Virus record (IMG/VR): IMGVR_UViG_3300047159_000056
Location: 64,001-128,000 of that record
DNA: 64,000 nucleotides
Direction: 5' to 3' (one strand)
Source of the DNA: a virus
Lineage: Duplodnaviria > Caudoviricetes
Position numbers and translations under genes: made by a program. The notes below the pieces were generated by a model. It did not search any database. It was not told the DNA's origin and saw nothing but the letters and a program-made list of their open reading frames with translations. Of this stretch, positions 1 through 64,000 are shown piece by piece. Numbering within the stretch: position 1 is the stretch's first letter; each line of letters begins with the position of its first letter.

Positions 1-51
1 ATTTTTTTAAAGAAATTAAATGAATTTCTAGGTAAGAACTATCCTGATGTT

Positions 52-1626
52 TTGAATAATGCTAAGGGAGTTTTATTATCTGAAAAATTGTGTAACGGGA
101 TTATAGATGCTTTCTGTCAATCTATGAAAGAGAAGACTATATCGGCTGACTTTAGTGATCTTTATGATGACTTAGTTTGGGCTGGTCTTAGTACAAAAGA
201 CCTTTCCCTGACAGGTGCATATACTCTTCCTACTAGTGGTATTCCGGTTTTAATTGGTACTAATAATCTTAGAGAAGTATTTTATATATTTATATCGGAA
301 GATTCAAAATTTAGAGGATATAAATCAAATCTACCAACAACATCGGAACCTACCTTAGCTGAAATGGATAAAGAGTTTTCAACTAATATCTCTATTGGAA
401 AATATGTTTCTAAGAAATTAGACAAGAAGATTATTATTCCAAATGATCCATATACACCTAATGAAATCTTAGATGTTTCTACTATGGAGATGGATTCTTT
501 TAATAGGCTTTGTACAACAACGCTTACTAGAGAGATAAAAGCTTTTAATCCAGCTTCCCTAGCAGCTCTTGAAATAGATACAAATGATAGTCTATATGTT
601 AAGTCATTGAAGATGGATCAGATTATAGAAAAGCTATCTTTATTGTATCTCTTAGGACTCAGTAAGGAAGGTCTTCTTAGTGGATTTAGCAAGGGAAAGA
701 TTTCTACTGGAGCAAATCCTAAGATAGATGATGTAGAAATAATTGGATCTAATACAGCAAAGGGAGTGTCTTATATAGAGGGGAGACTTAGAACCTTAGA
801 TACTCCTTGGGTATATTTCTTCTTATACTTTAATAGCAAGAAGAAATTAAATCTGTATATTCCTATTAGAGGTAACTGGATTTTTACGGAGTATTCTAGT
901 ATATATAGAAGAGATTTTCCTATTCAAGATCTCAGCATCCTATCATTAGATTATGGGATTAATGGATTGCCTAGCGTCTTAGATACTACGGTTCCTGATG
1001 ATGTCTTGAGAGAAAAGATTGATAGTGTTGTAGAGGCAGATCCTAGGATTAAACTAGAACAGTACGATATAGTTCCTTCTGCAGACAAAAATGCTTGTGA
1101 AGGGGAATTTATGAGTTCTCTTCCTGGTACTGCTACAACAACAGGTACAGTAGAAACAAAGGCCACTACACAAAAACAGACAACAGTTTCTGGAACAAGT
1201 ATAGGAGCATTACCATTATCTACATTAACCAGTGCTATAGAGACTCTAAATACCATAAAGAATATAGATGAGGTAGGTGAACTGGTTACTAGGATAACTG
1301 ATGAAATTAAGATTAGAAAAGAAGCCATTAAAAAGAACTTGGTAAGAAATAACTATATAGGAAAAATTTATAAAGAATTTGTTCCAGATCATGAAGGAGA
1401 TTTTGTTATATTTAAGATAACAGATTATAACTTTGATCTTAACGAGTTCTCTACAGATACTATATATGTTGGTTCTACCATAATCTCTAGAGATAGTAGA
1501 ATTAATGTACACTTAGAATTAGATGAGACAACATATAAGGTAATTGACAGAACTTTAAAAGGAGCCAATATAATTCTCCAAAAGGATGAGTCGGAGTTTA
1601 AGAAATATAACGATTACTTTAAATGA
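52..1626 (+). CDS. Hypothetical phage protein, probably 5'-truncated by the window edge; Thr-rich linker before a C-terminal domain
   Basis: 524-aa ORF starting at TTG; frame appears open to the window start; no motif recognised. Confidence 0.75.
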   Translation: MNNAKGVLLSEKLCNGIIDAFCQSMKEKTISADFSDLYDDLVWAGLSTKDLSLTGAYTLPTSGIPVLIGTNNLREVFYIFISEDSKFRGYKSNLPTTSEPTLAEMDKEFSTNISIGKYVSKKLDKKIIIPNDPYTPNEILDVSTMEMDSFNRLCTTTLTREIKAFNPASLAALEIDTNDSLYVKSLKMDQIIEKLSLLYLLGLSKEGLLSGFSKGKISTGANPKIDDVEIIGSNTAKGVSYIEGRLRTLDTPWVYFFLYFNSKKKLNLYIPIRGNWIFTEYSSIYRRDFPIQDLSILSLDYGINGLPSVLDTTVPDDVLREKIDSVVEADPRIKLEQYDIVPSADKNACEGEFMSSLPGTATTTGTVETKATTQKQTTVSGTSIGALPLSTLTSAIETLNTIKNIDEVGELVTRITDEIKIRKEAIKKNLVRNNYIGKIYKEFVPDHEGDFVIFKITDYNFDLNEFSTDTIYVGSTIISRDSRINVHLELDETTYKVIDRTLKGANIILQKDESEFKKYNDYFK

Positions 1627-2417
1627 AAACATATAAAGAGAAATCTATAAAGGAGCTAGTCTTGGATAGGAGAAAACTATCCAGGATTAGTTGTCCCGAT
1701 ATTTGTTATGTAGATATTTGTTATGGAGAAGAACTCTTAGATAGAACCAATAGTTTACATATAGATAACATAGTTGGTAAGTTATATAAAGTTACTAGTG
1801 GCAATAAAGTAATTTATTATACCTGTTTATCTTATGACTCTAGATATGGTCTAACAAAGTTTAGAAGTGTAACTGTTATTAGAGATAAATACAATGTAGT
1901 AACTGAAGTAATAGATAAGGAAATTTCTAGATATGTAACCGGATTTAAAAAAGTTTACTGTAGAGGAGAGGAAAAGGAACCGGTTGTTAGAAATGATATA
2001 TTCATCTTAGAAGGAAATCATGAACTTCAACTAGTAAATATTGATTCTTATTTTGATTTTCCAAAAGAATTCCTAAATATTAATAAGTCTGGTCAAAGAT
2101 ATATAATGTTTGAATTTAGTAGCAATATTGGAGCCAAATCCAATATTATGACTTATATAGGAGTATCAATCGGAAAAATCTATGGAAAATTTTTTAGAAT
2201 TTATACTAAGAAAAGGGGTCATTATAAAATAAAACAACTCCCTGTCGATATCTTAGTTGACCTATCGGATATAAAATGCGTTGGTAAAGATGCTAATGCT
2301 ATATTTATGAAAGAAAATACAAATAGAACTATAACTAGGTTTACTAAGTTTGACGTTGATGGCTCATTATATGATTTTTTAGATGCTCAGTTGGTAATAA
2401 TACGTAATTTGGCATGA
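1623..2417 (+). CDS. Hypothetical protein
   Basis: 264-aa ORF with ATGA overlap to the upstream gene. Confidence 0.8.
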   Translation: MKTYKEKSIKELVLDRRKLSRISCPDICYVDICYGEELLDRTNSLHIDNIVGKLYKVTSGNKVIYYTCLSYDSRYGLTKFRSVTVIRDKYNVVTEVIDKEISRYVTGFKKVYCRGEEKEPVVRNDIFILEGNHELQLVNIDSYFDFPKEFLNINKSGQRYIMFEFSSNIGAKSNIMTYIGVSIGKIYGKFFRIYTKKRGHYKIKQLPVDILVDLSDIKCVGKDANAIFMKENTNRTITRFTKFDVDGSLYDFLDAQLVIIRNLA

Positions 2418-2677
2418 AGAAAAGATTAGCTAGTATCCTAGACAATGCAAAAGGAGCTGCAATAGATGCTCTTAAAATGTTACTCTTAATGAAAAAGAAT
2501 AAAGAGCTGGTCTTAAATATGGAGATAGATGGTTTTACCTATAGATCCATCTTCCTATCAAAACATGGAGATCTTTTTGTTAGAAGTATATTCTTAGGAA
2601 AAATCTTAGATGAAAACATAGAAGGATGTAGCTATAAAGTTCTCTATTCTATCTTAGATCATATAGATAGTTACTAG
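2414..2677 (+). CDS. Hypothetical protein
   Basis: 87-aa ORF, ATGA overlap, ends in TAG. Confidence 0.75.
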   Translation: MKKRLASILDNAKGAAIDALKMLLLMKKNKELVLNMEIDGFTYRSIFLSKHGDLFVRSIFLGKILDENIEGCSYKVLYSILDHIDSY

Positions 2678-2686
2678 AATTAATTG

Positions 2687-2714
2687 AAGGGAGATATAGT
2701 TTCTCCTTTCTTTT
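2687..2714 (+). terminator. Putative intrinsic terminator
   Basis: gaaggggaga...tctcctttc stem followed by tttt. Confidence 0.5.
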
Positions 2715-2728
2715 CCTTACTTATGAAA
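2715..2728 (+). promoter_or_regulatory. Putative promoter element CCTTA-N4-TGWA
   Basis: ccttacttatgaaa; same motif at 4196, 8028 and 10056, each just upstream of an operon start. Confidence 0.5.
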
Positions 2729-2745
2729 ATAATATAAAAAATTAT

Positions 2746-4155
2746 ATGTGGTTTAAAGAATTAAATAAGAATGAAGTATTTAATAGTTTATCAAAAATTA
2801 CGGATAGACTTGGTTTACAGAGTTTTGTAGTTGGTGGTTTTGTTAGAGATTATATTCTAGGAATTAAGAGTAGCGACATAGATATTGTTGTAGTTGGTTC
2901 TGGTATAGACTTGGCAAAAGAATATTGTAAAGAAGTAGGAGGTACACTTAGTATTTATGCTTCTTATGGAACAGCTGCAGTAAAGACACCCTGGGGAGAA
3001 GAAGTAGAATTTGTTGGTGCTAGAAAAGAATCTTATACTAGAGGAAGTAGAAATCCGGTTGTTTCTAGCGGTTCTCTTTCTGATGACTTAGGAAGAAGAG
3101 ATTTTACAATAAATGCTATGGCTATTTGTTTATGTGGAGATTCTAGGTTTGGGGAATTAATAGATATGTTTAACGGTTATACAGATTTACAAAATGGTAT
3201 TATTAAGACACCAGTAGATCCAAATATAACCTTCTTAGATGATCCCCTTAGAAGTCTTAGATGTATTAGATTTGCATCAAGATATGGTTTTAAGATAGAA
3301 GATAATACTTGGAATGGCCTAGTTAGAAATGCGTCATTAATAGGTAATATAGTTTGGGAGAGAATTTCATCAGAAGTTTGTAAGATCTTAGAAGGAAATA
3401 ATCCTAAATATGGAATGGAATTATTACAAGAATGTGGTATCTTAAAAATTATTCTTCCAGAGGTTAGTAGGCTTGATACAAATGATCTAACTGCTACAAC
3501 TAAACCTCATAAAAATAATTTCTGGCATTCAATAAGCGTCTTAGATAATGTTTCAAAAGTAAGTGGAAATATTTGGTTAAGATGGGCGGCTCTCTTACAT
3601 GATATTGGTAAAGAGTCTACAAAGCATTATGATCCTATTACTGGTTGGAGTTTTTATAATCACGAACTAGTTGGAGCAGATATGATTAAACCTATTTTTA
3701 CCAGATTTAAATTGCCATTGGGAGATGAATATTCTTATGTGTATAGATTAGTTAGTATGCATATGAGACCACAAACTATAGCTAATAATGAAGTTACAGA
3801 TTCAGCGGTTAGAAGATTATGTAATGATTTTGGTCCTGGTATAGAAGATCTCATTACCTTATGCGAATGTGATATAACTACAAAAAATCTAGATAAGAAG
3901 AATACGTTTATAGAAAGATTTGGTAGAGTAAGGGATATGATTAAGGACTTACAAGAAAGAGACTATATTAGACTATTTCAACCTGTCTTAGGAGGAGATG
4001 ATATAATGAGAATTCTAAACTTAAGACCAGGAAGATTAGTTGGAGAGTTAAAAGAGTTCCTAAAAGAATCTATCTTGGATGGTAAGATAGATAATAGGAG
4101 AGAAGACCTAGAAAGATTATTAATAGACAAAGCAAGAGATATAGGACTTATTTAA
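2746..4155 (+). CDS. cca: CCA-adding tRNA nucleotidyltransferase, class II, with HD domain
   Basis: VGGFVRD, DIDIVV, RRDFTINAMA, DDPLRSLRCIRF, ERISSE and LLHDIGK motifs; Bacteroidota-like EFVGARKESY. Confidence 0.93.
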   Translation: MWFKELNKNEVFNSLSKITDRLGLQSFVVGGFVRDYILGIKSSDIDIVVVGSGIDLAKEYCKEVGGTLSIYASYGTAAVKTPWGEEVEFVGARKESYTRGSRNPVVSSGSLSDDLGRRDFTINAMAICLCGDSRFGELIDMFNGYTDLQNGIIKTPVDPNITFLDDPLRSLRCIRFASRYGFKIEDNTWNGLVRNASLIGNIVWERISSEVCKILEGNNPKYGMELLQECGILKIILPEVSRLDTNDLTATTKPHKNNFWHSISVLDNVSKVSGNIWLRWAALLHDIGKESTKHYDPITGWSFYNHELVGADMIKPIFTRFKLPLGDEYSYVYRLVSMHMRPQTIANNEVTDSAVRRLCNDFGPGIEDLITLCECDITTKNLDKKNTFIERFGRVRDMIKDLQERDYIRLFQPVLGGDDIMRILNLRPGRLVGELKEFLKESILDGKIDNRREDLERLLIDKARDIGLI

Positions 4156-4160
4156 AAATT

Positions 4161-4195
4161 AGAAGTAGAGAAAGAGGAATTCTCTACTTTCTTTT
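4161..4195 (+). terminator. Putative intrinsic terminator
   Basis: aagtagagaa...ttctctactt stem plus T-rich tail after cca. Confidence 0.6.
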
Positions 4196-4209
4196 CCTTA
4201 TTATTGAAT
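4196..4209 (+). promoter_or_regulatory. Putative promoter element CCTTA-N4-TGWA
   Basis: ccttattattgaat. Confidence 0.5.
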
Positions 4210-4218
4210 ATGAAAAAT

Positions 4219-4971
4219 ATGAAAAAGAGAAAATATGATATTATAATCACAAGACATGGTAATACAATTAGAACCTATGTCGGTTTAATATTAAATTGGA
4301 ATCTGCAAACCATAAATGAATATATGGTTGACGGATTTATAAAAAGAAATCCTAATTACAAATACTATCCTTTTTATTCATTTAGTTATGAAGGTACAAA
4401 GTCAGGAGATCTTATAAATACAGTTCTCTATAGTGACTATGATCATGCTATTAGCTTAAACAATACTTATGGAAATATTAAGGAATTGGAAAATAAAGTT
4501 AGCCCAGAGTATTTTTATAATATTGTTTGTGGAGGATATAATGAGATGAGAGTTAAGACTAAAAATTATATGGAAATAGATTTTCAATTCTTTAACGAAT
4601 ATGATTATACACATGGAAATGATGTAGAAGAATATAAACTCTGGCGGGATCTTAAGAAAATGATGAGAGATTCTGATTATTCTAACTTACCAGATAAGGA
4701 AAGTGTTAAGAGCACAATTGAGTATATACAAGATAGAAAAAATCCTAAGTTTGGAATTAATCTGTCACATTATATATCAGGTCCAAATACAGTTTTTAGT
4801 AATACTCTGTACCTAATAGAAGATGTTAGCTTGGATATTAGTAATTCTATATATGTTTCTGAGTCTAGTACTAATCCAGGTGGAGAAGTATGGGAAAAGA
4901 CTAAGTTAAAAACAACATTCTTAGATGTAAATCAAGCTATTAATGATCAAGAAAAATTTATTGAATATTAG
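4219..4971 (+). CDS. Hypothetical protein, 'WNL' paralogue family member 1
   Basis: MKKRKY...YVGLILNWNLQTINEY...VSLDIS...KFIEY; ATG at 4219 chosen by alignment with paralogues (track start 4204 is TTG). Confidence 0.8.
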   Translation: MKKRKYDIIITRHGNTIRTYVGLILNWNLQTINEYMVDGFIKRNPNYKYYPFYSFSYEGTKSGDLINTVLYSDYDHAISLNNTYGNIKELENKVSPEYFYNIVCGGYNEMRVKTKNYMEIDFQFFNEYDYTHGNDVEEYKLWRDLKKMMRDSDYSNLPDKESVKSTIEYIQDRKNPKFGINLSHYISGPNTVFSNTLYLIEDVSLDISNSIYVSESSTNPGGEVWEKTKLKTTFLDVNQAINDQEKFIEY

Positions 4972-4973
4972 TT

Positions 4974-5597
4974 ATGAGAAAAACATATCTAATTAGACAA
5001 CTGGATGATAAAGATAAGACAACCTATATTAGATTAGTCTTACACTTAAATCCAGATAACTTAGAAAAATATATTTGTCCTGATTGTAAAATAACTTCTT
5101 ACTATAGGCCAATTTATACACTATTTGGGAATATCTCTGAACCAGATGAGCCCTTTAGATTAACATATAATGGCTTTAGTTATCCAAGACCAGAAGAGTG
5201 GTTAGAACAGTTTAATAAGATAGATGAACTGGTTGGAGATTATGGATATGATATAACTGTCTATATTAATATTAAATTTATAGAGCCTTATCTTTTATTA
5301 GATGAGAAGTTATATTCTAGTTACTTTATATATAACTCCATATTTCCTAGATATATGTTTATCTCTAATGTTTATGACGACTCCAAAGAAAAAACAGATT
5401 ACTTTATATCATTAGACCTGGAAGAAAACTTAAGAAATTTTTATATTCCAGAGCAATATCCAGGAAACTATTTGAAGATTTCTAAATTTTTCATTAACCT
5501 GGTAACAGAAAATGAAAAGGTTGGTTATAAGATTAGTAAATTTATAGAACTTGAAGAAGATGAAAAGGAAATATATTATAGGTCAGAGTGGAAATAG
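4974..5597 (+). CDS. Hypothetical protein, paralogue family member 2
   Basis: MRKTY...YIRLVLHLNPDNLEKYI...ISLDLEENL...KFIELE. Confidence 0.8.
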   Translation: MRKTYLIRQLDDKDKTTYIRLVLHLNPDNLEKYICPDCKITSYYRPIYTLFGNISEPDEPFRLTYNGFSYPRPEEWLEQFNKIDELVGDYGYDITVYINIKFIEPYLLLDEKLYSSYFIYNSIFPRYMFISNVYDDSKEKTDYFISLDLEENLRNFYIPEQYPGNYLKISKFFINLVTENEKVGYKISKFIELEEDEKEIYYRSEWK

Positions 5598-6210
5598 TTA
5601 TGGATTTAATGCTTATATTTATTTAGATTTATACTGGAATATAGAAACACTTGGTGATTTTGTTTTCTGGAATAATAATCGTGATATTGACTCGGTAAGA
5701 CTTAATAGATTTTTCTGGGCTCTTAATGATCTTGATCCTGGTGAGACTCTTACGGATTATTTAGAAAGAAGAGGAAAATTTCTTCTAGATTCTGACGAGC
5801 AGGCTTGGGTTAGGAATAAAGTTAGAAGGCATTATAAGATGTCAGATATAGTTGCCCCAGATATAATTGTTAGAGACTATCCGGTAGGCATATATCCTAT
5901 AATAGATCCTAAACTAACTGGTAAGAAATTTGAGTCTTATTTTGAGAAACATAATATATTTGAATCATCAGAATTTTGTTTAGGTGATAAACCTACCTGG
6001 GAATTAGAACCACCAGAAGAAATGAAATTTTATGAAGTTAACTTAGATATAGAAGCTAATATAAAGAGGCAACTAGATGTTATATATTCAAGAACTAAGA
6101 TAAGGCCTAATCATAGAATCCATATATTTATTGATGATTTTATTTTATCTAATCTTAATCTTAAATATGGAACAGGATCCAGGTGTAATAGGTACGCAGA
6201 ATTAGACTAA
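5560..6210 (+). CDS. Hypothetical protein, paralogue family member 3
   Basis: MKRKY...YIYLDLYWNIETLGDFV...VNLDIEANI...RYAELD; ATG at 5560. Confidence 0.8.
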   Translation: MKRKYIIGQSGNSYGFNAYIYLDLYWNIETLGDFVFWNNNRDIDSVRLNRFFWALNDLDPGETLTDYLERRGKFLLDSDEQAWVRNKVRRHYKMSDIVAPDIIVRDYPVGIYPIIDPKLTGKKFESYFEKHNIFESSEFCLGDKPTWELEPPEEMKFYEVNLDIEANIKRQLDVIYSRTKIRPNHRIHIFIDDFILSNLNLKYGTGSRCNRYAELD

Positions 6211-6214
6211 GAAT

Positions 6215-6856
6215 ATGAAAAGAACTTATAAGATAGTACTAGCATTAAAACCATTAGGAGGAGATAGAATTAAATGTCTTGGTGCATTTATTATTCTAAA
6301 TCTTAGATGGAATCTCAAACATCTACAAAAATATTTTAATGATTACTATAAATGTAGATATAGGGAAGATAGGATTTTATTTTTAGGAAATTTTAACAAG
6401 AAGAACATTACCAATAGTGTAATAGAAGATTATATAAAGAAATCACAAATAATTTCACTTAAGAAGGTTCATGATTGTGATTGGAAATGTAATTGCTGGA
6501 ATATTTTGGATATAGTCGGAGATGACCTAGTAATTCCAAGTTTGATTAGAATAAATGATCCAGTTCATGGTGTTGATAAAATAAAATTTATTGATACAGA
6601 GAACATAGAAAAATTCTTTGATTATAATCCTATATTTGATTGGAGATACTGTGATGGACTAGAAATAAATCCAGTTGTTCTTAGTGTTAGTGGGTATAGG
6701 GATTATCTAACCATTAACCTAGATGTAGAGAGAAATTTAGAGAAGTTTTTTATTACGAAGAATTCAAATTGCTGCATCTATAATAGGTTAGCTAAAGATT
6801 TTATTCTAGCAAATATAGATAGAGATTATAAAAAATATGCAGAATATGATGACTAA
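6215..6856 (+). CDS. Hypothetical protein, paralogue family member 4
   Basis: MKRTY...FIILNLRWNLKHLQKYF...INLDVERNL...KYAEYD. Confidence 0.8.
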   Translation: MKRTYKIVLALKPLGGDRIKCLGAFIILNLRWNLKHLQKYFNDYYKCRYREDRILFLGNFNKKNITNSVIEDYIKKSQIISLKKVHDCDWKCNCWNILDIVGDDLVIPSLIRINDPVHGVDKIKFIDTENIEKFFDYNPIFDWRYCDGLEINPVVLSVSGYRDYLTINLDVERNLEKFFITKNSNCCIYNRLAKDFILANIDRDYKKYAEYDD

Positions 6857-7994
6857 AAAAGAAGTTCACGTAGTAATTGGTAGTTTATTTGGGGATGAAG
6901 GAAAGGGATATACAGTTCAATCCCTAGTTTATAAATCTATTCAAGAAGGGAAAAAGCCTTGTGTTGTTAGATTTAGTGGAGGACCTCAAGCTGGACACTG
7001 TGTTAGAAATAATGGAAAAACTCATATATGTTCTTCCTATGGCTCTGGTGTCCTACTAGGAGCACCTACTTTTATCTTAGGAAATCTTAATACTTATATA
7101 GATCCTATTTCAATGGGACTAGAGAGATTAGTCCTAGGTAGAGAGGTGGGTATATTGGTTAAAGATCTTCCTAGGATAGATAAGAATAAACCGCCATATA
7201 TTATTACTCCATTTGATGTTTATAGTGAAATAGAGAATAAGAAGATACTAGAGGATGGTACTTGTGGAAAGGGTTTATATACTTGTTTATTGAGGTATAG
7301 AGAAAATTATATAGATCCTACAATTAGTTCTTCTGATTTTTATGATACAGTTAAATTATACTACGGAGAGACAGAGGATCCATATAAAACTACTTTTATT
7401 GGCTATCTAGATGAACTAAAAAAGAATAGTATTAGTTTTGAGGATTTTATAGATCCATTTGATGTAGTAATATTTGAAGGATCTCAGGGATTACTCTTAG
7501 ACGAGGATGCTGGTTTTCTTCCTCATGTTACATCAAGCTGTACGGGTCTTGGGGGATTAGCAACTAATAAACTACTCCCAGGTGCTAATATTTGGTTTGT
7601 TACGAGAACTTACTTAACTAGACATGGGAATGGTTATTGTCCTATATATGATGATTTATTCTTCACTAAGTATTTTTGTAAATTAACGACTGGAGAAATA
7701 AATGTAAGTAATAGATTTCAGGGTAATTTTAAAATGGGATACCTAGAAGAACAATTATTTAGGATGGCTTATGTTAAAAATTCTTTAGAATATTTTAAGG
7801 GGAAGTTTAACCTAAGATATAGTCTAGTAGTAACACATTCTGATTGTCTTAATTCTTCTGTAGTTCCAATAATTAATAGAGATACTGGAAAAATAGATGA
7901 AAGACATGTAGAGGACTTAGGAGAAATTTTCTTAGGTAAAAGTTTGGATAATATTTTCATTAGCAAAAATGAACAAGACAGATCTATTAAGTAA
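6837..7994 (+). CDS. Divergent adenylosuccinate synthetase-like protein (PurA family; not PurZ)
   Basis: FGDEGKG, RFSGGPQAGH, TCGKG, FEGSQGLLLD, PHVTSS and YLTRHGNG motifs; catalytic Asp of GDEGKG retained; true start probably 6846 or 6849. Confidence 0.88.
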   Translation: MQNMMTKKEVHVVIGSLFGDEGKGYTVQSLVYKSIQEGKKPCVVRFSGGPQAGHCVRNNGKTHICSSYGSGVLLGAPTFILGNLNTYIDPISMGLERLVLGREVGILVKDLPRIDKNKPPYIITPFDVYSEIENKKILEDGTCGKGLYTCLLRYRENYIDPTISSSDFYDTVKLYYGETEDPYKTTFIGYLDELKKNSISFEDFIDPFDVVIFEGSQGLLLDEDAGFLPHVTSSCTGLGGLATNKLLPGANIWFVTRTYLTRHGNGYCPIYDDLFFTKYFCKLTTGEINVSNRFQGNFKMGYLEEQLFRMAYVKNSLEYFKGKFNLRYSLVVTHSDCLNSSVVPIINRDTGKIDERHVEDLGEIFLGKSLDNIFISKNEQDRSIK

Positions 7995-8027
7995 AGCCTA
8001 TATTTTGCTCTTGAGAAGACTATAGAA

Positions 8028-8041
8028 CCTTACCTATGTAG
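8028..8041 (+). promoter_or_regulatory. Putative promoter element CCTTA-N4-TGWA
   Basis: ccttacctatgtag. Confidence 0.45.
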
Positions 8042-8062
8042 AAATAATAAACTAATTAAAGT

Positions 8063-8803
8063 ATGGAAAAAGTTTTAAAGACCGTTAAAGATTTGATTTT
8101 ATCTAATAATATTGGAACAAATCCGGTAGACTTAGTTGATGGTATGTCTATTCAGTTTGATTATCCTGGCACTAATGGTATTGTTATAAAAAGAACAAAC
8201 AGGATTTCTCTAGCAGATTATGACACAACCAAAACTACAGATGAAGAGAAAAAAGTAAAGTATAATAATCTAATTATACTTAAAGGAGCTTCTAATGCTG
8301 ACTCTATCTCTTTTAGCATGACGGGGAAAAATAAGGCTGCAGATATTTATTCTTGGGTAAAGGATAAATTAGAAAATCAGACTTATGATGAAGAACTACT
8401 AACTATGATTAAAGAAATTAAGTCAAAGGCAGAATTATCAAAAGCTAATTATTTGAAAACCGATGTAAATAGTTTTCATATTAGTCGAGAGATTGAAGAC
8501 TTTAAGAATTCCTTTAGATATAGAAGCCTAGTTGTTAAGATAAATGAAATAGTAACAGAAGATTATGTTATATTTTCAGTAAGAAGGTCATTAAAAAATC
8601 CAGATGAACCGGTAGTACTAGTAAAAAGCATTGTTGATACAGTAAGTAATACAAAATTAGATCAAGATTTTAAGATTGAGAATGTAACTTCTGATATTGA
8701 TAGTGAAGTAGTATTTAAGGGAATGGAAACCATAGATAAGCTTAGAGGAAAAAAGGATGAAGATCTTGCAAACGAATTAGAAAAACGTCTTCAGGATATT
8801 TAA
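8063..8803 (+). CDS. Hypothetical protein
   Basis: 246-aa ORF with AT-rich leader. Confidence 0.8.
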   Translation: MEKVLKTVKDLILSNNIGTNPVDLVDGMSIQFDYPGTNGIVIKRTNRISLADYDTTKTTDEEKKVKYNNLIILKGASNADSISFSMTGKNKAADIYSWVKDKLENQTYDEELLTMIKEIKSKAELSKANYLKTDVNSFHISREIEDFKNSFRYRSLVVKINEIVTEDYVIFSVRRSLKNPDEPVVLVKSIVDTVSNTKLDQDFKIENVTSDIDSEVVFKGMETIDKLRGKKDEDLANELEKRLQDI

Positions 8804-8876
8804 ACCGAGATATAGGGAAAGTAATTATTTCTAAAATAATGAAATCCCTATTTATATTTTTCCTCTAATAATATAT

Positions 8877-9530
8877 ATGGGAGATTATTTTAAGACAGAT
8901 CTTTTAGTAGATACAAGCGAAAATAATTTGATCTTATGTTCTAGTCTTATCTTACCTAAGAGGATACTAAGTGAATATAAGTTGTTTACTAAGGATAATG
9001 TTTTTGAACTAGTGGAAAGTAAAAATAAGGTATCATTCTTAGAAGCATCCAGGTTAATACATAGTGACCTAGGTAGAGATATTATAAGAGATTCTAGGAT
9101 GGACAAGTGGGAAAAAGTTGTTGAAATTCCCTTCGGCTTATCAATAGATATAGGAAAATACTGGGTTAGAAATTACACAACATATAAAAGATTATCCCTA
9201 ATAACAGAGAGACTTGAAAAATATGCGAGCAATATTAATGAATCTATCCTAGTTAGATTAGGAGGATCAGAAAGTATTTGTTTTGGTACTATAGAAAATA
9301 TAGAAGAAGCAATAGATGAGAAAGAACCTGTGGTAATAGAAAATATTAGTTTTGATTTGATTAGAAATGTACTTAAAAAAGCAATAGACGAAAGATATAA
9401 ATTTTCATCATCTATTGGCGATATAGATATCATGTCAGAACTAGAAATTATTGTTGGTCTTTACTCTAACTCTAAAAATAATTTTATGTTAAGCAGTAAT
9501 AGTAACAGATTTATTGAACTTAGTGATTAA
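8877..9530 (+). CDS. Hypothetical protein, possible divergent member of the paralogue family
   Basis: C-terminal IENISFDLIRNV...NRFIELSD resembles the family C-terminal motif; WNL motif not clear. Confidence 0.7.
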   Translation: MGDYFKTDLLVDTSENNLILCSSLILPKRILSEYKLFTKDNVFELVESKNKVSFLEASRLIHSDLGRDIIRDSRMDKWEKVVEIPFGLSIDIGKYWVRNYTTYKRLSLITERLEKYASNINESILVRLGGSESICFGTIENIEEAIDEKEPVVIENISFDLIRNVLKKAIDERYKFSSSIGDIDIMSELEIIVGLYSNSKNNFMLSSNSNRFIELSD

Positions 9531-9632
9531 ATGGGAGAGCTAAATGTAGAAATCTTATGTAAAATAGTTTTATCAGTAGTAATGTTAATTAGTTGCATTA
9601 CGATAAGTAGTAATAATAATCATAAAGAATAA
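9531..9632 (+). CDS. Small 33-aa hydrophobic (single-TM) peptide, not in ORF track
   Basis: MGELNVEILCKIVLSVVMLISCITISSNNNHKE; begins directly after the upstream stop and ends 4 nt before the next ATG. Confidence 0.5.
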   Translation: MGELNVEILCKIVLSVVMLISCITISSNNNHKE

Positions 9633-9636
9633 AATA

Positions 9637-10041
9637 ATGACTTTAGAAAATTTAGATCTAGATAAATTAGTTAGCCTAAGAGAAGAATTAGCATATCTTA
9701 GTAAATATAAGTCAGCAGAAACCCTACTTGATAAGGTTTCGGAAATTATTAAGAAAAAGAAATGCTATCTAGAAAGTCTAATAAACAATTATTATAAAGC
9801 TACAAGTAGAGGAAGAATAAACTATTACTATATAAAGTCAATCAATATATCTAAAATAGGAAAAATAAAGATTGACTATAATTTTGCCTCTTATAATAGA
9901 TCAACAGGAAAATATACTCTAGAGGAAACAGAAAAATTAATAGTTAAAGGAAATAACTTAATGATATCTGGTACAAATTCTTCTTGTATACCAATAACTA
10001 AAAAGCATTGGGATAGAGTGAATCAAAGTTTTTGCCATTGA
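9637..10041 (+). CDS. Hypothetical protein
   Basis: 134-aa ORF. Confidence 0.75.
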   Translation: MTLENLDLDKLVSLREELAYLSKYKSAETLLDKVSEIIKKKKCYLESLINNYYKATSRGRINYYYIKSINISKIGKIKIDYNFASYNRSTGKYTLEETEKLIVKGNNLMISGTNSSCIPITKKHWDRVNQSFCH

Positions 10042-10055
10042 CTTAGTGTACCATA

Positions 10056-10069
10056 CCTTATAATTGAAA
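10056..10069 (+). promoter_or_regulatory. Putative promoter element CCTTA-N4-TGWA
   Basis: ccttataattgaaa. Confidence 0.5.
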
Positions 10070-10105
10070 TGTATATGGTTGTGTATTTAATAAATTTTAA
10101 AGTAA

Positions 10106-11029
10106 ATGATAGAAAATTATAATGTAAAATTAGTTAGAAGTGGTTATTATCGAAGTGGTTATAGATTATATATACCAATTAAGATCTCTTGGAATCTTGA
10201 TAAACTAAAGGATTATATATGTGGCTATTATTCTTATTGGAGACTGCCAGAAGAAACTAAAGCAGATAGATCATATTTTCTTATCTGTGGAGCTAATGAT
10301 ACAGTATGCCCTAAGAATAACCTAAGATATTCTAGTTCCTTTAACTTTGCTGAATTTGATTATTATAAATTCATTGGTGGTGATCTTAGCAGTGATACAA
10401 ATGAAAACTCTATTCTTCTTAATTGGAATAAAAATCTAAAGAGACTAATAGAGGATGAGGAAATAATGAATGTGTGGTTTTCTAATAGTGGAAATTCTAT
10501 AACTACAATAAACTATATGAGTGTAGTAGTTCCTAGAATTGAAAGCAAAAAAGATACTATTTATTTAGAAAATCATAAAGAAGTGTACGATGCTTTTGAT
10601 TCTTTATATCAGGATACTCTAACAGATGAACAACTTAGAGAGGTCTTAATTGCCTTATATGGTGGCTATAATACTTCTAGAGATATTGGATTATTCTCTT
10701 TCTCCGCATTAGATAATTATTCTGGAGATAGACATTTTAAAATTACAGGACCTAAAGTTAAATTTAAGGGATATTGTACAAGAAGTATAGATAATGTTCC
10801 CTTAGATATAACAGGAGACTTAAGAACAGAATTAGGACATAGATTCTTTGATTACACTACTTCTGATTCTAGGATAAATTCAAGGATTAATATAAAAGAG
10901 TCTAAATTAGTTAAGAGAGACTCATTTTCAATACAGCAAAGGGAGGTATGTTATGGTGCACTTAGTAGATTCTTAGATATATCAGAACAAAGAATAGATA
11001 GAAGGGCAATGTATTCAGAATATGATTAA
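10106..11029 (+). CDS. Hypothetical protein, paralogue family member 5
   Basis: MIENY...LYIPIKISWNLDKLKDYI...VPLDIT...MYSEYD. Confidence 0.8.
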   Translation: MIENYNVKLVRSGYYRSGYRLYIPIKISWNLDKLKDYICGYYSYWRLPEETKADRSYFLICGANDTVCPKNNLRYSSSFNFAEFDYYKFIGGDLSSDTNENSILLNWNKNLKRLIEDEEIMNVWFSNSGNSITTINYMSVVVPRIESKKDTIYLENHKEVYDAFDSLYQDTLTDEQLREVLIALYGGYNTSRDIGLFSFSALDNYSGDRHFKITGPKVKFKGYCTRSIDNVPLDITGDLRTELGHRFFDYTTSDSRINSRINIKESKLVKRDSFSIQQREVCYGALSRFLDISEQRIDRRAMYSEYD

Positions 11030-11672
11030 AAAATATGAAGTCATTATAGATACTGTGAGATTTGAATTTTGGATAAAGCTAAAATTTCATTGGGATCTAA
11101 GTAAGCTAGGAAATATTTTATCAATTGGAAGACAGTCCACTACGTCATTCTATAGAGCTATTAGAAGATCCGATAGTAAAGATATAGAAAAATATATGAA
11201 AAATTCTAGAGCTAGATTTTCTATATATCTAAATCCTACTAATAAACTAGATGATTTTGCTAGCTTAGAAGAATGTATTTGTTCTGAAAATGCAATAACT
11301 ACTGCTAATTATCTATATATGCCCATTAGACTAGACTATACAGAGGGTCTAACTCTAATGACTGGCTTATATCAAAGGAATGGTAACAAAATTATGGAAC
11401 AATTACAAAAAGCCGAATTTTGTTTTAAACCTTTCTGTATAAGTGGAACTAAGTATGAAATTAAACCCAGTGATTCAGATCTATATATCCTTAACATGGA
11501 AATGGATTTAGGAAAAACTGTATTAATTAGTAGTCTGCCAAGTAATGTAAAAAATTATATATATGTATTTTTAAAGTTGAATGAAAATCCGGAAAGAGGA
11601 ATATATTCAGAAATGGAAGAGGAATTTAAAGATGATTTTTCTTCTTTAGGACCAAACTATTTATATATATGA
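11022..11672 (+). CDS. Hypothetical protein, paralogue family member 6
   Basis: MIKKY...FWIKLKFHWDLSKLGNIL...MEMDLG...IYSEME. Confidence 0.8.
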   Translation: MIKKYEVIIDTVRFEFWIKLKFHWDLSKLGNILSIGRQSTTSFYRAIRRSDSKDIEKYMKNSRARFSIYLNPTNKLDDFASLEECICSENAITTANYLYMPIRLDYTEGLTLMTGLYQRNGNKIMEQLQKAEFCFKPFCISGTKYEIKPSDSDLYILNMEMDLGKTVLISSLPSNVKNYIYVFLKLNENPERGIYSEMEEEFKDDFSSLGPNYLYI

Positions 11673-12403
11673 GCAACAAAAAATATAATGTTAGGTTTAT
11701 GTGGCAGGCTAATGATTTGATGCTTAGTAGTAATGTAATATATCCCGCCATGTTTAATATGAGTGTTGAGCTAGAATTTCACTGGAACCTAGATAAAATA
11801 GAGGACATAGTAGGAAATAATGATAATCTAAAAATAATTAACATGGATACTGTGTCTAAAAAGGGAATAGTTTATAGCTTGATTAATAGTGAGGCTAGTA
11901 GACTAATAGATCTTACCGGATTCTGGGATACATATAAATATCCTGGAATAATAGATAAACTAGTTCTACAAGATAGTGAAAATTATATAACCACTAAGAA
12001 TATAGTTCTCTTTTCTGTTAATTTTAGATATAATGATATAGATTATTATCCCCTAGGAGGAAAAGAAATAAGTGGGGCACTTGATATTATAATTGATAAC
12101 TTATATACTGGTGATCTTATATTATGTCCTTTCTTTATTGGCGGTCCTAAGTTTAATTTCAAAAAAGAGAGTAAACTTCTTGATAATAGTAAAACTACAT
12201 CATATACTTATACCAAAGATCTTATTCCTATTGAGATTGACTTAGAAAAACAGTTAAAACTTTATAAGGAATATGAAGATAAAAAATTAGATTCTAAGAA
12301 TGGAGACTATTACCATCCATGTAAGGAAGGAATTAGAAAATTAATTCTTAGTAACCTAGAATACTCAAAAAGAAACATATCTAATTATATAGAGATGGGA
12401 TAA
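11669..12403 (+). CDS. Hypothetical protein, paralogue family member 7
   Basis: MSNKKY...VELEFHWNLDKIEDIV...IEIDLEKQL...NYIEMG. Confidence 0.8.
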   Translation: MSNKKYNVRFMWQANDLMLSSNVIYPAMFNMSVELEFHWNLDKIEDIVGNNDNLKIINMDTVSKKGIVYSLINSEASRLIDLTGFWDTYKYPGIIDKLVLQDSENYITTKNIVLFSVNFRYNDIDYYPLGGKEISGALDIIIDNLYTGDLILCPFFIGGPKFNFKKESKLLDNSKTTSYTYTKDLIPIEIDLEKQLKLYKEYEDKKLDSKNGDYYHPCKEGIRKLILSNLEYSKRNISNYIEMG

Positions 12404-12447
12404 AAATAAAAACTAGTAGACGTAAAAATCTACTAGTTATTTTTTCT
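12404..12447. terminator. Bidirectional intrinsic terminator between the convergent arms
   Basis: Perfect stem aactagtaga/tctactagtt (12411-12438) flanked by an A-tract and a T-tract. Confidence 0.8.
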
Positions 12448-12449
12448 TC

Positions 12450-13697
12450 TTAAAATATTGAAGAAGCTCCATTATCTTTTAGGGAACTTCTATTTCTTTT
12501 TTGTTTATTGTATCTCTTATATAAAGTCACCTTATCTAAATTTTTTGACCAGTAGAAAACACCATTCCATTTTCTATAATCAATCATCTTTTTTATTTTT
12601 AGTCTAAGGTTATATGATCTTTTATGTTTTAAGAACCCCAAGTAAGAATTAAGAGATCTAGTATAATATTCTGCAGTATCTATATTAATTGGAGCCATAT
12701 TAAAGTCGTGAATCATTGAATATAGGCCACCAAGAGACTGTTTACTATAATATATTCTATCAGATTTTATAACAGACCCAATAAATTTTACTCCTTTTCT
12801 ATAATTTTGTAAGTATAGCTTTTTATCATGTAATCTAAGGCCAAGATTATCTAAGAGCCATTTCTTTATAAAACTGATTCTATCTAAGATTTCTTCTTTT
12901 GTTCTACCTAAGACAAAGAAATCATCAACATATCTCCCATAATTTCCTTGAAACATAGAAGACATAAGATCATCAAAATCACTAAGATAAAAATTAGCAA
13001 AACATTGACTGGTTAAGTTTCCAATAGGTAGTCCACAATTTTGATCGCAAGTAAATAGAGATTTATCTTTATCTAATTTCTTCCACAAACTTTTTTTAGA
13101 CTTTATTCTACAATTTAAGTTAGGTCGATTAAATATTACTAGCTCTACTAACCACCTAAGTAAGTCTATATCTTTCCCTTTATACTTATCTAGGATGAAT
13201 TTATCTAGGTTATTCCAGAGAATCTTTCTATTTATCCCCATGAAAAATCCTTTAATATCAAACTTTCCTATCCAACAATCCTCTCTTGTAAAATGATCAG
13301 TAAAGGAATCTATCTTACTATATAATCTATTTACTCCATATAAGACACCTTTTTCTTTTCTACTACTATAACAATCTTCTATAAATTTATTCTCAAATAA
13401 TGGCTCAAGTCTCTGCATTATGATATGGTGAACTATTCTATCTCTGAAATCTGCTGCAAAAACTTCTCTAATTTTGGGATGTGTTACTATAAATGCTATG
13501 GACTTTCCTATTGTATAAGTCTTAGTGTTTACATCCTCCCAAAGATTAATTAAATTATTCTCATAGTTTCTTTCAAATAAGAGAGCATTTACTGTATTTC
13601 TCTTATGCTTTCTACATGACATATAAGCTTCATAAAAATCCCCGAGTGAAATTTTATCTTCACCCAGGGACATCTTCTTTTTCTTTTCTCTATTCAT
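12450..13697 (-). CDS. DGR reverse transcriptase
   Basis: PKIREVFAADFRDRIVHH, KFDIKGFF, GLPIGNLTSQCFANFYL, YGRYVDDF and GVKFIG motifs; start may be the ATG at 13673. Confidence 0.95.
   Translation of the reverse strand: MNREKKKKMSLGEDKISLGDFYEAYMSCRKHKRNTVNALLFERNYENNLINLWEDVNTKTYTIGKSIAFIVTHPKIREVFAADFRDRIVHHIIMQRLEPLFENKFIEDCYSSRKEKGVLYGVNRLYSKIDSFTDHFTREDCWIGKFDIKGFFMGINRKILWNNLDKFILDKYKGKDIDLLRWLVELVIFNRPNLNCRIKSKKSLWKKLDKDKSLFTCDQNCGLPIGNLTSQCFANFYLSDFDDLMSSMFQGNYGRYVDDFFVLGRTKEEILDRISFIKKWLLDNLGLRLHDKKLYLQNYRKGVKFIGSVIKSDRIYYSKQSLGGLYSMIHDFNMAPINIDTAEYYTRSLNSYLGFLKHKRSYNLRLKIKKMIDYRKWNGVFYWSKNLDKVTLYKRYNKQKRNRSSLKDNGASSIF
13639..13670 (-). other. 12-bp RNA hairpin 3' of TR, inside the RT 5' end
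   Basis: UCCCUGGGUGAA/UUCACUCGGGGA pairs fully (2 G-U) only on the transcribed strand; 8-nt loop. Confidence 0.55.
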
Positions 13698-13730
13698 AAT
13701 TAAAATATAACTGATTCTTTCCTATTAATA

Positions 13731-13844
13731 AGTGCAGTAAAAGCCCTAACCTTAAAACCGTTATTCTTATTGTTGTTGTTGACGTTACTGTTAGAACCTA
13801 TGTTGACGTTCCTAGCGTTGTTGCTATTATACTCTGAACTAGAC
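13731..13844 (-). repeat. DGR template repeat (TR), 114 bp
   Basis: AAC/AAT-rich; reads SSSEYNSNNARNVNIGSNSNVNNNNKNNGFKVRAFTAL; differs from VR only at adenine positions of the minus strand. Confidence 0.95.
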
Positions 13845-14059
13845 GCCACTAGAGATGTTTTGTTCTGGGGATTAAGATATAACTAGACCTATTTATTATC
13901 CAAGATCATATTCTAGATGCTACACTATACCAACATCTCAGTGAAATAATGTGACAAAAATATATCTCAAAATCTAGTACCCCAGCCTCTTATTAATATC
14001 TAAATAATTAAATATTTACTGCTTTCTCAATGAATCCGTAAACTCATTGACTCCATCAG

Positions 14060-14428
14060 CTAATCAGTATTGCCTTTCTTGATTAAACTATTTTTCCATG
14101 CAGTAGATTGTTTTCCAATAGATTCAGTTAACATAGATATTTCCCCACCTTTATTTAGACTAATCTCATGTTTCTCTATACAAATTCTAATCAAGGTTTT
14201 TACCATATTAAATTCTCTAATGAAATTTTCTGCAAAAGATATTCTATCCTCTAAGCTAGAATATTCCATATTAATTCTCATAATTAGGTCCAGTAATTCT
14301 ATAGATCTGTTTACTAAGGATTCACCTATTGTATATCTAAAAAATCTACTAAATTTCTCTGACGAATCTAAGAGAACATCTACTAGTTCCAAGGTTTTCT
14401 TATATATTGGAAGTTCTTCTGATATCAT
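14060..14428 (-). CDS. avd: DGR accessory variability determinant (Avd-like four-helix bundle)
   Basis: 122 aa, ELPIYKKTLEL...FSRFFRYTIGESL...IGKQSTAWK; lies between VR and TR. Confidence 0.85.
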   Translation of the reverse strand: MISEELPIYKKTLELVDVLLDSSEKFSRFFRYTIGESLVNRSIELLDLIMRINMEYSSLEDRISFAENFIREFNMVKTLIRICIEKHEISLNKGGEISMLTESIGKQSTAWKNSLIKKGNTD

Positions 14429-14452
14429 TTATAGTTATTTTATTTTATTATA

Positions 14453-14498
14453 AGTTAGCACCCTGGCCCTCCTTCGTCAGGCAATCAGGGCACTAACT
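14453..14498 (-). promoter_or_regulatory. Hairpin immediately 3' of the target gene (DGR homing-associated hairpin position)
   Basis: AGTTAGTGCCCTG/CAGGGTGCTAACT 13-bp stem (tandem G-T/G-U pairs) starting 7 nt after the restored stop codon; GC-rich. Confidence 0.65.
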
Positions 14499-14505
14499 GG
14501 ATTAA

Positions 14506-15596
14506 TTAAAGCGCTAAAGGGTTGAGAGCAGTAAAAGCCCTAACCTTAAAACCGAGATTCTTATCGCCGTGCTGCCGACGTAACTGGTCAGAACCTACGT
14601 GGACGACCCTAGCGCTCGCCGCTACTCAGACTCTGAACTAGACCAGAAATAATTATTCCATGGTAAGACTGCTGCGCTTGTATTTACCTTCTTCCCAGTA
14701 ACTGCAGAAAGACCATTATTTATAGCATTGTATCTAGCTAAGAGAAAAGCTAATTCTCCACATGCAGGAAGATACCAATCACCCTGAGCAGTTCCAGGAG
14801 TATTAAATCTCCAACAACACTCAGATGCAGGATAATTTCCAGCAACGTTAGTATAAGATAATGTACTAGATGTCTTCCAATCAGTTACAGTTACTTCATT
14901 TAATATTAGTTGTGTATTTTCTTTTCCACTAAAATCGGATAGAGCGTTCACAACAGACGTATCATAGTAGAGAGGGTTCTTATATCCATCTTTAGTAAAT
15001 GGACTAGGACCAAATCTATCTTCTGCACCACTAGTAACAGTAGTATCACCAGAATAATTTTTATTAGCATACTTATCACCACTAATGGGATCTGTATAGC
15101 CAGTAAAGTCAACCCTATCTGAAGGAATTCTAACCCAGTCCGTAGTACCAGTAGATTCTCCAGTTAAGGGGTTTACTTTTTTCACAGTAGTATAATTAGT
15201 AAGACCACTTATATCTTTGCTAGTATATCCCCACTGAATATTAGTATCACTCCCAGTAGAAGATGATCCAGTATCAGGTGTAGTCATAGACATATTTGGT
15301 AGACTAACTATTCTGCATACCCCATCTAAGGTAAATCTAGATGGTATGGCTATTACTCCAATTGGCACTAGGTTACTAAGTCTATACAATCCACCAGAAT
15401 AAGCTCCAGGTGAAGAGTATCTAAATAGTCCTTCAGATTTTACATAGTAGACAACATCACCAAATGTAGCAGAACAATTAGGAACTATAATAGACTTTCC
15501 TTCTACCATAGATATTCCAAAATTTGTCTTAGATGCTGCATTAGTGATAGTAGCTTTATAATCTGCTATGCTATCATAATTTTTAATGTACTTCAT
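14506..15596 (-). CDS. DGR target protein, C-type-lectin-fold receptor-binding protein; frameshifted within VR in this consensus
   Basis: WYLPACGEL...YFWSSSE motif; TR frame restores ...GFKVRAFTALNPLAL* with stop at 14506-14508; the track ORF stops early at 14622. Confidence 0.88.
14525..14643 (-). repeat. DGR variable repeat (VR), 119 bp
   Basis: Aligns end-to-end with TR; about 20 substitutions, all at TR adenines, plus 5 inserted nt at 4 AA sites. Confidence 0.95.
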
Positions 15597-15780
15597 TCTT
15601 CATTCCCAATTCATAGTTATCTGGTATATCTACTTCAACATAGTCTGAAGCTGTTTCTTTTACAATTTTACCAGATTCCAATACTTTATTATCAAGTTCT
15701 ATTACATTTCCAAAGAGTATTCCGTATTCTTTGTTCATAAATACTTTTCCTTCTTTGGCTATTAATATTTCTGCTTCCAT
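15583..15780 (-). CDS. Small tail-fibre-associated protein
   Basis: 65 aa; LIAKEGKVF resembles the N-terminus LQAKEGYYL of 18518-19120. Confidence 0.65.
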   Translation of the reverse strand: MEAEILIAKEGKVFMNKEYGILFGNVIELDNKVLESGKIVKETASDYVEVDIPDNYELGMKNEVH

Positions 15781-15784
15781 ATTA

Positions 15785-16276
15785 TCATTTTAAGAGACTT
15801 ATAAATAGTGATGTAAAGCAAGATACCTCACACCAAAATACTATATTCTTACTATCTATAGTCTCGATTAATTTTTTATTTCCTCTATTAAAGATACACC
15901 ATAAAACTATTTCCCCCGGTATGATCCAAGATAGAAGTGATATCGGTGTACCATATAAGATTACCCATAGTTGTGAAAATATTCCGCTAGTAGTTGCTCC
16001 TACTATATGAATTTTTCTCTCATATTCTCTCACCCTAGGAGCAGCACCTACTAAGAATATTCCAGAGATTGCTAGGAATGGTACTATTTGTGTTGTAGCA
16101 GCCATATCCATACACTTAGGCAAAACTAGAATACCACATACCCACATAGTAAGAGTGAATATAGGCTTCCAACCAATATAATAGTAAGAATCACTAAGAG
16201 AAGTAGGAATGCCATATTTAGTACAAACTAATGTAGTATAAGTCAGCAATATTAGTAGTGAGATTATTATTGTCAT
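15785..16276 (-). CDS. Multi-pass membrane protein
   Basis: About 5 hydrophobic segments; GIPTSLSDSYY motif. Confidence 0.75.
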   Translation of the reverse strand: MTIIISLLILLTYTTLVCTKYGIPTSLSDSYYYIGWKPIFTLTMWVCGILVLPKCMDMAATTQIVPFLAISGIFLVGAAPRVREYERKIHIVGATTSGIFSQLWVILYGTPISLLSWIIPGEIVLWCIFNRGNKKLIETIDSKNIVFWCEVSCFTSLFISLLK

Positions 16277-16836
16277 AAGTTTATTACTAGTTTATCTGGA
16301 TAACCTGTAGTATAGTCGAACTTAATTGCATCACTAATAGATTGTAATGCCTCTATATTTTTTTTATGCTCAGCTGTCTTATTAAAACAATTAAGAGCAT
16401 ATATTTCTAGACCAGCTAGGAGATTAATGACAAGATCACACTTAATGGTAAGAGGTGTACTTCCTAACCAGAGCACAGTATTTTCATAACCGGCTGACTT
16501 AAAGATATTAGTGGAGTTCATTAAGCCAACTCTTGTATTCTTATCTAGCCAAAAACTATTACCATTAATTATGAAAGAGTTAACATCTGTACTTGAATCA
16601 TAACTAGTTAATTCATTCACTAGAACTTCTTTAAATAGACTTAGAGCAGTAACATCTTCATCTTTCTGCTTAACTAGTTCTATATATTTGGAAGTATATG
16701 TAGTTTCTCCTTTATCATCTGTTGTAGCCTGAGAATCAAAATAAACCCTCCACGTGTTATATTGTCCTTCAGTCTTTAGAAGAAGTAGCTCAGTTGGTTC
16801 AGAATTAGAATAACTAAGCTTATAATTTTTTATCAT
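16273..16836 (-). CDS. DUF4376-like protein (putative tail-fibre assembly factor)
   Basis: YDSSTDVNSF...WLDKNTRVGL...LEIYALNCFNKTAEHK...YTTGYPDKL. Confidence 0.8.
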   Translation of the reverse strand: MIKNYKLSYSNSEPTELLLLKTEGQYNTWRVYFDSQATTDDKGETTYTSKYIELVKQKDEDVTALSLFKEVLVNELTSYDSSTDVNSFIINGNSFWLDKNTRVGLMNSTNIFKSAGYENTVLWLGSTPLTIKCDLVINLLAGLEIYALNCFNKTAEHKKNIEALQSISDAIKFDYTTGYPDKLVINL

Positions 16837-16850
16837 ATTATTTCATTTAA

Positions 16851-16899
16851 AAGAAAAGCTAGTAAGATATATGTTTCAATATCTACTAGCTTCTTTATT
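16851..16899 (-). terminator. Putative intrinsic terminator
   Basis: aagctagtaagatat...atatctactagctt inverted repeat, followed by a U-rich run on the minus strand. Confidence 0.6.
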
Positions 16900-17250
16900 T
16901 TATTTAGTAAAAATTGTAGTTCCACCTAACATGATCTTAGTTAGATTTTTTGTAGTAGGATCAATAACAAAATATAGTTTATTATCAGACGGACTAGTAG
17001 GCTCCGCTTCTACTATTTCTATTCCTGAACAACTAAGAGATTGAACTAAGCCTGATGTATCTAAGCTAATTTTCTTATTTGTTGTTCCACTAGGAGTTTC
17101 TATCTTAATACCATCTCCCTGTATAAGATCACTAGAATCAAATGCATTGGTATATAGATACTCCAGGGCACTCTCTATTTTCCCTAAGTTTGTAGAATTA
17201 ACTGGGGTTTTACTATCTGTCCAAATAGTTTTAGTATATGATTTCTTCAT
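16900..17250 (-). CDS. Small virion/tail-fibre-related protein
   Basis: N-terminal YTKTIW..KTPVNSTNLGKIESAL motif typical of phage fibre N-termini. Confidence 0.65.
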   Translation of the reverse strand: MKKSYTKTIWTDSKTPVNSTNLGKIESALEYLYTNAFDSSDLIQGDGIKIETPSGTTNKKISLDTSGLVQSLSCSGIEIVEAEPTSPSDNKLYFVIDPTTKNLTKIMLGGTTIFTK

Positions 17251-17262
17251 TCTTATTTCATT

Positions 17263-17634
17263 TTAAGAAGCTGTAGTCGTAGAATCAACCTCATAACCAC
17301 ATATAGCTTGACCACATAAGAGACAATCACTACATATGGAAGGAGGATACATAAATAAGTCTAAGCCAACTAATTCTAAGTCTTTCCAAACAAAAGGAGT
17401 ATCTATCCCCTCTAAGTATATTGAACTAAAACATTGACCAAACGAATTTATTCTTATCTTTATATCTTTTATTAAGTAAGTCTGCGTTTCATCATAACCA
17501 AACATAGACTTGCTAACAGATAAAGACGATACCTTAACTGACGCTCCTAGTAATTGATAATAATCCCAATTTCCTGCAGGAGAGGTTACAGCTATTCTTC
17601 TATTCTCCATCTTAGTTTTCTTCAAGTAAGTCAA
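17263..17634 (-). CDS. Hypothetical protein with C-terminal Cys cluster
   Basis: ICSDCLLCGQAICG; true start probably MENRR at about 17610. Confidence 0.7.
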   Translation of the reverse strand: MTYLKKTKMENRRIAVTSPAGNWDYYQLLGASVKVSSLSVSKSMFGYDETQTYLIKDIKIRINSFGQCFSSIYLEGIDTPFVWKDLELVGLDLFMYPPSICSDCLLCGQAICGYEVDSTTTAS

Positions 17635-18028
17635 AAGCTTTCATGATTTCTGTTGTATCATGCCAGCCAGAATTCTCAACATCACTAATAGCACGTACTA
17701 TCTTTACTGCTACATCTTTCTTACCTAAGTCTATTACTTCATCAGCACCATAACCAGAACTTTTACTAACATATCCTATATAAGCAGTAGTATTATTCTC
17801 ATTATCTGGAGCCCACCTGTTAATAATCTTCCTAATCGTATTACAACCATACTTTTTCTCGTAATTCTGTAATATCTTAATTAGAGCTCTATAACCATAA
17901 ATCATAGACTTAAATTGCTTAAATGACTTATCAGTACTGGAAATCTCTCCCTGGAAATCATCTGGACTATGCCTGATGTTACCTGGGTTATTATTCCTCA
18001 TACCTCTAGTAATTTTATCTTCACTCAT
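17612..18028 (-). CDS. Lysozyme-like ('structural protein P5'-type) putative muramidase
   Basis: RGMRNNNPGNIR...IINRWAPDNENNTTAY...VENS motif set. Confidence 0.8.
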   Translation of the reverse strand: MSEDKITRGMRNNNPGNIRHSPDDFQGEISSTDKSFKQFKSMIYGYRALIKILQNYEKKYGCNTIRKIINRWAPDNENNTTAYIGYVSKSSGYGADEVIDLGKKDVAVKIVRAISDVENSGWHDTTEIMKAFDLLEEN

Positions 18029-18030
18029 AT

Positions 18031-18297
18031 CTATTTATTATTATTCTTCTCTTGATAAACTTTGTCAGCCTTTAAATCCTGTAACTGAATTATTCTACCT
18101 CGAATGTCAATAAGGCTGCTCTTTACCTCTTTAATATCATCATTCCACTTAATAATCATATCATGGTCATTCTTTACCTGAACTTCCAAAACATCTATCC
18201 TTTTATTCAAGTCCGTCCAAGCACCCGCAAATACAATACTTAAAGAAACAAGAGCAGTAATTAAAACATTTCTTAAGCCATTATCCTTATCTCTCAT
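18031..18297 (-). CDS. Holin-like single-TM plus coiled-coil protein
   Basis: MRDKDNGLRNVLITALVSLSIVFAGAW + coiled coil; directly upstream of the lysozyme-like gene; start reassigned from 18432. Confidence 0.6.
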   Translation of the reverse strand: MRDKDNGLRNVLITALVSLSIVFAGAWTDLNKRIDVLEVQVKNDHDMIIKWNDDIKEVKSSLIDIRGRIIQLQDLKADKVYQEKNNNK

Positions 18298-18301
18298 ATC
18301 A

Positions 18302-18518
18302 TTAGTAAACATTGAACAAACCCTCCCAAGATAGTTGCAATTCACTTCCGATATACCCATCATCATAAGCCAAATCGTGAGCATTACACTCGATTTTAAA
18401 ACAGAGCAAAAAACTCGTGATAAGGAAACCATTCTTCTATAAAGGCTTGAAGTATTTTAGAGCATTACCACTGAAAAACCGCACCTGAACCACATCCGTT
18501 TACGCTATTGTCTGCCAT
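18302..18518 (-). pseudogene. Disrupted phospholipase A2-like gene
   Basis: Fragments in different frames: MADNSVNGCGSG / LKYFKP / PYHEFF / KIECNAHDLAYDDG; ATG coupled (TGATG) to the upstream stop. Confidence 0.6.
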
Positions 18519-19120
18519 CAGAAAGCGAGTTTATCGGGATAACCTTTAGTAATATCATAACTCTCCACTTCTGCAATAGTTGTGAGCATTTCCACCTCTG
18601 CCTTGTGTTGCATAGTAACGAGATAGCAAGCATCAGCGTATCTCTGTATCTTCGCAAGCATGATTTTTGCAGTATCAAGCGACAAGTTGATAATTCCTGC
18701 GGTTGTCGGAATGCTGATTGTCGTTTCACCCAACAGGCTTGCGCTCTCAATGCTGTTTTTAAACCCTGCTCTAACCTCTGCACTGAACCACAACGGAATA
18801 TTGTTGTACGTAAAACTGTTTACCGCATCGCTGTTGTCGTAATCTGTTATTTCCTTCAACTTCTTTTCGATTGCTTCCGTTAACGAATTATCTACAACAT
18901 CAGTGCTTGTTAGACTTGCGTTATACGTTTCAAGCTGCTTGCGATAATACGTTTCAAGCTGCTTGCGATAATCAGTTGCTTGCGTGTCCGTTATCTCCTT
19001 CCACGTGCTTACATCTACCGTGTCGGGCAAATATAAACAATCTGAAATTACTCTATCTTGTATCGCTACATCCGCACTTTGTGTAAGATAGTAGCCTTCT
19101 TTTGCTTGTAATGTTTTCAT
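18518..19120 (-). CDS. DUF4376-like protein (second copy)
   Basis: KLKEITDYDNSDAVNSF...YADACYLVTMQHK...YDITKGYPDKL. Confidence 0.8.
   Translation of the reverse strand: MKTLQAKEGYYLTQSADVAIQDRVISDCLYLPDTVDVSTWKEITDTQATDYRKQLETYYRKQLETYNASLTSTDVVDNSLTEAIEKKLKEITDYDNSDAVNSFTYNNIPLWFSAEVRAGFKNSIESASLLGETTISIPTTAGIINLSLDTAKIMLAKIQRYADACYLVTMQHKAEVEMLTTIAEVESYDITKGYPDKLAF
18923..18970. repeat. Perfect 24-bp tandem duplication (YRKQLETY x2)
   Basis: atacgtttcaagctgcttgcgata occurs twice in tandem. Confidence 0.9.
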
Positions 19121-22100
19121 TAAGCTATTGTCCAGTTTTTATTTGTTGCAATTAATTTATCTGCATCAGTCAATAATACCTTAGTCGTAGAAGAAAGAGT
19201 AAGCGTTTGCGCCGTTCCTCCTGTCAAGTCTGCAAGTCCGTTTATTATGACTAATGCGCTTTCTCTTGAAAGTGGAGAAGATGAAAAACTTAAACTAATT
19301 TTAATGCCGCTTATGACTCCTGTTATAGTTGTTAATGCAACGCAATTGTAAAACATATATGACATAGAAGTAACAGCAGACGTGTCAAAGTTTCCGAGGT
19401 CGAGAGTTGTTAATGCAACGCAATTGGAAAACATATATGACATAGTTAGTAACAGCAGACGTGTCAAAGTTTCCGAGGTCGAGAGTTGTTAATGCACGCA
19501 ATTGTGCACATAGAAGTAACAGCAGACGTGTCAAAGTTTCCGAGGTCGAGAGTTGTTAATGCAACGCAATTGTAAAACATATGACATAGAAGTAACAGCA
19601 GACGTGTCAAAGTTTCCGAGGTCGAGAGTTGTTAATGCAACGCAATTGTTAAACATACCTGACATAGAAGTAACAGCAGACGTGTCAAAGTTTCCGAGGT
19701 CGAGAGTTGTTAATGCAGCGCAATTGTAAAACATACCTGACATAGAAGTAACAGCAGACGTGTCAAAGTTTCCGAGGTCGAGAGTTGTTAATGCAGCGCA
19801 ATTGTAAAACATACCTGACATAGAAGTAACAGCAGACGTGTCAAAGTTTCCGAGGTCGAGAGTTGTTAATGCAACGCAATTGTAAAACATATCTGACATA
19901 GAAGTAACAGCAGACGTGTCAAAGTTTCCGAGGTCGAGAGTTGTTAATGCAACGCAATTGCGAAAACATATCTGACATAGAAGTAACAGCAGACGTGTCA
20001 AAGTTTCCGAGGTCGAGAGTTGTTAATGCAACGCAATACTGGAAAACATATCTGACATAGAAGTAACAGCAGACGTGTCCCAGCCGCTAAGGTCAAGTTC
20101 AGTTATTGCAGTTCCATTAAAACAACCATACATGTTCGTAACTGAAGTTGTATCCCACTTTTCTGCATTGACATAAGTTAGATTAGTGTCGTTTTGGAAC
20201 AATCCCCAAATCGATGTTACTCCAGTCAAGGAAGGCATCGAATATATTTCTTCAATTTCCGTATCTCCCGCTAATGCAGATTTCCAGATAGCTCCAGAAG
20301 GTATATTCGATTTCTTAACTATCGTTCCATCCGTTTTTTTATAGATTAAATTCGTAAATCCGTCAAAACACTTGTATATGTCTGAAACATTTACGCTTGC
20401 ATTTGCTATTGCATCCGTTACCGCCTTTTGGCTCATCACATCCGTTGTACTCGTACCTGTAACCTGCACGACTGCTGCCGATGAAGTCGCTTGCTTAGAA
20501 GCAACACCGAGGTCAGTCCACGTTGTTCCTCCATCGGTTGATAACATCCAATTAAAGGTCGTGGTATCTATCTTTAATTGTGGAACAGTTGATGTTGTTC
20601 CTACACTAATTGAATTAATAGAATTAGTTTGTAAAGCAGTTATATTATCAGCATTTGTTTTTTCAGCTGCTTTAGCCCTAGTTACCTCACTATCTATATT
20701 TGTTTGTAGAGTAGTTTCTGCTGCTTTTGCTCTAGTAGTTTCTGTACTAATAGCTGTTGCATTTGCTACAATTAGTTTATTTAGGCTATATGCTTCATTA
20801 TCTGTAGTGATCCAACTTCCTGCTGCATGTGCTACGGTAAATCTTCTTAATGATTCGCTATAAATAACTATAGTACCAGCAGTATAAGCGGTAGATGCAG
20901 AGAATGTAGGATATTCAGTTACTCCAGTATTAGTATTTAATCTAGTAATATTAGTAGTGTTTGTGCTTATATTAGTAGTATTAGTTGCTATATTGGATTT
21001 AATAGTAGTATCGTTATAATTAGTTACGCTGGCTAATCTTGTTATTTCTGTATCGCTTATTAAAGATTTTCCAGTTACTTTATCTACTTTAGTTGCTTCT
21101 ATGGTTGTTGCTCTAGTTATTTCATCAGATATACTTTTTTTAACTGCTGTATCGTCATAGTTTGTTACGGTAGAGAGTCTAGCTATTTCTGAAGCTGATA
21201 TTTTTCTATCTACTCTATCTAGTCCTTGATTTATTTCATTCAAGGATTTAGATACAACATCTTCATTTTCTTTTACAGTTTTGCTAAGATCTCCTACTGT
21301 TACTGCTACAACTTTTTCATCGCTTTCTAGATCTGTATTATTTGCTTTTAGGTCTAGGGCTGTTTGTTGTGGTCCTGATACTGGTTTATTTAGGTCACTA
21401 GTATTATCAACCTGAGCTAGTCCTATATCTCCTTTTGTTAGAGTTATATTACTAGATAGTGGTATGGAATTAATAGTAGTTGTCTTATCTACTTTTTTAT
21501 CAAGTGCTGTCTGTTGTGGCCCAGATACTGGTAATGTAGTTGCTGTATAAGAAGCATAGCTACCAAGTCCAACCTGTGCTGCTGTTACACTATGAGGATT
21601 ATCTGTCCTGCTAGTATGTGCGCTAAGGTTATTAGTAATAGTAGTTGCGGTAGGAAGGCCAGCTAATTTTGTTATATCGGAATCAGGTACTAAGGAATAG
21701 CCAGTTTTTTTATCTACCTTTGTATTTAGGGCAGTTTGTGTAGCTGTTGATATTGGTTTACTAATATCGCTAGTATTATCTACATTTCCCAGTCCTATAT
21801 CACTTTTGGTTAAGCTAATATCAGAGCCGAGATCATAGCCATTAATTTTAGTATTATTTGTGGCCATTGTAGCTCTAATATTATTTAGGGCTCCTGCAGA
21901 TGTTTGTTCTAGTTCTTTTAGGCCATCCTTTATTTCTCCTGTTATTTGGGCGATTGATTTTTCGTCTTCCCCCAGATTATTTAGGATATCTGTATCAGCT
22001 TTTTCTAGTTCTGTTTTTACTTTTCCCAGGTTTTCTGTTGTACCTGATTCTAGTTCTTTAAATTTATTTGCTACTGCTTTATTTTGTATAGAATTTTCAG

Positions 22101-22335
22101 AGGATTCGTCTAGCTCGGTGTCTACTAATGTCGCCCATAGACCTGTAGTAGTATTAGGGGTATTGGAAGAGGAGAATATGTATCTAGTTTTTGTCTCAGA
22201 GCAGTAGGATATGTGCCCTTCATCGAGACTAGTGCTAGGATAATTTTTCATTTCTTCCAGTGTAGCAAAGGAATCTCTATTAAAGTTCGATTGTTTTCCC
22301 TGATAGTCAAAGTTATCACCTATTTTTAAAGCCAT
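19120..22335 (-). CDS. Tail fibre/adhesin with coiled shaft and C-terminal DUF285/BspA-like LRR array; about 1074 aa once the repeat indels are repaired
   Basis: Joins track ORFs 20023-22335, 19531-20001 and 19120-19467; GLxxVDNTSDxxKPxS shaft repeats; 26-aa LDLGNFDTSAVTSMSxMFxNCxALTT repeats; cap ...IATNKNWTIA; net indel -9 keeps start and end in one frame. Confidence 0.82.
19327..20079 (-). repeat. Tandem array of 78-bp units (9 units + 1 partial)
   Basis: Units start at 19327, 19405, 19484, 19551, 19627, 19705, 19783, 19861, 19939 and 20018; about 48 nt of each unit invariant. Confidence 0.97.
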
Positions 22336-22338
22336 ATT

Positions 22339-23271
22339 TTATGAATAAGTTTGTTTAAATCCTGTTATAGTAGTTGGTTTAGTTAGAGTATATACATTAT
22401 AGGTTATTCCTCCTATACTAAGAGTGCTCATGGTATAAGAGTTTATATATTCAAAGTTATTTCCATCTTTTATAGAACTAAGTGAGCCAAAGTAGGAAGG
22501 ATAAGCGAAGCATGTTTTTTGATTAGTCATACTTATATTATCCCAACCAAATGATTTACTTCCTCCTAGTCTTTGTGTAAAGTTTCCTGTTATTAAGGTT
22601 GCACTTGGTACTACACCGTCATCTACTATACCATAATAAGATGGGTCAACTACATTAACTGTACAACTGGAGCTACTAGTTAGTCCTTGATATACAGCGC
22701 TCATTGTGTAGGATTTACTAGTATGAGCTGATTCACTAAGAGTAATTGTTGTTCCTATTTCAGTTGTTGTAGATCCGTTAAAGACTATAGTAGCTGAAGA
22801 AGTAACATCAGTACCTTTTCTATAAGCATGCCAAGTAAATATGACATTGCTACTAGTTTTTGTTTGTATTAGATATGTACTTGCTGATAGTGAAGTAGTT
22901 AGTGGGAAGAGTTGGTGTTGTAGTTCTAGGATTATGCTAGAGTCTATTTCTCTCCATCCCAAGATATTAGTAAATTCATAACCACCACCAAAGTATTCCC
23001 ATTCTTCATAATTACCAGAGCTATCAGTAAATTCGACTATAACTCCAAGTATTTTTTGGGAATCACTAAGTTTACCACCTAGTGTAGTTATAGCTGTATC
23101 TAGTGTATATGAATTACCAGATTTTAGGGGCCAAAGAACTGTTGCATTATATTTACCGAACAGCTTAGTAATAGTTGTACCAGTTTGTTCGTGTAGGATA
23201 GCATCTGTTACTGTAGCTGGCACAAAGTTTTTCCCTTCTTCTGATAGTATTCTTATTTCTTTTTTACTCAT
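22339..23271 (-). CDS. Putative tail-fibre adaptor/virion protein
   Basis: C-terminal YYG...FAYPSYFGSLSSIKDGNNFEY domain shared with 38126-39631 and 23884-25104. Confidence 0.7.
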   Translation of the reverse strand: MSKKEIRILSEEGKNFVPATVTDAILHEQTGTTITKLFGKYNATVLWPLKSGNSYTLDTAITTLGGKLSDSQKILGVIVEFTDSSGNYEEWEYFGGGYEFTNILGWREIDSSIILELQHQLFPLTTSLSASTYLIQTKTSSNVIFTWHAYRKGTDVTSSATIVFNGSTTTEIGTTITLSESAHTSKSYTMSAVYQGLTSSSSCTVNVVDPSYYGIVDDGVVPSATLITGNFTQRLGGSKSFGWDNISMTNQKTCFAYPSYFGSLSSIKDGNNFEYINSYTMSTLSIGGITYNVYTLTKPTTITGFKQTYS

Positions 23272-23274
23272 ATA

Positions 23275-23877
23275 TTATTTATTTATTCCAAAATAATCAC
23301 ATATGCCTTTTATAATAATCTCTGATAGTGTATCTTTTCCTTGATCGCTTAGAAGATATTTTACGTCTTCCAGGTTATCTTGGAATAGATTTTCTACAAG
23401 AACAGCTGGCATTGATGTTTTTGTTAGGACTGTAAAATTATCTACCCAGTAAGAGTGTTCTGGATCAGGTTTTCTTACTTTCATATGTTCTAGTCCTGCT
23501 TCTGTTGCTAGGAGTGAAGCTAATCTTTTAGAATTTCCGCTACATGTAGGAGATACAAATACTGACCAACCTCTTGCGCTCATCCATTTACCTTCATTTC
23601 CAGCTGCATTTACGTGAATAGATATGAATATAGATTTTTCCTTTGGATATTTTTTAGAGAATGCATTAGCTCTTTTACATCTATTAGTTAGTCCTACTTC
23701 TGGTCCTTCATCTTCTTCTGGTCCTGTAGTTCTAGTATGTCGTATATTAAGTTCATCTAATTTTTCCTCTAAGATTTCTGTTAATTCTCTTGCCCATCTG
23801 TATTCTCTTAATCTACCGTCTGGGCTTCTCTTACCAGGGACTTCTCCATTATGTCCTGGATCTAATATTACAATCAT
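23275..23877 (-). CDS. N-acetylmuramoyl-L-alanine amidase (Amidase_3), putative endolysin
   Basis: ILDPGH, LREY, FISIHVNA and PAVLVENLF Zn-binding/catalytic motifs. Confidence 0.93.
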   Translation of the reverse strand: MIVILDPGHNGEVPGKRSPDGRLREYRWARELTEILEEKLDELNIRHTRTTGPEEDEGPEVGLTNRCKRANAFSKKYPKEKSIFISIHVNAAGNEGKWMSARGWSVFVSPTCSGNSKRLASLLATEAGLEHMKVRKPDPEHSYWVDNFTVLTKTSMPAVLVENLFQDNLEDVKYLLSDQGKDTLSEIIIKGICDYFGINK

Positions 23878-23883
23878 ATAAGT

Positions 23884-25104
23884 TTATTTAATTTCAATAT
23901 TAATAGGATTACCAGTTTGAATATAGGTAGTTCTAAATAATTTATAGTCTAAGATGATTCCTCTATTATTTTCTAGAGTAACATCACTAATTACAAAGTC
24001 AGAGTTTAGGTTTTTGCTTACATATGTTTTATAGCTACTATTATAGAGTTCCTTAGGTATTAGGATATAAGGATATTTACCACCACTACAATCAAATGCA
24101 GTATCACTAAGTCCTCCTGATTCTGTAAAACTATTAGAGAATCCAGTTAAGTCATTTTGGGTAATTAATTTCTTTTCACCAAAGCTAAGATCACCAGTTC
24201 CTGCATAGTATTTATAAGCAAATTTAAAAGTAACCGAACCACTAACTTTATTCACATCATCTATCCAAGAAGTAACATCATAAGTATAGCTAGCTCTTGT
24301 AGTTGAATGTATAATTTCTTTTGACATCCAGCTAAGAAAATCACTACTAATTACTCCTTTTGTTGGTCCTTCTACTGTAGATTTTATAACGTCTGACTTA
24401 TTATTTTCTGTTCCTTTTATTACGCTCCAGATAACAGATGAGCCAGATAGTGTCCAGGTAACAAGAGGTTTTACTACTTTCCAGCTTATTTTAGGAAGTA
24501 CATATCCTCCTATTTCCTGCCAATAAGTAGAACCAGTTCCAGAAGTATTATAAGGAAGATTAGCAGCAACAAGTTTATATAGTTCATTCCACTTATCTAT
24601 ATCAGTTTTATCCAGCGTTCCATCACTGTCTATATCTAAGTTTTCGTCATAAATTTTGCTTTCAACGTCAAATGCTGCTTTATCTACTGTATTTTGTCTA
24701 TCTGTTTCTGCTGTAGCTGCATCTGTATAGGCTGAACCTGCTACTAGTCCTGATATAGAGGAAGGGTGAACTGTATTTTCTGTAGACTTTACATAATCTT
24801 TAAGGGCATTTATATCTACTCCTACTTGATCAGATAAGTCTCTAAGGGCTGCAACTGATACTGCTCTACTATCGTCTGTTGTATCTTCTAGACTTTCTGT
24901 TACTCTAGGTATCCAATGTCCAGTATCATCTAGATTTTTTTCTGAATCATAGTAGTACCAGGTACCAGAGAGACAAATTTCAAAAGACTTAGGAACAGGT
25001 GTAGTCCAATTTTTTAATTCTTCTTTAGACTTAGCTATTCCCTGTCTACCATCTAGGAAATCTTCAGCTTTATAAGAAAAATTTGTTCCAATGTATGTTG
25101 ACAT
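23884..25104 (-). CDS. Putative tail-fibre adaptor/virion protein with EF-hand-like loop
   Basis: N-terminus IGTNFSY..FLDGR resembles IGDNFDY..NFNR of the fibre gene; DIDSDGTLDKTD loop. Confidence 0.7.
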   Translation of the reverse strand: MSTYIGTNFSYKAEDFLDGRQGIAKSKEELKNWTTPVPKSFEICLSGTWYYYDSEKNLDDTGHWIPRVTESLEDTTDDSRAVSVAALRDLSDQVGVDINALKDYVKSTENTVHPSSISGLVAGSAYTDAATAETDRQNTVDKAAFDVESKIYDENLDIDSDGTLDKTDIDKWNELYKLVAANLPYNTSGTGSTYWQEIGGYVLPKISWKVVKPLVTWTLSGSSVIWSVIKGTENNKSDVIKSTVEGPTKGVISSDFLSWMSKEIIHSTTRASYTYDVTSWIDDVNKVSGSVTFKFAYKYYAGTGDLSFGEKKLITQNDLTGFSNSFTESGGLSDTAFDCSGGKYPYILIPKELYNSSYKTYVSKNLNSDFVISDVTLENNRGIILDYKLFRTTYIQTGNPINIEIK

Positions 25105-25130
25105 ATATTTTTATTTAGTTTAATATATAT

Positions 25131-25181
25131 CTCTGTCTCTCCCCATTCTCTTTATATATTGGAGAAGAAAGAGAGACAGAA
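25131..25181 (-). terminator. Intergenic hairpin, possible terminator
   Basis: tctgtctctc...gagagacaga inverted repeat after the giant gene. Confidence 0.4.
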
Positions 25182-25191
25182 ATACTAAAGA

Positions 25192-28100
25192 TTAAGTGTT
25201 AACTGTAAGTACTTTGATACCATCCTTAATAGTCTTGTAAGCTGCAATACTAGCTTCTGTACTTCCTTCAATCATGGCAGAAGTAATAGTCATAGTAGCA
25301 GAATTTCCAAAACTTATTATATTAGCCTTCGAGAAATCAGAACCACTTGCTGCTGGTGGGAATATACCATAACTAGATATTGTTCCATTATATGTATTCC
25401 AGATATACAGTGAGTTATCATCTTTCAGGGCATTTTGTAGAGAGAAGCCAGATCTAAAGTAGTTGCCATAATATACGTTAGTATAGTAAGCATTAAACAT
25501 AGAATCTACTCTAAGGCCAGAATAGTAAGCCATATCCATACCTTCACTTCCGCTATAGACTGGTGCCTCTGTTGTACCACTAACGATAGGAGTATACATG
25601 ATATTATGATGTAGCTTCAAGGAATTGTTATTAGTATAGTTATAGCCAGTCCAAGAATTAGAAGGTGTACTATTCTTAAACAGGTGGGCGCTCTTAGGTA
25701 TTGAACCAGATAAGAGCAAGTAATAATCATTGTGAGTTACTTTTAATCCTGAAACGTCTGTAACAGGAATAGGAGGTAAGATCAAATGAAAATTAAATGC
25801 CTGATTAAGAGATGTGCAACTAGTAAAGCCAACTGGGATATAGTAATAAACATTAGCTACATCTGTTACACCTGTTGAGCTATCTGTAGTAGAAGTTTGC
25901 CAATAATATCTAGGAAGGATATTTAGTCCATAGAAGGTATTATAAGGATTAACTGTTTTACAAGCTTTCAATAGATGTTCTGGCATTACTCCTTCTAGAG
26001 GTTTATCACTAGATGTAGAGAAGCAGTGACTTATATCGCAACTACTAGAGCAACCATAGAATATATCAGGCGGTGCAAATAGATAAGCATTACTAACAGT
26101 AGCAGTAGTAACAGAAAAGTTATTATATGTTACATTGCCACTCTGTATACTAGCTATATAGTCTGTTTTCTTAGTAACTCCATCATAATCTGTCCAGTTA
26201 AGATCATCTAGTTCAGAATTTTCATCATCTTTTGCAATAACTCCGCTCTCATAGAAATAATAACCAGTATCATCTTTCTTCAAGATATAGTACTTAGTTG
26301 TTCTATCTGTATAAGTAGCTGAGCCATCGTCAAGTTTGATAAAGTTTCTATTAGGTCTTTCTGAAACTTCCGTTGGTGGTATGAAGCATCTAGGTCCGCT
26401 TTCTCCATCATCCCAAGAAGTATTAGCAAAGCAACCATTCAAGCTAGTTATGGTATTTGTATATGAATACTTTGTCAGGGTTCCTTTTTTGAATGATGCA
26501 GCCACAGTTGAATCACTCTGATAAAATTTGGTTAATGTACTAGAGAGGGCTACATTATTAGTATTAACATAGACATCTGTAGTAATATTAGCTTGTCTCT
26601 TCTTAAAGAAATCATAAGTCAGTGTATTCTTTATATACATCCCATTAAACATATCAGGTGCATATGTTACTTTTGGAAGAGAAGCAAATATATTACCGAG
26701 TTTTACATAGAGATTAGTAGCTTCTTTACTTGATATAATACTAGCAACTGTATGAGTATCATCTATTGAACTATCTATCTTAGCTACTTTGAAATTGTAG
26801 AACATAGCTCCTGTACTAGTAACGCTATAATTTATCTTACCATCGGGGAAATTTATTACAGCTTTATTAGAATCAGTAGTATAGTATGTACAATTACTAA
26901 ACATGTTAGAGAAACTTGTTAACTTACAGTCTGTATTATTAACGTTAAACAAGATATTATAGAATAGATCCAGGTCGCCATCAATTAAGTATTTGCTAAA
27001 AGGTAGACCATTGTAGGATCTATCATTATTATCAATTAAGGTTGAAGTTGATCCGGCATTCTTAATAAATTGTGGCCAGTTAATAAATGTCCAGAGTCTA
27101 ATTGGATTATCAGTTGTATCTATATTGAAGGATGCTCTAATAGACTTTATTGTTGTACCTGAAGTCAAGCTATATAGGAGACCATCAAATGCAATTACTC
27201 CTGTGTATTTCCTATTCCACAAAAATCCGTAGATAGATGTTAAGGAAGGCCAATTAGTAGTAGCATTATCGAAAGCTCCTGTAAAGTCTATAGTAGTATT
27301 AGATGAACTGAATCCTAGATATTGTAAGCTAGTTACTTTCAATGGATGTTTACCACCTGGATGAAAGAAGTCAGATAATTTTACTGTACTTAGGGCATTA
27401 CAACTAGAATCAACTACTTTTAGAACACCATACCAACCATATCCATTCCACCACCATTCGCTATTCCAGATTACATTTATCTTTTCGATAATATTTTTCA
27501 TAATATCGATTGGAGTAGATATTTCCTGATAGTTTCTTGGATTCACATAACCTGTTATATCTATGGCGCTTGAATTACTACCAAAGCTAAACATATTATA
27601 GTGAAGGGCTGTTATCTGATTACCTGCAAAACATCTAGTTACATTGGTTACATTAGTGAATCCTGACATATCCAAATATAGTTTTGTAGATCCAGCCAAG
27701 TCACTCTTTAGGTTAGTTTCACTATATGCAATTCCCTGATTTAGGAACATATTAGAGACATTTGTTATCTTGCTTCTTGTAATTCCTTTTATATCTCCGG
27801 AGTTTCCTCCCCATATACTATCAGTGTTTATGAATTGTTTTGCTGCGGCTAATCCTATTGATCCTGTAAAACCATTAGTAATTGCAAACAAGCTAGCTAC
27901 GGATGTTGTAGTCTGAGGTACATAGAGTGGTGTTAAATATACTCCACCGGTTCCACTATTAGTACCAGATTGAGAGCATAGTGTATAGCTTCTGTCATCT
28001 GTAAAAATATTGGTTCCTTTTACATTTAACTGATTACCACCTATATAAGCTAGAGCAATATCTTGATAGAATGCATAATCAGGAAGATCTATTTCTCCAC

Positions 28101-31100
28101 CCAAATTATAAAATTGTATATCTGTTATTCTATTAATTCTACTTATTCTGCAGACTCTAAGATATTTAAATTTAACCAGATCTACTTTTCCCTCTGCTGT
28201 ATTTGAATCACCTATCTTAAGAGCACATGTAGAATATGTATTACAATCATCTATGAACAATTGAGTTAAGTGATCTCCTTTTACTACAGTGCTTGAGCCT
28301 GATACTGTTTCGTCTGGTTCTGAGATATATATTGTCTGTAGTTTTGGGCAGTCATTTATATAAACCTGAGAGAAACCAGAGATACTAAGGTCTGTTATAG
28401 TATTATCATGTTCAATGCAGAATCTAGATTTTCCATATAATAATCCATCTGAGCCTGTATATTCGGAATTAGTATTATTTGCAACGACTAGGCTACTAAT
28501 TGCACTATATTCAAATACAAGACCCCCACTAGTATTATCTGTACTACTAGTTGTACAGAGAGCTATAGGAACGGGTCTTATATCAAGTTTAGATAGGGTT
28601 GTACTAGGAGAATCAGAAGAACCAGAACCAGTTGTAATAGTAGATAGTTCATAACAGTTTGCTACAGTTACACTACCGCCCTTCATATAAGATATATTTA
28701 GGCTACCAAATGTTGATTCTTTTAATTCGACAGATAGGGCAGTCTTAGATATATTTACAGATTGAAGGTTAGGGAATTTTGAACCAGTAATTGAGTCATT
28801 TCCCGTAAAGCTACCAGTATAATTTGAACCAGTTAGAGTGAGTTCTCGTAGTGATGGCATACTAATATCAGAGCCACTAACAGACATAGATCTACTGTCA
28901 GTACCAGAAAGTGTCTGTAAGTATTTAGAATTTACTCTAAGAACTTTAAAGGCAAAACTATTGATACTATCTAGGTATGTCCATTCACTACTACCTCCGA
29001 ATCTATAAGTTTGTGTACCATTGATCTGAACAGTTACATTATATTTAGTGTCTCCACCACCAAATAGGTATCTGTGAGTCTCAGTAGGTGTTGTTATAAA
29101 TAGAGGAGAGTATTCCTTGGTCTTAATATTAATATTTAGATTACTACTACCTTGGTTATTATCGTTACCCGAGAATATATCCTGGAGTACAATGATATCA
29201 GTATTATTATCGAGCGCATATGTACTAGTTACTGTATCTGTAGAAGGTTCAGTTAAGTAAGATATGCTTTCTCCACTACCAGAAGTAACATCGGTATAAA
29301 CATTATCCGAGTTATAATATCTGATTGTACTAGTTTTATTTGGTATATTAAAGTAGGCATCAAGAATATGGAAACGACCTCTTAACCAGTCTGTTACTTT
29401 AGCTACACGGGTTCCATTAAATTTCTGGAAGTTAGTAGAGTTAAAAGAGTTTTCAGTTCCATTAATTATGAAGTACTTATTTCTATAGTTCATATTAATA
29501 AGTGGTATTTCCACATATTTCAAGTTATTCAAGAAATAGTTATTCATAAATTTCTCAGCACTACTTAAGCAACCTAAGGAAACATCGTCTGCACTTGAAT
29601 TAGATGATCTCCATTTTGCCCATAATACCTTTGGCCATGTTGAATCTATGATATCTTTATTTGTTACACCTGGTTCATAAGCTGCATACTTAGGAATTGC
29701 AAAGATATAAGAACTTGGTGTATCATAGAAGTCACCACTAGCTATAGATGTTCCACTTGTAACAGAACCAGCCTTTGGTGAGTAGTCCCTATATATTACA
29801 ATAGAGGTAGGAACAACAGTACCATCACTTAGTTTATTAGTTTCATCATAGCTCCAATAGTCTGAAAAGGCAAAGTAAGATACATCATAACCAGCATTAT
29901 TAATTCCCAAACTGGTATCCATATCATAGAACGCAGCATAGAATTTTCCATAGCCTGTATTTGTATTAGCGGTCCATGTCTTGATATTCATATTTTTCTG
30001 AACAGAGTCAACAAGACCAAATGCCATACAGATTGTGTAATATTCACTAATACTCTTAAAATCTAGCCAAGCATCTACATTATTAGCAGGATCTCCAACT
30101 AATATCTTTAAGTCAGATAATTTGAGCAGCACTTTGTTGAGCACCAGGAGTATAAGTAGCAATTTCATTAGGCATAGTTTTTACAAACTGGTATCTATAA
30201 TTTGGTACTTGGTTAGCTGGTACTGTTACACCGTTTATTACCCTAGTAGCATTATAACCACCATTGTCTCCACTATATCCATAATAATCTGTTGCGCTTG
30301 TACTAAATGATTTCTTTAAGAGAGAGTCACCAAATAGATAGCCTCCTCCTAGTGAAACTTTCTTTACAAAATTCTGGATAACTGATTTAGCTTGAGCTTC
30401 AGATATATTAGAACCAGTTACAAAGTCTCCAAACATATAAGACTCACTATTAAAACCATAAGAGTTATAAAGTATTGTCTTATCCCATTGTGAGAAATCG
30501 AAGTAGTTACTATTATTTTGAACCTCTGCTACAATTATATTATTCTTAAGAGAGTTATCATTTTTATTTACACTATAGAAGGTAAAAGGAACATTATCTG
30601 TACCTGCATCTTTTATTAGTGATGTTGTATTAGTTGAATCGCAGAATACCTTACAATCAATATATCCCAAGTTGTAGAAAGATTCACGACCCAAGTTAAA
30701 GTTATATACTCCCTGATAATAGTTTGTATAAGTTGTATCTCCCGTTGTGCTATCTTTCTGAGCCAATCTGATATAAACTACCATAGGAAATCCCTCTAGA
30801 CAGTTCTTTATATAAGATGCAAGAGGTCCTGTTGTTTTAGTATCAAAGTCAGAAGAAACTCTATTAACAAACTTACCAATTGAGGTATTATTTGAGTGTG
30901 AAGAGTCTACAACATCGGCTTTAAGGGTAAATGATTGTTCAGGTAAGAAGGTATTTTTATCTGTACTCTTATAGTTAGGAGAGAACAAATATACTGGTGC
31001 CTCATCATTTGTATTAGAGTTATTCAGAGTTAAGGTATAGTTTTTACACTTATAGGATCTTGTTGATGTACCTTGAACCTTCATTGTAAAGTAACCATCT

Positions 31101-33381
31101 GAATAAGGTGCAGTAATTTCAGCTAGTTCGCCACCATTTCCTGTAGCCCACTGTAGAGTAGTCTTATATTCATAGGAACTGAGTCATTTTCTCCATATCC
31201 CTTATCAAGAGCAGCTTTTGCAGTTTTATCGTCATCTTGAATAGTCATAACAAGAGTAGGAACAACTAGTTTTGTTGCTATATTCTTAACAGTGCCATCA
31301 TCACAAGTTACAGTACCATTATTATCTACTCTAACACTACTACAATTAGTTAGGATACCCTTTTCATTATCAGATATAGCTTCGGCTCTTAAGGCATTTT
31401 TAAACTTTAGATAGTATTGAAAGATATTTAAGTCTTCTGTCATACTATCTGTAGTTACTGTCTCTACACCATTAACTGTTTCTTTTCTAAATACGGTATC
31501 TGGGTAACTAATTTCTAGCAGATTAAATACAGTATTGCTACTTTCTATTACAAGTTTATCAAGGATTAAGCTCAAGGTAGAATATGAAGAATATGATCCC
31601 TCAATTATACCATCAACATAAACCATAATCTCGTAATAAGAACTAGTACCCTCTGTTTTAATTTGTCTTGATACTATATTTAGGAGGTGAAATTCGTTCT
31701 GATGATTATAATTTTCCTGAAGAGTTTTTGGAAGATAATACTTAATACTAATATCATTTCCAATTTTTACGGTTCCTTGTGTAATAGTAAGTTTCTTCTC
31801 TGATACTGTACCTGTTGTCTTATAACCAGTTAATATAATAGAACCACTCTGATTAGTTTCGGAATCATAAGGCTCCAAGTTTATCTCATTATATTTAAGA
31901 CCCAAAGAGATAACAGTATTGAAATTAGTTGCAGCAGAGTCAGGTACAGAAACATCGGTTATACTAAAGGCTGGTTTATTAGAAGCCTGTTGATATGGTG
32001 TTCCCAGGGTATTATCATATAAGCTCTGGAAGGATGGTTTAGTTTTATCAGATCCACCTCCGTAATCAGAACCACCACGATAATAGTTAAATAAACCTGT
32101 CCTAGTTGACTTAGAATCTGCCCAAGGCCAATTTATGTCAGCATCGAGTTCTCTTATATAGTAGTAGTAAGATATATAGCTACCATCTGCAGGATAAGGC
32201 ACATTATTACAAACCAATCTAAACTTTACTTCATTTAGACCAGGAGTTGTAGAATATACGCTAACTGTTTCTTGTTTTCTAAGGCTACTAGGTAAATTTA
32301 TTACATTAGCTGCTTCTGTTGCTCCTTCTTTATTTAGGTAGTAATAGATTGTACAAGCACTACCATTATTTTGACCATAGTAAGCTTTAACATTGAACGT
32401 AGTATAACCAGCGCCAAATCTATAAACACTAGTTAGGTCAGTTTGTTTTTCCTGATAAATAGTACCAACGCTAGGTTGAACTAAAAGGTAGAGTTCTTCT
32501 GGAATTAGGGAGAAGCTAATAGTTTTTGATGTTGTCTTAGCTAATTGGTTTTCTACACTAATTGTTATATCTACTGTAGCTGAATAGTAACCTGCATTTG
32601 TATTGATTATTTCCCAACCTTCAGCAGCTCCAATTGCTTTTAAGTCTAGTTTTATTGTACCGCTCTTACTAGTTTTATCTATAGAACCTTCCTTTGTTAT
32701 TACTTTGCTCTCAGTATTGAAAGTTAGTTTATATGTAGTTGTTGCAGAAACGGCTATTACATAATCAATATAGATGTCTAGACCACCAGTAGCAGCAGTA
32801 GTAACAAACATCTCACCACCAAGAGCAGACTTATTATCATTTCCAAGGTAAGTAGTAAATGTATAAGACTTAGTTATATAAGAAGCTGATACCTGTTTAG
32901 TTACATTGTATAAACTATCTACAGCAGTTACAGTAATAGTTGAGTTACTTCCTATTTCTATATTCTTAGTAAAAGTATAAGCATTGTCAAGATCTAGGGT
33001 AACAGTTTCATTTACAGTAATTGTTGAACCACTACTATTTACTGTATTATATTTATAGTTAACACTGAAGCTAGCTCCTTGAGGTTTTTGTATCTTAATA
33101 ACTAGTTCATATGTTCCAGTATCTCCAAGATTAATAGTTTGTCCTGATAGCTGTATACCATTAAGTGTAGAGTAGAGAGCATAGTCTGAACTTGTGGAAC
33201 TACCTGAACCAGAGCCAGATCCTCCTACACCACCATATTTATATATCCATTTTAGATAATTTTCTAACTTGGAAGTTTTAGATTGAAGCTCCCCAACCAC
33301 GTCAGAGAGCTTCTTTCCTATATTACTACCGGTTAGAGTAACATCATCGTCAAAAATAATGTTTTTACCGTTATATTTCAT
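25192..33381 (-). CDS. Giant (about 2729 aa) virion protein with CotH-kinase-like domain and LRR-like C-terminal region; split by two compensating 1-nt indels (about 31170 and 30122)
   Basis: Joins track ORFs 31123-33381, 30113-31084 and 25192-30168; KVQGTSTRSYKCKNY, FTLKADVVDSSHSNN, EGFP, GVYNFNLGR, LVDSVQKN and FYDMDTSLG motifs; first and last pieces share a frame. Confidence 0.8.
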
Positions 33382-33389
33382 AATTTACT

Positions 33390-36300
33390 TTAGATTGTGA
33401 ATAGAATACTTTCAGTAGAGCCCCAAACACCAAAGTTATTAGAAGCTGTTTCTGTTAAGTATTGAAGACCTACAGCATCACTAGAATAGTTTGTCTGTGA
33501 GAATCCATAATTTTTCAGAACACCAGTAACTCTAATTAGCTTGATGTCATATATTCCGCTATTAACTTTTATAATAGAGAACATTGGATATTTCTGATCA
33601 GTACTTGGGGTATCTTTATAAGTAGCTGTTGTTGCATCATAAGTACCTTTAGTCTGAGGAAGTATTCTTGAAAATTTCTGTTGAGCACTAGGTAACTCTT
33701 TATTAGATGTCAGTTTATATCCACTAGCTTGACACATGAAGTAAGTAATACCGCCAAGAAGGGTAGGTACACAAACACAAGGATAGAAGCCATTATCGGA
33801 TCTAGTACCAACATCTGCTCTTCTAGTTAGCGGGAATTTGGTTAAGTCCTTAGAATTAGCTGAATCTATAAAGTTAGCTGAGTCATTTTCCAGTGTTTCA
33901 TCCATAACCATAGGACCATCTGTAATAGAAGTCTTAGCTGTACCTGTTAGAGTATAAGTATAGTTTTCTCTAACTGGATAAGTACAAGAGTATGTATGTT
34001 TATGACCACCAATTACTAGTTTAACAGAGAAATATTCCAGGAGTCTACTAAACCAATAAATACCCTTAGGACTGCCTGTCGTATCTCCTACTTCTGTATT
34101 ACTAATCTGATTAAGGTGACTTCCAATTAGGGCACTAGCATTACTTAGAGACCTAGATATACCAGCAGCTGAGTTAAGAAGTGAGTCATTTGTTATTACA
34201 GTAAATGGCATTTCGTGACAAGCAGCTATTGTAGCCTTACTTAGAGTCTTTGCATTATTCAGTGTTCTCCATATCATAGTATAGATTGAAGTAAACTCTT
34301 TATGATATACTGATGTCTTACCAGTTATTTCAAAACCAGTATAGATATTAATAGTATTTCCTGTAGAGCTAACCAAACCAAACCAATCAGAGCAATTCAC
34401 CTGAGTAATTTCACTATTGACCATTAAGAATCTATCAGTAGCAGAATCAAAATAGTATAGTGATGGAATAAACTTAGGAGCGCCACCATCTTTTAGGTTA
34501 GGACATAGTGGATCAAATAGAGAACCAACTTCATAGCAATAGAATAGACTAAAGTAGTAGGAGTTAGACTTTCCATAATCATCACCTGTACCCAATTCAG
34601 AAGGAACTGTACCGCAAAGATCATTATTTCCAACTACATTCATTTGTTCTAGATGATCAAATAAGATACTACCTCCCTGATAATAGTCGTACCATTCATT
34701 TATTCTAGTACCATTCTGAGTCATATCACCAGTATTTACCAGGATAGGAATAATGTTACTAGCAGCTTGAGCAGTCTTTATTTTTTCATTTACTTTATTA
34801 GCTACTGCAGCCCATACTTGATATTCTACCCAGTGGAAACCTTGCTGATCTGTTACCTGAAATATTTGTGTGGTATAAGTAGATGGATAGAGAGTAAACT
34901 TCATCTCAGAACTAGTATGGTCTGGATCAGGATCACCATTTTTATCTGCTCTACCAACTACATATGTATATTCAGTTGGACTACTTACATTTGCACTTAC
35001 TATATCAACTACTACTTTATGGCTAGTATAGAAGTTATTATCTGCTGGGAATCTACCTGTCTTTCTAGCATATACATTATTGGTTATATCTGCATCAAAA
35101 AACTTCTTCATAGGATAAGTAGTTCCTGCCAAGTCATCCTCACTAGATACTAAGTAATAAGTAGAGTCAGAAGTAATTGTTGAGCTATAAGAACCGCTCA
35201 AGGTTATACTATAGATACTGCCAGAATATGTTGCACTTACTCCAGAAATAACTAGTTTATGATTTGAGTCAGCTAAGACAGTATATTTAGCTAGACTAGA
35301 TCCTGCTGTCCATCCCGTTGTAGAAACTGAGAATGATACAACAGTAGAAGTACCAGAGCTAGTGGTTGTTTCTGCTACATTAGATACTTTGATCTGTTGT
35401 ATTGGAATATATGACTGACATTTTCCCAACCAACTAGTATCACCTGTTTTCTTAATCCATACATATTCAGGATAGTAACCTACAGATACCCAGTTAAAAC
35501 ATCTTGTCTTATAGATATCAACACCAAATGAAGAAGTTACCATATTAGGAATTTCTTTACTCAGTTTCGTTTTATCTGTACAAACATTCTTTTCCTCATA
35601 AGAAGCTTTTGGAGTATAATTAGATATAGCAAATTTTCCATCTGTGTGTGGGAAAGTAATATATTCTTTACTTAGGTCAACAATCTGAAAGTCATTACTA
35701 GAATTAGACCATCTTACTCTAGAACTATCCTTTGTAGTATAAGCCTGAAAAGCCTGTTTTGCTGGATCTAGTTCAAATGTATTCTTGTATATACTATTAG
35801 AAACAATAGATGCAGCTGCGGCAGCCCAATAACCTTTACCACTATCGTCGGTAACCATCTTATAATAGTAGAGACTATCAATTAAGTTTTGGTTTAGAAT
35901 ATAAGGATAGGTTGCTTTATTTGAATCACTAATTGTTAGAGTATTTCCATTACTACCAACAATATCACCTGCTGCAGAAGCTCTATAAAGGGATGTACTG
36001 TAACTTAGGGCAACTCCATCAAAAGTATTTCCATAAGTTAGAGCAAAACCATAACCTTTAGCTTTTATTGCAGAGATATCTTGTGAATCATCTATTTCAA
36101 AAGAGACTAGATTTCCACTAGTATCATACCATTCCTGATCATAAGTTTCTACCTTAAGATAAACATTAGGGTCAGTAGTTGGAGAATGTTGTGCACCCCT
36201 GACTAAGTATGTTCCCCCTGCTGGTATAATTCCTGTTAATGCTATATGATAAACAGTTTGAATTCCATCTGATTTTCCTGGTCTTGTAAAATGTAAGTAA

Positions 36301-38120
36301 CAACCAGATAGAGCAAAATCTACATCAGCCGTATTTTCTAGTTCTACATAGGAGTGAGAACATCCATGAACAATGTCAGATTTATAAGGTGCATAGAAAG
36401 CTCCAATCTTTAATCTATCACTATAAAGTCTAGCATCTGACGTTCTATCAATTCCAGCTTCATACATTCTAACTTGTCCAATAAAACCTCTTACATCATT
36501 TCCCAAGGTTATATTGCTATTAGAACTAATTTTTGTGGCAAAGAGATCAGCAGTAGGAGCTATTTCCTGACTATGCATAATTCCCTTGTCATCAATATAA
36601 AATTTGAATTTCTTACCAGAGCTTTGATGGATGAAAGTAATATCATTTGTATTAATATTACTAAGTTCTAGACTTCCATCTGTGTCCTGAACAATGCCCA
36701 TTTCTTTAAGGGCAGCTATCATTTCTTCTTTTGTCATGCCTGTATCTGTACTAGGAGTAGAACCACTACTTCCAATTAAGGTTAATTTATATCCTGATTT
36801 TATCCAAAGTTTCTTATTAGTTTCTTCCCAAATCAATTCATTCTCAAGAAGCTGATCCTTTATAGAATTTAAAACTTCTTGTGAGGAAACTGATCTAATA
36901 GTTAGGTGAGCTGCTTTAAATTTATAAGACTCATCAGAAGGTTTACTAGCAATTACTTCTTTACTAAAATCCTGATATTTTGTATATAAGTTAAATTTAG
37001 ATAATACTGTATCCGTGAAAACCACAGAAGAGAAGTTGTATAAATAACTATCTCCTAATTCTTGAATAGTACTATATAGTTTTCCATCGCTTGTGTTGTA
37101 ATACCCTTCTGCGACTGTTGTATCTGTAGCTGGATCTCCTATTGAAACCCAGAGAAAATTCTTGCCATAATATTTCCCGTCATCTAATTTTTTCTTCCTA
37201 CTAATTACAATGAGAGAAGTATATATATTATTTTCACTCTTGGCTTTCAGGGTTATCTTGCTTAGGTCAATAGAGTCAGTAGGTTCAGTTAGCCATGTAG
37301 AAGAGGTAGTATCAGAAGTATCAATTATTCCTAGATTTGCTTTTACTCCTAAGCCATTGGTAATAAGAAATAAAAACATCTTATTATCTGTGGCTGCCAT
37401 GGTTTCACTAGTTGCTGTCCATGTTGCAGAACCAGCTATCTTTAGGTAAGAATCTTTTGTATCTGAATCAATTATTACAGTTACATTTTCTTTAGGTACT
37501 AGAGGATAGTCGTCACCAAGAGAAAATTCAAAATTCTCTATCTTACTTAAGCCGTCTTCTTCTATTGCCCAAAGCGGTTCTTCTTCTACAGAATTTGCTA
37601 AGTCAGCTTCAACAGTAGACATAGCAGTTACCTTTTCTGTATAAGATTCAATTCCATATTTAAAGGAATTTCTTAACCTAGCTACTTCAGATTGTAACTG
37701 TCTTATAGCACTAAATAAGATATCTACATAGTTTCCATTCTGTGTAGTCTTATATGTAGTAGAAGATACACTGCCATTCAAGTCAGAATCATCGGGTATA
37801 GATACATAATCTTCATTACTAGTATCTATTTGAAGATCATTTATTAATTTCTGATTATAAATAGGTATACCTCTTCCTATCTTACTTCTTACCCACGCTC
37901 CTCCTATTAGCTGATATGTATGAATTCCAGTAGAGTCATTTACAACATACGCTAACATACCTTCTTCTAATCGAGCTGCAGGTATTAAGTCCAGATCACT
38001 AACATTATCAACTGTTCTATAACCACCTTTTCCATACTTAGCTTCATGAGTCGCATAAATATCTTGATCGGTAAACGGTACTATAGGGGAGGCAATGTTA
38101 GTTCCTTTTAAGTTTTCCAT
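33390..38120 (-). CDS. Giant (1576 aa) virion protein with lamin-tail-like domain and C-terminal purple-acid-phosphatase-type metallophosphoesterase
   Basis: HSYVELEN...LSGCYLHF...LTGIIPAGGTYLVRG (LTD); TDQQG, TGDMTQNG, VGNNDL, CHEMPF and GGHKHTY (calcineurin-like motifs). Confidence 0.85.
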   Translation of the reverse strand: MENLKGTNIASPIVPFTDQDIYATHEAKYGKGGYRTVDNVSDLDLIPAARLEEGMLAYVVNDSTGIHTYQLIGGAWVRSKIGRGIPIYNQKLINDLQIDTSNEDYVSIPDDSDLNGSVSSTTYKTTQNGNYVDILFSAIRQLQSEVARLRNSFKYGIESYTEKVTAMSTVEADLANSVEEEPLWAIEEDGLSKIENFEFSLGDDYPLVPKENVTVIIDSDTKDSYLKIAGSATWTATSETMAATDNKMFLFLITNGLGVKANLGIIDTSDTTSSTWLTEPTDSIDLSKITLKAKSENNIYTSLIVISRKKKLDDGKYYGKNFLWVSIGDPATDTTVAEGYYNTSDGKLYSTIQELGDSYLYNFSSVVFTDTVLSKFNLYTKYQDFSKEVIASKPSDESYKFKAAHLTIRSVSSQEVLNSIKDQLLENELIWEETNKKLWIKSGYKLTLIGSSGSTPSTDTGMTKEEMIAALKEMGIVQDTDGSLELSNINTNDITFIHQSSGKKFKFYIDDKGIMHSQEIAPTADLFATKISSNSNITLGNDVRGFIGQVRMYEAGIDRTSDARLYSDRLKIGAFYAPYKSDIVHGCSHSYVELENTADVDFALSGCYLHFTRPGKSDGIQTVYHIALTGIIPAGGTYLVRGAQHSPTTDPNVYLKVETYDQEWYDTSGNLVSFEIDDSQDISAIKAKGYGFALTYGNTFDGVALSYSTSLYRASAAGDIVGSNGNTLTISDSNKATYPYILNQNLIDSLYYYKMVTDDSGKGYWAAAAASIVSNSIYKNTFELDPAKQAFQAYTTKDSSRVRWSNSSNDFQIVDLSKEYITFPHTDGKFAISNYTPKASYEEKNVCTDKTKLSKEIPNMVTSSFGVDIYKTRCFNWVSVGYYPEYVWIKKTGDTSWLGKCQSYIPIQQIKVSNVAETTTSSGTSTVVSFSVSTTGWTAGSSLAKYTVLADSNHKLVISGVSATYSGSIYSITLSGSYSSTITSDSTYYLVSSEDDLAGTTYPMKKFFDADITNNVYARKTGRFPADNNFYTSHKVVVDIVSANVSSPTEYTYVVGRADKNGDPDPDHTSSEMKFTLYPSTYTTQIFQVTDQQGFHWVEYQVWAAVANKVNEKIKTAQAASNIIPILVNTGDMTQNGTRINEWYDYYQGGSILFDHLEQMNVVGNNDLCGTVPSELGTGDDYGKSNSYYFSLFYCYEVGSLFDPLCPNLKDGGAPKFIPSLYYFDSATDRFLMVNSEITQVNCSDWFGLVSSTGNTINIYTGFEITGKTSVYHKEFTSIYTMIWRTLNNAKTLSKATIAACHEMPFTVITNDSLLNSAAGISRSLSNASALIGSHLNQISNTEVGDTTGSPKGIYWFSRLLEYFSVKLVIGGHKHTYSCTYPVRENYTYTLTGTAKTSITDGPMVMDETLENDSANFIDSANSKDLTKFPLTRRADVGTRSDNGFYPCVCVPTLLGGITYFMCQASGYKLTSNKELPSAQQKFSRILPQTKGTYDATTATYKDTPSTDQKYPMFSIIKVNSGIYDIKLIRVTGVLKNYGFSQTNYSSDAVGLQYLTETASNNFGVWGSTESILFTI

Positions 38121-38125
38121 ATTGT

Positions 38126-39631
38126 TTAAAGTTCTGTTGTTACATCAGTTATTACACTAGAGGATAAGGTGCTAAATTTCTGAAGACTAGTCCCTGTCCA
38201 AGAGTAGAAACCAGAATTATATACATAGAGTTCCCCATTTTTTATATTAGAAATTACTCCCGTCTTATCATCTATAGCCGTATATATTTTATTAGTTGTT
38301 GTATTAAAATATAGAGTACCTGGAACCATATTTTCTGTTGGATATTCTGTTACAATTCCAGCCAACTTTGTAAACGTATCTGATTTATCTTTTAAGTATA
38401 GACTCTCTGGTATTTTTCCATCATTGTCCAGTACTACCAATCCTCCAGTTCTAGTATTTCTACCTAACCAAGAATTAATAATATCAAACATGTTGGACTC
38501 ATTATCAACTATAGAGTCTGAATCATTAAATACCCAGTCTTGAGAAAAATCTACAACTGATACTGGGTCTTTCTTTAGATAAACCAGATATCTTATATTA
38601 TCTATTACTATATCTGTATCATAAATTTCGTAAGAATGTATATAATCTAGACTATTATCATCATAAATATGAGATATATAACCGTAATCTTTTGGATAAG
38701 CAAGTACAGTTTCTTCAAGATCTAGCTTAATATCACTCCACTTAAAATCTCTTCGATAGCTTAGTTTAATATTTCCTAGATTTTTGACAGCATCTATACT
38801 AGGAACCCAACCACTCTTTACCTTTCCATAGTAGAAATTATAACCAAATCTTAGTTTAAATATATTCTTGAGAGAGTAATAAATTCCATCTAAGATCTTA
38901 TATTTAGCTATTATTTCTATATCTTTACTAGTTGTCTGATTTTCTAATGTATATCTACCACCCGATACTACTATAGAGGTTCCGTTTAGGTAGAAGTCAC
39001 ATTTATCAGTTATATCAGTTCCATCTACTTTTCTAGCTCTAACAGATAAGTCTAGATTAACTAAGTCACCAACCTTAAACAGATAACCATTTAAGCTGAC
39101 AACATCTAAGGTACCATCAAGATCTAGAATAGTTTGCAAAATATTCTCTATCCTAGTAGTTGAGAAAAAGTCATCCTCTCTCTTACATACCTGATTCTCA
39201 TAAAACCATCTATAACCAGACTGAAGATCAACAAATATATATGGACCACCAGTTATTTCTTCTAAGGTTCTATCTGATTCATCTTCTTTTTTATATACAT
39301 ACATCCATTTTTCATCTGGATTCTTGTATATATAAAGCTCATTGTGAACTAGAGAAGAAACATCAGGTATTACATCAGTCACAGATCTAACCATTACAGT
39401 TCCACCAGCGCTTAATAATCTATAGTAATCTTCTCCTACACCTTCGTCAACACCAATTGCTATAAGAACTCCGATATCTGTTCTGAAATCTTTGTCTTTA
39501 TAGTAATTTTGCATCACTAACTCTCCCTTGTGAAACTTCTTATCATTAAGCTTAAGTATTGCTATTGCCCTGCTCTGCTCAATATACTGATCACGGGAAA
39601 TTTGGATTATGCTTTCTTTTTTATTTATCAT
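38126..39631 (-). CDS. Putative tail-fibre adaptor/virion protein
   Basis: 501 aa; FYYG...LAYPKDYGYISHIYDDNSLDY domain; GLVVLDNDGKIP fibre-type motif. Confidence 0.7.
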   Translation of the reverse strand: MINKKESIIQISRDQYIEQSRAIAILKLNDKKFHKGELVMQNYYKDKDFRTDIGVLIAIGVDEGVGEDYYRLLSAGGTVMVRSVTDVIPDVSSLVHNELYIYKNPDEKWMYVYKKEDESDRTLEEITGGPYIFVDLQSGYRWFYENQVCKREDDFFSTTRIENILQTILDLDGTLDVVSLNGYLFKVGDLVNLDLSVRARKVDGTDITDKCDFYLNGTSIVVSGGRYTLENQTTSKDIEIIAKYKILDGIYYSLKNIFKLRFGYNFYYGKVKSGWVPSIDAVKNLGNIKLSYRRDFKWSDIKLDLEETVLAYPKDYGYISHIYDDNSLDYIHSYEIYDTDIVIDNIRYLVYLKKDPVSVVDFSQDWVFNDSDSIVDNESNMFDIINSWLGRNTRTGGLVVLDNDGKIPESLYLKDKSDTFTKLAGIVTEYPTENMVPGTLYFNTTTNKIYTAIDDKTGVISNIKNGELYVYNSGFYSWTGTSLQKFSTLSSSVITDVTTEL

Positions 39632-39757
39632 CTTTATTTAATTTAGAACGAAAATTGAGGGAATAGAATCAAAATGCTCAACTTTCTTTAAAAATTGTTC
39701 TCTTTTAACTCTATTCTCTCTATAAATTAGGATTTTGTACCTAGGTTATGCGCAAAA

Positions 39758-42700
39758 TTACAATATCAGTGAAATATCTATATTAAATACTAGATCATCT
39801 GCTGCTACTGCTGTTGGTACACCTTCAGCCGAGCAACTAACAACTACCTTTCTTTTGCTAGCATTATTTAGGGTATATACATTATTACCCTTAGTGCTAA
39901 AGTTAGATGGTCCTAGTTCCAGAAGAACAGCTGGTATATATGAATTCTTCTCAAAATCACTAGCTGTTAATACTGTTTTAACTGTATCTCCTCCAGAACT
40001 TACATCTGTATTTGGAGAATAAGTCGTATTACTAGAATAATATTTGGGAATTCCAGATATAGTAGTAGGAGCATAATCTCCAACCCTATCAGATGCTTGT
40101 GTAATCATTTCGTCGTGATAAACAGTAATTGATTTAGTTCTATCTGTATTATCTACTAAATTTAATCCAGGACTAGTAGTAGAATCATTACTAGTAAAAA
40201 TGAATTTAGTATAATTTAGGATAGACCAAGTCTTTTTTCTGTTTGTATCAACTGTACATATCCACTCATATCTAATAGGAACTAGCATAAATGCACAGTA
40301 GTATCCATAAGTTTTGAATGCTAGAGATCCATCCGGCAATAATTCTCCATATTTTTTTCCACCATTTGAATTCTCCTTATAGGTAACATATAGAGTATTA
40401 TCCAGGTTTAGTTCCGATCCATTATATACTGCAGTTACTTTATTATTAGATAAGAAATATGAGCTACCAGCTGTGTATTTAGAGTTTTCACTTGTTTCAA
40501 ATTTACCAAAATCTACATCATGAGAAACTACATTTGGACTTTCATAAGTATAAGAACCACTAGTATCTGCTACAGCTGACCATTTTCTACAATTTAAGTA
40601 GGTAGGATTAGGTGTATAAAGTTGCAATGAACCAGCCCCATATCTAGATCTCTTTACATCAGTATAATTATATTCAAACCCACTTACATCTATATAAAAT
40701 CTATTAGTAGCTAGGTATGGTTTATGTGCCATATACTTATCATTAGGTATAACAGCCCCAGATCCCCAGGTTTGATAATTTATTGTAGAAACTTTTGACC
40801 ACGGCTCTACTTTAAATAATCTATATCCTGGATGTTTAACCCCAGTAGATACTCCTGTTGTATAATCTACATAGTCTACTGTAAAATCGTCAACAACATT
40901 ACTTCCTACACCATTTATTCTGGTTTGAGATTTAATTTTGCTAGTTATTGTAGCTCTTACTGATAAACCATCTATCACCATATTTACACTAGAATCAGCC
41001 ATAGTGAGATTTCCATCGTCATTTGTGCTCATTCCAAATATACACTTATCTACTGGAGCATTAGTAGCAATATAAATATAATTATCAGGATATCTAAGAG
41101 CACCACTAGCCGAAAATGCTAATTCATCAGTAGATAATTCATTAAATGAATCAACATAATATTCACCGTCGTTTTCATTTACCCCTGTACATGATATTCC
41201 ACTAAATGCTCTTATATCAAATTGACTATTAGGTTTTATATTAAAGGTAATAGCTACTTCATTTCCATAAGTATCAGATAGAGTTACATTATAGGTTTTT
41301 GTATTATCACTATCATTTGTAGGAATACTAAAAGTTAATGGACATCCATAGGTTGAACTATAACTATGATTATTCTCTTTTGACACAGGGTTAGATGTAT
41401 CTAGATTATACTCAAGAGATGTTGAAGCTATATTTAAATTTTTCTTAGTATCTAATAGTAAGAAATTATAATGTACATCTTCAGTCTCAGTTACAGTAGA
41501 ATCATCTGTTGTTGGAAGCATAACACTTGCTACATACATAGTATAGCTTCCAGCATCATAAGATAAATCCTCAGTAAATGTATTATTTTCACCAAGATAT
41601 AATATACTAGAACTATATCCCTGTCCTCTAAGTCTTATTCCTTGAACCCAGTTTTCTTGTACTATGTCAGTCATTTCTACTTTATTTGTAGCAGTTCCAT
41701 TATCTTTTACATATACATAGAAATTAGTTTTTTCAAGAGAATTTTGATCAAATACATATTTAGATATTAGATCCGTTACAAAACTTTTATCAAGATAATA
41801 TTTATAGTTTGCAGTAGAATAATCATAGTCAATTGATATACTAATTGGACTATAATTATGTCTAGTAAGCTTATCTTTAAACGTTACAGCAAGTTCCCCA
41901 GTTTGAGAAAAATTCATAGCACTAAGATATGGAATTTCATTAAGAGCTGTACTTGTATCAACAGCGTCTCCATCATTTATTCGGTTAAGAGTAAATGTTC
42001 TAGTTTCTCCTTGTCTCTTAATAACAGAAGTGTCACCAGTAATAGAATCAGCTGAATTCTTTTGACTAAGCCTAACAAGATCTACCTTCTTTACATTAGG
42101 TGGTACTAAGTTATTTACTACATCCTGAGTATAGGTTGGTCCCACTACTAAGTTTCCTGTGCTATCTTTTATGAAATTATTACAATCAACATATGAAGAA
42201 AAAGTAAATGTTCCTAATGTTACATTTGCATCTCCAGCTAGGGTAGTATTAGAACTATCTGTTACTTTTATAGTAATTGTAGTTAGTCCAGTTGTGCTAT
42301 CTTTCTTTAGATCTGTTACCTGAATTAAGACATTTTTATTTGGACTTTGTATTATAGTACCATCTGTAGTAATAGTAACTGTTCCCGTAGAGTCAGTATA
42401 TATAATATTATAGAAACCACCAGCCTCTATACTAACTCCTACTGTTGTACTCTTTCCACTTAAGTAAGATAAGAGGATAGAATATTTTGTTACAGTTAGA
42501 GCAGGAGGAGGTAAGAGTTTATATAGGTTATAGGCTATTTTCTCCCCATTAAACATTTGAGGGTTAGTTATTCTTATCATACCTAAGTCAGAAATTGGAT
42601 ATGATTTATCAGGACTACTAGGATTATTAAATGTAATCTTAGAGTAGTGTGATATATAACCTCTAATAGCTACTGTAGATGTTATTCTGCTCCTTACTAC

Positions 42701-45700
42701 TTTTCCTGTTGAAGAATAAGTATCATAATCAAGGGTAACATTATCTCCGTCAATTATTATAGAACTGTCAGATATACCAGATGCTAAGGGAATAAATTTA
42801 GTAATTGTTTCTAGATAAGATTTATAGTAGATAGTGTGACTGCTGAGGGCTCCAGATGACGGTAAGAATATATCATCAGCTGCTCCTCCAGAAATATCAG
42901 AACTTAACATACTAATATTTGTATCTATTACAGGACTCTCAAATGAATTACCACTATCTGATTTCTTCAAGTAGTATTTTCTATGTAAGGGTATATAGAT
43001 TGAAGTATTATCCCCAAGATTTATTACCTTTATATAAGTTCTAAGAGTTTGTTCTACTACATTAAAAGTATCCCTCTCATTACCATAGAAAGAGAAACAA
43101 ACCTCTCTACCAGTTATTGTATTAAACGAACCTTCATCAACAGAAAGTATTGTTGGCTTAGGAACATTTAATTCAGTGTCATAGAAATAGAAATGATCTA
43201 GAGTATTAGTATCCTCCAAGAGAACCCTATAATTATCTGTGCTCTTTACATATATTTTATAAAGACCAATATGATCAAGTTCTAGTGGTGTTTCATCTTG
43301 TATTTCACTTAGGAGACCATCACTGCCTAAGACATAAACCTGAAGAGTAGTAGTTGGTTCTTTTCCCTCCATCTGTATAGGAAGTTCAGCTGTAGAACCA
43401 TCACTAAGCTGATTTTTCCAGTCACTAAACATTGCAACCTTAGACTCATACTTAGTAGCTATTCTTCTAATATAGAGGCTATCCATACTATAATCTTGGG
43501 AATCTTGTGGTATTGTAGTTGTACCTAAGTAAGTAACTATAGAACCATCAGGACCCCATTTAGAAGAATCTGTTCCAGTTATTAAGAGATTTCCATAGCC
43601 ATAGTTGTCTCGATCTGTTGATACTGTTACCTCTAAGTCTTTCTTAAATACTTCCCAATAATTAAGACCATCAATTGAACCAACTGTAGAAGCTATATAA
43701 AGTCTTTTTTGTCTCTTATTGTCATTGTCCTTCTGTATTTCACTATTTAGAAACTTAATGCTACTAACTTTTTCCAATGTTTCAGGATTATAGAAGCCAA
43801 TAGTATCTGTTAAGTCTGGCTTTATTATACAGTAAAATTTTTCTACTACAGCATTAGTCTCTTGATTAGTTATGGTTATACTAAATGGAGTATAAACACC
43901 AGTAGTATCTGATTTAGGATACCAAGATGTAGTAGGATATTCACTACCAAGAGTTTTAGAAGTAATCTTTACATATGTTGTTCCAGAACTTTTTGTAGTA
44001 GGATCATCATAGGAGCCAGAAGATTCTATAGAAAAATAACTATTTATAGAACTATCCTCAAGCTCCATTTTTAATCTACCCCATAAACCTACAGTAGCAC
44101 TACCATAAACTCCGGAATATCCTAGTTCATCTGTATGTACGTAGAATGTTTGAGTTTCTGAACCTGCAGACAATCTATCAAATAAGTATAGCCTATAAGA
44201 ATTTCCTGAATTATCAGTATAGAAATATTTAGTAGAACTTTCAATAGTTACATAGTTTCCAGAATCACTCTCTTTCTCCATATTAAAGTATAGGGTGCAA
44301 TCATTATCAGGACTACAATAAATTAAGTCTTCCCAATTATTCTGATCAAAGGACTTATCTGCATTTCTTCTCTTAAATGTTATACTGGCAAATGCAGTAT
44401 TTACCTTATTAGTACAGCTTACCTTTGTTAGTACATTAAAACTTTCAGATGTTGCAGGATTAGTCGTTGTAAAAATTACATTATTATTTGTATTATCTAG
44501 TATTACATCAGAGCCGTTGTTATATGTAGCTTCCCAATGATTATAATTTTCTATATAATTTGTTACATAGTTATTGGTTAGCTCTTTTACTCCTAATGTA
44601 CCTGGGAAAGTTAAATTTCTCACTCTTGTCCATGTATTGCCAATAAAAGTAGATATAGTTAGTGGATTAATTATTCTCTGTACACAATAAAATTTAGCTT
44701 CTTCTTTATCAACTTTATCCGCTCCCTCTATACTTATTGTATTTAAGATAAGAATACTAGAACCACCAGAATCTAAGGGGAACCATTTTGTACTTCCTTC
44801 TGTAGATTGGCTAGTAGTTATAGTTATTGTATATTTGTATCTTTTGTTAGTTGAGTCAAATATTCCATCACTAATAGCTGTTGTAAAGTAATTAGTAAAC
44901 GCAGTATCCGAAGAAGCATCGCCAGAACTAATCTTAATATTCTCTTTTGCTACTTTAGACTCAGAGAAAATTATAATAGTACCAGTTTTATTATCTCCGC
45001 CATCTGGATTCCAACCTTTACTTCCTTTTTCTGTATCAAATAGAAGGACTATATGATTATTTCCGCTCTCATCTAGTTGTCCAAGATTAGAGGAATATTC
45101 AACAGACCATTTTAAGTAAGTAACAAATTGAACCACATTGGATTTAATAGTTACTTGTTTTCCTTTTGTATCTCCTATTTCTGATTTAAAAGAAAGATCA
45201 GCTATGAAGTTTGTTCTTTCTACTTTATTTGAATTACTAGTAAAGGTTATTATTTTACTATTTTGATTTATACTGTAATTACTTGTAGTTGTTGTGCTAA
45301 TAGTTCCAGCCATATCGCTAACTTGAACCAGAGCAGTATTTAAGAGTCCTTCCTTACAATCTGATTTTATTAGTGTATAGTTTCCATTCTTAACACGATA
45401 TAAGTCATAAACACAAGTACCTTCTATATTGGCACTATTTCCATTACCGACATAGTAGATATAGTTTCCTGGATAATCTGGTGACTCATTTCCTATTACA
45501 TTTGAAGAGTCTATAGTAATTTTCTTATAGTGTTTATAGGTAGTTATGCTATAAACTTTCTCTCCATTTGAGTCTAAGTAAAGAGGAGAACTATTCTTTA
45601 ATGAATTTCTCTGTCTAAGATATCTACAGTATGAGTTTCTAGTTAGTAGATCTGTATTAGAAAATTCTCCCTCTACTGCTAGGAATGTATTAACTCCATC

Positions 45701-46219
45701 AGTATTAGATTTATTTTCTATATAAGCAGCGTCTTCATTATCCAAGTAACGATCAATATTAGCTACAGTAGTTGAAGGAAATCTAACAGTTATATAGTTC
45801 AATCCCTTTTCTCTGCAAAGATATAAAGGAGATCTAGCTTTTGTACCTGATACTAGGGTTTCTACTTCTCCACATAGGATAAAAGCAAGTCCAACTATAT
45901 TATCATTTAAGTCACTGTAATAAACAAAGATAACTGTTCTATATCCTCCCATACTACTAACTAAGTTTTCCTCTAGGTATAGGCTGGTATAGTTCTCATC
46001 TACAAAAGAGAGATCTAGTGTCATATTAAGGGACAGATTATCTTCATACCACAGAGACTCAAATGTTCTATAAGTATCATCCAAGATAGTTTTGCTTATT
46101 AATTCATCTAAGCTTGTATATCCCGGAACTATTTTTCCTAATCTGTAAGTAGACAACCTAAGATTACTTCCATATGTAACTAAGTTGTTCTTAAAATCAG
46201 ATGTAAAAAGTACGTTCAT
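39758..46219 (-). CDS. Giant (2153 aa) Ser/Thr-rich, beta-rich putative virion protein
   Basis: Long ORF in the structural operon; no catalytic motif recognised. Confidence 0.8.
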   Translation of the reverse strand: MNVLFTSDFKNNLVTYGSNLRLSTYRLGKIVPGYTSLDELISKTILDDTYRTFESLWYEDNLSLNMTLDLSFVDENYTSLYLEENLVSSMGGYRTVIFVYYSDLNDNIVGLAFILCGEVETLVSGTKARSPLYLCREKGLNYITVRFPSTTVANIDRYLDNEDAAYIENKSNTDGVNTFLAVEGEFSNTDLLTRNSYCRYLRQRNSLKNSSPLYLDSNGEKVYSITTYKHYKKITIDSSNVIGNESPDYPGNYIYYVGNGNSANIEGTCVYDLYRVKNGNYTLIKSDCKEGLLNTALVQVSDMAGTISTTTTSNYSINQNSKIITFTSNSNKVERTNFIADLSFKSEIGDTKGKQVTIKSNVVQFVTYLKWSVEYSSNLGQLDESGNNHIVLLFDTEKGSKGWNPDGGDNKTGTIIIFSESKVAKENIKISSGDASSDTAFTNYFTTAISDGIFDSTNKRYKYTITITTSQSTEGSTKWFPLDSGGSSILILNTISIEGADKVDKEEAKFYCVQRIINPLTISTFIGNTWTRVRNLTFPGTLGVKELTNNYVTNYIENYNHWEATYNNGSDVILDNTNNNVIFTTTNPATSESFNVLTKVSCTNKVNTAFASITFKRRNADKSFDQNNWEDLIYCSPDNDCTLYFNMEKESDSGNYVTIESSTKYFYTDNSGNSYRLYLFDRLSAGSETQTFYVHTDELGYSGVYGSATVGLWGRLKMELEDSSINSYFSIESSGSYDDPTTKSSGTTYVKITSKTLGSEYPTTSWYPKSDTTGVYTPFSITITNQETNAVVEKFYCIIKPDLTDTIGFYNPETLEKVSSIKFLNSEIQKDNDNKRQKRLYIASTVGSIDGLNYWEVFKKDLEVTVSTDRDNYGYGNLLITGTDSSKWGPDGSIVTYLGTTTIPQDSQDYSMDSLYIRRIATKYESKVAMFSDWKNQLSDGSTAELPIQMEGKEPTTTLQVYVLGSDGLLSEIQDETPLELDHIGLYKIYVKSTDNYRVLLEDTNTLDHFYFYDTELNVPKPTILSVDEGSFNTITGREVCFSFYGNERDTFNVVEQTLRTYIKVINLGDNTSIYIPLHRKYYLKKSDSGNSFESPVIDTNISMLSSDISGGAADDIFLPSSGALSSHTIYYKSYLETITKFIPLASGISDSSIIIDGDNVTLDYDTYSSTGKVVRSRITSTVAIRGYISHYSKITFNNPSSPDKSYPISDLGMIRITNPQMFNGEKIAYNLYKLLPPPALTVTKYSILLSYLSGKSTTVGVSIEAGGFYNIIYTDSTGTVTITTDGTIIQSPNKNVLIQVTDLKKDSTTGLTTITIKVTDSSNTTLAGDANVTLGTFTFSSYVDCNNFIKDSTGNLVVGPTYTQDVVNNLVPPNVKKVDLVRLSQKNSADSITGDTSVIKRQGETRTFTLNRINDGDAVDTSTALNEIPYLSAMNFSQTGELAVTFKDKLTRHNYSPISISIDYDYSTANYKYYLDKSFVTDLISKYVFDQNSLEKTNFYVYVKDNGTATNKVEMTDIVQENWVQGIRLRGQGYSSSILYLGENNTFTEDLSYDAGSYTMYVASVMLPTTDDSTVTETEDVHYNFLLLDTKKNLNIASTSLEYNLDTSNPVSKENNHSYSSTYGCPLTFSIPTNDSDNTKTYNVTLSDTYGNEVAITFNIKPNSQFDIRAFSGISCTGVNENDGEYYVDSFNELSTDELAFSASGALRYPDNYIYIATNAPVDKCIFGMSTNDDGNLTMADSSVNMVIDGLSVRATITSKIKSQTRINGVGSNVVDDFTVDYVDYTTGVSTGVKHPGYRLFKVEPWSKVSTINYQTWGSGAVIPNDKYMAHKPYLATNRFYIDVSGFEYNYTDVKRSRYGAGSLQLYTPNPTYLNCRKWSAVADTSGSYTYESPNVVSHDVDFGKFETSENSKYTAGSSYFLSNNKVTAVYNGSELNLDNTLYVTYKENSNGGKKYGELLPDGSLAFKTYGYYCAFMLVPIRYEWICTVDTNRKKTWSILNYTKFIFTSNDSTTSPGLNLVDNTDRTKSITVYHDEMITQASDRVGDYAPTTISGIPKYYSSNTTYSPNTDVSSGGDTVKTVLTASDFEKNSYIPAVLLELGPSNFSTKGNNVYTLNNASKRKVVVSCSAEGVPTAVAADDLVFNIDISLIL

Positions 46220-46222
46220 ATG

Positions 46223-48163
46223 TTATAAATAATTAATCATATTTTCTATTCTATAATAAATTAACCCAGCATAACAACCAATTATCTTAAATCCACTGAG
46301 AGTTTCTGGCAGGACATTTCTTCTAAATATTCCAAGGAAACTTCTCTGTAATGTTATTGGGCTATCACTTGAACTTAAGGTCAAGTATTTTTCGCTATAT
46401 AAGTCTTCCGAATAAACTTTATAATCCTTTGACCTACTATCACCGTCGCTGTAAGTATTTTTCCCATACTCATGTTTCATATTAAAGCAAGTTGGAGTTA
46501 TAAAATATCCAGGTTCATCATATAGAGTATAAACCATAGAGCCGTCTGAGTTTTGATTCCACATTAAGAGAACCTGATCATTAACTACTATTGGTTCATT
46601 TTCGCTCATACTCATTTTTACAGATTTTGTCATATTACTGTAAATCAGAGTAGAGGCTGCATCATTCTTAAATATATACCAATCACCAATTTTTCCTACT
46701 GGTATTTCTCCACTAGTAAGAGCAAATTTAGAATCAGTATAAACTTCACTTAAGCTAGATACTTCATTAATAGACTTCTTATATGTAGACCATCTAAGAG
46801 AATCTAGACTTTGTATTCTATTGTAAATATCATATCTATCTACTATGAAGGTATTGATATAGTTAGGAGTCTTTTGGGGAATCTTAACATAGGTACCAGA
46901 TAATTTTACACTATCAGGAACATAATCTAGCTTACTATATTCTACAGCATCTCCTATTTCAGAAGGACTTAAGACCCATTCTCCACTTACATATTTATAA
47001 TAGTCATACTTATTGTAAACATTAGTATAAGAAGAGATCATCCAACCATTATTCTTATCATACAGAGGAGAACTAAGACCTATCTCTCCGCTCTGTCTAA
47101 GTATATCAAATAGGTAAAGAGTATCATCGACATTAACTACTATATATCTACCAGCAAAATATTCTATAGACTGATTTGCTCCTTCATATAAGAGAGGTAA
47201 AGAATAAATTTCATCCTTAGATATCTGTTTTCCATTCACTCCATTCTTACTAGTTGTATATGGAAGAGGACTATAATCACTAACTTCATCTCCAAAAATA
47301 CTATTCATTGATGTAGTAAGAGAGAATATAGAATAGTTATTAGAATCATCCCAGATAAATAGGGAAGGATCACCATTATAGTAACTAATCTGAGTATGAG
47401 AAAAATCTGTATACCTAGAACCCAAGAGTAAGTTTTTCTTGAAGGCCAACTTATTAAATACAGTTTTAGATCCACTATTAGAGTAGTTTATTAGTTTACA
47501 ATGAGTAGTATCTGTAAAGAAATCCTTGTAACTATAACCCTTTAGTACAGAATTAACATGTATCTCATAGTTGTTGTCGCCAGTAGTTAATTTGCTTAGG
47601 TCACTCTTAGTTGCATAGTTATAGTTTTCATCTCCAGAGTAATCCCTATTAATTCTTTGAGCTATAGCCTTTACATCGGTTAAGAGTGTAATAGTATCTT
47701 TATCTTCTCTTACATCGCTACTAGTAGAGGTAAGTTGTATGGTGATATATTTAATTAGATAAGACTTTTTTAGAACATATTGTGATGAAGTTGTAGTAGT
47801 ATTAAAACCTTGTACAGACTCAAATACAGCAAATCCAATTATCTCTGAACTAGATAAGAAGATTAGTGTATTAAATCCCTGACCACTAATATTATTTGAT
47901 CTATCATTGTCAAACTGAAATTGTAAGATATCACCAGCCCTTGTAGCTGGAGTTAAGATATATTCAGATTTAATGAGAATATTGTAAATTTCCTCAACAG
48001 TAGAAGTAGTAGGATCTGAGGATAAGAGACTAGCTGAAGACCCTAATCCTAGTCTACTTACTATACTACTATTAAGAAAAGTCTGTGAATTGTAAGCTAA
48101 AATACTATCGCTACTACTAAGACCTGTTGTTCCTAAGAGCTCTATATTTTTAGTTACAGCCAT
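46223..48163 (-). CDS. Putative virion/baseplate-associated protein
   Basis: 646-aa ORF; operon context. Confidence 0.7.
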   Translation of the reverse strand: MAVTKNIELLGTTGLSSSDSILAYNSQTFLNSSIVSRLGLGSSASLLSSDPTTSTVEEIYNILIKSEYILTPATRAGDILQFQFDNDRSNNISGQGFNTLIFLSSSEIIGFAVFESVQGFNTTTTSSQYVLKKSYLIKYITIQLTSTSSDVREDKDTITLLTDVKAIAQRINRDYSGDENYNYATKSDLSKLTTGDNNYEIHVNSVLKGYSYKDFFTDTTHCKLINYSNSGSKTVFNKLAFKKNLLLGSRYTDFSHTQISYYNGDPSLFIWDDSNNYSIFSLTTSMNSIFGDEVSDYSPLPYTTSKNGVNGKQISKDEIYSLPLLYEGANQSIEYFAGRYIVVNVDDTLYLFDILRQSGEIGLSSPLYDKNNGWMISSYTNVYNKYDYYKYVSGEWVLSPSEIGDAVEYSKLDYVPDSVKLSGTYVKIPQKTPNYINTFIVDRYDIYNRIQSLDSLRWSTYKKSINEVSSLSEVYTDSKFALTSGEIPVGKIGDWYIFKNDAASTLIYSNMTKSVKMSMSENEPIVVNDQVLLMWNQNSDGSMVYTLYDEPGYFITPTCFNMKHEYGKNTYSDGDSRSKDYKVYSEDLYSEKYLTLSSSDSPITLQRSFLGIFRRNVLPETLSGFKIIGCYAGLIYYRIENMINYL

Positions 48164-49061
48164 AAGTTAATACACAGTTACTAATTACACATTCATCTAC
48201 ACTACTAGATTCGGGAATAACTCTGATAACTCCATCAACATATTCTACCATCACATCTGGATCACTCATAGAACCTAGGGGACTAATAAAATCATCTCTG
48301 GTTAATTCAGGGCTTTCAGTATTAGTATATTTGAATGCCTTAAACGTTAGATCTTGACCACTAATTATTCCTTCCTTGGTGTATTTTACAGTCAAGTCTA
48401 TTTTTCCAGAAAGGTTAGCTTTAGATATTTTAGTCTCTATACCTACCAAGCTAATTGTATTAGTATACACATCATCTTCAACTAAGTCAATAGAAACAGA
48501 TCCATTAACTATATCTACGACTACTTTAGATGAACTATATAAAGTTACACCACTTTGTTCTTTCATGCTAATAACATTATTATAATATACATTGTTAAAA
48601 TTATCTATCACTGACTGATCTATTTGTGAATCTCCTATTACAAAAGAATTATCAGGATTGAATTTCCATATTTTTGAATATAGATATTCTTTTTTAGACC
48701 CGAGATTGGATAGTTTTACACCATTATCACTTACATTACCTGAAATAGAGTTCTTGGAAGTAGTTTGATACATATCTTGATATAATCTAGCAGGAGAAAC
48801 ATCAGTATCTATAAATAATCTTCCAGTTATATGATCCTGTCTGGAGTCAAGTTTTCTAATCAAGGCTATTAAAGATAGGGCTTTTCCATCACTATTTTCA
48901 TTTGTTACATATATTAACTTCTTAACACCTGTCTTACCATGAGTTGCGCCTACAAGAACTTTAGCATAATAACAAATAAAGTCACCATTGAAAAATAATT
49001 TCTTATAGTCTATAGTATCAACATTTGGTTCTAGGTCAACTATATTGCTCAGTTTTATCAT
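48150..49061 (-). CDS. Putative virion protein
   Basis: 303-aa ORF overlapping its neighbours. Confidence 0.7.
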   Translation of the reverse strand: MIKLSNIVDLEPNVDTIDYKKLFFNGDFICYYAKVLVGATHGKTGVKKLIYVTNENSDGKALSLIALIRKLDSRQDHITGRLFIDTDVSPARLYQDMYQTTSKNSISGNVSDNGVKLSNLGSKKEYLYSKIWKFNPDNSFVIGDSQIDQSVIDNFNNVYYNNVISMKEQSGVTLYSSSKVVVDIVNGSVSIDLVEDDVYTNTISLVGIETKISKANLSGKIDLTVKYTKEGIISGQDLTFKAFKYTNTESPELTRDDFISPLGSMSDPDVMVEYVDGVIRVIPESSSVDECVISNCVLTYGCN

Positions 49062-50719
49062 GACATATAATAGATTTTTGTTATATTCTGTGGATCTTTC
49101 ATTACACCACCACCTGTTTGAGAGGGTACACCAATATCAATAACCTTTGTATCTGGATTAGTCTTATATACATTGACAGATATCTTAGTATTTTCCTGGA
49201 ACACACCAATTCTACAACCACTATGATAATCACTAGCATAATAATATTTTACGATTGGATTTCCGTTAGTATCTCTAGAATCAGAATGACTCCAACTATC
49301 TATGTGTATCAAGAATTTATAAGTATAAGCTACAGTTCCATTCTCATATAAATTTGTTGTTGTATTATAGACTGGTGGTATAGCTTCAGCCTCAACTAGG
49401 AGATCACAACCATTAGGATGAATTGCTGGTATACTAACTGTTGTTCCAGAAGTAGAGTCAGAAATAGAAGTAAGTTCCATATCTTTTATTCCGTTTCCTT
49501 CACCAGTTACATAAGTAGCACTAAATCCTATTTCATTAACTACGCTAAGATTAGAGGTATCACTAACCGTACTCTCATAAGTTTGTCTAAAGTAAATATC
49601 ACTAATTACACTTCCTCCAGTTGTTGTAAGAGAAATAGTATTATTAGTTCCCTTTACTAATTTAAGAAGCTTACTACCTACTATTCTATAAGTAGCTGTT
49701 TGATCATTAAGAATAAAACCTCTGATATCTACTGTTATACTATCTGTTCTCCAAACTTTAGTACTAGAACCAGTTGAAGAATTAGTAGTAGAATTTTCAA
49801 TATATTTTGTGCAAATAGTAACAGGAAAAGAGGTAGTTATATTAGAACTAGTTGTAATAGGTATAGCAGATTCAGCTGACCCATAAGATAGTGTAATAGT
49901 ATTTTCCACTGTTTCAGAATAACTGCTACTAGAATAAGAGAAAGGTATGCTCTTAAATCTAAAACCGGTTCTTAATTCATACTTCTCTCTCTCAAGATCC
50001 ATAATTCTATCTCCATAGTAACTAATAACAGAATCTACAGTATTTTTGAAATCAGGATTGACTGTTGCACTTGTCCAAGAACTAGGAGTAAAATTATTAG
50101 TGCTAGTTCCATATCTATATCTGATAATTCCAGACTCTTCATCAATTAGTTCCTGAATTCTGACAGATTTTAGTTCATCTGTGTCATAATAATAAGAAAA
50201 CTGCCTAAGTATAATATAATCAATGTCGCTACTAGTTACACCAATAAGATATTTAACTACATCTCTTTTTACTTTAAAAATTGCATTATTAATATCTGGG
50301 GCAACTAGGATTTTATCTAGGGCATTGGTATATTCACTTATACTACTAACTGTTGCTCCTGTATCATTTCCTAAGAAGTCTTTTATATAAATCTCTGTGT
50401 CTGAATTAACTGTATTAACTATCATACCAGTTTCATCAAATCCAGACATATATTTACATAATACTTTGCTTAAGAGATAAGGTGTAACTAATTTATTTGT
50501 TCCCTTAGCTAATATTTCTGAATCAAAATCATCCTCTGTTGCTATTCCATCTTCGGGATAAGTAGAAAAATACTCTGAACCTCTTTGTGGAATATTTCCT
50601 TTAGATTTTGCTGTACATATATAGATATCAGTTCCATATATTACAAAATCTTTAGGTTCAAATGTAGCATCATTAGTATATAGGTAGATTCCTCTAACAC
50701 TTTTATTATTTATTTCCAT
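49058..50719 (-). CDS. Putative virion protein
   Basis: 553-aa ORF; operon context. Confidence 0.7.
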   Translation of the reverse strand: MEINNKSVRGIYLYTNDATFEPKDFVIYGTDIYICTAKSKGNIPQRGSEYFSTYPEDGIATEDDFDSEILAKGTNKLVTPYLLSKVLCKYMSGFDETGMIVNTVNSDTEIYIKDFLGNDTGATVSSISEYTNALDKILVAPDINNAIFKVKRDVVKYLIGVTSSDIDYIILRQFSYYYDTDELKSVRIQELIDEESGIIRYRYGTSTNNFTPSSWTSATVNPDFKNTVDSVISYYGDRIMDLEREKYELRTGFRFKSIPFSYSSSSYSETVENTITLSYGSAESAIPITTSSNITTSFPVTICTKYIENSTTNSSTGSSTKVWRTDSITVDIRGFILNDQTATYRIVGSKLLKLVKGTNNTISLTTTGGSVISDIYFRQTYESTVSDTSNLSVVNEIGFSATYVTGEGNGIKDMELTSISDSTSGTTVSIPAIHPNGCDLLVEAEAIPPVYNTTTNLYENGTVAYTYKFLIHIDSWSHSDSRDTNGNPIVKYYYASDYHSGCRIGVFQENTKISVNVYKTNPDTKVIDIGVPSQTGGGVMKDPQNITKIYYMS

Positions 50720-52755
50720 ATCTTAAATGTATAATCTTTTGTTATTCCTTTTATCTCCAATGTATAATATTTAATATCCCCTGTCGGAGGAGTTAATGTT
50801 ATATTATTAGAAACAACTGGATCTGTTTTACCACCTTTCACAGATATTATAGTGGCTCCATCCATGTCTATATTAATGTTATCAAATACTCCATCGGCTG
50901 GACTTATCTTAAATGAACTTGTTTCCCCAGATTTAACGGATAGTGTATTTGTATTTACATAGAATCCCGTATAATCTGAAATAACTAAGGTATAATAAGT
51001 CTCTGATGTACTAATATAGTAGAAATATCTTGCTGGATACTTTGCCTCACCATTTATTGTTAATGTCCCAACAGATCCATTAACCCCTACTTTAGCGTCT
51101 ACCGGATCAGTCTCAGTTTCAATTAAGTCAAATACTTGATTTTCTCCAATGGGCATTATTTTAGTATAATAGTTTAATTTTATATCGGAAGCTGAGATAC
51201 TCTCCTTTGTTATATCAAACTTATAAACTAATTTAAATTTCTTTCCAAGAGCTATGGAATCTGTAGTAACTAAGTTATTATCACTATCATACAATTCAAC
51301 ACCATTTAGAGATGAACTAGAACTCTAGCGCCGTCGTCTATTGTTCTAAGAGATATTTTATCATAATATTTATCAAATCTAAGATATTATTTCACTATCA
51401 GTACTTGTTTCAGACTTCTCTACTCACTTTAAGCTGGGATATTTCATATGGTACTATATTATTATTATATTTATAAGACCAGAACAGCCATAATTCATTA
51501 CTAATATTGATAATAATCAAATTTATAATGTATAATTTGTTCCGGTTTTCCTTGTAATATGTTCCTAGTCCATCATAAGATACAATGTATTGAGCTCATT
51601 GGTTCTGTATATACAACATATCCTTTAACCATAGTTACTTGAAATAGCAAGTCTATTTTGACTCTCCTCACTATTTAGGGTACGTACAGAAAATACATTT
51701 GGTGAGATTCTTCCTGGATATTCATTGGTTCTATAATTATTTGATTCTAAGAGTGGATCCAGATAATCATAAGCAATTGTAATAAACTTATATTTATTAT
51801 CAACACAATTTACATAATCCTCTAGGATCCAGCTGTTAGTATATATTGGTTCTTCATTTTTAGTATCACTTAGAGCTAACCAAGTATCAGAACTAGTTGT
51901 ACCTTCTGGATTATAAGTTGCTGTACTTCCTCCAATATAATTTACATTTTTATCCCACTTAGAGTCACTAGCATATTTATTAAAAAGACTAGTCATAATT
52001 GGAAAACTACTAACTGATTTATTACCAACTATAGTTCCAGAGCTAAGGTCCATCCATAAATTACTAGAAGGATCAATGGTATCAACCACATTAATTGTTC
52101 TATCTAATTCACTAAATTCATCATTTCTAACTAAGTACTGCCTCATTTTTCTGTGGGGATTAATACTGCTATTCCAAGCGTAGAAAGATAAGTTAATGTC
52201 AGATATACTCTCAGCTCCTCCCATAGTAATAACAAACCAAACTATCTTCCTACATTTAGTATCAAGACCATCTGCTATTGTTACCTTTATTGCTGCATCA
52301 GTACTAGAGATAGAAGTATCATATATATTAACCCTATTATAATTTTCAGGAATATCTAAGAGAATTAGTTTTTGCTTACCAACTGTAATAGAACCAAAAT
52401 AGCTTATTAGTTCATCATCTGAGTCTACTTCTATCCATGTCGGACAGAAAGTATCATTGATTAGTTTAATATTAGATAGCGTTTTTAAGAGATCCTGATT
52501 TTTTATAGAATGAAGCAAGTTATCAAGAGGAAAGTCTGAGTTGTAATTTAATTTTTCAACAAGAAACTTCCAACCATATTCGTCAAAATCTTCCAGGTTA
52601 ATCAATTTATCATCTGAACCATAATATCTAATTAGGTCAGGTTTATTTTGATCAATTGGTTTAGAACTTATGACTACCTTATCTAGTGTTTTAAATTTTG
52701 GATTAACATAGTCAACCACATTTTTATCATAACTAGATGACTTTATATCTATCAT
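50710..52755 (-). CDS. Putative single virion protein broken by several indels at 51295-51624
   Basis: Track ORFs 51625-52755 and 50710-51294 (TTG start) are separated by coding-like sequence that switches frames. Confidence 0.5.
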
Positions 52756-52760
52756 ATTTT

Positions 52761-53318
52761 TTAGCCCTCAGGTATTTCAGCATCATATTTTTGATAGAAC
52801 CATATACCATGATTAATAGAAGCTACTGTACTATCTGTTATTTCTGTCAATACCTTATCAACAGATATATCTAGCTCATCAAAATATAATAATGCACATA
52901 TAAATTTTTCGAAATAATCACAAAATAGATCTTTATCAACTGTTATACTCTTTACTTTTACACTAATTTTTCTAGCTGAATAGGTAAGAGTGCTAGTTGT
53001 ATCTTTTGTTGTCCAGTCAGTTAAGATTCCAAAAGCTAAAATATAATCTAGTACCTTAAATGTTCCCTTTACACTATAGAATAGAGAGCTAAGGTAATTT
53101 ATTTTTTCTTTTGTTACTTCTTCACCATCTGCTTTTGCCCAACTAGTTGGATAGATAAGGTTTAAGAATTTTCTAACTGGATCTGTCTTTAGAGTATATC
53201 TATAATCACTAAATGAATCACTTTCTTCTGTTTCTTGTAATTGATACTGCCCAATCATTTCATGCAGCATCTTAATAATACCAACTTTCAGAAGATGTTT
53301 GGGTATATATACTTCCAT
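52761..53318 (-). CDS. Baseplate wedge protein (P2 gpI / T4 gp7-like)
   Basis: YLSSLFYSVKGT motif; follows the gp6-like gene. Confidence 0.55.
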   Translation of the reverse strand: MEVYIPKHLLKVGIIKMLHEMIGQYQLQETEESDSFSDYRYTLKTDPVRKFLNLIYPTSWAKADGEEVTKEKINYLSSLFYSVKGTFKVLDYILAFGILTDWTTKDTTSTLTYSARKISVKVKSITVDKDLFCDYFEKFICALLYFDELDISVDKVLTEITDSTVASINHGIWFYQKYDAEIPEG

Positions 53319-53321
53319 AGT

Positions 53322-54845
53322 TTAAAAATCTGTATTTGTTTGTGTAACAGTAGTAGATATAGAGTACTTGATATCAAAATAAGAAATGCTAGTATCTATA
53401 TTGCTTTCACTTACCTCTACGTTATTATTGTCTAGATAAGTAACTGTCATAGAAGAGATCTTTTTTACATTAGAGATTTTACTAATTAGAGATTTTATTT
53501 CCTCCAACTTTCCAGAATTAAATGTTATACCAAATTTTCTCTCATATGAACTCTGTAGGATATCTTCTCCAATTGTTGACTTCCAATCTGTTTCACTGCT
53601 ATTATAAAGTTCCAGTGATATATTGAAAACAGCTGTATATTTATCTCCCTTTACCACATTAATATTATCGGTTATTACATAGTAGGCCCTCTTCTCTTGT
53701 CTGAATGTAGTAATCTGTTCTTTAGTTAGTAAGACCTCTTCATTGGTAGGAATATAGTAAATAGTAACTGCACTAGTATTATTGCTTCCATAAGAGAACA
53801 TATAAGTAGTACCGCCGCTTTTTACTTCAGTTGGATAAGCTTCTTCCAAGACAGTACCAATATCTGAATTTGATCTAAGAATTGAATTAACATATCTATC
53901 ACGATTTGCTTTATAGTGTATAGTATTAATTCCGTCTATGTCAACTTCTTTTATATAGTAGATGCCTGTTGTATTTTGTTCTAGAACCATATCTGAACTA
54001 CTACTTGTCATACTTACTAATTCAGCATTTGTAAAGTCTACTAGTTCAGCTCCTTGTAATTTTAATCTCTCTAGTTCAGAAGTATTATAGTCTTCTAGGT
54101 AACTAAGTTTATAATAGTGAGCTTCAATTTCTGCATTAGTTGTCATAGGTTTTATATCCTTTGAACTTCTGCCAATAGTATCTTTATAATAATCCGCTAT
54201 ATATAATCTAGAACCAAAGCTAGGAAGAGTTAAGTCAAAGATATCATGATTTAAGATATGTTCTGCAAATAATCTTGTTCTTGGTATAATATCTCCTTGA
54301 AGCTTAACATACATATCATCACTTAAGTTTTCCTCATAACAGTCAACATAGTAAGTATTATAAGAATTAACAGTCCATGTCTCACTAACTGGTTCTTTTG
54401 CTAGGAATCCAATAATCGTATTAGTTTCGCTTGATCCTTCTACTACTGGATTAAATGTTTTAGAAGAATAAACAAACTCCCCTGTTGTAGAATCTGTATC
54501 GCTAGGTTTCCAATATCCTAAGTAATAAACACTAAAGGTTTGACTAGTTATTATTTCGTCATAAGGATTAAATGTAAGATACTTAGTTGGTTTCATTTTA
54601 ATAAGAACCCTAGGACAAGAACCTCTAAATACACTATACATATTATCTACACAGTGCTGTATCTTACTATTAATTAGAGAACATTTTTCAAGAGAAGATT
54701 CCTGCATATAAGCTACATTCTCTACTTCACCTATGTAAGAAACATTAGCTAACATTTGAACCAGAACCTCTACTCCTTGTCCAGTATATCCTAGGTTCTT
54801 ACCAATATCTCTGTACTTATCTATATAATCTTGTAAACTTTTCAT
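53322..54845 (-). CDS. Baseplate wedge subunit (T4 gp6 / P2 gpJ-like)
   Basis: GQGVEVLVQMLA...AYMQESSLEKCSLINS N-terminal pattern; AVTIYYIP; follows the gp25-like gene. Confidence 0.7.
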   Translation of the reverse strand: MKSLQDYIDKYRDIGKNLGYTGQGVEVLVQMLANVSYIGEVENVAYMQESSLEKCSLINSKIQHCVDNMYSVFRGSCPRVLIKMKPTKYLTFNPYDEIITSQTFSVYYLGYWKPSDTDSTTGEFVYSSKTFNPVVEGSSETNTIIGFLAKEPVSETWTVNSYNTYYVDCYEENLSDDMYVKLQGDIIPRTRLFAEHILNHDIFDLTLPSFGSRLYIADYYKDTIGRSSKDIKPMTTNAEIEAHYYKLSYLEDYNTSELERLKLQGAELVDFTNAELVSMTSSSSDMVLEQNTTGIYYIKEVDIDGINTIHYKANRDRYVNSILRSNSDIGTVLEEAYPTEVKSGGTTYMFSYGSNNTSAVTIYYIPTNEEVLLTKEQITTFRQEKRAYYVITDNINVVKGDKYTAVFNISLELYNSSETDWKSTIGEDILQSSYERKFGITFNSGKLEEIKSLISKISNVKKISSMTVTYLDNNNVEVSESNIDTSISYFDIKYSISTTVTQTNTDF

Positions 54846-54847
54846 AT

Positions 54848-55183
54848 TTAATTATTATCAAATAGATTAAACTCTATATCTTCACTAGTCTTATTTACAC
54901 TAACGGTAACTTTTACTCTAGTATCATTTATTATATCTATGTTTTCTACATTTATCTCAATTCCTTTTTTGAACTGAGTCTTTATTTTATCTACTAAAGC
55001 ATCAACCCTAAATGTAACATCAGATTTTAGTTCATCCTTTTTTGTATTAGTTAAGATAAAGTCAAAACCTACATTAGAGTTTGGTATGTCACCAGGATAT
55101 ATGAGCAGATTTAGTTTGAAAAGATCCAAGATATATTTCTCTATCTTCTCAGTTGTTTTTCCTGTACTTAATAAATATTTCAT
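54848..55183 (-). CDS. Baseplate gp25/gpW-like protein
   Basis: 111 aa; L.IYPGDIP.SNVGFD pattern; synteny. Confidence 0.6.
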   Translation of the reverse strand: MKYLLSTGKTTEKIEKYILDLFKLNLLIYPGDIPNSNVGFDFILTNTKKDELKSDVTFRVDALVDKIKTQFKKGIEINVENIDIINDTRVKVTVSVNKTSEDIEFNLFDNN

Positions 55184-55746
55184 GCTATTATTGTTTTTAT
55201 TATAGTTGCAACACCCTTAGAAGCTACTCTACTTGCTGGATATGTTGTTCCTGCATTTGGAGATGAATTTAACCAGAGCAAGATCTTTTCACAAACCTTT
55301 TCCCAAGCTACTTCCTGAGCATTTTTATTTGAATCTCCTGTTGCTGCATATAATTCTGACCTATCAATACTTAGTCCTTTTTTAAATGCTAAGGTTGGTG
55401 CTATTGGTGTAACTAGAGCAGGACCAGGTGATAAATACATTCCACTAATTATGTTAGACTCTAATGACTTTATCCAAGTATTAAAATCATTTCCCTTTGG
55501 CGGTGAAACTTTTCCCTTTACTAATTCCATATCTGCTACAACTGGATCTGGAGTTGGTGGTGTTCCTGGTATAATTCCTTTGTAAGAAACACTTATCTTG
55601 GTATTAGCAATTATATATTCCTGACATGCTTGCGCTATAGCCTGATTAGCTGTAGTCTGTGTACTTGAACTATACTTAGAACCATCAACACCAATAGAAC
55701 CAGCTAGCTTTGATATAATAAGTTTTGCAAATGCTTGTTTAGACAT
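55180..55746 (-). CDS. Baseplate-associated hypothetical protein
   Basis: 188-aa ORF between the spike and gp25-like genes. Confidence 0.7.
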   Translation of the reverse strand: MSKQAFAKLIISKLAGSIGVDGSKYSSSTQTTANQAIAQACQEYIIANTKISVSYKGIIPGTPPTPDPVVADMELVKGKVSPPKGNDFNTWIKSLESNIISGMYLSPGPALVTPIAPTLAFKKGLSIDRSELYAATGDSNKNAQEVAWEKVCEKILLWLNSSPNAGTTYPASRVASKGVATIIKTIIA

Positions 55747-55752
55747 ATACTA

Positions 55753-56446
55753 TTATGTTCCTGAAATAATTGGTCCTATATGTGGTGCACCTGAGAAAGG
55801 ACAAACTGGTATACCACAAAATCCTCCAGAACCTGTTGGGGCAGCGGTACCATTTACAGTGAGTTTTCCTCCAGTTATTTGAACATCTGGACTTTTCACT
55901 GTAGTCTTACCGCTGCTATTAATATCTGTTTTCCCTGAAGTTTCTACCTTTGTATCACCTTTGACAGTAACATCAGAATTACCAGAAATCTCTACTTTAG
56001 CATTTCCTCCAATCTTAATAGTACAATCTCCAGTTATATTTACAGTCTGCTTTCCTTCAGCATTTATATCTATGTTTCCTTTACTATCGATTTTATACCA
56101 GGATGTAGGTTTAGGAGTAGGATCTTTTCCATCTTTTTTATCATACCAAGAATTATCAGAAGGATCAAATATACCAATACTAATCTCATCCTTACTAAGC
56201 CTAACTACTTTTCCTCTAGACCTAATACCAATAAAATCATTCTCTTTTAGCTTTTTCCCATAAATAATAAGACTTATAATTGGGATCTAATTCTTTTAAG
56301 ATAACTACATCTCCAATTCTAGGCTCATCTACCTCTCCTCTTTTAGGAAAGGCAGGTAGATTCTTATTATAACCAGGAATGTCAACCTCAATCTTATATA
56401 GGTCTGGGTCAACTATTTTTACTATTTTTCCTATAAATTCGTCCAT
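55753..56446 (-). CDS. Baseplate central spike (gpV/gp5-like), split by one extra A at about 56252
   Basis: OB-fold-like N-terminus (IGKIVKIVDP...EPRIGDVV); after the frameshift, beta-helix repeats (VNITGDCTIKIGGNAKVEISGNSDVTVKG) and C-terminal FCGIPVCPFSGAPH. Confidence 0.75.
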
Positions 56447-56456
56447 ATAGTTTTAA

Positions 56457-57576
56457 TTATTTTGTATCAGTTGGATCATCCTCTTTACCTAAGGCCACTG
56501 AACCATCTTCTTCTAGTCCCCAAAATTTACTAATCCAAGAAAAGTTAAAACCATCTTCATCAGTCAGGTCACTCTCCTCTGTAGAATAAAATAACTCATT
56601 ACTCTTGACTAAGTAATATTTATAAGGCCAATTTATTTTAGACGCTACTCTATCTTGTCTCTTATAATTTACAACATCCCCAATCTTATATCTTGGCATT
56701 TCAAAATCTTTTATTCTGAATGTTGTATAGTAGTTGGAATTTTGATAGAGCATATTATATTTTCTATTTTCTAAGAGAGGGTAATAATCAGTCTGAACCA
56801 TCCTCATACCATCATACCTCTTAACAAGCCTAAGATTAATAGGCTCCCACTCCGTATAATCTTGAGGCTCTTTTTTACCAGTCTTATCCTCCCAACAATT
56901 ATATGGTAAGCGATAAATTTCTCTGCTATATTGATCAGCATCTTCATCTAGTTGACTCATATTAGCATTCTCTCTTAGCCATATCTTAGGTTTAGGCTTC
57001 TCATTGTTTCCATCATGATCAAGCTTTCCCATTATTTCTTTTATCATCAATCCTTCCCAGCCAAAAGAAAAGATAGATTCCCTCTTGTAAGAATAACATA
57101 ATCTACTAATAAAATCTTGATCCGTTTCATTGTTCTGAAAATATCTCAATTTCTTATTTTGTATATCTGTATCAACCCTTATATCTTTTTTACCAGGATA
57201 TAAAGACTCTATTGTACTTCTTATATTAGTCCACTCAGAAGTATGAAGGTTAAATGCAAATGCCTTATCCTTTATACATATGAAATCTATCTTGAGGTAG
57301 TTTTTTACATATTCCTTGTTAATAATAAATACAGGAATCTTATACTCTAATCCTCCCTCTTTCTCATCTTTTAACGTGATCTCACCCGTATGCTGGTCCG
57401 TTAATAGTTTCAATGCCGTATTGGAACCATCGTGAATCATACTCATTGTTCCAAAAGCTAGTTGTCCTCCTAGCTCCTCGTACATATGAACATTGGTAAA
57501 CTTATAATGACCAGCACTGGGGTCAAACCATGGCTGAAAATCTAGAGATATTTTGAAAGGTGTTTGTATATTTCAT
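56457..57576 (-). CDS. Baseplate hub-like protein (gp27/gpD-like); 5' end frameshifted at about 57556
   Basis: YFQNNETDQDFISRL motif; upstream MKYTNT/KISLDFQPWFD fragments extend track ORF 56457-57485. Confidence 0.6.
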
Positions 57577-57579
57577 CTC

Positions 57580-57885
57580 TTAAATCTTATCCATCACCTT
57601 GTCTAGATCTTCCTTCTTTATCAATCTTAAGACAGTACCCTTTGAATAATTATCAAATGAAGTCCCGCAAGTTAAGAATAGGATGCCCATATATGAAGTA
57701 CTACCATAATAATCTTTTGCAATCATATCAGGCCTATATTCATACGTGTTTATCATATAATCTTCCCTTGCTAGACTAGTATCATTTAAATATTCAAGGA
57801 TAACAGAATTATAAACATCAAATCCCTCTATATAATTAGATAGATCATTCTTAGACGAATTTATTTTATCTGTTTTCTTATACAT
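57580..57885 (-). CDS. Baseplate gp53/LysM-like protein
   Basis: EYRPDMIAKDYYG motif. Confidence 0.7.
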   Translation of the reverse strand: MYKKTDKINSSKNDLSNYIEGFDVYNSVILEYLNDTSLAREDYMINTYEYRPDMIAKDYYGSTSYMGILFLTCGTSFDNYSKGTVLRLIKKEDLDKVMDKI

Positions 57886-57894
57886 ACTCTATTT

Positions 57895-59136
57895 TTATTT
57901 TAGCTTTATTTTAAGAGTGGTATCTAATGCAGAACCAGCATCTGTAGTGTTTCCAAATAATCCTCCCTTTTCATTCATCTCATTTAAGAATTTTTTGCTA
58001 TTATCCTCGAACACTGCATTTTGAACATCGTCATCTGTGAACTGTTCTCCATGACTAGCTGCCGGAACATTATAGGATGACAATTTAGATTTATTATCCG
58101 ATCTAACCAAACTAAGATTTTTAGCCATCTCACGGTTTGTATCATCTATAATTTTCTTTGTAGCAGGAGCATTAGCATTAATAAACTCTTCCAACTTATT
58201 TCTAGAGTATTTTGTAGCTGGTTTAAACTGAAGAGTAACATCACAATACATAGGAGATATCTTTTGTCCCGTTACATATACAGAAGCACCAACAGTAGGA
58301 TCTTTAACCATTGTTTTAGAAAAGTTAAAGGTACATCCACCAATTACAAGATTATCTAGAGCATAATAAGCACCAAACCTAAGCTTCATCGTTCCTTGTT
58401 GAACCACATCTACATCTTTTATATCAGAAGCAAAGCCAGCTGGAGGTAACTGCCAAGAGGCGAACTCTTTAGCAAACTTACCAACATCTGAATCTCCAAG
58501 CTCTGTTACATCTATATAGTCACCAATTATATAAGGCATAATAGTTTTTAGTTGCTCTTTGATAGTAATAAATTGTCCACCCTCTATCTTTGGAAATAGG
58601 GTAAACTTCATTACTAGGTTATTAAAATTAAGTCCAGTTCCTCCATAATAGGAAAATCTGGTTCCTTTTACAACTAGAGCTCTATTGAGATATACTGCCT
58701 GTTTTTCTTGATTATCAGCCACAAAGTCGGTTACTTTAGCTATAGCCTCATATAGTTTATTTCCTCCGCCTTCTTTGGTATCTGCTGCCATAGTTTTCTC
58801 AGATATAGTATGCAAGGCTTGAGCAATATCCTTTAAGTAAGGTGCCATAGTTTTTTGCTCATTAAACATAGTAGAAATAGGATCACCACCAAAGTCTGAC
58901 CAAGTATTAGCTATATCAACTGAGAAGTCTTCATTTAAAACGGCTGTAGCTATGGGATCTTTACTATATCTCCAAGTATCGGTTCCCTCTTCTAAGTTAT
59001 CAGCATGATCCCAATATTCCGGACCAATTCCAGTATATTTAGTATTGGGGTGTAGGGTAACTCTCATAAGGGGATTATCTAATTGTTGATCATAGTAAAA
59101 TCCTCCAAAGCTTCCTTCAAAATTATTTATCTTCAT
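57895..59136 (-). CDS. Putative tail tube initiator/baseplate protein
   Basis: 413 aa between the tape-measure and gp53-like genes; SPMYCDVTLQFKP. Confidence 0.5.
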   Translation of the reverse strand: MKINNFEGSFGGFYYDQQLDNPLMRVTLHPNTKYTGIGPEYWDHADNLEEGTDTWRYSKDPIATAVLNEDFSVDIANTWSDFGGDPISTMFNEQKTMAPYLKDIAQALHTISEKTMAADTKEGGGNKLYEAIAKVTDFVADNQEKQAVYLNRALVVKGTRFSYYGGTGLNFNNLVMKFTLFPKIEGGQFITIKEQLKTIMPYIIGDYIDVTELGDSDVGKFAKEFASWQLPPAGFASDIKDVDVVQQGTMKLRFGAYYALDNLVIGGCTFNFSKTMVKDPTVGASVYVTGQKISPMYCDVTLQFKPATKYSRNKLEEFINANAPATKKIIDDTNREMAKNLSLVRSDNKSKLSSYNVPAASHGEQFTDDDVQNAVFEDNSKKFLNEMNEKGGLFGNTTDAGSALDTTLKIKLK

Positions 59137-59139
59137 TTG

Positions 59140-62100
59140 TTATTTATGTGTAATAGGTCCAACCTTTTTAACATGTACCGTAGGACCACTGACAGAATTA
59201 GCTCTAAGATTATTAACACCGTTAGCTATTGATACTCCTGTTTGAGCATTAAGTACACCAATCTTTGAGTTGTTATTAATACTATTAGAAATATTTTTAA
59301 GTCCAACATTTATTTCACCAAGGTATTTGTTTGTAGATCCTCCTGTACTAGTAAAATCACTAACTCCGACAGTTCTTCCAAACATTTTGCTTGGTTTAAA
59401 TTTCCAACTAACTCCACTATTCATGAAGTCGTTCTTTAATCCCTTGTTAAATCTGTCACCAATATCTATGGTTTTTCCTCCGAAATTATCTCCAATTCCA
59501 AAATTCTTTCGTTTCCAAAGTGGTACATTAGTAGTTACACCTCCAGCAATAGTACTTCCAGATACAGTAGAATTTCCAAAAAGATTTAGTTTCCATTGTT
59601 CCATGTCTACTTGCATAGAGTTTATAAGATCCTGAACATTCTTAGCTATCTGTCCCTGCCAACCTTCTGAAGCGTTATGGAGAGCATTAAGATATTCTAC
59701 AACTCCTACTCCATATTTTTTACCAAGTTCAGATATAGCATCATTATGAGATTTTCCTTCAGCTAGTAATTTAAAATATATATTTTCTATTTCATCTATA
59801 CTAGCTCCCATTACTTTCTCATTCTTTTCAAGTTTAGCTCTCTGTTCTGCTATTCCTTTATTAGTAGCCAAGACTTTATTTCTAAGTTTCTTATTTAGGT
59901 CAACTAATTTATCTTCCATATTAGATCTTTTTCCCATATCCATATAGTATTTCATTTGACCTTCTACTGTATTACTATATTGCATATTTCCAGGCTTAAA
60001 GTTATTCATCTGTTGGATAAGATCTTCTTTTTCTAGGTTAATATTATCAATGTCATTTAGATTTTTATCATAACTTCCATTTCTATTATCACCAGCTCTT
60101 ATACCAGAGATTTCATTATCATTAGCCCCTATAACCTTTTTCTTTCTTAATAATCCACCCTGCTTATTCTTTAACAACCTAGTAGCTACACCAAAATCTA
60201 CATGACCATTCATATCAGTAAAATCATCTTCATTTAGTCCAGCAGCCTTAAGTCTCTTAATTAAATATTTTTCTTTTGAATCTAGTTTTGCTCCATTAGA
60301 ATTAGTTATATATGCTTCACCCATTCCTAGATCTTTTAGTAATTTTTCATTATACTCTATTTTTGGATTAACACTATCGTAAGCTTTCTTATGTCTTATG
60401 TACTTATTAGCCTTTGTAAACATATCTTCAGATGATTCCCAGCTATAACCTAATTTAGAACCAAAATTTTCTTTCATTAGTTGGTGAGCTTCATCTACTT
60501 TACCAGTTAAAAGCATACCAGTTATCTGCTTATCTATATTCTCTTTTCCTGTAAAGTTCCAATTAGACTGTCCCTCTAGTTTGTTAGTCTTTCTCCATTT
60601 ATCAAAATCTAAGTGATGTTCAGTATTATATTCTTTAGCTAAACCTGCCTGATATTTAACAAAACTATTAAAATCTTTTAGTGAGTATCCAGAAAGTCTT
60701 ATAGCAAATTCCTTTTCATTCTTTACATTGCCAAAATATTCTTTTCTCATATCTTCTGGCATGCTTCTCCACATTTTTATACCTCTCTGATATATAAAGG
60801 CTTTATTCATTTCTTTCTGTCTTTGCTGTTGACTAGTACCTATCCATGATTTTTCAAACTCTTTAAAGTCTTTTCCATGAATATATCTTAGATATTGACT
60901 TCCATATTCTTTGGTTGCCTCATATTTAAGATTACTAACTTTCTTACTAACCTCCATCTGATGAGGGGTAAGAACGCTAAATGGATTATTAGCTCTCATA
61001 GTATCGCTAAAGTCAGAAATAGAATCACTAAGACTTCCAAATCCACTTCCACCATCCATTCCAGCATTAAATCCTCCATCATCTGAAAATCCTTGATCTC
61101 CTCCACCTTGCATAGGAACAGATCCTCCCATTCCTAATCTACTAAGAATTTCTTTTGCTAGTAATTTAAAACCAGCTCCAGTTAGATGGAAAGAACTATC
61201 CCCAGAAGTACTTAAGATATATTTTTGATAATTTCCAGAACTAGGAAATAGATCTATAACATTCCATTTATTAGCTGAACATGCTCTTTGTATAGCACTA
61301 TTAACTCTAGGAACGTTCTTCATTAGATCTGGTCTCTTTACCTGAATAAGCGTACAAATATAAACTTTTGCATTTCCAGCATTTTTACCACACTTTACAA
61401 AGTCATTATATAGGCTATTATCAGAATTTCCTGCTGAATTAAGACCAGCATAGATAACAATAATCTTACACTTTGACGCTGCAGCTTTTCTAACCATTTC
61501 AGCTACCTGAGAAACTGTAGCTCCACTCTTTACAAAATGAGCACCTGGAAAATGAGATCCAATACCAACACCCCAAGAATCACCACATAAAGCTAGAGAT
61601 GAAGCTCCTGTCGATAATGTAGTAGGAGTATAGCCACCGCCTCCAGAACCACCAGAGAATCCACCATAGTCTCCGCCAGAAGAATAATTTCCTCCGCCTG
61701 AGTATGAAGATCCACTATAGTTTCCACCAGATCTAGACCCGCCTCCATAACTATAATTTCCTCCACCACCTCCATAGTAACCCTCGGTGTTAGCATTGTT
61801 ATAATTATTAGTTAGGTTATAGTTAGCTCCATATGCCTCCTGTGTATATCCTCCAGATCCTCCTGCCATTCTGAAAAATGAATTAGCATATTGGATTCTA
61901 GGGATCTTCATATAGTCATATTTACTTCCCCATCTATCAAAATCTTTAAATTTTTCATATCTAAAAAAGGCTTCTGCAGCTTCCCTAGGAGTTTTTGCGC
62001 TTCTCAGTAATCTATTAACTTCTGGGATTTGACTTCTAGATCCATATTTAATTGACCCATTAAGAGTTCCAATTAAGAAGTCTGTTTGAACTCCTAAATC

Positions 62101-64000
62101 TCTCCAATCTCTTCCTTTACTAGCAGCATATTGTCTTAGGTTAGTTAGGTTACCAGCATTCCACATAGCTAGTCCACCAGACCACTTTTTATTTGAATCA
62201 ATAGTTCTTATTGATGGATTAAATGTAGATTCTTGCATTAAGTTTCCAGCAACACCGGCGGCTTGAGCTTTTGTAAGACCTAATTCTTTCATAAGTCTTC
62301 CCATAACGTATCCACCGTTTCTCTTTTGACCAGATTTTGTTATTCTTATAATTTTTCCTAGATCAGCGCCAATATTTCCAACTATATCAGCTCCAGCATT
62401 CCAAATATCTCTACCTAAACCAGCAGCATTGTTTCCTATAGTGCCCATTCTTTGAGAATAGGCATCGTTATTATCTTGAGAATTATACTGGTCCTGTTTA
62501 TTATAAAAGTCATGCAGAGATTGATATTGCTGATTGACGTCAAAGTCTTCCATGCTTCCACCATCACCATATTTTGCAAATCTAGCAGAGGCAGCTTGTT
62601 TTCCTCCAGCTTGAGTATATAATAAACGCTGAACATTTCTAACAAAACTTTCATTGGTAGAATCCATTTGCTTAGATTGGAATAGTTTAGAGGCAAGAGA
62701 ATCTAAGGCAGCTTTATCCAGTGTATAGGCATTGACAAACATCTTTCTGCCATCTTTACCAATAGCTGCTGGTCGTGGATCCTCAGCAGGAACCATTTTC
62801 ATTACATACTTATCAGCTGCAAAATTATTCATCCAGCTTGTGGCTCCTGATAAAAAGGCATCATAATATTTATTATGTCCACCACCAGCTATAATAGAGG
62901 CTGCCACTCCTAGTTTTCCACCAAATTTACTTCCGCTCTGAGCTTGTCCTATAAATCTATTTCCTCTGGCTGTTATTCCAACATTGGCAGCATATCTAGC
63001 ACCATCACTAGGTATCATATCAGTCATTGATTCAGCTCCGAATGATTGTCCAGCACCAGCAATAAATCCACCTGCATTTTCCATATCCTGTAGATCCTCT
63101 GTAGTTTTAGGAACACGAATAAGCTTCATCTGGCGATTTTTGATGTGACCAGATTTCATAAGAGGAGCAGCAGAAGAAGCAAACATTCTTCTAATAAACT
63201 CAGCATCAACCGTTACTAAGCCTTCTTTATCAGTCGTATCAGATAATCTTTGAAGACCACTAGCCATTCTAGCAGTATCTATTCTACCTGTTGTCTTAGC
63301 TTCATTCAAGGCACCAAGAATATCCATAGACTGAGACATACTAGCAGTTGTATTATTGGCTAAGTCATTACCTTTTAAAGAATTTGGTAATAATGAGTAT
63401 CTTCTTTTACCATTATACTGATTAATAATAGCTGCATCTCCTGCACTAGTGTTATCAAATCCCTGTTGTTTATCAAAGTAACTAGGTTCATTTCTCTTTT
63501 CAGAATCTTGCATAGCCCTTGTTGAACTAGTAAGACCTGCACCCATCAAGTTAGCCTTTACACTTGCCTGTATACCAGCTTTAGGATCTACAAGTGCTGT
63601 TAAGATATTGCCAAGATAACCAGCAATATTACTAAGCATTGTTGGAAAGTCACCACCTAAGGAAGGGAATTTTATAGCCTTTATAGCATCTCCCCTCAAC
63701 TCCATGGCATGATCTAATTTCTTCTTAAGGTGATCTATAATTTCTTCACCTATCTTCTTAAATAATGTAAATAGGTTATCTCTTCTAGGATCTCCACCAA
63801 AGAAACTAATAATATCTCCTCTAACACCACCACCTCTGGACATCATTCTCTTTCCATCAGCAGTAATACCAAAGTAATCTAGACCAGCTTTTACTTTATC
63901 ACCAATCCAAGATATTATTTTTAAAACTTTTGTCCAATGTTTAGCCAAGAATCTAGCAGCAAAAAGCATAAGGAGAATACGGAACTGATTACCAACTGTT
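59140..64000 (-). CDS. Tape-measure/tail-lysozyme protein with phage tail lysozyme and SGNH hydrolase domains; 5' end beyond the window
   Basis: GLTKAQAAGVAGNLMQESTFNP...GLAMW...AAEAFFRYE (lysozyme2-like); Gly-rich linker; GDSW...SGAT...AGLN...DSSFHLT (SGNH blocks). Confidence 0.8.
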   Translation of the reverse strand, partial: TVGNQFRILLMLFAARFLAKHWTKVLKIISWIGDKVKAGLDYFGITADGKRMMSRGGGVRGDIISFFGGDPRRDNLFTLFKKIGEEIIDHLKKKLDHAMELRGDAIKAIKFPSLGGDFPTMLSNIAGYLGNILTALVDPKAGIQASVKANLMGAGLTSSTRAMQDSEKRNEPSYFDKQQGFDNTSAGDAAIINQYNGKRRYSLLPNSLKGNDLANNTTASMSQSMDILGALNEAKTTGRIDTARMASGLQRLSDTTDKEGLVTVDAEFIRRMFASSAAPLMKSGHIKNRQMKLIRVPKTTEDLQDMENAGGFIAGAGQSFGAESMTDMIPSDGARYAANVGITARGNRFIGQAQSGSKFGGKLGVAASIIAGGGHNKYYDAFLSGATSWMNNFAADKYVMKMVPAEDPRPAAIGKDGRKMFVNAYTLDKAALDSLASKLFQSKQMDSTNESFVRNVQRLLYTQAGGKQAASARFAKYGDGGSMEDFDVNQQYQSLHDFYNKQDQYNSQDNNDAYSQRMGTIGNNAAGLGRDIWNAGADIVGNIGADLGKIIRITKSGQKRNGGYVMGRLMKELGLTKAQAAGVAGNLMQESTFNPSIRTIDSNKKWSGGLAMWNAGNLTNLRQYAASKGRDWRDLGVQTDFLIGTLNGSIKYGSRSQIPEVNRLLRSAKTPREAAEAFFRYEKFKDFDRWGSKYDYMKIPRIQYANSFFRMAGGSGGYTQEAYGANYNLTNNYNNANTEGYYGGGGGNYSYGGGSRSGGNYSGSSYSGGGNYSSGGDYGGFSGGSGGGGYTPTTLSTGASSLALCGDSWGVGIGSHFPGAHFVKSGATVSQVAEMVRKAAASKCKIIVIYAGLNSAGNSDNSLYNDFVKCGKNAGNAKVYICTLIQVKRPDLMKNVPRVNSAIQRACSANKWNVIDLFPSSGNYQKYILSTSGDSSFHLTGAGFKLLAKEILSRLGMGGSVPMQGGGDQGFSDDGGFNAGMDGGSGFGSLSDSISDFSDTMRANNPFSVLTPHQMEVSKKVSNLKYEATKEYGSQYLRYIHGKDFKEFEKSWIGTSQQQRQKEMNKAFIYQRGIKMWRSMPEDMRKEYFGNVKNEKEFAIRLSGYSLKDFNSFVKYQAGLAKEYNTEHHLDFDKWRKTNKLEGQSNWNFTGKENIDKQITGMLLTGKVDEAHQLMKENFGSKLGYSWESSEDMFTKANKYIRHKKAYDSVNPKIEYNEKLLKDLGMGEAYITNSNGAKLDSKEKYLIKRLKAAGLNEDDFTDMNGHVDFGVATRLLKNKQGGLLRKKKVIGANDNEISGIRAGDNRNGSYDKNLNDIDNINLEKEDLIQQMNNFKPGNMQYSNTVEGQMKYYMDMGKRSNMEDKLVDLNKKLRNKVLATNKGIAEQRAKLEKNEKVMGASIDEIENIYFKLLAEGKSHNDAISELGKKYGVGVVEYLNALHNASEGWQGQIAKNVQDLINSMQVDMEQWKLNLFGNSTVSGSTIAGGVTTNVPLWKRKNFGIGDNFGGKTIDIGDRFNKGLKNDFMNSGVSWKFKPSKMFGRTVGVSDFTSTGGSTNKYLGEINVGLKNISNSINNNSKIGVLNAQTGVSIANGVNNLRANSVSGPTVHVKKVGPITHK

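Follow-up and report, generated by a model that had tools for sequence, protein, structure and literature searches.

The DNA analyzed here, a 64,000-nt window of a 207-kb linear virus contig (32% GC, estimated to be 56% complete), carries a tail-fiber gene that ends in a series of nearly identical LRR units. These units differ from each other at a few NNY codons and are located 5 kb from a DGR. This raises the question whether the array is a second DGR target, in which a template retrohomes into each repeat, or whether its diversity results from recombinational shuffling between the repeats. Both explanations were put forward in an earlier note on this DNA. The array is likely to consist of shuffled repeats on a mobile fiber-tip cassette, shaped by concerted evolution and diversifying selection, rather than being a second DGR target. 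The hypervariable locus is real and probably functional.

Organization of the array (read from position 20079 to 19327) agrees with the ten near-identical minus-strand units described previously. The units have a basic length of 78 nt. In order, the first nine measure 80, 79, 78, 78, 78, 78, 76, 67 and 79 nt, and the tenth continues into the C-terminal cap. TRF identified a period of 78 with 9.8 copies, 93% matches and a score of 1288. Each unit corresponds to a 26-residue DUF285/PARCEL repeat (BspA-type LRR), recognized by Pfam with 131 bits against a cut-off of 25 (PF03382). The variable codons of the unit are 7, 10, 13, 14 and 16. Among the in-frame units of the window, all changes are found at codon positions 1 and 2, the pyrimidine in the third position is retained, and every unit has the same AAC codon close to its end, as the earlier note had it. 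Its statement that synonymous differences are absent stands for this contig, but not for related contigs, in which eight codons (1, 2, 4, 5, 6, 12, 18 and 19) have synonymous variants, with C, T and G among them. Five units carry indels (+2, +1, -2, -11 and +1), which all fall inside the variable stretch, again as reported. The array forms the C-terminal part of the tail-fiber gene (22335 to 19120), which is broken into three ORFs by these indels. Since they sum to -9 nt, the gene start and the C-terminal cap are in one frame.

The positions of the array and its surroundings are given in Table 1. Pfam and PHROG searches with the fiber gene returned only DUF285/LRR and tail-fiber matches; HET, NACHT and WD40 domains are absent. 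The array is fused to a tail-fiber-like shaft and located among virion and lysis genes; judging from this fusion and context, the membrane or surface targeting of PARCEL proteins does not seem to apply here. The C-terminal cap is a member of a family that is widespread, with 3,206 clusters at 50% identity. The 200-aa gene that travels with the tip may encode a fiber chaperone or an accessory protein. Jumbo relatives are 99-100% identical on both sides of the cassette slot, which is occupied by the same cassette (L014, L032 and L033), by other LRR tips with a related cap (L017 and L040) or by a second, ordinary DGR (L038). Based on the DUF families nearby, the host is presumably a member of the Bacteroidota.

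Table 1. Coordinates of the fiber-tip locus and of the nearby DGR within the window.
Feature	Position	Strand	Remarks
Tail-fiber gene (shaft, N-cap, LRR array, C-cap)	19120..22335	-	Shaft: PHROG tail fiber and minor tail matches
N-terminal solenoid flank, diverged LRR-like turns	20080..20430	-	20100-20420 99.7-100% identical in jumbo relatives and most small phages
LRR array, ten 78-nt DUF285/PARCEL units (26 aa each), five with indels	19327..20079	-	TRF, Pfam, unit alignment
C-terminal cap	19120..19326	-	98.5-100% identical among cassette carriers
200-aa gene travelling with the tip; paralogue of 16273-16836	18518..19120	-	16273-16836: weak PHROG tail-fiber match
Swappable fiber-tip cassette	18357..20583	-	~40% GC vs 32% for the genome; slot contents vary among jumbo relatives
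DGR reverse transcriptase, only RT in the 207-kb record	12450..13697	-	
TR of the canonical DGR, not similar to the LRR unit	13731..13842	-	
bAvd accessory gene of the canonical DGR	14060..14428	-	
True VR of the canonical DGR, internal control	14525..14641	-	Target gene starts at 15596

The structure of the tip was predicted with AlphaFold for the intact array of a small phage (L026). The model is a regular solenoid with N- and C-terminal caps (pLDDT 84, pTM 0.81). Its structural matches in the PDB are all LRR proteins at a low TM-score (0.2-0.4), and the best viral structural matches are BspA-family proteins; a sequence search of the PDB gave no match. On each turn of the model, the variable positions lie in register; they start at the single bridge residue (position 7) and extend over the loop that comes next, and are not part of the classical LxxLxL strand. 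The variable residues would probably form a receptor-binding stripe along the solenoid.

The same unit was recovered in 17 further contigs through a look-up of the neighboring proteins. Three of these are jumbo relatives and 14 are others, most of them with a small-phage gene set (contigs up to 41 kb). In the small phage G001, terminase-, portal-, capsid- and tape-measure-like ORFs were recognized by reading of the ORFs. Each of the 18 contigs has a different unit string, with arrays spanning 6.7 to 15.0 units, in support of the earlier proposal that the fiber tip is diversifying in the population. Seven of the arrays come from a single sample (3300056808). In most carriers, the flanks of the array are 99.5-100% identical (99.7-100% for the 321-nt N-flank and 98.5-100% for the cap), and of the 13 distinct jumbo units, 4 have an exactly identical counterpart in small phages. 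As the cassette is common, almost letter for letter, to jumbo and small tailed phages of the same samples, these phages may use the same receptor and draw on one pool of alleles. G001 is dominated by a second unit type, which is recognizable from synonymous changes; elsewhere, partial tracts of this type form mosaics within type 1 arrays, for the most part near the 3' end.

All arrays show 89-94% TRF matches, corresponding to a unit identity above 80% within the gene. None of 150 representatives of the cap family reaches 80% unit identity, a count that short-read bias may affect, so such homogeneity is either unusual or under-assembled. Exact unit patterns had no match in the viral, metagenome and genome collections. 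The degenerate pattern retrieved a single small phage (L046/G001), along with three DUF285 genes that are diverged and unrelated, and BLASTN against named phages gave a single uninformative match (70% over 137 nt). Two unrelated viral contigs (L012:1-330 and L002:11682-11970) carry short DUF285 arrays of 88-92% identity, which suggests that the near-identical DUF285 pattern may recur elsewhere.

Alleles were compared in 113 in-frame units, which come from assembly consensuses rather than reads and are not independent samples. Codons 7, 10, 13, 14 and 16 have 3, 8, 9, 7 and 6 alleles, respectively, which mostly recur across many contigs (up to 16). Between the many NNY codons and the small fixed allele set that had been set against each other beforehand, the outcome is the small set: codon 10 has eight alleles, each present in 2-12 contigs and none of them a singleton, compared with about 13-14 alleles per site expected from independent draws with the base spectrum of this phage's DGR. 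No A allele is present at 10 of the 24 polymorphic positions. None of the scored units shows a change at three silent adenines or at the AAC codon. Of 33 distinct alleles, 6 have C at codon position 2, in comparison with 1 of 52 codons of the true VR (Fisher P=0.013). Within a unit type, the third pyrimidine is kept in nearly all alleles at codons 10, 13, 14 and 16. AAY is the commonest allele at codons 13 and 14, is present at no more than three of the five sites in any unit, and codon 16 is never A-initial.

Neighboring sites are strongly linked. The codon pairs 4-7, 7-10, 10-13 and 13-14 all gave P=0.0005 in a within-contig permutation, distant pairs are mostly unlinked, and linkage drops with distance. 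All four gametes are present in 28 of 36 site pairs. Together with the small recurrent allele pool and the mosaics, this supports the shuffling alternative of the earlier note. Nonsynonymous change is in excess at the five variable codons, with a pN of 0.40, in comparison with a pN of 0.008 and a pS of 0.125 at the other 21, a contrast that is descriptive and not a likelihood test. The pS of 0.007 for "type 1 only" units is circular, as this set was filtered on silent sites. On paper, the amino acids observed at the variable positions allow about 48,000 unit types.

The canonical DGR (12450-15596) serves as an internal comparison. Its RT and bAvd (12450-14428) serve their own TR/VR pair, in which 65 of 152 template adenines are changed over four VRs and no other base is. 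In this contig, the true VR exceeds the TR by 5 nt. Owing to indels in the VR, the target protein measures 324 aa here, against 361 aa in most relatives. The extra 5 nt are probably a consensus artefact of an active DGR. The fused-allele look of the indels, pointed out earlier, is indeed common to the array and this VR.

The earlier observation that no matching TR lies in the window was extended to the whole 207-kb record (56% complete), in which BLASTN, TBLASTN and an adenine-tolerant scan found no TR for the LRR unit. A template was found neither in any fetched locus nor by pattern scans of three collections, and the A-rich template near an RT that had been envisaged was not among the sequences searched. 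The completeness of the two genomes searched is about one half (56% and 50%). No RT is present in 34 kb of G001, nor in other small-phage contigs over a stretch of 10 kb downstream of the cassette (~44 kb in total). The other DGRs that were seen all have ordinary single VRs, not LRRs. The slot of L038 (L038:243-5264) holds a second complete DGR, consisting of a 365-aa target, bAvd, TR and a 545-aa RT, beside the usual DGR target gene, and the fiber of this jumbo relative is shorter. A related 305-kb jumbo phage (L062, G002:C1:73319-76918) has a second DGR with an ordinary VR far from the tail genes, the RT of which is too divergent for a TBLASTN match with the RT of this phage.

The NNY pattern is also found outside DGRs. 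Among 101 units from diverged DUF285 arrays that are unrelated to this one, variation affects these five positions too and 67-94% of their codons are NNY, and the residues N, G, S, Y and D are favored at codons 7, 10, 13 and 14, as they are here. The NNY bias thus seems largely to match the residue preference of the DUF285 family. In simulations of stepwise mutation, all third bases remained unchanged with P=0.05-0.12 when the DUF285 residue preference was included and with P=0.01-0.05 when it was left out; in the latter case, the fixed third pyrimidine is only just compatible with stepwise mutation. Given the residue preference and these P values, the NNY signature is suggestive but weak. The small phages carry two other near-identical repeat arrays, one LRR and one BNR. 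The former, in another tail-region gene (L026:6167-6756), has a different 78-nt unit that varies at three codons (N/S, Y/N and N/G) and contains consensus-type indels. The latter (L026:3227-4103 and L041:4535-5406) consists of BNR/propeller-blade units of 126 nt, seven in number and nearly identical, in which two or three loops are variable. Its alleles include NNR codons and multi-codon blocks, which indicates that the pattern is not tied to AAY codons. The near-identical-repeat architecture therefore recurs in three families of units. A pattern limited to NNY codons next to a genuine DGR should be taken with caution, as it is not proof of DGR targeting.

An active DGR, the template of which would retrohome into each repeat and both homogenize and mutagenize it, would account for the NNY pattern, for the proximity of an active-looking DGR and for the fused-allele indels in both VR and array. 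It is highly improbable and already largely refuted: the array lacks three defining features of a DGR target, namely a template in the sequences searched, differences confined to adenines and many unlinked codons. Its polymorphism includes non-adenine and synonymous changes, its silent adenines are untouched, its allele set is small and recurrent, and its neighboring sites are linked, which counts against this explanation because fresh mutagenesis would erase linkage. In addition, the same cassette diversifies in the small phages, without an RT in the ~44 kb examined. A hybrid explanation, in which the allele pool was made earlier, or is rarely topped up, by a DGR with a template that is no longer linked, and is then shuffled by recombination, is rather unlikely. 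Such a template could be located in the missing part of the jumbo genome, in the host or in another phage. The retained third pyrimidines, the prevalence of AAY at codons 13 and 14, the half-complete state of both genomes and the existence of second DGRs, both in the related jumbo phage and in the same cassette slot of L038, speak in its favor. On the other side are the failure of all template searches, the ordinary VRs of every other DGR seen, the limited number of AAY sites per unit with a codon 16 that never starts with A, and C at codon position 2, which is common in the units and rare from this phage's RT. It is equally doubtful that the locus is a two-stage diversifier, in which adenine-derived alleles are supplied to the repeat unit by a DGR, operating in trans or at an earlier time, and inter-repeat recombination builds receptor-binding solenoids of variable length. 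If true, such solenoids would be common to unrelated phages, somewhat like VLR assembly but in phage.

It is also quite unlikely that the diversity is apparent, resulting from a recent tandem duplication under neutral drift, with few variants that were scrambled by the assemblers. Off-length units are numerous (41 of 154 in the 18 contigs), short contigs start or stop at the array, and near-identical blocks in PARCEL proteins have been attributed to recent duplication (PMC2996958). Against this, the L026 array is wholly in frame without a single indel and that of L029 is nearly so, and their unit strings are unlike each other. Neither the recurrence of 6-9 codon alleles at single sites across samples nor the confinement of nonsynonymous change to five codons is expected from assembly error. 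The gaps of the off-length units are almost entirely in codons 7-14, and the true VR is frameshifted in this contig and in L014 and clean in L032-L037. The indels are most likely consensus artefacts over a mixed population. Programmed frameshifting and true pseudogenization were considered as their cause and rejected, as the indels cluster at polymorphic codons and vary from contig to contig, L026 lacks them, and the true VR of this contig and of L014 is affected as well. With 41 of 154 units off-length in assembly consensuses, some of the mosaics and copy numbers may be assembler-made.

For the preferred explanation, shuffled repeats on a mobile cassette, the following mechanism is proposed. 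The fiber would end in a DUF285/BspA-type LRR solenoid encoded by the near-identical 78-nt units. Recombination between units, by unequal exchange and short gene conversion, would take place both inside a single array and, during co-infection, between phages carrying the same cassette. It would keep the scaffold uniform, alter the number of units and re-assort a standing pool of alleles at the five codons. These alleles would originate from ordinary mutation and from the second, synonymously diverged unit type, and would be retained by diversifying selection. The route and enzymes of this recombination, like the surface exposure of the tip, the binding of a receptor and an effect on host range, are assumed here.

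Receptor-binding proteins of phages are known to vary through DGRs, invertible cassettes, point mutation and the exchange of modules. A further route is suggested by this locus, the shuffling of repeats in an LRR solenoid with five variable residues per turn and a depth of 7-15 units. Such arrays are probably under-reported, as short-read assemblies break at them. A literature search of incomplete coverage found no paper on LRR repeats targeted by a DGR or on shuffled LRR tips of phage fibers.

In comparison with known systems, the array shares with PARCEL/DUF285 proteins the 26-residue tandem unit, the variable repeat number and the existence of phage members, which are known from the literature (PMC7765460) and from matches in a viral structure library. 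Typical PARCEL tracts have a unique sequence in each unit and near-identical blocks are the exception (PMC2996958), whereas the tract described here is near-identical, fused to a tail-fiber shaft and polymorphic within the population. The WD40 repeats of the Podospora HNWD genes (het-d and het-e) have a high internal conservation, with units 80-100% identical (PMC12222747). Comparable conservation is found here, with a unit identity above 80%, 7-15 units with shuffling in the assemblies and few codons under diversifying selection. Both systems show length polymorphism, diversifying selection on few codons and repeats that are shuffled inside a gene as well as among genes and that short-read assembly fails to resolve (PMC12222747). 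However, HNWD proteins are fungal intracellular NLRs with a propeller fold, in contrast to a phage fiber-tip LRR; the exchange partners here are different phages, and changes in specificity, genetically shown for HNWD, are presumed for the fiber. The LRR locus of Flavobacterium psychrophilum (PMC10392669) has similar hypervariable LRR positions, a variable unit number and recombination without a dedicated mobile enzyme. It is a bacterial multi-gene array that encodes secreted proteins with ~22-residue units and includes gene fragments, while the phage fiber has a single in-gene array. With phage DGRs (BPP-1 type; Bacteroides DGRs, bioRxiv 10.1101/2024.11.15.621889), the locus has in common the NNY variation in a tail-associated protein, next to a canonical DGR at 5 kb. 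Unlike these DGRs, it has no template among the sequences searched, shows non-adenine polymorphism and linked recurrent alleles, and is built of ten variable stretches in place of one C-terminal VR (bioRxiv 10.1101/2024.11.15.621889).

Several rearrangements were observed around the tip. At 20583-20584 of the window, the fiber shaft has an in-frame 201-nt deletion relative to the otherwise identical L022, L031, L032 and L033, which represents either the real loss of one module or an assembly collapse. In the 340-kb relative L014 (L014:12890-13537), the solenoid lacks its N-flank, with the shaft joined directly to a unit, either through a real deletion or through misassembly. In the jumbo relative L047 (L047:220-1424), the cap is followed by a tandem pair of 200-aa genes, which seems to have arisen by duplication of the gene following the tip. 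Contig L039 is 99.9% identical to window positions 17001-18340 and then runs on into a long ORF that contains 15 TAG codons in frame (L039:4199-7843), which suggests a TAG-recoded phage or a chimeric contig.
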